Below, piece after piece: positions 1 through 53,063 of a stretch of 53,063 bases of DNA. How positions within the stretch are numbered: the stretch's first letter is position 1; the number at the start of each line of letters is the position of its first letter. The notes beneath the pieces are model-generated. The model saw nothing but the letters and a program-made list of their open reading frames with translations, was not told the origin of the DNA and did no database searches. Position numbers and translations under genes: made by a program. This DNA is from Octopus bimaculoides (lineage: Eukaryota), in contig NC_069006.1 of the NCBI RefSeq assembly GCF_001194135.2, positions 7,584,834-7,637,896 of the forward strand, in the 5' to 3' direction.

Positions 1-10476: not shown

Positions 10477-12570
10477 ATGAAAAGACTGCGTTCTAAAGCT
10501 AACCCAGCAGACGACCCAGACTACGTGACCAAAGCCTATTTTCCAGGAGTGTCTAACGTCCTGGAGATCAAAGCGGATAACCGCAAGAAAGAACGTCAGA
10601 CAGTAAAATCGAGTCCCTACTATGTTAAGAAGTGCAAGACAAACCCTGGGCGGGGTGGTTGTACTCAAAGCTCTTACAAAGATTTGAAGTTAGGTAAAAA
10701 ATATCAAAGAGAAAGCCAGAAAAATCTTGACGCTCAGCTGAAAAGTTTCCAACGACCTGAAACCAATTTAATGAAAAATGACGCCGAAGTTGATAAAGGC
10801 AAGTTGTGTGGTGATAATGAAAATCTTGGTGGGACGATAGAAAGCTCATTTGATAAACAGCCGATCGATCTGTGCCAGGCTGAAATGGATGTTAGGCAAA
10901 ATTCGAAACGTATCAGGTTATTGGTTGAAGAAGAAACTAGCAATAATTGCAATAAAAACAACTCAGAAGTGCCATTGATTCGTATTAAACAGGAAGAAGT
11001 GAGCAACGAAGAGTTGATTCGGAACGAGGTGTTTGACATTGTTAACTATCAAGAGAAATATAATATATGTTCAACGTTAAAATTTGAACTTCCGGAATTA
11101 AATTCCAACAATTTGAAACCAGCAACATCTCCGCCGCCGCCTGATATGTCGTGCGATTACATCTCAAACGCTAGCGATAAGAACTTCTTCAATTCCGGCA
11201 ATATTCCAAATTGTCTACCACATTCAGAACAAGAGGAATCTAAATTTTTTGACGTTCAACCCAATTTGACGATAATTCCAGAAGAAGATAAGTTAAAAGA
11301 TAACATTTACGAGGTTGAAATTGAACAAAATGAATTAGAAAGCAAAACAGCATCACAATATGGCCACAAAGATTCTTGCCTTCGGTTGTTGCTTTCAGGA
11401 GAGAATGAAGAGAGCCAACATAACACAATGATGAATTCCTGCACCAATCCATCCAATCCTTCGCCGGGATTGGCACCAATGCTTTCCGTCTCATCTCTTC
11501 CCACTCAACAGAATTTCAACTACGTACCCGTCACGCAAAATTTTCCTGCTGGTCAAGATTTCTCGAATTTGAATCTTACCAAAACCAATCAAGAAATGCC
11601 GTGGATTCCTCTTGGACTTCCCACTCAATCACCATCATCCGTCAGTCCAGACTGGAGCACTCATTACCTGTGTCCAACTTCTCAGCTCTCATACAACACG
11701 CCCTTACCTTCTTATCCGCATCCTTTCCCCTTAGGAAATCCTCCTGGAAGGTGTTGGAATCAAAACGTACCACCAACCTATAAGCAAAGCATCCAATCTC
11801 CAAACAATTCCTTCTCCGACCTCAATGTCATGTCAGGGCCCTTCGTGAAAACTCCTCAAAACTGTTACCTTCTGCATTCCATGTTGCACCCTTCCACATC
11901 CTATTCTTTTCTACCCAATCAAAAGCCATTTGCAACTAATTTAAATATTCAAGATTTACCCTCTAAGTCGAAATCCTATCAGAATGTCAATGATTTGCCT
12001 GTCAGTATGCCATGCGCAGGGCCACCCACTTCCAAAAAACTACCGTTTACGGAAAACGAAATGCAAGAGGATTGCCTTTTAAAAGAAAATTCCAAGTCGC
12101 AAGACAATTTTTGCATCACCATTTTAGCAGCAGATGTAAAACTCATCGACCACCACAGAACCAAAGATTACTTTCCCGTCTTCCAAAACCATCAAATCCC
12201 AAAGACTGTATCGGGTTCACCGAAAGTTGAATTTATTCTGAGCAAGTATATAGATTTTTTGCTGCTGGAAAACGAAGGCATCACCGAAATATCGAAAGCA
12301 TTCACACCAGCGACGCGACTGTTCTCCGACGAGGACGAATACGTACTGGATGTGGCTGACAAAAGAATTAATTTCCCTTCCATCAAATTCGTAGAATTTA
12401 TGCAAAGACATTTTCCCGACATCAACATGCAGTCGATTAATTTCTTGATTGGTCCGTTTCACTTCTCATCAGCTCAGAATCTGGATACCAATGAAAAAAT
12501 CATGCAAGATTGCTTCTTCCACTTCCAACAGCTCAGAACCAGAATGAGAGAAAACCTAGCCACGTATTGA
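10477..12570 (+). CDS. Intronless 697-aa protein of unknown family: basic N-terminus, Ser/Pro/Gln/Asn-rich middle, predicted globular C-terminal ~150 aa; probably nuclear
   Basis: 2094-nt uninterrupted ORF free of microsatellites in a repeat-rich window; AAAATG start context with an in-frame TGA at -6; a TTTCAG at 10462-10467 could be the acceptor of a 5'UTR intron; KRLRSK/RKKER basic patches; IKQE SUMO consensus. Confidence 0.8.
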   Translation: MKRLRSKANPADDPDYVTKAYFPGVSNVLEIKADNRKKERQTVKSSPYYVKKCKTNPGRGGCTQSSYKDLKLGKKYQRESQKNLDAQLKSFQRPETNLMKNDAEVDKGKLCGDNENLGGTIESSFDKQPIDLCQAEMDVRQNSKRIRLLVEEETSNNCNKNNSEVPLIRIKQEEVSNEELIRNEVFDIVNYQEKYNICSTLKFELPELNSNNLKPATSPPPPDMSCDYISNASDKNFFNSGNIPNCLPHSEQEESKFFDVQPNLTIIPEEDKLKDNIYEVEIEQNELESKTASQYGHKDSCLRLLLSGENEESQHNTMMNSCTNPSNPSPGLAPMLSVSSLPTQQNFNYVPVTQNFPAGQDFSNLNLTKTNQEMPWIPLGLPTQSPSSVSPDWSTHYLCPTSQLSYNTPLPSYPHPFPLGNPPGRCWNQNVPPTYKQSIQSPNNSFSDLNVMSGPFVKTPQNCYLLHSMLHPSTSYSFLPNQKPFATNLNIQDLPSKSKSYQNVNDLPVSMPCAGPPTSKKLPFTENEMQEDCLLKENSKSQDNFCITILAADVKLIDHHRTKDYFPVFQNHQIPKTVSGSPKVEFILSKYIDFLLLENEGITEISKAFTPATRLFSDEDEYVLDVADKRINFPSIKFVEFMQRHFPDINMQSINFLIGPFHFSSAQNLDTNEKIMQDCFFHFQQLRTRMRENLATY

Positions 12571-12639
12571 TCCATTAGTTATTGATTGATTGACTTAGAC
12601 TGGTTGTCATCTTCAAAAATCATTACAGCCATTTTGCTA

Positions 12640-12831
12640 TAATGATGATAACAATAATAATAATAACAATAATAATAAAAATAATGATAGTAATAAAAAT
12701 AATCATATTAATAATAGTAAAAAAAAATAATCATAATAATAGTAAAAAAAAAATAATGATGACAATTATTATTATCATTATTTCATTCGTCGATATTGTG
12801 GAAAAATAAAAGAACTACTACTACTACTACA

Positions 12832-12871
<40 letters not shown>
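12640..12871. repeat. (AAT)-rich low-complexity tract and (ACT)n microsatellite
   Basis: Direct inspection. Confidence 0.9.
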
Positions 12872-12872
<1 letters not shown>

Positions 12873-13253
12873 AAAGATTTTCTCTACTAAAATTTTCACT
12901 TTTTCCAGTCATCATCGTCATCATCGTCGTCGTCGTCATCGTCATTATCATCATCAATGCGCCAACGATCCTCCCNNNNNNNNNNNNNNNNNNNNNNNNN
13001 NNNNNNNNNNNNNNNNNNNNNNNNNNNNNNNNNNNNNNNNNNNNNNNNNNNNNNNNNNNNNNNNNNNNNNNNNNNNNNNNNNNNNNNNNNNNNNNNNNNN
13101 NNNNNNNNNNNNNNNNNNNNNNNNNNNNNNNNNNNNNNNNNNNNNNNNNNNNNNNNNNNNNNNNNNNNNNNNNNNNNNNNNNNNNNNNNNNNNNNNNNNN
13201 NNNNNNNNNNNNNNNNNNNNNNNNNNNNNNNNNNNNNNNNNNNNNNNNNNNNN

Positions 13254-13470
13254 TGTGTGTGTTTATTGAGCGAAAACATCAAAAGCTCCACGAGGCTCTG
13301 GCAGGGGGTGGTGGCGACCCCTGTTGTACTCTTTCGCCCCAACTTTCTCTCACTCTTTCTTCCTGTTTCTTGAGTAACGCTGTGATGGACTGGCGTCCCG
13401 TCCAGCTGGGGGGAACACATGCGCCATAGAAACCGGGCCCATGAGCCAGGCTAGGCTTTAAAAGGGCGAA
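13254..13470 (+). mobile_element. SINE family B variant (head lost in gap)
   Basis: TTTATTGAGCGAAAACA..AAGCTCCACGAGGCTC matches 39385-39430; the tail matches 26940-27040. Confidence 0.7.
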
Positions 13471-13494
13471 GATATATATATATATACATATATA

Positions 13495-13652
13495 TGATGG
13501 GCTTCTTTCAGTTTCCGTCTACCAAATCCACTCACAACGCTTCGGTCGGCCCAGTGCTATAGTAGAAGACATTTGCCCAAGGTGCCACACAGTGGGACTG
13601 AACCCGGAACCATGCGGTTCATAAGCAAGCTACTTACCACACAGCCACTCCT
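13495..13652 (-). mobile_element. SINE family A, 5' half
   Basis: Head AGGAGTGGCTGTGTGGTAAG (A-box) and GGGTTCAGTCCC (B-box) on the minus strand. Confidence 0.85.
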
Positions 13653-15022
13653 ATTATTTGTGTAATACCATTTTACACCAGACGTGTATACTGACATCAT
13701 AACAATTTAATAACCACCCAATGCTCGCTTTTGATAAGTACCCCCTCTAGTTCTTGTTCTTAACTCGCTCGCGATTCAAGTTGGTGTAGGTATTCCTGTA
13801 CCAGCAACGACGTCGTCTCTTTCCACTGATGAGGCCTGTCTTGACTTATCGTGTAAAAACCTGTTAATCCTCTTAGTTAATCCCCTTTCACTTTAATCGA
13901 GCACTCGGTCCCCAGTTGATAACTTAGGGCTGACTTTGAATAGGAGCAGAGGAGGATCTGCAGTGATTCAGTCAAGTTCACAACGGCACGTTTCCAACGG
14001 TTCGTCAATGACTGTTGGACAGTTAAAAACGTCTGAACAAGGACAAAAGGCCTTTTTTTTATCCAGCCCCTTCCATCTGCTAACTCAACTCAATCACAGC
14101 GTGCTTGTAGAAGGGCATGCCAGTTGCTCTGTAACATTAATGGACGTATGTTCCCAAGAATATTACTTCTTAGCCTCTTGGACACATGTGCACACATACA
14201 CACACACAGACATACACACACACACACTCCCTAGCACACAGTGTGTATCAGTCACTAGGTTTCATAATATACGTCTTTCACAAGAGTCAATATAAGGGTA
14301 TCTATGTTGTCTCTCAACCTGCAAGAAATAACAACCAGTTCTGCCTCAAATTTCACGCTGCTATCTTATAAATGGAAACACATCCTGGTTTATGTACTCC
14401 TAGGTGCAATTTATCTGAAATTAAGACATTATTGTCATAATTGAAACATTTTTAGTCATATCTCCTAATACTGGCTTCTCTTAGAGTTAAACAGCAACAT
14501 ATCTTAAAATAATGCTTTCTTTATTTACCATCAAGGGTTCACCAAAAATATTGGGGACGGTACAGGATAAAATAATGTGGGGTTACATAAACAGAAGTGT
14601 GTAAACAGTGAAAACGATAATATAAATTCTAACAACGAAAAATTCCCCCAAAGCGGGAGACTTCATAGGGCTGCTTGTGGAGACTCAACAGCACTGTGGT
14701 CGCTCTGACCACTGGGGTATGTTTCCTCTTCACATCATCTTCCTTCGAGCTACAGACATAATTGGAGTGGGGCCATTCACTCTTACCGCATTCATTCCAC
14801 CCTTTGATAAAATTGCCGAGCAATAACAAAAAAAGTAACAAAAAACTGCAGGAATTGTGGGATAGATATTTTATTAACAAAAAAAGAAGTGACAAATATT
14901 CCTCAAAAACTGTGTAACAATCTGAAATTCACAGCCATGAAAGAAGCAAAAGAGCCATATTCCAAGAATGGCATCCGGCAGCAGCCGAAGTATTTCGGTG
15001 TGTTGGCAGTCTCGGCAAAGAA

Positions 15023-15133
15023 TTAATGATTCAACTGTTGCAGGATGCTGGAAGGGAAACAATCGTAGCGTCTGTTCTTGCAAACACAGAGTTGATGCCA
15101 TGCATGGAAGATCTGTTGGTAGACAGAGGGTAA
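15023..15133 (-). CDS. SFI1-like gene, putative terminal exon (LPSVYQQIFHAWHQLCVCKNRRYDCFPSSILQQLNH*)
   Basis: Acceptor ATTTTGCAG|, phase 0 matching the previous exon; IFHAW motif; TAA stop; AATAAA on the minus strand at 14870-14875. Confidence 0.5.
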   Translation of the reverse strand, partial: LPSVYQQIFHAWHQLCVCKNRRYDCFPSSILQQLNH

Positions 15134-15149
15134 CTGCAAAATTTATAAA

Positions 15150-15202
<53 letters not shown>

Positions 15203-15293
15203 CACATAAATACCTGAGTACATACATGTATACACACACACAAATACAGGGAAACAATGTATATGGTGCACACACAAACATAATATATAAACA

Positions 15294-15450
15294 CAGCCTT
15301 GGTTGTGTGGTAAGAAGTTTGTTTCCCAACTAACATGATTCCGGGTTCAGTCCCACTGCATGGTACCTTAGGCAAATATCTTCTACTATAGCCCCGAGCC
15401 AACCAAAACCTGGTAAGTGGATTTGGTACACTGAAACTGAAAGAAGCCCT
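15294..15450 (+). mobile_element. SINE family A, 5' half
   Basis: GGTTGTGTGGTAAG...CCGGGTTCAGTCCCACTGC...GAAACTGAAAGAAGCCC. Confidence 0.8.
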
Positions 15451-15621
15451 CATATATATTTATTCACATCCAAAACTTTAATTAAAACGCTTTCTACAGC
15501 ATATATAACAATGACCAACATATGTTTCTACTGCAGCAACTGCACATTGCTCTATATGCAATTATGCAGCCTAGTTGCTGCAATTTCATCAATTATCCAC
15601 CAGGATAATTTATCCCTCATA

Positions 15622-15674
<53 letters not shown>

Positions 15675-15677
<3 letters not shown>

Positions 15678-15965
15678 ATCCGAACATGGCCGATGCCAGC
15701 GCTGCTTTGACTGGCTTCCATGCCAGTGACACCTAAAAAGCACCAACCAATCATGGTCTTTGCCAGCCCCCTCTGGCCCCTGTGCCAGTGGCACATAAAA
15801 AGCACCCACTACACTCTCAGAGTGGTTGGCCTTAGGAAGGGCATCCAACTGTAGAAACACTGCCAGATCAGACTGGAGCCTGGTGCAGCCTCCTCTACCC
15901 CAGTCGAACCGTCCAACCCATGCCAGCATGGAAAACAGACGTCAAACAATGATGATGATGATGAT
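15675..15965 (+). mobile_element. SINE-like family C with (GAT)n tail (RTE-type 3' end)
   Basis: AAAAGCACCCACTACACTCTC...CCGTCCAACCCATGCCAGCATGGAAA..GACGT.AAAC.ATGATGATG; homologs at 27.5, 29.7, 46.3 and 48.5 kb. Confidence 0.75.
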
Positions 15966-16059
15966 ATATATATGTATATGTATGTATGCATGATCATTGC
16001 TGATAAGTTGAGTTATAACTGACTCTACCAACATGAGATCGACATTGACTCATGAGGCC

Positions 16060-16450
16060 CGTGAAAGATTTCAGTGTTTGCCGTTAAAATTCACGTTTTG
16101 GGGCCTGATGCTTAGGCCTGTCAGATGGAAGATCATTATGCTTTTTGAAATGTTTGTGAGTTTCTGGCAGACTTTGCCACATACATCACAGGTAAGCAGG
16201 TCTGCAATAACGAATTGAACATAATCTGTTTTTAGGTTGTCTATGTGGTTCCAGAGATGGTTTTGAAGTCCTGCGTTTGGCAAACATATTTGGTCACACT
16301 CATAGCAAACAAACTGAGGACCAGCTAATTCGGCTTCCTCTCTTTACTGGCAGCTTTTTTGGTCTTTGTCCAGCTTAATAATTACTTAGCATATAATGAG
16401 CAATACCCTTCGTATATTTGTTTTCTCCACTTGTTTCTGTTGCCAGTTTT
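16060..16450 (-). mobile_element. RTE-clade LINE 3' end with C2H2-like fingers, degenerate
   Basis: Minus frames read NRNKWRKQIYEG...ERK, then CYECDQICLPNAGLQNHLWNH (C-x2-C-x12-H-x3-H) and a second CDVCGKVC...H. Confidence 0.6.
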
Positions 16451-16633
16451 TATTTCCTATTGCTATCTCATCTGGAGAAATAACAAACCAATAAAGTAAA
16501 CTATCTCTGCTGTTTCTCAACTGAATGAAAACAATTCACTCCCTGCGTATGTTGATTAAAACAGGTGCATAAAAGGGACAATGGTCAAAAGTTATGAACA
16601 TTACAACTAAGATGAGAACATTGGTCAAGAATT

Positions 16634-16819
16634 CAGTTCTATATTTAAGAGATGAGGAATTATGTACATTATTTACATTATTTACATTTGACGGATATTT
16701 GTCCTCATCTTGTTTGTTGTTAACACATTTCAGCTGATATACCCTCCGACCTTCATCAGGTGTCTTGGGGAAATTTCGAACCTGGGTTCTCATTCCTAAG
16801 GTATTCTTCAATGTTGTTG

Positions 16820-16872
<53 letters not shown>

Positions 16873-17061
16873 GTTCAGGTCACTGCTTGGAATCGAACTC
16901 GGAATCTTGAGGTTAGTAGCTCTTAACCACTACGCCATAAGCCTGTGGGCTTAACCACTATGCCATAGCCCACGGGCATATGGTGTAGTGGTTAAGAGCG
17001 CGGGCTACTAACCCCAAGATTCCGAGTTTGATTCCAAGCAGTGACCTGAACAATAATAATG

Positions 17062-17092
<31 letters not shown>

Positions 17093-17311
17093 CAACAACA
17101 TTGAAGAATACCTTAGGAATGAGAACCAAGGTTCGAAATTTTCCCAAGACACCTGATGAAGGCTGGAGGGTATATCAGCCAAAACGGTGTGTTATCAAGA
17201 AACAAGATGAGGACAAATATCCGTCAAATGTACATAATGTAAATAATGTACATAATTCCTCATCTCTTAAATATAGAACTTGGGTTCTCATTCCTAAGGT
17301 ATTTTTCAATG

Positions 17312-17359
<48 letters not shown>

Positions 17360-17504
17360 TCACTGCCTGGAATCGAACTTGGAATCTTGGGGTTAGTAGA
17401 CCACACTCTTAACCACTACACCATATGCCTTATGAAGTCTGGAGGATATATCAGCCAAAACATTGTGTTAACAACAAACAAATATCTGTCAAATGTAAAT
17501 AATG
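16634..17504. mobile_element. Palindromic tRNA-headed, hammerhead-tailed Penelope-associated element (locus 1; arms -,+,-,+)
   Basis: Inverted arms 16635-~16945 / ~16975-17280 (AGTTCTATATTTAAGAGATGAGG ... CCTCATCTCTTAAATATAGAACT), plus partial third and fourth arms; A-box TGGYGTAGTGG, B-box GAGTTYGATTCC; 12-bp direct repeat TGGTCAAGAATT at 16622-16633 and 17505-17516. Confidence 0.85.
17148..17193 (+). ncRNA. Minimal type-I hammerhead ribozyme motif (mutated copy)
   Basis: GACAC-CTGATGA-A-GGCTG-loop-CAGCC-(A)AAAC-GGT-GTGTT; G12 changed to A by CpG-type decay. Confidence 0.7.
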
Positions 17505-17624
17505 TGGTCAAGAATTGTTTGAAACAGTTACTCAAAAGTCACTCCAATGCATATATCTGGTTTTGAAAATAAGCTTTTCATTATGACGATTTCTCATCTT
17601 AGAAATTTAAACCAAAATTCTTAC

Positions 17625-17735
17625 TTGAATTTGACGCTGTTTTGTAAATTCTTTAACAATTTTCATTGAGCATATCTCTCTGAGGTAAGTATGGCGCCAA
17701 TTAACCCATATTCTTTTATAAATTTGCTTTTCATT
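17625..17735 (-). CDS. SFI1-like gene exon (NEKQIYKRIWVNWRHTYLREICSMKIVKEFTKQRQIQ)
   Basis: Acceptor TTTTATTTTCTCCAG|, donor CAA|GTAAGA, 111 nt, phase 0/0; the junction gives AIFW-NEKQIYKRIWVNW, fitting A-x7-hh-x3-W-x2-W. Confidence 0.85.
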
Positions 17736-17954
17736 CTGGAGAAAATAAAACAAAATAAATAATTATAATTAAAATTAAAGCACATGTAGCCCTGGTGGTA
17801 TTTATTGTAAGGAATAATGCCTTCTAGAAAAATCCTAAATCATGGCAGGGTGAGAAGTTAGAAGGAAGATGCAATGAAAATACATATTTAATATTCTTTT
17901 TCTACTCATTCCAAAAATCCTGAATATTTTGGGCCTGACTGTTTTGTACAAAAG

Positions 17955-18311
17955 ATATGGCATTTTAAAGCGAGAACGGTTCATGTTACTGAGGGTGCCC
18001 TAGGTATGAGAAAAGGATGTCAAAAACATCTAGATAAGATCCCAGAAGAACCACATCTCAGAGAAATCCAAAAGATTGTGCTGACAAATACTGCCCACAT
18101 CCTTAGAAAAACCCTACCCATTTAAATATCTGTGTAGTATTACATGAAGATAGTGTGCAACTGCCCCTGCCACTTCCCATCCCCAAGCTTTCAGTCAAAC
18201 TGTAACATTTCTTATCCTTCACTCGCTCTAGGATATTGGGTGTGTCTCAGCAAGTGGTTGTAACAAACATGCAAATTAAAAGTAAATAATAATGATAATT
18301 ATTATAATAAT
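17955..18311 (+). mobile_element. R4/Dong-clade LINE extreme 3' end with TAA tail
   Basis: IWHFKARTVHVTEGALGMRKGCQKHLDKIPEEPHLREIQKIVLTNTAHILRKTLPI*, then a 3'UTR ending in AATAATAATGATAAT. Confidence 0.85.
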
Positions 18312-18491
18312 ATTGACATGAGAGCAGAGCAAGACCAAACACTTCTCTGTTGGGGATAGCCAGGATTTTGAGATTGGTCCTTGGATGTTGAATGTCTCCC
18401 ATGGTAATTACCAACCAAGTATCAAAGCTTATAATGTGCGGAAAGAGACGACAGCCTGAAGCAAACAGCTTCTTATCCCCAGAAAGAGGCT

Positions 18492-18593
18492 ATCCACCTC
18501 ACAGAAGACAGTGTCAGAAATATGAATAAAAAGATATGTAATTGGAAAGCAGCAGAACCTGATGGTGTGCAGGGATTTGGGATAAAAAAAGTT
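18492..18593 (+). mobile_element. Non-LTR RT N-terminal fragment (R4-like)
   Basis: IHLTEDSVRNMNKKICNWKAAEPDGVQGFGIKK resembles the NWKAPGPDGxQGFWxK motif. Confidence 0.7.
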
Positions 18594-18599
18594 CAGTTG

Positions 18600-18738
18600 T
18601 TGACATAAATTATTTCATCGACCCTGAAAGGATGAAAGGCAAAATCGACCTCAGATGAATTTGAACTCAGAACATAGCAACTGGTGAAATACTGTTAAGC
18701 ATTTTGTCCCACTAACGATTATGCGAGTTGGCCGTCTT
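18600..18738 (-). mobile_element. SINE family F (tRNA-like head; GTCGA..TTGCCTTTCATCC..GGGTCGAT domain)
   Basis: Homologous to 34240-34362, 40915-41062, 41632-41832 and 30335-30920. Confidence 0.7.
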
Positions 18739-18846
18739 AATAATAATAATAACAACAACAAGAATAATAATAATAATAATAATAATAATAAGAAGAAGAA
18801 GAAGAAGAAGAAGAATGATAATAATAATGATAATAATAATAGTTAC

Positions 18847-18982
18847 CCAGAATATTGCTGTAGAAATCAAATCCACTCGGTATTTCCATCGTTGGCAATA
18901 TTTGTAACTGAGCCTGAACTGGCGTCTGGCTATATTCTGCGACACAAGGATTTCATTGTGCCAGACGTGGAATACTTGAAGA
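18847..18982 (-). CDS. SFI1-like gene exon (LQVFHVWHNEILVSQNIARRQFRLSYKYCQRWKYRVDLISTAIFW)
   Basis: Long pyrimidine tract followed by AG (alternative AG at 18975), donor TGG|GTAACT; F-x2-W and Y-x3-W motifs. Confidence 0.75.
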
Positions 18983-19104
18983 CTTGAAGTAGGGAAGAAG
19001 AAGATAAAAACCAAGGGTCAATATGAATAATCTTTTTTAATCTTTAAATTGTTTTAGCTTCAAAGTTGCGATCATGCTGGGGCACCACTGTTGATAATCA
19101 TTCC

Positions 19105-19177
19105 CTTGCAGGGGGGGAACATGAACCCATGACCCTCAGATTAAAAGTCTGATGCTCTACCGACTGAAGTTAATGTT
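19105..19177 (-). pseudogene. tRNA-Lys(TTT) pseudogene or SINE-head remnant
   Basis: 37 nt TCAGTCGGTAGAGCATCAGACTTTTAATCTGAGGGTC (19131-19167) match the metazoan tRNA-Lys-UUU D/anticodon arms as I recall them; the acceptor stem and T-arm are decayed. Confidence 0.75.
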
Positions 19178-19467
19178 CTTGCTCTCATTACTGTCGTAGC
19201 TAGAGCTGCAAGGGCTGCACCCTTGATATTTTTTTGAGGGCCTCAGAAATTATGAATGCATGTGGCCTAGTGGTTATAGTGTTGCACTGACGATTGCAAG
19301 GTTGTGGTTTCGATCCCCAGTGGCAGTCTTTCTGTCCAGCTTAAAGCGTATGTATTGTTAGAACACCAAATACTGTGCAATTTACCTAGAGAGAACCACT
19401 CATATGAACACCTGGTCACCATGCACTCAAATGTATAGCCACTCCTATACATATATGTATATATGTA

Positions 19468-19817
19468 TAGGAGTGGCTGTGTGATAAGTAGCTTGGCACC
19501 TTGGGCAAGTATTTTCTACTATAGCCTCGGGCCGACCAAAGCCTTGTGAGTAGATTTGGTAGACGGAAACTGAAAGAAGCCTGTCGTATATATGTATATG
19601 TATATATATGTGTGTTTGTGTGTCTGTGTCTGCCCACCCCCAACATCGCTTGACAATCGATGCTGGTGTGTTTACGTCCCTGTAACTTAGTGGTTCGGCA
19701 AAAGAGACCGATAGAATAAGTACTAGGCTTACAAAGAATAAGTCCTGGGGTCGATTTGCTCGACTAAAGGCAGTGCTCCAGCATGGCCACAGTCAAATGA
19801 CTGAAACAAGTAAAAGA
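19468..19817 (+). mobile_element. SINE family A, near full-length
   Basis: Head, internal (TA/TG)n, and tail GGCAGTGCTCCAGCATGGCCACAGTCAAATGACTGAAACAAGTAAAAGA. Confidence 0.9.
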
Positions 19818-20242
19818 TNNNNNNNNNNNNNNNNNNNNNNNNNNNNNNNNNNNNNNNNNNNNNNNNNNNNNNNNNNNNNNNNNNNNNNNNNNNNNNNNNN
19901 NNNNNNNNNNNNNNNNNNNNNNNNNNNNNNNNNNNNNNNNNNNNNNNNNNNNNNNNNNNNNNNNNNNNNNNNNNNNNNNNNNNNNNNNNNNNNNNNNNNN
20001 NNNNNNNNNNNNNNNNNNNNNNNNNNNNNNNNNNNNNNNNNNNNNNNNNNNNNNNNNNNNNNNNNNNNNNNNNNNNNNNNNNNNNNNNNNNNNNNNNNNN
20101 NNNNNNNNNNNNNNNNNNNNNNNNNNNNNNNNNNNNNNNNNNNNNNNNNNNNNNNNNNNNNNNNNNNNNNNNNNNNNNNNNNNNNNNNNNNNNNNNNNNN
20201 NNNNNNNNNNNNNNNNNNNNNNNNNNNNNNNNNNNNNNNNNN

Positions 20243-20327
<85 letters not shown>

Positions 20328-20382
20328 CATACACACACTACATACATACATACATACATACACATATATATATATATATAAC

Positions 20383-20668
20383 GTGATCAGATGATCTACC
20401 AGACTATCAGGTGTTATACATTGCTGATCACAGTGCACTTTTGCATCGCTTTTAGCTTTCAAATAATGCCTCCCCACTGGCAAGGAGACCAGGTCAACAT
20501 TCCCCGTGATTGGAAGGCTAATCCCTCACAGGATTACCCACTTACAGCTTAGTCTACTGGAGCAAATGTGAAATGAAGTGTTTTGTTCAAGAACACAATG
20601 AACTGCCTGATCCGGTATTCGAACCCATTATCTATCACTCATGAATGCAAAACCCTAACCACTAAGCC
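20383..20668 (-). mobile_element. CORE-type SINE with alternative tail (family E)
   Basis: CORE-like ACTGGAGCAA.GTGAAATGAAGTGTTTTG; the tail ACCAGACTATCAG...CAACATTCCCC is shared with 22775-23020. Confidence 0.65.
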
Positions 20669-21055
20669 ACGAGATACATACACACATGAGTAGGTGAACA
20701 AACAAGCAACAGGAGTTCTCGATAGGTAGTTGGTGTTGTAACTGTCATTTAATACTTTTAATAACAGGTTGACTCAACTTCCTGTTTGTCAGAACCGAGG
20801 TCTTCGCACTGAAACAATAAAAGGCATTTGAAGTCTTTTGTGGGGCAATATGTTCATATTTTATTCACTATGGTATGTTATGCTGTTTTTGCAGTGTTTT
20901 GTTTGACCAGGGGCTTACGTGACAGCTTAGGAACATTCACAATTGTTTGTAAATTTTTGTTTCCTCTTTTTCATGTGTATAACGTCCGAGTATGAAGGAG
21001 TTCATTCTTTGACGTATGCTGTTGAGTTCATGTGTACCTTAATATATGTGTGTAT

Positions 21056-21122
<67 letters not shown>

Positions 21123-21236
21123 GGGAGGGAGGGAGGAAGAAACAGTGAGAGAGACAGAGATAGAAATAGATATATGTGTGTACAAATACACACACACACA
21201 TGCACATATACATGTATATACATATATATATATACG

Positions 21237-21269
<33 letters not shown>

Positions 21270-21573
21270 ATATATATATATATGTGTGTGTGTGTATGTA
21301 TATATATACATATATATATATATGTATATAAATATATGCATATATATATATATATATATATATNNNNNNNNNNNNNNNNNNNNNNNNNNNNNNNNNNNNN
21401 NNNNNNNNNNNNNNNNNNNNNNNNNNNNNNNNNNNNNNNNNNNNNNNNNNNNNNNNNNNNNNNNNNNNNNNNNNNNNNNNNNNNNNNNNNNNNNNNNNNN
21501 NNNNNNNNNNNNNNNNNNNNNNNNNNNNNNNNNNNNNNNNNNNNNNNNNNNNNNNNNNNNNNNNNNNNNNNNN

Positions 21574-21609
<36 letters not shown>

Positions 21610-22774
21610 TATATACTTATATATACACTTATATATATATATATATATACATGTACATTCATACATATATAGAGAAACATACATACATGCATACACACAC
21701 ACACACACACACACACACTCACTCACATGCACATATATATCAATTGTGTGTCAATAAATGTTATCTTGTAAAGATAAGAGAAACACCAAACATTGAGAAA
21801 TGTCATCTGTTTGGTAACCATTACATAATTTGCCGATAATCCAGCGGATTAAGTATTTGACACACGTGAATGTTTACAGTTCTCTGCAAAAGACCAAGTG
21901 GAATATACAATGTAGACAAATGACCATCATTTTAGATACTTGACCATAGCTTGTTTCATACCTGTTTTGAGTTTAAACTCAGCACTGTCAAAATAAGTGC
22001 TAAAGACTCAAGTACTGAGCTTAAAAGCACAAGTACTGTGGTTAATTCGTTCAACTCATAATTCTTGAAGGCGATGCCCCAATATGGCTGTACTCTAATG
22101 ATTGAAACCGGTAAAAAGTAAAAGACGAAAGACATATCTCTTTACATCCAACAATGAACTATGAATCCACACACACACAGACACACGTGCGCACACACAC
22201 ACAGACACACGTGTGCACACACACACAGACACACATGCGCACACACACACACAGACACGTGCGCACACACACACACTCTCCTTCCCTCTCTCTCTGTCTA
22301 TATGTCTGCCTGTCACTCTCTCTCTCATGCACACAACACGCACACACATATGCACACATACACACACATATATGCACACACATACGCATATATACACACA
22401 CATACATACTCATATATATACACACACATACATACACACACATATACATACAAACGCACACACACACACACAAATGGCTTCTTCCTGTGGAAATGCCTTC
22501 TTAAGATGTGTTTTCTACATTTTTCTTTGCCAAAACCTTTTCTCTTCTCCATCCCCTTCCATCTTGCCCCATCCTTCGTCCTCCCCCTTTCCCTTCTCTT
22601 TTTCGTTCCATGATGAAATAACAGAATGCAATTGATGAGCTATTACTTACTTCGTTCTGAAGAGACTCAGTCAAATCGAAATAGCAGCTGTATACGAATA
22701 GTAAGTATTTTATGATTTGATGAAGTGCTCAAAGTGGATTTTGGACATCAAAAATAATATTTGGCATTATTACG

Positions 22775-23020
22775 TGACCAGGTGACCGACCAGACTATCA
22801 GACGTCATTACACATCGCTAGTCACAATGCACTTTGCATTGTTTTAGCCTTCAAAACACGCCACCCTGCTTGCTAGGTGATAAGCCAACATTCCCCACTG
22901 ATGAAAAGGAGGACTGGAGCAATGTTAAATGAAATATTTAACGCAAGAACATAATGAGTGGCCTGGGAATTGAAACCACTATCTAGCGATTGTGTGTGTA
23001 ACACCCAAAAACCAGGCCAC
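22775..23020 (-). mobile_element. CORE-type SINE family E
   Basis: Homologous to 20383-20668. Confidence 0.65.
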
Positions 23021-23248
23021 GCTTCACGATTTTGCATTATATGGAATTAAAATACAAATGATTTATTGCAGATTGCCATAGTTCTCATAGAATGAAACAT
23101 ATGGCCAACTGTAGTAAATCATTTTAAACTCACTACATTATACATGTGTTTGTAAATATCTAAAAACTCACCAAAGTCGTCGTGTAAAGTGAAATTTGGC
23201 CATGTCGGCATGGTGTTGTATTCGGGTCCGTTCAGCCGTACGACTTAC

Positions 23249-23375
23249 AGTCTTGTCTTTCCACCTTATATAACTGGTATACAAGCATCTTCTTTTCACT
23301 GAACATGTAAGTTTGTTTAGTTGGACTCTGAGTTGGTTTTCCCGGCTGACGTAGCACCACCAAACTTCAAATGAC
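23249..23375 (-). CDS. SFI1-like gene exon (SFEVWWCYVSRENQLRVQLNKLTCSVKRRCLYTSYIRWKDKT)
   Basis: AG| acceptor at 23376, donor ACT|GTAAGT; 127 nt, phase 2/0, compatible with the 24.6 kb exon. Confidence 0.85.
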
Positions 23376-23613
23376 CTAATTTTTTAACAGAAAACAGAAA
23401 GTTATTGACAGTGTTGATTTTCTTGGATTAAGGTAAGGGGGGGGGGTTCTTTATTTCATAAAATTTGCCATAAGGCAAGAAGCAGTGCGGCTTGGACAAT
23501 AACACAAATGAAATGAATGATGATCAAAATGATGGTATTGATGAGAGAAGCAATTGACGCCTGCCAATCGATGCTTTTCTAAAACATTGTTCTTTTTTTC
23601 TTCTTTTATAAAC

Positions 23614-23758
23614 AATGAGGCTATAAACCTCTTACTTTAGTTCACAAGGTCCTTTCAAATGAGGCACTAAGCCTCTTACGTTTTACACAGATGGACTTTA
23701 CGTCCTTACAAAAATGAGGCACTAAACCTCTTACCTTTTTTACAACTCAGGACTTTCA
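23614..23758. repeat. Three degenerate ~45-50 bp tandem units (AATGAGGCACTAAACCTCTTAC...)
   Basis: Direct inspection. Confidence 0.7.
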
Positions 23759-24100
23759 TGCTTGGTTAGGCACATTGCCTCATTCAAGCACCTGGATGGT
23801 GCCAAATCATTGTTTCTTAACAGAAAGTCAACCCTGATTGAGAAAGCCTATGGGCAGCTAGAAAACCTTTGAACCCAGGTCTACCCAATCAGGATGGCCT
23901 GGTGTTAAGCAACAACAATAATAACAATTATGATTTCATGCACCCACTAAATATTTGCCCCTGATGAAGTGAAATCACACTGAAACTTTGAGTCTGGTAG
24001 TCTGCTAACTCAGCTCAATCTATTTTTATCTGCAAGTCCATAGAGACAAAATTTTTTCTCCAAGGAAAAACCCTTCAATGAATGCTTTCATGTTCTAGTG

Positions 24101-24269
24101 CAGTGGTTCCCAAACTTTTTCAGGCTTCCGCCCCCTTGGTTCTAAGGCCACATTCCTAGTGCCTCCAACACCTCTACCACTCACCATCACAGACATAGAC
24201 CTATTTCTGGAGCAAATTCAAAACAACAGTATTTCACAGTATTTCCACCAACCACTTTGGGAACCAGTG
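24101..24269. mobile_element. hAT (Charlie-like) MITE
   Basis: TIRs CAGTGGTTCCCAAA / TTTGGGAACCAGTG; 8-bp flanks TTCTAGTG / TTCTAGCA carrying the TCTAG target core. Confidence 0.8.
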
Positions 24270-24569
24270 TTCTAGCATACAGACGTGTGTTAAAAATAAA
24301 TGAACACATCTTTATTTCGATTCTTGCTGACAAAGCACTGGTGACTAGCAGTCCACTAACATCATTTGGAGCTCGGTTCGATATGTCTTCACACACAAAG
24401 TCTATGTAGAAAGAAATTTTCTCTCCAATGCAAACACAAAATCCCCCAGCAAATGCCTTTCAGGTTATAGCGAATAGGAGCACGTTAAAAATAAAAACAT
24501 ACATCATTATATGGATTAAAGATGATTTAAAAGGTTAATTGAAGATACAAGTTGTTCGTAATTACAAAC

Positions 24570-24714
24570 CTTAATTTCAAATGTTGGCAGAACCATTTTC
24601 TACTTATCTGAGAATTTCTCCAAGATGTCCTCCAATAATTGAATGACGCTTTCATCTGTCTTTTTTGTCGTACAGCTTCAAAATTATTGAAATTTTTTCT
24701 TCGTAGCAGTGAAT
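24570..24714 (-). CDS. SFI1-like gene exon (DSLLRRKNFNNFEAVRQKRQMKASFNYWRTSWRNSQISRKWFCQHLKLR)
   Basis: Acceptor TTTTTTTTTATAG|, donor AAG|GTTTGT; 145 nt, phase 1/2. Confidence 0.85.
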
Positions 24715-24847
24715 CTATAAAAAAAAATCCCAAACAAAATTTACTTTACTTATATGCAACTACATCCTTTGTATTCCCATCTTATTCTCCAAGAACAAAT
24801 TGCCAGGTTATTTCTGATTATAACGGCATTGGGTAGAGACTGCAATA

Positions 24848-25290
24848 CAAGTCGTCGTCAACTTACGACCTATTCAACTTATGACCAAACAACTTTATGA
24901 CGATTGGCGTGCCAGCTCCCGGCAGCAATAATAAATAGCCCAGTTGAAATCTAATGGGTTTAATTTCCATCTACGGATGAAGTCAGCTAACAAATGCTTC
25001 CTCTAGGTTTGGTTATCGATCACGACTGTTGGATGACTATCCTGTCGCAAAGACATTGAGACAAATTTGTATTTGTTTATAAGACAACTGTTTGAGTGTC
25101 CAAAATTTTTGACTAACGCCAGTGTAATAGTATAAATACAGAATGCTGTGTGTGACTTTTACTAAGAATGTACCTTAAGAATGTAAAAATATAAAACAAA
25201 GCTATGTAGGCCTATAGGCCGACTTACGACCAAATCGACTTACAACCAGTCAGTCAGAACCAATTGTGCTTGTAAGTCGACAATGACCTG
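24848..25290. mobile_element. Tc1/mariner (pogo/Tigger-like) MITE
   Basis: TA-flanked imperfect TIRs CAAGTCGTCGTCAACTTACG / TGTAAGTCGACAATGACCTG; internal GACTTACGACC subterminal repeats. Confidence 0.75.
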
Positions 25291-25399
25291 TATATGTTTC
25301 AAACAAACTCCTCTGGCTAAAAACCAAACACATCCCTTTTTAAATCAAGCAATGGATGACTCAGTTTGGTTGTTCTTTGGAACCTTCTTCATATTGATG

Positions 25400-25690
25400 T
25401 TTTGGGTTGCCTTATTCATACTGAGAGGTTACAGCTCCGGTTCTACTGATCTGTGATTAGAAATGGCACTGGAAAGAATCGCAAAACGGATTGTTTAAGC
25501 TGAGACAACTGGCAGGAGAGGCAGAGCTAAAACAAGAACGAGATGGTTGGATAACATCCATAATCTCAGTTAGTCGTGCTTGGGAATTCAGCCAGAAAAA
25601 TCAAGTGTTGGTTTCTTCTGATATGACCTTACGAATGAGGTGCCTGCGAACTCTATACCCAGAGCCTTTCCAGAAATAGTTGGTGGAGAA
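25400..25690 (+). mobile_element. RTE-clade LINE 3' fragment
   Basis: RLQLRFY*SVIR ... GRRGRAKTRTRWLDNI, the RTE C-terminal signature. Confidence 0.6.
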
Positions 25691-26463
25691 AATGGAGAGA
25701 TGTACAGGGTGCCCATAAATTACCATTACAATTTGAAAAATTCAGAAGAAGAAAAAAAGGGATAATTCAGCAGAGTCTATTGGAAAACAGGCAAATTAAT
25801 AAGGTTTTATTAAGCAGCATTGCTAATTGACAGGTAGCGGTCTTGTTCATGGCACCCCCTCCTCCTGGTTCAAAGGCTTGTACCACCAAACAGCTGGTCG
25901 GCTCTGGCTGCTGGGACTGAAACTAACACGACGCTGTTGGAAGGCAAGTTTAGAGAATGTGCGGGATAAGATTACGTACCCTTCCCCTCTATTGGTCAAT
26001 TGAAGTTTAGACAGTGTCACATAACAACTAGCTGGTGCTGGCTGCTGGAGCTTAGCAGCGAGTGTTTAATGGGAAATTTGGCAGGATAGTCAGATGCCCG
26101 CTGACACTTGTTGACACTGCATCAAAGAAACCAACGAAAAGAAGANNNNNNNNNNNNNNNNNNNNNNNNNNNNNNNNNNNNNNNNNNNNNNNNNNNNNNN
26201 NNNNNNNNNNNNNNNNNNNNNNNNNNNNNNNNNNNNGCATGTAGCCCACTGAGTTAACCCTGTTTTTTTCTGAATTTTTCAAATTGTAAACGTAATTTCT
26301 GGATAACCTGTACAACCAGACATCGACGAAAAGAGGTACCAGACTGAAATAATTACTGGATGGGGTGTGATGTGATCAACACTAAAACCATAGAGAAACT
26401 GCTACAGCATGGCCGCCACAGTCCAATGACTAAAACCAATAAAAGAGAAAAAGAACAACATAC

Positions 26464-26677
26464 CTTTACTCCATTTTTTCCAGGCATTAAATATTTTGGC
26501 AGTCCAGTTGTTCTGATAGGTTCTGTCGGCTGTGTTGTTTAGAAGAGCAGTCTTCCACTGATTCAGAATGGTAAACTGTATTCTCCGATTCTTCCACGAT
26601 GTAAAAATCCACAGCTGCTGCTGGAGTTCTTCCAATGCTGCAAAATGCTTCTTCCACTGAGCAAAACAGCTTCTGAC
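26464..26677 (-). CDS. SFI1-like gene exon (VRSCFAQWKKHFAALEELQQQLWIFTSWKNRRIQFTILNQWKTALLNNTADRTYQNNWTAKIFNAWKKWSK)
   Basis: Acceptor TGTTTCTGTTCAG|, donor AAG|GTATGT; 214 nt, phase 0/1; three F/L-x2-W motifs. Confidence 0.9.
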
Positions 26678-26747
26678 CTGAACAGAAACACGAGGGAAAC
26701 AAGAATGGAAATTTAATTAGAGGAATCTTTTAAATTAGGTTCTTTAA

Positions 26748-26817
26748 GGGCACAGGAGTGGGTGTGTACAGGGCACAGGAGTGGGTGTGTACAGGGCACA
26801 GGAGTGGGTGTGTGCAG
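26748..26817 (+). repeat. 3 x 23-bp tandem repeat GGGCACAGGAGTGGGTGTGTACA
   Basis: Direct inspection; resembles the SINE A 5' end. Confidence 0.9.
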
Positions 26818-27040
26818 GGCGCAGGCATCATGATCATAAGATTGTGGTTTCGATTCCTGGACCGGGCGACGCGTTGTGTTCTTGAGCAAAACACTTCATT
26901 TCACGTTGCTCCAGTCAACTCTGCTGGCTAAAATGAGTGATGCTGTGATGGACTGGCATCCCGTCCATCTGGGGAACACATACACCATAGAAACCGGGAA
27001 ACCAGGCCCATGAGGCTGGCTAGGATTTAAAAGGACGCAT
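26818..27040 (+). mobile_element. CORE-type SINE (family B variant)
   Basis: B-box GGTTTCGATTCC; CORE GCGTTGTGTTCTTGAGCAAAACACTTCATTTCACGTTGCTCCAGTC. Confidence 0.8.
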
Positions 27041-27074
27041 TTATTTAGAATGCCTTTATGGCAAATATTTATGA

Positions 27075-27425
27075 AATAAAGAAGCTTGCTTCCCAACCAC
27101 ATGGTTCTGGGTTCAGTTCCACTTCGTGACACCTTGAGCAAGTATCTTCTACTATAGTCAGGAAATGACCAAAGCCTTGTGAGTTATTTGGTAAATAGAA
27201 ACTGAAAGAAGCCCATTGTGTGTATGTGTGTGTGTGTCTCCTCACCGCTTTACAACTGGTGCTGGTGTATTTACATCCTTATAACTTAGCAGTCAGGCAA
27301 AGGGGATCTAATAGAATAAGTACCAGGCTTAAAAGAAAGCAAAGAAGTCCTGGTGTTGATTCATTCGAGGTGGTGCTCCAGCATGGTTACAGTCTAATGA
27401 TTGGAATGAGTAAAAAGATAAAAGA
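27075..27425 (+). mobile_element. SINE family A
   Basis: Head, body and tail match the family consensus. Confidence 0.8.
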
Positions 27426-27519
27426 TAATAGCAGACCAGGCAAAATGCCACCTCCCTCAATACTGCACCCCCACCCATCCCCCCACTCACACACACTCTG
27501 TGAAGGGATCTGGTCTGGT

Positions 27520-27740
27520 CATGCGTGTTACTTGGTGACCCTACTGGTGTTGGCGTTATGAAAGAGGGCACCAAGTCCACTCTATAAAGTGGCTGGCATT
27601 AGGAAGAGCATCCAGTCTGTAGAAACATGGCCGAAGCAGACAATGGAGATCGACAAAGAAGCCCTTAGGAGAGTCGGGTCTTGTCAACTCACCCAACCCA
27701 TGCCAGCATAGAAAACAGACGTTGAGCACTGATGATTAAT
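27520..27740 (+). mobile_element. Family C element, degenerate
   Basis: Tail CCAACCCATGCCAGCATAGAAAACAGACGTT running into (GAT)n. Confidence 0.65.
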
Positions 27741-28182
27741 GATGGCAATGATGATGGTGACGATGATGGTGATGATGGCCATGACAACGACAACAATGAT
27801 GGTAATGGTAGGGGTAGGTGATGGTGGTGGTGATCATAATAGTGATGATGATGATGATGCGGATGATGATAATGAAATCGATGAAAATGATGACGATGGT
27901 GATGACGACAACTGTAATGATGACAATAATAATGACGATGACAATGATGATGATGATGATGAAAACGACGATAATGACAATGATAAAGACGATGATGATG
28001 ATGTTCATGATGATGGTGGTGATGATGGTGAAGGAGTGGTTAGTGTTGATGTTGTTGGTGGTGGTGGTGGTGATGGTGGTGATGAAGGTGTTGGTATTGC
28101 TGATGGTGGTAGTGGTGGTGGTGGTGGTGGTGGTGGTTTCTGATGGTGGTAATAATACCAATGACGATGATGATGATGATGG
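27740..28182. repeat. (GAT)n/(GGT)n compound microsatellite
   Basis: Direct inspection. Confidence 0.95.
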
Positions 28183-28429
28183 CAACTCGTCCCCAGTGAC
28201 ACAAGGTGGTTGTTGCGTTGGGGGTGCTGGCACACCCAGTGCCACCAAATTTCAATCCGGGGTACAACAAAACTTTCCCATTAAGACTTGTAATTAAATT
28301 AACGAGCAAGGTTAATTATTCATAATGAATTTGCTATTTCCGATGGGTGTGCAAACCCAAACCTAGCACACCCGGAATATACATATACCCCTGTTGTCAT
28401 CACAATACCAAAAGGTCACTCTTTTTTAC

Positions 28430-28592
28430 CTTCCTTTTCAGTAAGACAGACTTCAACATCTCGCCACGTGTTCTTTGAGCTTTTCGCCGCCAATATCTCA
28501 CAATCACCACCACCTTCCTTTCAACCAGTTCCATGTAATTATTCCGGTCTTCACATCTCTTTACAAATCTCTGCTTCCACACAAAGAATATT
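28430..28592 (-). CDS. SFI1-like gene exon (IFFVWKQRFVKRCEDRNNYMELVERKVVVIVRYWRRKAQRTRGEMLKSVLLKRK)
   Basis: Donor AAG|GTAAAA; acceptor TCCAG| at 28593 (phase 2) or GTAG| at 28601 (phase 0); the junction ASHCYQCHLLKK-IFFVW is an exact A-x7-LL-x3-F-x2-W. Confidence 0.85.
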
Positions 28593-28744
28593 CTGGACGT
28601 CTACAAAACAGAGAATTTAGCTCTTCAATACATTACCAATTCCAGTGTTTAAATATGTGTGCATGTGTGTGTGTATGCATATATATATATATTTGCATAT
28701 ATGTACACATACACACACACAAACACACATGTGAGAGTGTGTGC

Positions 28745-28775
<31 letters not shown>

Positions 28776-28974
28776 TTATGTGTGTGGGGAATTGAACTCA
28801 CAACCTTACGCTCATGAGCTGAATGCCCTAGCCACTAAGCCACGCACCTTCACTATATATAGATATATAAAACTTACTTGGAAGAGGATGCGTGGCGTTC
28901 AATCACATAATATAAATAATGTATATATATACATGCATATATACATACGTGTATGTACATACTTACATTTATAC

Positions 28975-29006
<32 letters not shown>

Positions 29007-29453
29007 NNNNNNNNNNNNNNNNNNNNNNNNNNNNNNNNNNNNNNNNNNNNNNNNNNNNNNNNNNNNNNNNNNNNNNNNNNNNNNNNNNNNNNNNNNNNNN
29101 NNNNNNNNNNNNNNNNNNNNNNNNNNNNNNNNNNNNNNNNNNNNNNNNNNNNNNNNNNNNNNNNNNNNNNNNNNNNNNNNNNNNNNNNNNNNNNNNNNNN
29201 NNNNNNNNNNNNNNNNNNNNNNNNNNNNNNNNNNNNNNNNNNNNNNNNNNNNNNNNNNNNNNNNNNNNNNNNNNNNNNNNNNNNNNNNNNNNNNNNNNNN
29301 NNNNNNNNNNNNNNNNNNNNNNNNNNNNNNNNNNNNNNNNNNNNNNNNNNNNNNNNNNNNNNNNNNNNNNNNNNNNNNNNNNNNNNNNNNNNNNNNNNNN
29401 NNNNNNNNNNNNNNNNNNNNNNNNNNNNNNNNNNNNNNNNNNNNNNNNNNNNN

Positions 29454-29590
29454 CGAGTACATGGAACATGAACTATTCTTTCGAACAACGAAAGACACAA
29501 ATGGAAAACAAAACAAACAACATAAAGAACGACCCTCCCCATCAGTTGTTGACTGTTTTTCTAGTCCCGTATTTCCAGCATTTAACAATA
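29454..29590 (+). repeat. Dispersed repeat family D
   Basis: GAGTACATGGAA.ATGAACTATT...AACAACATAAAGAACGACCC..CATCAGTTGTTG shared with 36643-36815 (+) and 39695-39848 (-). Confidence 0.7.
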
Positions 29591-29667
29591 ATATACGCTT
29601 TCGATAAAACAGTTGCTCCCGCAAAGCAAATTAAATAAAATTTGGGGTTTTGCGGGGGATCAAAATA

Positions 29668-29990
29668 GGTAACACTGCCTGACTGGCCTTCGTAGGATTT
29701 TCGAGCGAGATCGTTGCCAGTGCCCCTGGACTGGCTCTTGTGCGGGTGGCACATAAAATACACCATTTTGAGCGTGGCTGTTGCCAGTACTGCCTGACTG
29801 GCCTTCGTGCAGGTGACACGTAAAAGCACCCACTACACTCTCGGAGTAGTTGGCGTTAGGAAGGGCATCCATCTATAGAAACTCTGCCAAATCAGATTGG
29901 AGCCTGGTGTAGCCACCTGGTCCACCAGTCCTCAGTCAAATCGTCCAACCCATGCTAGCATGGAAAGCGGACGTTAAACGATGATGATGA
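29668..29990 (+). mobile_element. Family C element with internal tandem units
   Basis: ACTGCCTGACTGGCCTTCGT repeated; canonical tail plus (GAT)n. Confidence 0.8.
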
Positions 29991-30073
29991 AACAGGACAG
30001 TGAAAACAAACAAGAAATAATTTATTCTCAAACACAGAATAATGCTATTTTTTCTATACTTCTCATATTATTA

Positions 30074-30122
<49 letters not shown>

Positions 30123-30439
30123 TATCATTATTAATGGTGTTGTTGTTATATTGTTATTCAATTTTTCCCAATGTGTACTCACTGTATAGATTTTGTGATG
30201 AGAGATGAGTTGACATGCTCTGTTCTTCAGATCCACTTGCCTGCTGCTCTGTCTGTGCCAACATTTTGTGGCTCTGGAAAGAAATAGTGAAATGAATTAA
30301 TAAATACAAAAGATAACCTGGTATATTATTGGGAAAATGGTGGTGAGTTGGCGGAACCGTTAGAGTGCTGGGGAAAACGCTTTGCAGTGTTTCTTCTGAT
30401 GCATAGCATTCTAAGTTCAAATTCCAAAACTCTTTTACT

Positions 30440-30790
30440 CTCTACTCTTTTACTTGTTTCAGTCATTTGACTGAGGCCATGCTGGAGCACCGCCTTTAGT
30501 CGAGCAAATTGACCCCAGGACTTATTCATTGTAACCCAGTACTTATTCTATCGGTCTCTCTTTTACCGAACCGCTAAGTTACGGGGATGTAAACACAATA
30601 GCATCGGTTGTCAAGTGATGTTCGGGGGGACAAACGCACACACACACACACATATATGACGGGCTTCTTTCAGTTTCCGTCTACCAAATCCATTCACAAG
30701 GCTTTGGTTGGCCCGAGGCTATAGTAGAAGACACTTGCCCAAAGTGCCATGTGGTTGGTAAGCAAGCTACTTACCACACAGCCACTCCTT
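30440..30790 (-). mobile_element. SINE family A, apparently nested in a family F SINE (30335-30425 and 30820-30920)
   Basis: Complete head to tail on the minus strand; family F head to the left and F body to the right. Confidence 0.8.
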
Positions 30791-30947
30791 CACCTATTAA
30801 GTTAACAGATAACTTTACTTTTTTATCTCTTCCAGGGTCGATGAAATTAAGTATCAGTCAAGGACTGGGGTTGAGGAGCTCACCTTAACCCCTTCCCCCA
30901 GTTACTGGCCTTGAACCCAAAAAATTACAAAAGAATTATTATTATTA

Positions 30948-30989
<42 letters not shown>

Positions 30990-31949
30990 AAATTAAAAGA
31001 AGAGTGCCATTGTTATCTAGTGAACGATATTTCGACATCTTGTGTGTCTTCAACGGGTTCAAAAAATATATTTGTCAAGTTACTGCATTTTGGTTAATAT
31101 AGAAAGGATTGAGGTAACTCCTCCTGAAGATATAGAGTCAAAATCTCACGTGTATAAAATACACAGAATTTTGCTTAGATTCACTTCAGATTGTCACACA
31201 CAGAGATCGCAGTGGTAGGTCATGCCTCAATATACAAAAAGGCATAGTTAGTCTGTTTTATTATAATTGCTCTATCATTACTTCATTGTATCATTAATTT
31301 CTAAACCTGTTAGAATACAGTAAAATTCTTGTATCATTGATCCCTTCATGGAACCATTGATAACTTATCGACCCCCATCATATAAATATCTAAATTAAAA
31401 TTAAAAAGTAGAATTAATAAAATATTTCTTGATTTAAAAACAATAATTCCTTCGCTCTTTTGTGTCATTTTTTTTTTTAAATAAAGAGATATTTAAGGAA
31501 AATACTTAATGAAAATAGTAAAGAATATTAGGAATTCAATTATATTATGTTGATATAGTCGAAATATCGATCCCTTGGAATATCCACATAGACAACCCCT
31601 AAAACAAATATTAAGCACACTCGAAAATAACCTTTGAATTTCATTGATGTAGGCCATAAAAATGTTCCGCTACTGTAAACTTGAGGAAAATGAGGATATC
31701 ACAGAATCACCCTTCTTTCACAAAAAAAAGAACAAATTTGATTTTGATAATGACAGGGGTATTTTAAAATATTACTTAATTCTTCTGTATAATGTGGACC
31801 CCCTAATTTTGGGAGTTCATATCTGGGAAATTGCTCATTGTACATGATACCCAACACACTCTTTATCATGTCAAGGCACACAATTCACTGAAACAACAAC
31901 AACAACAACTAAAGAAACACTAAAAAAACACAAAGAGAATTCTATTTAC

Positions 31950-32094
31950 TTTTTCAGAAGATGGCACTGATAACAATGAGATGCCTTTTTACTTTTTTGG
32001 AACTCTTCTTTTATGGCAGTAAAAACTTCTCTTTGCAGCAAATAGTTATGGCTCTTCTTTAAATGGGTTGCAGCTATTTTCTGTTGATGGTTTG
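31950..32094 (-). CDS. SFI1-like gene exon (ANHQQKIAATHLKKSHNYLLQREVFTAIKEEFQKSKKASHCYQCHLLKK)
   Basis: Acceptor TGTTCCAG|, donor AAAAA|GTAAAT; 145 nt, phase 1/2. Confidence 0.85.
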
Positions 32095-32098
32095 CTGG

Positions 32099-32151
<53 letters not shown>

Positions 32152-32242
32152 GAGAATGTACAAAAAAAAACAACAACAGACGAGGACAGGTGGTGTAAAC
32201 AACAAAAGGATGTATTAGTTTAACGCTTGGGAATACAGAAAG

Positions 32243-32279
32243 TCTTTAACGTTTCGAGCTACGCTCTTCAACAGAAAGA
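32243..32279 (-). ncRNA. Hammerhead-like motif of a second Penelope-type repeat (non-canonical core)
   Basis: Minus strand: TCTTT-CTGTTGA-A-GAGC-GTA-GCTC-GAAAC-GTT-AAAGA; all three helices can form but A6 is U. Confidence 0.55.
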
Positions 32280-32395
32280 ATACGGAGAAAACATGGAGAA
32301 AAACACAGAGAAAAAAATTGAATGGTTTGGTCAGCGATCTATCATGGCTTCTGCACACACACACATATATATATGCACACACACATATATATATA

Positions 32396-32450
<55 letters not shown>

Positions 32451-32710
32451 AGAGAGAGTGATACACAGACAGACAGAGACAGTGAGGTAAATGAGTAGAT
32501 ACATGAATAAATAGATACATCCTCATATATAGACAGATAACATTGTAAATGATTACTAACACAAAATGAGTTTTTGATATTTCTGATGAAGTCAAAACAT
32601 TGAAACTGTTGTCCAGTAACAGCAAATAATTTTGTGTTGGTTATCATTAGTTTGCTTAAAGTGCTCTGCAACATTCTTGTTGATTTTCCCTTTATATGTA
32701 TGTTCTTTCT

Positions 32711-33038
32711 TACATTATTTACATTTGACAAATATTTGTCCTCATCTTGTTTGTTGTTAACCGTTTCGGCTGATATACCCTCCAAGCCTTCATCAGGTGT
32801 CTTGGGGGAATTTCGAACCTGGGTTCTCATTCCTAAGGTATTTTTCGATGTTATTATTATCATCATCATCATCATCATCATCATTATCATCGTTATTGTT
32901 GTTGTTGTTGTTATTGCTATTATTGTTATTGTTCAGGTCACTGCTTGGAATCAAACTCAGAATCTTGGGGTTAGTAGCTCATGCTCTTAACCACTATGCC
33001 ATATGCCTGTGGGCATATGGCGCAGTGGTTAATACTAC

Positions 33039-33077
<39 letters not shown>

Positions 33078-33262
33078 CAACATTGAAAAATACCTTAGGA
33101 ATGAGAACTCAGGTTCAAAATTTCCCCAAGACACCCGAAGAAGGCTGGAGGGTACATCAGCTGAAATGTTGTGTTAACAACAAACAAGATGATGACAAAT
33201 GTCTGCCAAATGTAAATAATGTAAATAATGTACATAATTCCTCATCTCTTAAATATAGAACT
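32711..33262. mobile_element. Palindromic tRNA-headed, hammerhead-tailed element (locus 2)
   Basis: Arms meet at CCATATGCC-TGTG-GGCATATGG (loop 33008-33011); direct repeat GTATGTT(C/G)TTTCT at 32698-32710 and 33263-33275. Confidence 0.85.
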
Positions 33263-34471
33263 GTATGTTGTTTCTTGTTTTTAATTATTTAAACGCTTCC
33301 TCTGAAGAAGGAGCTGGTTTCTAACAATGATACAAAGCTCCAGCATTGGAATGTAGATAATGAAAACAATATCACATTTTAAACTTGAGAAAAGTCTTGC
33401 ATACTTTTACTGTTCCACTTACAGATTGTATTTACAATGTGCGAGTTGACTGGCTCATTTCTTTTCAGAAAACACAAGCTTATCTAGACTGGCATTTATT
33501 CCCAAAAGGAAGTGCATCAATTATTATTAGTATAAATGTGAATTTATTATCTGGACAGAAGCTCACGGTTTCAAAGTAGTTGTCCAAAGTTTTCCTCTCT
33601 CCTTCTCTCTCTCTCTCTTTGATTTTCAGAGATTATGTATGTATGTATACATGTATGTATGTATGTATGTATGTATGTATGTATATGAGTAGTAGAAAAT
33701 ATGGATTCAGAAGAACATGAGACTTTCACAGTAAGCTCCGCATTCGGAATTGGCTATCAGTGTACGTAGTAACCAATTTCCATGTAATGGAATAAGTTCG
33801 TGTAACTGAGAATCTTGGAAATCTGAACAACATTTTTTTATCCACGAGAAGGAAATAAGGCACAAAGCCAGGAAGTAACAGAGGTTAATATAGATTTACT
33901 TTGCCATGTGGCTTTTATATGATTACAGCTGTTTCGTAACTTTCATGTTGTATTATTAATTTCAGAATGCAAAATTTTACATCAATATATATGCTCACAT
34001 ATATATACATTTTACATCAAGATATATATACATTTACATCAAGATATATGTTCAGCATTATACAATACTACTGCATATTCACAAATTTATGCAAATAGAG
34101 AACATAACTTATGAGATCACTGTAACTTCATTATCTTGAAGAGGATGGAGAAATTGCTGTAGCATTGCCCATGGAATCCAAACGCTATGTCTGCTGTAGA
34201 ATGTACAGCTGTGCTAACCAGTACACCAAGGTAACATTACAGCTTTGACCGTCCCAATTAAGAGATTTAAACTAAGTAGTTAAAAGCTCAGAAGGTAAAA
34301 ATAGACAAATTGCTGCTAAGCATTTTGTCCACGTGCTAACGATTCTGACAGCTTCCTGCCTTTATGACAATAATAATATACCCAAGGCACACAGAGCTGC
34401 GCTTGGTAGTGCAGTGAAAGCATGCAATAAAAATAAGACTACTGAATAATAATAACAACAACAACAACAAC

Positions 34472-34947
34472 AATAATGCAAAGATCCTGTGGGATTTTAT
34501 GATTCAGTGCAACTATGAGATAGAGAAAAGGAAGCCAGACATAGTGTTAATTGAGAAAGAAAGCAAATGATGCTGCATTATAGATATAGCATGCCCAGCT
34601 GACAACAAGGTATGCGATAAGGAAGAAAGAAAAGTCGATAGATATGGCAGGTTAGCTTGGGAGGTAAAGCAGTTGTGGTTGATGAAAAAGGTGGTAATGG
34701 TACCAATAATTGTTGGAGCCCTGGGAACAGTGAGTAAAAATCTCGAGAAGTACATGGAACAAATAGGGGCAGCAATAAGGGTGGCACACTTGCAGAAAAC
34801 AGCACAGCTTGGAACCGCTCGAATACTCCGGAAGGTTCTCGAAAAATAAGAAGTATTACCTTAGTTCATTGGTAGTGAACAGCTGACACCATAATACATC
34901 TCCAGCGTTAGAAGCTGTGCAAAGGCAATGATAATAAATAAATAAAT
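34472..34947 (+). mobile_element. R4/Dong-clade LINE 3' end with a nearly intact RLE domain
   Basis: NNAKILWDFMIQCNYEIEKRKPDIVLIEKESK*CCIIDIACPADNKVCDKEERKVDRYGRLAWEVKQLWLMKKVVMVPIIVGALGTVSKNLEKYMEQIGAAIRVAHLQKTAQLGTARILRKVLEK* (stop 34847-34849); (AAT/AAC)n on the 5' side and an AAT tail. Confidence 0.92.
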
Positions 34948-34986
34948 GAATGAATAAACATATAAATAGAGTGGAGAATGACTCAC

Positions 34987-35104
34987 CGTCTGCCCACTGG
35001 TGCCAGCTTCCAATCACCAGAACCATCAATCGATGCATTCTACAGTGGTTCTTATCTGCGATGACCATTCTTTGCTTTGTCAAGTGGATCCATGTTCGAA
35101 TTGC
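34987..35104 (-). CDS. SFI1-like gene exon (AIRTWIHLTKQRMVIADKNHCRMHRLMVLVIGSWHQWAD)
   Basis: Acceptor ATCTAG|, donor ACG|GTGAGT; 118 nt, phase 0/1, compatible with the 32.0 kb exon. Confidence 0.8.
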
Positions 35105-35454
35105 CTAGATAATGATGTAGTGGTGATCAGAAAACAAATAGGCGAATAAGAAAAAAAAAAAAAAAANNNNNNNNNNNNNNNNNNNNNNNNNNNNNNNNNN
35201 NNNNNNNNNNNNNNNNNNNNNNNNNNNNNNNNNNNNNNNNNNNNNNNNNNNNNNNNNNNNNNNNNNNNNNNNNNNNNNNNNNNNNNNNNNNNNNNNNNNN
35301 NNNNNNNNNNNNNNNNNNNNNNNNNNNNNNNNNNNNNNNNNNNNNNNNNNNNNNNNNNNNNNNNNNNNNNNNNNNNNNNNNNNNNNNNNNNNNNNNNNNN
35401 NNNNNNNNNNNNNNNNNNNNNNNNNNNNNNNNNNNNNNNNNNNNNNNNNNNNNN

Positions 35455-35520
<66 letters not shown>

Positions 35521-35563
35521 TAATAATAATGATAATAATAATAATAATAATAATAAATGCCTG

Positions 35564-36113
35564 GATGCAGTACCAGGCAGTGGCTCTCATGGCCTCTGAT
35601 CTTAATTGATTGGAAATGTTATCATGTACATTGTTTTGTCTTGGTATAAAAGATGGGCTACAGCAAATATTCTGCTCAATACCACAGATTTGCTTGTCAG
35701 TTGTTTGACCTTAACCAGTTGAGCATTCCCCTTAGTGGCTGACGATATGTGCATCTCTGACCATGAGCATAAGTAGTGGGGGAGCATCATAGCCATGTGT
35801 TGAGAGGAGTTCTTTGGGGTTTGACTAATTCACCTTTGGAAACATGGGTGTTTTGCTCAACATCCTTAAACGAACCTTATTCAGGGACCTTTTGAGTGGA
35901 ATGGGCTACTCGACCTGAAGAAAATTCTAACTGGTCCCCACCTGTGAGGTCATGCGCTGTTTATCTTGATATGAGATCACCATATCGCACACATATGGTT
36001 GTGATGCATGTGCCTGGTGTACTCTTATTAGACGGGTAGTCATGATGGAGATACTGGGCACTGTATATTTGTACCCCAGTGTCACTTTGTTGCCATGCAC
36101 TGCTCTCTCACTC
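35564..36113 (+). mobile_element. Family G non-autonomous element within (AAT)n
   Basis: Homolog of 8397-8924; (AAT)n at 35455-35556 and 36114-36160. Confidence 0.8.
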
Positions 36114-36158
<45 letters not shown>

Positions 36159-36605
36159 TATAATGATAATGATAATGATTATGATGATCTACCCACCAGT
36201 GTTTGGATTCTTCTTTTCTTAAACTTCTCACATCTTTGCATCATATCCCGGCGATNNNNNNNNNNNNNNNNNNNNNNNNNNNNNNNNNNNNNNNNNNNNN
36301 NNNNNNNNNNNNNNNNNNNNNNNNNNNNNNNNNNNNNNNNNNNNNNNNNNNNNNNNNNNNNNNNNNNNNNNNNNNNNNNNNNNNNNNNNNNNNNNNNNNN
36401 NNNNNNNNNNNNNNNNNNNNNNNNNNNNNNNNNNNNNNNNNNNNNNNNNNNNNNNNNNNNNNNNNNNNNNNNNNNNNNNNNNNNNNNNNNNNNNNNNNNN
36501 NNNNNNNNNNNNNNNNNNNNNNNNNNNNNNNNNNNNNNNNNNNNNNNNNNNNNNNNNNNNNNNNNNNNNNNNNNNNNNNNNNNNNNNNNNNNNNNNNNNN
36601 NNNNN

Positions 36606-36641
<36 letters not shown>

Positions 36642-37041
36642 TATGTGGGCACAGGACGTCACGAAACGTGTACAACAAAAAATACGAACTATGAGTACAT
36701 GGAATATGAACTATTTTTTCAAACAAAGAAAAACACAAATGGAAAACAAGACAAACAACATAAAGAACGACCCTTCATCAGTTGTTGGCTGTTTTTCTAC
36801 TCTCATATTTCGAGCATTATATATAGCAGAAATACATAAATTACACATATTGTTCGTAATTTAAATGTACTCGAATGCTGTTTTAATGGTATAAGATGTT
36901 TTAATATAATTACGCCTTTAAAATAATCAACTGTACTACCCATATTATCGAGAGAGCACACACATACATACACAAACATAAACATGCATATACACACATA
37001 TGTGCTATCACAAATATCTGAAACCACAAAACGATACCTAC

Positions 37042-37244
37042 GTTGACATCAATTGGTTCCTGTAGAACTGTTTATAGTGTTTATTGACCATAAAAGATTG
37101 CTGCCAAATTTTCATGACAATGCCAAGAGTCTTCTTATTTACCATATCTGTGAGCTGTTGTTCGATTGGCTGAAGTCGTTTCTCTTGGAGCGTGTAGTAC
37201 TCCAGCATGGCAGCCACATTGTTCCAGTAGTGTTTCTTCTTGGT
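37042..37244 (-). CDS. SFI1-like gene, most 5' exon found (TKKKHYWNNVAAMLEYYTLQEKRLQPIEQQLTDMVNKKTLGIVMKIWQQSFMVNKHYKQFYRNQLMS)
   Basis: Acceptor AACTTTCAG|, donor AAC|GTAGGT; open frame with a VMKIW motif. Phase 2 end is not directly compatible with the 35.1 kb exon, so an intervening exon is implied. Confidence 0.65.
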
Positions 37245-37943
37245 CTGAAAGTTTATGGAAAGCGGACGTTAAACGACGATGATGATGATGATGATGTGTG
37301 TGTGTGTGTATGCATATAGATATGTGTATACATATAAATAAATAAGCATCCAATGGGACAGCATAGCTATATTAAATCTATATATATGATTTGACAGTTA
37401 TGAGTGGTATACAATGGAAATAATGAAAATAAATTATGGTGTATATTAAAAAGAAATTGTTTTTAAAAATTCCTAGAATAAGAAATACAAGTAGTTAGTA
37501 TAATTTTATATAAGATGCTTGAAATTGAAATGACAAAAAAATTTAGTGTTGTGAGGGAGTAATTATTAGGATAATATAATGGGGGAAAAAAGATTTATTA
37601 TTAGTTAAAAAGCATTATATTCGTTTGTGTAAAATAAGTCTATGAGGAAGGACTAGAAAAAAGAAGAAACGTTGTTAATGTTACAGAATCGAGAAAGAAA
37701 ATACTTATTGTGGTTAAAAATATTGAGAGAGGGGAACGGTGATAAAAGAGTATTTTTGAGAAGTTGAATGAGATAACAACGCAGGGGAGATAATGCTAAG
37801 GTAAATTCGTAAGAAAGGTTTTTCAAAGAAATACACATTTCTATATTTTAATGTTAACCATGCTAGTTATTAAAATATTACAATATGAATTGAGAATCTA
37901 GTTATGGATGAAAGGAGGTAGAAAACCTTAGTGATATTTTATA

Positions 37944-38180
37944 TTGGGTTGGTGCATAATTATTGCGGCTTTTTTTCAACAAATTTTAGTCAACAAAAAC
38001 AATAACATGTAACAAAAACATCTTTAAATGATTATCCCGGAGCATATTCACCATCTACTTCAATTACTGCTTCCTATTTGCTTGGCAGACGGTCAGACTG
38101 TCATTTAAAGATGGTTTTGTTCAATGTTGTTATTGGTTTTGTTGAATAAAATTTATTGAAAAAAAGAAGCACCAACCCAA
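37944..38180. mobile_element. Mariner-derived MITE, copy 1
   Basis: TA|TTGGGTTGGTGCATAATT ... GCACCAACCCAA|TA; the internal minus frame DRLPSKWEAVIEVDGEYAP is a mariner transposase C-terminus. Confidence 0.85.
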
Positions 38181-38291
38181 TATAACTGTAGACATTTGTG
38201 CTTGTGTGTATGTTATTTAACTGTTTATAAATATGTATATATTATACATCTGTAGTTATAGATGTGTGTGTGTGTGTGTGTATGTTATATA

Positions 38292-38544
38292 TTGGGTTGG
38301 TGCATAATTACTATAGGTTTTTTTTTCAACAAATTTTATTCAACAAAAACAATAACAACATGTAACAAAAACATCTTTAAATGATTATCCAGGAGCATAT
38401 TCACCATCTACTTCAATTACTGCTTCCCATTTGCTTGGCAGACGGTCAGACTGTCGTTTAAAGATGTTTTTGTTAAATATTGTTATTGTTTTTGTTGAAT
38501 AAAATTTGTTGAAAAAACGCCACAATAATTATGCACCAACCCAA
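38292..38544. mobile_element. Mariner-derived MITE, copy 2
   Basis: TA-flanked TIRs TTGGGTTGGTGCATAATTA / TAATTATGCACCAACCCAA; near-identical to copy 1. Confidence 0.88.
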
Positions 38545-38984
38545 TATATAATTTTTTAACTTATATAATGTAGTGGATGTAAGAAAAAGTGCTTTTATTA
38601 TTTTGGAGTGATAGGTGCAAAACAAAATAAGTATAATAAAGATACTACGAGAAGTAATTCATAGATATAAATCACCAATATAAGAGAAGAATATTATTTC
38701 AAAATATATTTTGCATACTGATGCATTTAAAAGGAACAGAAACTATGAAATAAGATTAAAGGATATGTGCATATATCCTGGTGGACCCCCATAGCCATTC
38801 GATGTATATTAACTAGTTTTATAGAAACTTCTTTCAAAATCTTTTTTTTTTCTCATGCATTAAGTTGTTTAGGTTGAACTATGTAAAACATCAGCTATTT
38901 TAGCTATTTTAGCTATTTCTTGCAATACATACCAATATATACATCTAATGCAAGATTTTTTCAGGACCTCTTAAAATAGTATTG

Positions 38985-39075
38985 TGGGTAGTCAATTTGC
39001 TATTTTGCTGCATGGACTCCGAAAAATCTTATATGGACCCTCAGGCGCCATGTGAACCCTAGTTAAGAAGCAATG
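38985..39075 (-). mobile_element. hAT MITE end (same family as 1852)
   Basis: Reverse complement CATTGCTTCTTAACTAGGGTTCACATG matches CAATGATTCTCAACCGGGGTTCACATG at 1852. Confidence 0.55.
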
Positions 39076-39309
39076 CTTTAAACCAATGTGACCTAGTGGT
39101 TGACAAAAATGAGATGGTTGGATAATGTTCATAGTCTCAGATGGTCATGCTTCGGAATCTAGTCACAAAATCTAATGACAGTTCTTCCTTCTTATAGGAT
39201 CCTATGTAGGAGATGCCTGAGGACTCTGCACCCACAACCTTCCCAGGGATAATAAAGTGGAGAAGATAGGTGGGTCGAAACGTGGAGTAGATGGACAGGG
39301 ACATAGTGG

Positions 39310-39670
39310 AGGTGAAATGGCCCAGTGGTTAGGGCAGCGGACTCGCGGTCATAGGATCGCGGTTTCGATTCCCAGACAGGGCGTTGTGAGTGTTTATTGA
39401 GCAAAAACACCTAAAGCTCCACAAGGCTCCGGCAGGGGATGGTGGCGAACCCTGCTGTACTCTTTCACCACAACTTTCTCTCACTCTTACTTCCTGTTTC
39501 TGTTGTGCCTGTAATTCAAAGGGTCAGCCTTGTCACACTGTGTCACGCTGAATATCCCCGAGAACTACGTTAAGGGTACACGTGTCTGTGGAGTGCTCAG
39601 CCACTTGCACGTTAATCTCACGTGATCGGATCAACTGGAACAGTCGACGTCGTAAGCGACGGAGTGCCAA
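39310..39670 (+). mobile_element. Full-length family B SINE with tRNA-Arg-like head
   Basis: A-box TGGCCCAGTGG, B-box GGTTTCGATTCC, body and tail ending GACGGAGTGCCA. Confidence 0.88.
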
Positions 39671-40519
39671 TAGAACTGACTGACTGGACAGGGACAACTG
39701 ACGAAGGGGTATACTCTTTATGTTGCATGTCTCGTTTCTCTGTTTGATTTTTTTCGTTGTTCGAAAAAAGTTCGTTTTCTGTTTTCGTTTTTTGTTTCTC
39801 ATTGTGTTTAACGTTTAAAAAATTTTTTTTTGATGTCCTGTACCCATATATGCATGTTTGTATACATATAGATGTAGGTATGTACATATATGTATGGATA
39901 TATGCATATATCTATATATTTATATTAGTATTAGATACACCTGTATCTGTTAGTCGGCCATCGGTCTGAGAAACTAATAGAACATTAGTTTCTATTCTGT
40001 CACCAATGTTTACTTATGAAATACTCTCCAATCAATGACCCAATTATCTATAGTAATTATAAATTAATATCCACAAGGAAGTAGGGCTAATTAATGTGGG
40101 CGGAGGGAATCATGGATGGAACCGAATGAAATTAGTAAATGTATTGTGACATCATTTATGAAAGACCTGAGCGGCGTTAAGAAACAAGGGAAGTGACTCT
40201 TAAGGAAAGTGGTTGTTATACAGAGTTACTTCCCATGTAGTGTGTTTTTTGTTTTGGTCCAAACATCCTGAATATATACGTATGTACGCGGGTGTATAGT
40301 ATAAGAATGTAAGCATAGACACACATACACACGGGAATTCACTTCTTTCCCTCTCTTTATATGTGTGCGTATGTATAATATATGTGCACATACAAATATA
40401 CAACAAACATATATATACACGAACAACTGTATTGAGACATCTGCATACACGATTCAACATACACTTAGAAATATACACAAGACAGTATATATACATAAAT
40501 ATAAGCATATACGACCTCT

Positions 40520-40910
40520 CGTACTTTAAGACATATCTGAAGGCAGGTAAGTGTTATGACACGTCTGAAGTTTTAAACGCTATTTATGACATGCCTCAAC
40601 ATAGATAATAGTTAAGACGTGCTTCATGATTTAAAATACTTAAGGTTCGTCTCATAGTAGTGTTTTGGACACTTCTGAAGCTCAGTAATAACCATGACTT
40701 GTCTGAAGGTACAGAATAGTTAAGACTTCTCTGAAGGACAAGAATGGTTAAGATTTATGTGAAGGTACATAATTCTTAAAACATATCTGAAGAAAGGTCA
40801 TAGAAGTTTTTTATGGTTATGATGTGACTCAAATAGATAATAGTTAAGATACATCTGAAGGTTCATAATGTTTGAGATACTTCTCAAAGCTGATAATGGC
40901 TTAGATATAT
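40520..40910. repeat. Degenerate ~29-bp minisatellite (ATAATAGTTAAGACATATCTGAAGGTAC-like)
   Basis: Recurrent TAAGA....TCTGAAG units. Confidence 0.65.
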
Positions 40911-41061
40911 TAGTTTCAAATTTTGGAACCAGGCCAGCAATTTCTGGGGAGGGATAAGTGGATTATATTGACCTTAGTGCTCAACTGGTACTTATTTTAT
41001 CGACCCTGGAAGAATTAAAGGCAAAGCTGACTTGGGCAGAATTTTGAACTCAGTGGCATTC

Positions 41062-41545
41062 CGTCAGTTACAACGACGAGGGTCCCAGCTGATCCAATCA
41101 ACGGAACAGCCTGCTCATGAAATTTAACGTGTAGGTGGTTGAGCACTCCACAGACACGTGTACCTTTAATGTAATTCTCAGGGAGATTCAGCATGACAGA
41201 GTGTGACAAGACTGGCTCTTCGAAATACAGGCACAACAGAAACAGGAAGAAGGTGTGAGAGAAAGTTGTGGTGAAAGAGTACAGCAGGGGTCACCACTAT
41301 CCCCTGCCGGAGCCTCGTGGAACTTTAGGTGTTTTCTGGGTAACTGAGAACACAATGGCGGTGGTGGGGCAGGGTTCTGATGAAGCAAGGCATGGACGGT
41401 TTCATGTTTGTCTCAATATCAGATAATGACTGTCTCTATCACCACCACTAACATCTTTTAATATAAAACACTCACAACACCCGCGTCTGGGAATCAAAAC
41501 CATGAGTCTGCTACGCTAACCACTGGGCCATTGCGACTCCACTAA
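41062..41545 (-). mobile_element. Family B SINE interrupted by a 123-bp insert (41336-41458)
   Basis: Tail at 41062, head at 41470-41545; the insert recurs inverted at 42851-42973. Confidence 0.75.
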
Positions 41546-41889
41546 ACTCAGTACATGAGGATGGATGAAATGCCAGTAAACGTTTTACCCAGCATCATAA
41601 CAATTCAGCCATTGCACTGACTTAAATAATCCTTTCTACTAAAGGCACAAGACGCAAAATTTGTGGGGAACGGGTAAGTCAATCACATCGACCCCAGGAC
41701 TTGACTTGTACTTAATTTATTGACCCCAGAAAGATAAAAGATAAAGTCGACTTGGGCAGAATTTGAACTCAGAACGTGAAGACAAACAAAATTCCACAAC
41801 ACAATTTGCCCGCCATGATACCAGTTCTGCCTGAAATAATCGCTAAGGTATATTAAGATATAAACTCACTGCCTTAAATAATACTCATT

Positions 41890-42097
41890 TACTTGTTTCA
41901 GTCATTTCACTGTGGCCATGCTGGAGCACCGCCTTTAGTCGAGCAAATCGACCCCAGGACTTATTCTTTGTAAGCCTAGTACTTATTCTATCGGATCTCT
42001 TTTGCCGAACCACTAAGTTACGGGGACATAAACACACCAGCATCGGTTGTCAAGCAATGTTTGGGGTACAAACACAGACACACAAACATATACACAC

Positions 42098-42146
<49 letters not shown>

Positions 42147-42635
42147 AGAATAAGGGCAGGGAATCGTCAATTAATAATAGAATTAACAATTAACAATTTT
42201 GCCAAGTAGTTCAGTATGAAAAAACCTTTATCGGTNNNNNNNNNNNNNNNNNNNNNNNNNNNNNNNNNNNNNNNNNNNNNNNNNNNNNNNNNNNNNNNNN
42301 NNNNNNNNNNNNNNNNNNNNNNNNNNNNNNNNNNNNNNNNNNNNNNNNNNNNNNNNNNNNNNNNNNNNNNNNNNNNNNNNNNNNNNNNNNNNNNNNNNNN
42401 NNNNNNNNNNNNNNNNNNNNNNNNNNNNNNNNNNNNNNNNNNNNNNNNNNNNNNNNNNNNNNNNNNNNNNNNNNNNNNNNNNNNNNNNNNNNNNNNNNNN
42501 NNNNNNNNNNNNNNNTATCGCCATCCGTTTAGAGAAAAATTTGTAGTTTAGAATCAGTAGTTCTTTGACTGCTATTTCTAAATTTTCAGTATGTTGGAGA
42601 AGCAACTCAATGGTAATCCCTGTATATTTATGATG

Positions 42636-42666
<31 letters not shown>

Positions 42667-42832
42667 CATATATACGACTGGCTTCTTTCAGTTTCCGTTT
42701 ACCAAATCCACTCATAAGGCTTTGGTCGGCCCGAGGCTATAGTAGAAGACACTTGCCCAAGGCGCCATGCAGTGAGACTGAACCCAGAACCATGTGGTTG
42801 GTAAGCAAGCTACTTACCACACAGCCACTCCT
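41890..42832 (-). mobile_element. Family A SINE split at its internal (TA)n by a ~500-bp insertion that contains a gap
   Basis: 3' half 41890-42110, 5' half 42674-42832, unrelated sequence 42145-42635 between (TA)n runs. Confidence 0.75.
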
Positions 42833-42974
42833 AATGTCTAAGATATATCAAAAGATGTTAGTGGTGGTGATAGAGACAGTCATTATCTGATATTGAGACA
42901 AACATCAAACCGTCCACGCCTTGGTTCATCAGAACCCTGCCCCACCACTGCCATTGTGTTCTCAGTTACCCAGT

Positions 42975-42983
42975 TTGTGTACA

Positions 42984-43020
<37 letters not shown>

Positions 43021-53063: not shown

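What the first reader, a model, noticed from the sequence alone, without database searches (positions are those of the whole stretch)
16634..17504. tRNA-headed, hammerhead-tailed palindromic retroposon: candidate Penelope-mobilised SINE
Seen: each arm is [tRNA-like head with A-box TGGYGTAGTGG and B-box GAGTTYGATTCC] - (AAT)n - [~180 bp tail containing a minimal hammerhead]. Arms are fused head-to-head around a tiny loop, and the whole -,+,-,+ composite is bounded by a 12-bp direct repeat (TGGTCAAGAATT). Known: Penelope-like elements carry minimal hammerheads in their terminal repeats, often insert with inverted terminal segments, and make variable-length TSDs; SINEs typically borrow the 3' end of a LINE partner. 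Inference: a Pol III SINE that borrowed a Penelope terminus rather than a LINE terminus. I am not aware of this partnership being well described.
Basis: partly seen in the sequence, partly recalled or inferred. Interest (0 to 1): 0.9.

Follow-up and report, generated by a model that had tools for sequence, protein, structure and literature searches.

The report
Octopus SINE with Penelope-type hammerhead tail
This is an old, mutated insertion of a roughly 300-base octopus jumping element that pairs a tRNA-style promoter with a 3' end carrying the hallmarks of Penelope-like retrotransposons, so it was probably copied by a Penelope enzyme rather than by a LINE, although that partner could not be found here.

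Summary
Window 16634-17504 is a four-segment (-,+,-,+) composite of one ~300-nt repeat unit, flanked by an exact 12-bp duplication, TGGTCAAGAATT. The unit is a 78-nt head with A and B boxes, then (AAT)n, then a 183-nt tail.

The window comes from an Octopus genome, probably O. bimaculoides. It holds two more insertions:
- a second head-to-head palindrome at 32712-33261, with a 15-bp duplication;
- a 5'-truncated tail at 52506-52647.

The consensus tail meets every descriptor of the Penelope-type minimal hammerhead. No single copy does, mostly because of CpG decay, and Rfam finds nothing.

The head has tRNA-like promoter boxes at tRNA spacing but no detectable cloverleaf.

Three further features match published Penelope-like element (PLE) insertion signatures:
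- inverted double-ended copies made in a single integration;
- a 32-nt terminal extension at only one end of each composite;
- target duplications of variable length.

All six head copies start at the same nucleotide, about 10 nt upstream of box A, and the unit contains no T4 stretch. Both fit a Pol III transcript rather than a fragment of a longer PLE.

O. vulgaris and O. sinensis share one internal junction, so the insertion is ancient.

No autonomous PLE partner could be retrieved, so mobilisation by a PLE remains an inference. My verdict is a new variant of a known kind, of moderate interest.

The parts
16622..16633 (.). Left copy of the target-site duplication, TGGTCAAGAATT
   Evidence: It is a 12/12 match to 17505-17516 (family D8).
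16634..16943 (-). Arm A, a full unit in minus orientation. Tail 16634-16813 includes the 32-nt terminal extension at 16634-16665. (ATT)n is at 16814-16871 and the head at 16872-16943.
   Evidence: BLAST to the consensus gives tail 1-183 and head 1-78. Identity to the consensus is 97-98%.
16722..16764 (-). Hammerhead remnant of arm A. CUGAUGA and GAAA are present, C11.1 and C15.2 are changed to U, and 3 nt are deleted at helix III.
   Evidence: Read and aligned.
16944..16974 (.). Centre of the A/B palindrome: TGTG, then a 23-nt extra minus-strand copy of head positions 1-~21 (16948-16970), then CACG.
   Evidence: (family D3).
16975..17281 (+). Arm B, a full unit in plus orientation. Head 16975-17052 carries box A TGGTGTAGTGG and box B AGTTTGATTCC. 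(AAT)n is at 17053-17098 and the tail at 17099-~17281, ending in the long terminus.
   Evidence: 95.6-97.4% identity to the consensus.
17148..17193 (+). Hammerhead remnant of arm B, GACAC-CUGAUGA-A-GGCUGG...UCAGCC-AAAACGG-UGUGUU, with G12->A and U16.1->G.
17269..17429 (-). Segment C, the inverted 5' part of one unit: tail 1-43 (17269-17311), (ATT)n, and head 17354-17429. Its first ~13 nt overlap B's terminus through imperfect microhomology (AAATATAGAAC versus AAATTTCGAAC).
17428..17504 (+). Segment D, the direct 3' part of the same unit: tail 54-~151, ending at the short terminus, with a decayed hammerhead at 17428-17469. It joins C at head position 1 through a CC microhomology.
   Evidence: The same junction is present in O. 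vulgaris (L001 18269-18381) and O. sinensis (L002).
17505..17516 (.). Right copy of the target-site duplication, TGGTCAAGAATT
   Evidence: family D8. The O. vulgaris orthologue reads TGGTGAAGAATT.
32697..32711 (.). Left target-site duplication of the second insertion, TGTATGTTCTTTCTT
   Evidence: It matches 33262-33276 at 14 of 15 positions.
32712..33007 (-). Second insertion, minus arm: tail 1-~144 ending at the short terminus, an impure (ATT/ATC)n run, and the head at 32930-33007. The hammerhead core CTGATGAAGGCTTGGAGGGTATATCAGCCGAAAC lies at 32763-32796.
33008..33011 (.). 4-nt spacer TGTG at the head-to-head junction of the second insertion
33012..33261 (+). Second insertion, plus arm: head 1-21 only (internal deletion), (AAT)n, and the tail at 33081-33261 ending in the long terminus.
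33262..33276 (.). Right target-site duplication of the second insertion, TGTATGTTGTTTCTT
52506..52647 (+). Third insertion, a 5'-truncated monomer covering tail 29-182 with the long terminus. Its hammerhead at 52532-52564 is the best preserved: the core is intact and 16.2 is G->A.

Best explanation
This is a non-autonomous, SINE-like retroposon family of octopus. Each unit is about 300 nt and has four parts.
- A 5' end CAC(R)GGCATATGG.
- A 78-nt head with a type-2 Pol III promoter, with box A at +11 and box B at +55.
- An internal (AAT)n run.
- A 183-nt 3' module. It holds a Penelope-type minimal type-I hammerhead, GACAC/CUGAUGA/A/GGCUGG-loop-UCAGCC/GAAACGU/U|GUGUU, followed by two alternative 3' termini 32 nt apart.

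**Inferred mechanism**
1. Pol III transcribes the unit from the internal promoter through to a downstream genomic T-run.
2. The 3' module is recognised by the RT/GIY-YIG protein of an octopus PLE.
3. That protein nicks both target strands a variable 12-15 bp apart.
4. Each 3'-OH primes reverse transcription at one of the two internal start sites. This is why one end of an insertion carries the 32-nt extension and the other does not.
5. The two cDNAs run to the RNA 5' end and are joined head to head. Extra template jumps at microhomologies give the more complex -,+,-,+ product at 16634-17504, all within one target duplication.
6. The hammerhead is probably carried along as part of the PLE RNA module. 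It would need dimerisation or protein assistance to cut and is unlikely to process the SINE itself, because no copy begins at the predicted cleavage site.

**Inferred origin.** A 5'-truncated PLE 3' fragment landed in the (AAT)n tail of an older tRNA-type SINE.

**Shown:** the anatomy, the target duplications, recurrence, the age of the insertion, and the consensus hammerhead.
**Inferred:** Pol III transcription, the PLE partner, and the priming model.
For: **Host genome**
- The host is Octopus.

**Independent insertions**
- There are three independent insertions, and the two composites have target duplications of 12 and 15 bp that enclose the whole structure.

**Hammerhead**
- Shuffled sequence gave 0 hits in 200 shuffles of the window and 0.03 per shuffle of 97 kb with a relaxed descriptor.
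- These are the extra traits listed for PLE hammerheads in PMC4209133.
- Differences from the core are largely CpG-type, and window CpG o/e is 0.59.
- U16.1 is supported by five copies (A, c2R, c3, D, and the copy behind P0007) and compatibly by P0006; B and c2L read G.

**Terminal extension**
- The short terminus is found in D, the minus arm of the second insertion and the O. vulgaris D. The long terminus (+32 nt) is found in A, B, the plus arm of the second insertion and the third insertion.
- Each composite has the extension at only one outer end.
- This matches the 30-40-bp one-sided PLE 'tail' (PMC8557442). It also matches the two RT start sites and the cleavage and extension of both strands shown in vitro (PMC11167929).

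**Inverted copies**
- An inverted adjacent copy is a stated PLE hallmark.

**Fixed 5' end**
- All six head copies begin at GGC(A/T)TATGG, within a 4-nt spacer, 10-11 nt upstream of box A.
- The consensus unit has no TTTT.
- The A and B boxes sit at tRNA spacing, with 4 matches against 0 in shuffles.

**Origin scenario**
- Other retroposons in the window end in (AAT)n.
- PLE endonuclease prefers ATT and microsatellites.
Against: - No autonomous PLE with this 3' module was found, and there is no RT or GIY-YIG coding sequence in the 97 kb available. Searches with tail-derived peptides found only two O. bimaculoides gene models, or nothing.
- Rfam hammerhead models give no hit, and no individual copy in the window passes the descriptor.
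- The head is not recognisable as a tRNA.
- The consensus rests on only about 6-8 copies.
- The short terminus lies in a 9-nt tandem motif, (AAATAATGT)2-3, which is also reminiscent of the 3' ends of some LINE clades.
- No direct tandem (pLTR-like) arrangement was seen.
- The one-sided extension was observed in only two composites.
Confidence: 0.65

Rival explanations
1. It is an ordinary LINE-dependent tRNA-type SINE, with for example an RTE or CR1 partner. Its tail happens to contain a hammerhead-like string, and the inverted structures come from twin priming or later rearrangement.
For: - LINEs dominate octopus repeats, and a LINE fragment with an (AAT)n end lies in the window.
- The short terminus sits in a short tandem motif.
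- The C+D segment has exactly the twin-priming geometry known from L1 (the L1 comparison is from my own knowledge).
- The partner is unknown.
Against: - The consensus shows all the non-descriptor traits of PLE hammerheads, with 0 hits in shuffles.
- Two of three insertions are double-ended palindromes with full-length arms inside one target duplication. This needs two templates and priming from both strands.
- The one-sided 32-nt extension matches a feature described as unique to PLEs.
Confidence: 0.15
2. These are just 5'-truncated pieces of an autonomous PLE. The 'head' would then be an ordinary internal part of its pLTR, and the A/B-box resemblance would be incidental.
For: - Cervera & de la Pena (PMC4209133) judged most dispersed minimal hammerheads to be truncated PLEs.
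- They also saw pairs 100-700 bp apart on opposite strands.
- The head is not a recognisable tRNA.
Against: - Six of six head copies end at the same nucleotide instead of at scattered truncation points. That point is where a Pol III start is expected, ~10 nt upstream of a perfect box A.
- Box A matches 11/11 and box B 10/11, at a spacing of 44 nt.
- The sense strand has no T4.
- The internal (AAT)n separates two modules.
Confidence: 0.12
3. It is a retrozyme-like element: hammerhead-processed circular RNA is the transposition intermediate.
For: It carries a type-I hammerhead and is non-coding and short. Animal retrozymes have been proposed as non-autonomous PLE derivatives.
Against: - There are no direct tandem repeats, so no two sense hammerheads lie in one transcript.
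- The ends of the unit are fixed rather than circularly permuted.
- No copy starts or ends at the predicted cleavage site after tail position 90. The 5' ends seen are head position 1, tail 29 and tail 54.
Confidence: 0.03

Closest known systems
Minimal type-I hammerheads of Penelope-like elements and their dispersed genomic copies (Cervera & de la Pena 2014, PMC4209133; Lunse et al. 2017)
   Same: - The core boxes are the same.
- Helix I is short (5 bp) and helix II long (6 bp).
[quoted passage not shown]
- Helix III is reduced to a palindrome (ACGU), implying action as a dimer.
- Pairs occur on opposite strands a few hundred bp apart.
   Different: Here the motif sits in a ~300-nt unit that starts with a Pol III-type A/B-box head, not in a pLTR next to an RT ORF. 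No sequence homology to a PLE was shown.
Schistosome Sm-alpha / Sj-alpha SINE-like retroposons bearing a hammerhead (Ferbeyre et al. 1998; Laha et al. 2000; cited in PMC8490949 and PMC3409120)
   Same: They are short, non-coding, SINE-like repeats that carry a type-I hammerhead, which makes them the precedent for a 'SINE with hammerhead'. Their Pol III-type promoter boxes are from my own recollection of those papers, not checked here.
   Different: - Sm-alpha has a canonical, active hammerhead and occurs largely in tandem arrays giving multimeric transcripts.
- The octopus unit has the PLE-type minimal motif and is dispersed with target duplications.
- It forms inverted rather than tandem copies and has the one-sided terminal extension.
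- No sequence comparison was possible.
Animal non-LTR retrozymes (Cervera & de la Pena 2020, PMC7229834; Li, Clavereau & Pollet 2026 preprint)
   Same: They are non-autonomous, carry hammerheads, and have been proposed to depend on PLE machinery.
   Different: Retrozymes are direct tandem repeats processed into 170-400-nt circular RNAs. They have no described Pol III head, and the 2026 work reports relatedness to pLTRs. Here there is no tandem arrangement and the ends are fixed.
Non-autonomous Chlamys PLE derivatives such as MRC1 in Chlamydomonas (Craig et al. 2021, PMC8557442)
   Same: They are non-coding elements sharing the 3' end of autonomous PLEs and showing PLE-type insertion structures.
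   Different: They come from a different kingdom and a different PLE clade that lacks canonical hammerheads, they have no small-RNA-type promoter head, and they form pLTRs or head-to-tail arrays.
Classical tRNA-derived SINEs with LINE-derived tails, including the octopus OK/OR1/OR2 families (Ohshima & Okada 1994, cited in PMC4824008 and PMC4758252)
   Same: They share the modular head-body-tail design, A/B boxes, target duplications, and dependence on an RT supplied in trans.
   Different: The tail here carries PLE rather than LINE hallmarks, and the insertions are palindromic. Whether this family equals one of the named octopus families could not be checked.
L1 twin-priming inversions (Ostertag & Kazazian 2001; from my own knowledge)
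   Same: Segment C+D has the same geometry: the 5' part is inverted, the 3' part is direct, a small deletion (tail 44-53) lies at the junction, and there is microhomology.
   Different: The A/B pair and the second insertion are full duplicated arms, not a single inverted unit.

Membership tests
SINE (type-2 Pol III promoter, 'tRNA-derived') | Internal A and B boxes at tRNA-like spacing near the 5' end | tested here: met
   In the consensus, TGGCGTAGTGG matches box A 11/11 and AGTTCGATTCC matches box B 10/11, with starts 44 nt apart. The pattern is found 4 times, against 0 in 100 shuffles.
SINE (type-2 Pol III promoter, 'tRNA-derived') | Head recognisably homologous to a tRNA (cloverleaf) | tested here: not met
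   ARAGORN finds nothing, even at relaxed thresholds. Rfam finds no tRNA at E<=10 on 91 nt. The fold z-score is +1.3. By eye, only a D-arm-like and an anticodon-like hairpin remain.
SINE (type-2 Pol III promoter, 'tRNA-derived') | Short, non-coding, dispersed copies flanked by target-site duplications, with a defined 5' end | tested here: met
   There are three loci. Target duplications are 12/12 and 14/15. Six head copies start at the same nucleotide. Two further copies lie inside O. bimaculoides gene models.
SINE (type-2 Pol III promoter, 'tRNA-derived') | 3' end shared with an autonomous retrotransposon of the same genome | not testable with these tools
   No octopus genome-wide DNA search is available. 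The indirect attempts failed.
SINE (type-2 Pol III promoter, 'tRNA-derived') | Transcription by RNA polymerase III | not testable with these tools
   Support is indirect only: there is no T4 in the sense consensus, and the 5' end lies ~10 nt upstream of box A.
PLE-type minimal hammerhead | CUGANGA and GAAA cores with helices I and II in type-I order and a cleavable H17 | tested here: met
   The consensus tail passes the descriptor at positions 50-95 (helix I 5 bp, helix II 6 bp, U17). Shuffles gave 0 hits. Individual copies fail.
PLE-type minimal hammerhead | [quoted passage not shown] | tested here: met
   A bulged A, a G-C closing pair and ACGU are all present in the consensus. The criteria come from PMC4209133. 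U16.1 is supported by 5-6 of 8 copies.
PLE-type minimal hammerhead | Match to curated hammerhead covariance models | tested here: not met
   There is no Rfam hit at the gathering threshold or at E<=10. This would not be surprising for motifs without a helix III, though I did not check it against the models.
PLE-type minimal hammerhead | Self-cleavage, as a dimer or with protein assistance | not testable with these tools
   This needs an in vitro assay.
Penelope-like element insertion (non-autonomous derivative) | Inverted copy adjacent at the 5' end, forming complex structures within one insertion | tested here: met
   Two of three loci are head-to-head composites enclosed by a single target duplication. 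The hallmark is as stated in PMC8557442.
Penelope-like element insertion (non-autonomous derivative) | Optional 30-40-bp 'tail' extension at only one end of the insertion unit | tested here: met
   The 32-nt extension ACATAATTCCTCATCTCTTAAATATAGAACTG is present at the left end only of 16634-17504 and at the right end only of 32712-33261. The sample is just two composites.
Penelope-like element insertion (non-autonomous derivative) | Partial tandem copies forming pseudo-LTRs | tested here: not met
   No direct tandem of the unit occurs at any of the three loci.
Penelope-like element insertion (non-autonomous derivative) | Sequence homology to an autonomous element encoding RT plus GIY-YIG | not testable with these tools
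   No PLE coding sequence is present in the window, L001 or L002, and none could be retrieved.
Animal non-LTR retrozyme | Direct tandem repeats, each with a hammerhead, giving unit-length circular RNA | tested here: not met
   Only inverted arrangements were seen. The unit ends are fixed and none lies at the cleavage site. Circular RNA itself was not testable.

The most novel reading that the evidence does not exclude
This is a true Pol III-driven SINE lineage that parasitises a Penelope-like element instead of a LINE.
- It was born when a 183-nt PLE 3' module inserted into the (AAT)n tail of an older tRNA-type SINE.
- Its double-ended palindromic insertions, with one long and one short terminus, are in vivo footprints of the both-strand cleavage and dual internal RT start sites so far seen only in vitro for an Anolis PLE.
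- The dimer-only hammerhead may be retained because it is part of the RNA surface that the PLE protein binds, or because it pairs in trans with the PLE's own RNA.
Probability: 0.45. Interest if true: 0.7.

Novelty: new variant of a known kind. Interest (0 to 1): 0.55.

Why it matters
**Current picture.** SINEs are textbook parasites of LINEs. PLEs are the least understood retrotransposon class, and their non-autonomous dependants are only now being proposed (retrozymes, MRC1).

**What a PLE-dependent Pol III SINE would add**
- It would add a third kind of RT host for small-RNA-promoter elements.
- It would define a compact cis-module of about 180 nt that is sufficient for PLE mobilisation, directly usable in the new in vitro PLE system.
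- It would supply natural evidence for priming from both target strands and for the origin of the PLE 'tail'.
- SINEs are the largest repeat class in octopus genomes, so knowing which RT drives which family matters for interpreting octopus genome expansion.

**If the partner turns out to be a LINE,** the find is an ordinary SINE with an odd tail.

Tried and rejected
- **Standard RNA detectors.** ARAGORN on the window and on the consensus head at relaxed thresholds found no tRNA. Rfam at the gathering threshold and at E<=10 on 1151 nt and on 91 nt gave no tRNA or hammerhead, only spurious miRNA-precursor hits caused by the palindrome.
- **More family copies or a PLE partner via proteins.** I translated the open frame of the tail and searched the 5.8-billion-protein collection. 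This returned only two O. bimaculoides gene models. The frame starting at the AUG inside CUGAUGA, by analogy with the Anolis PLE whose ORF starts in the hammerhead, had no candidates.
- **DNA for those gene models.** It was not retrievable.
- **Exact-pattern scans.** Scans of metagenome and viral contig collections with the hammerhead region found nothing.
- **PLE coding sequence nearby.** Six-frame ORF listing and an RT/GIY-YIG motif grep of the window plus 44 kb of O. vulgaris and O. sinensis found none.
- **Empty site.** I looked for the empty target site in O. vulgaris and O. sinensis. Both instead share the C/D junction and have lost the rest through a ~1.4-kb deletion, so no empty site was obtained.
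- **Snap-back model.** I considered self-priming of one cDNA for the palindromes. I rejected it as the sole model because the two arms of one palindrome carry different 3' termini, so one arm cannot simply be a copy of the other.
- **Assembly artefact.** I rejected this because the arms differ by 2-8% from the consensus with distinct indels, and a long-read O. vulgaris assembly shares a junction.
- **Retrozyme reading.** Rejected because there are no tandems and no ends at the cleavage site.
Full report
**Source and setting.** The window is eukaryotic: 34% G+C, CpG observed/expected 0.59, and 5.2 kb of assembly gaps. Its one long ORF (10477-12570, 697 aa) clusters at 95% identity with uncharacterised proteins of Octopus sinensis and O. 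vulgaris. A third cluster member, with hidden name, is the window's own product. Two O. bimaculoides gene models contain peptides derived from the element studied here. The window is therefore Octopus, most probably O. bimaculoides.

**Checking the observation.** The 12-mer TGGTCAAGAATT occurs at 16622-16633 and again at 17505-17516, bracketing exactly the reported interval. I built a consensus unit from the seven repeat segments in the window and mapped it back. The interval resolves into these pieces:

| Segment | Strand | Coordinates | Content |
|---|---|---|---|
| A | - | 16634-16943 | full unit |
| spacer | . | 16944-16974 | TGTG, a 23-nt extra head fragment, CACG |
| B | + | 16975-~17281 | full unit |
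| C | - | ~17269-17429 | head, repeat run, and only the first 43 nt of the tail |
| D | + | 17428-17504 | tail 54 to ~151, no head |

- The refinement is that A/B is a true palindrome, whereas C+D is one single unit with its 5' part inverted. That is the geometry known from L1 twin priming (my own knowledge).
- The family recurs twice more in the window.
  - A second palindrome lies at 32712-33261. Its heads are joined across a 4-nt TGTG spacer, and it is flanked by TGTATGTT[C/G]TTTCTT (14/15).
  - A 5'-truncated tail lies at 52506-52647.
- The box A...box B pattern and the CUGAUGA...CCGAAAC pattern each have zero occurrences in 100 dinucleotide-preserving shuffles.

**The hammerhead.** Rfam reports no hammerhead at any threshold tried, and no individual copy passes a structural descriptor.
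- The consensus tail does pass: GACAC | CUGAUGA | A | GGCUGG-AGGGUAUA-UCAGCC | GAA-ACGU-U^GUGUU. Hits in shuffles were 0 of 200, and 0.03 per shuffle with a relaxed descriptor.
- Beyond the core boxes it shows the four traits that Cervera & de la Pena list as emergent properties of PLE minimal hammerheads:
  - a G10.1-C11.1 pair;
  - a long helix II with a short helix I;
  - a palindromic 15.2-16.2 with no loop 3, so helix III can form only between two molecules.
- The copies deviate largely by CpG-type transitions, for example CCGAAACG to CCAAAACA or CTGAAATG. This fits the CpG depletion of the genome.
- The weakest position, U16.1, is supported by 5-6 of 8 independent copies once the two gene-model peptides are counted.
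- I therefore accept a PLE-type minimal hammerhead in the family's ancestor. All three copies inside 16634-17504 are now dead.

**The head.**
- Box A is a perfect match to TRGCNNAGTGG. Box B is 10/11. Their starts are 44 nt apart, as in tRNA genes.
- There is no detectable cloverleaf. ARAGORN fails even when relaxed, Rfam finds nothing on the 91-nt head, and the fold is no better than shuffles.
- 'tRNA-like' is therefore justified only as 'type-2 Pol III promoter-like'.
- Two facts argue that the head is nevertheless the true start of a short transcription unit.
  - All six head copies (A, the extra fragment, B, C and both arms of the second insertion) begin at the same GGC(A/T)TATGG, preceded at most by CAC(R). 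This places the 5' end 10-11 nt upstream of box A.
  - The ~300-nt consensus has no T4 on the sense strand.
- Random 5' truncation of a longer PLE would not give such a sharp common boundary.

**Insertion signatures.** There are two kinds of 3' end.
- The short terminus stops in the (AAATAATGT) repeats at about tail position 151. It is found in D, the minus arm of the second insertion and the O. vulgaris copy of D.
- The long terminus adds 32 nt, ACATAATTCCTCATCTCTTAAATATAGAACTG. It is found in A, B, the plus arm of the second insertion and the third copy.
- In both composites, one outer end is long and the other short.
- Frangieh et al. showed in vitro that a PLE protein cleaves and extends both target strands. 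It initiates reverse transcription at two adjacent internal sites whose spacing corresponds to that tail, and it prefers ATT targets.
- The octopus insertions are what that mechanism predicts. Each nicked strand primes on a template at one of two sites, both cDNAs run to the RNA 5' end, and they are joined head to head.
- The extra joints in 16634-17504 lie at microhomologies. B/C uses AAATATAGAAC against AAATTTCGAAC, and C/D uses CC, as expected for template jumps.
- Because a single target duplication encloses each composite, each is best read as one integration event.
- No 5' end coincides with the predicted ribozyme cut (after tail position 90), so the ribozyme does not seem to shape the copies.

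**Age.** I fetched the orthologous regions of O. vulgaris and O. sinensis through the neighbouring gene.
- Both retain the unique C/D junction (inverted head start abutting the tail at the hammerhead), segment D with the short terminus, and the right target duplication (TGGTGAAGAATT).
- Both lack about 1.4 kb corresponding to window ~15990-17405, next to a (TA)n run.
- The insertion therefore predates the split of these species. The palindromic part was later deleted in the vulgaris/sinensis lineage, so no empty site is available.
- Copies are 92-98% identical to the small-sample consensus.

**Origin.** The internal (AAT)n separates two unrelated modules. Other retroposons in the window end in (AAT)n, including a LINE fragment with a zf-RVT remnant. 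PLE nucleases favour ATT and microsatellites. A simple scenario, which is inference only, is that a truncated PLE 3' fragment landed in the (AAT)n tail of an older SINE, and read-through Pol III transcripts then acquired PLE mobility.

**What is missing.** I could not reach an autonomous octopus PLE.
- No RT or GIY-YIG coding sequence lies in the 97 kb available.
- Peptide searches from two tail frames found no PLE protein.
- Pattern scans of metagenome and viral collections were empty.
- Repbase, Dfam and SINEBase are not available here.
- The PLE partnership therefore rests on structural hallmarks, not homology. I put it at about 0.65.
- The rivals are a LINE-dependent SINE (0.15), plain PLE fragments (0.12) and a retrozyme-like element (0.03).

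**Comparison and novelty.**
- The hammerhead belongs, by its tested features, with PLE minimal hammerheads.
- The unit works like a SINE and meets the promoter, size, dispersal and target-duplication criteria. It fails the 'recognisable tRNA' criterion.
- It is not a retrozyme, because there are no tandems and the ends are fixed.
- Precedents exist. Schistosome Sm-alpha/Sj-alpha are SINE-like repeats with hammerheads. Animal retrozymes have been argued to be non-autonomous PLE derivatives. Chlamys PLEs have non-autonomous dependants.
- In the searchable library I found no paper describing a Pol III-headed SINE with a PLE-type 3' module, or hammerheads in octopus repeats. That search is incomplete.
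- I rate it a new variant of a known kind, with interest 0.55.

Noticed in passing
window 10477-12570 (+): This is a single-exon 697-aa ORF with no Pfam domain, about 95% identical to uncharacterised proteins of O. sinensis and O. vulgaris and to transcript-like Logan contigs. It is a conserved octopus-specific gene of unknown function.
   Followed up: partly
window ~15990-17405 versus L001 18251-18270 and L002 ~18194-18221: O. vulgaris and O. sinensis lack about 1.4 kb that is present here: the left flank, arms A and B, and most of C. The breakpoint abuts a (TA)n run. The missing left flank includes a C2H2 zinc-finger-like ORF fragment at 16074-16343 (-).
   Followed up: partly
window 8366-10091 (-) and 35651-36160 (+): This is a non-LTR retrotransposon fragment with a weak zf-RVT hit at 9606-10091 whose 3' end is an (AAT)n run. 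A second copy of its last ~490 bp lies at 35651-36160. (AAT)n-tailed retroposons therefore coexist with the studied family.
   Followed up: partly
window 50428-50486 (-); 44080-44470 (-); L001 12787-12837, 13867-13930, 17125-17176; L002 941-989: These are heads of other octopus tRNA-type SINE families. An abundant one reads GGCACAGGAGTGGCTGTGTGGTAAGTAGC...GGTTCCGGGTTCAGTCCC. The copy at 44401-44464 has box B GAGTTTGATTCC, identical to that of arm B (the consensus reads GAGTTCGATTCC). They are only weakly similar to the head studied here (nhmmer E ~0.01-0.04).
   Followed up: partly
proteins P0006 and P0007 (O. bimaculoides gene models, not in the window): A 51-aa 'uncharacterized protein' is translated entirely from a copy of the tail. 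About 25 residues near the N-terminus of a 'dystrobrevin beta isoform X1' model also come from the tail and stop around CAAATGTAAAT, where the GTAAAT motif might act as a cryptic splice donor (not checked). This is either exonisation or an annotation artefact.
   Followed up: no
tail of every copy, e.g. window 17099-17279 (+) and 16634-16813 (-): One reading frame of the AT-rich tail (LKNTLGMRTQVRNFPKTPDEGWRVYQPKRCVNNKQDEDKYPSNVNNVNNVHNSSSLKYRT) is open in all copies but has no homologues other than the two gene models above. It is probably chance inherited from the consensus.
   Followed up: partly
tail positions 33-43 versus 172-182, and 106-114 versus 157-165 (e.g. window 17131-17141 / 17270-17280; 17204-17212 / 17255-17263): The 32-nt terminal extension is complementary to two upstream tail segments: GUUCGAAAUUU/AAAUAUAGAAC at 9 of 11 positions, and AGAUGAGGA/UCCUCAUCU at 9 of 9. 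Hairpins could therefore enclose the hammerhead and the short RT start site. The first pairing coincides with the B/C junction. There are too few copies to test covariation.
   Followed up: partly
whole window: There are 5217 N in many gaps, most adjacent to (TA)n, (CA)n or (GA)n microsatellites. This is typical of a short-read scaffold, so repeat structures next to gaps should be treated with caution.
   Followed up: no
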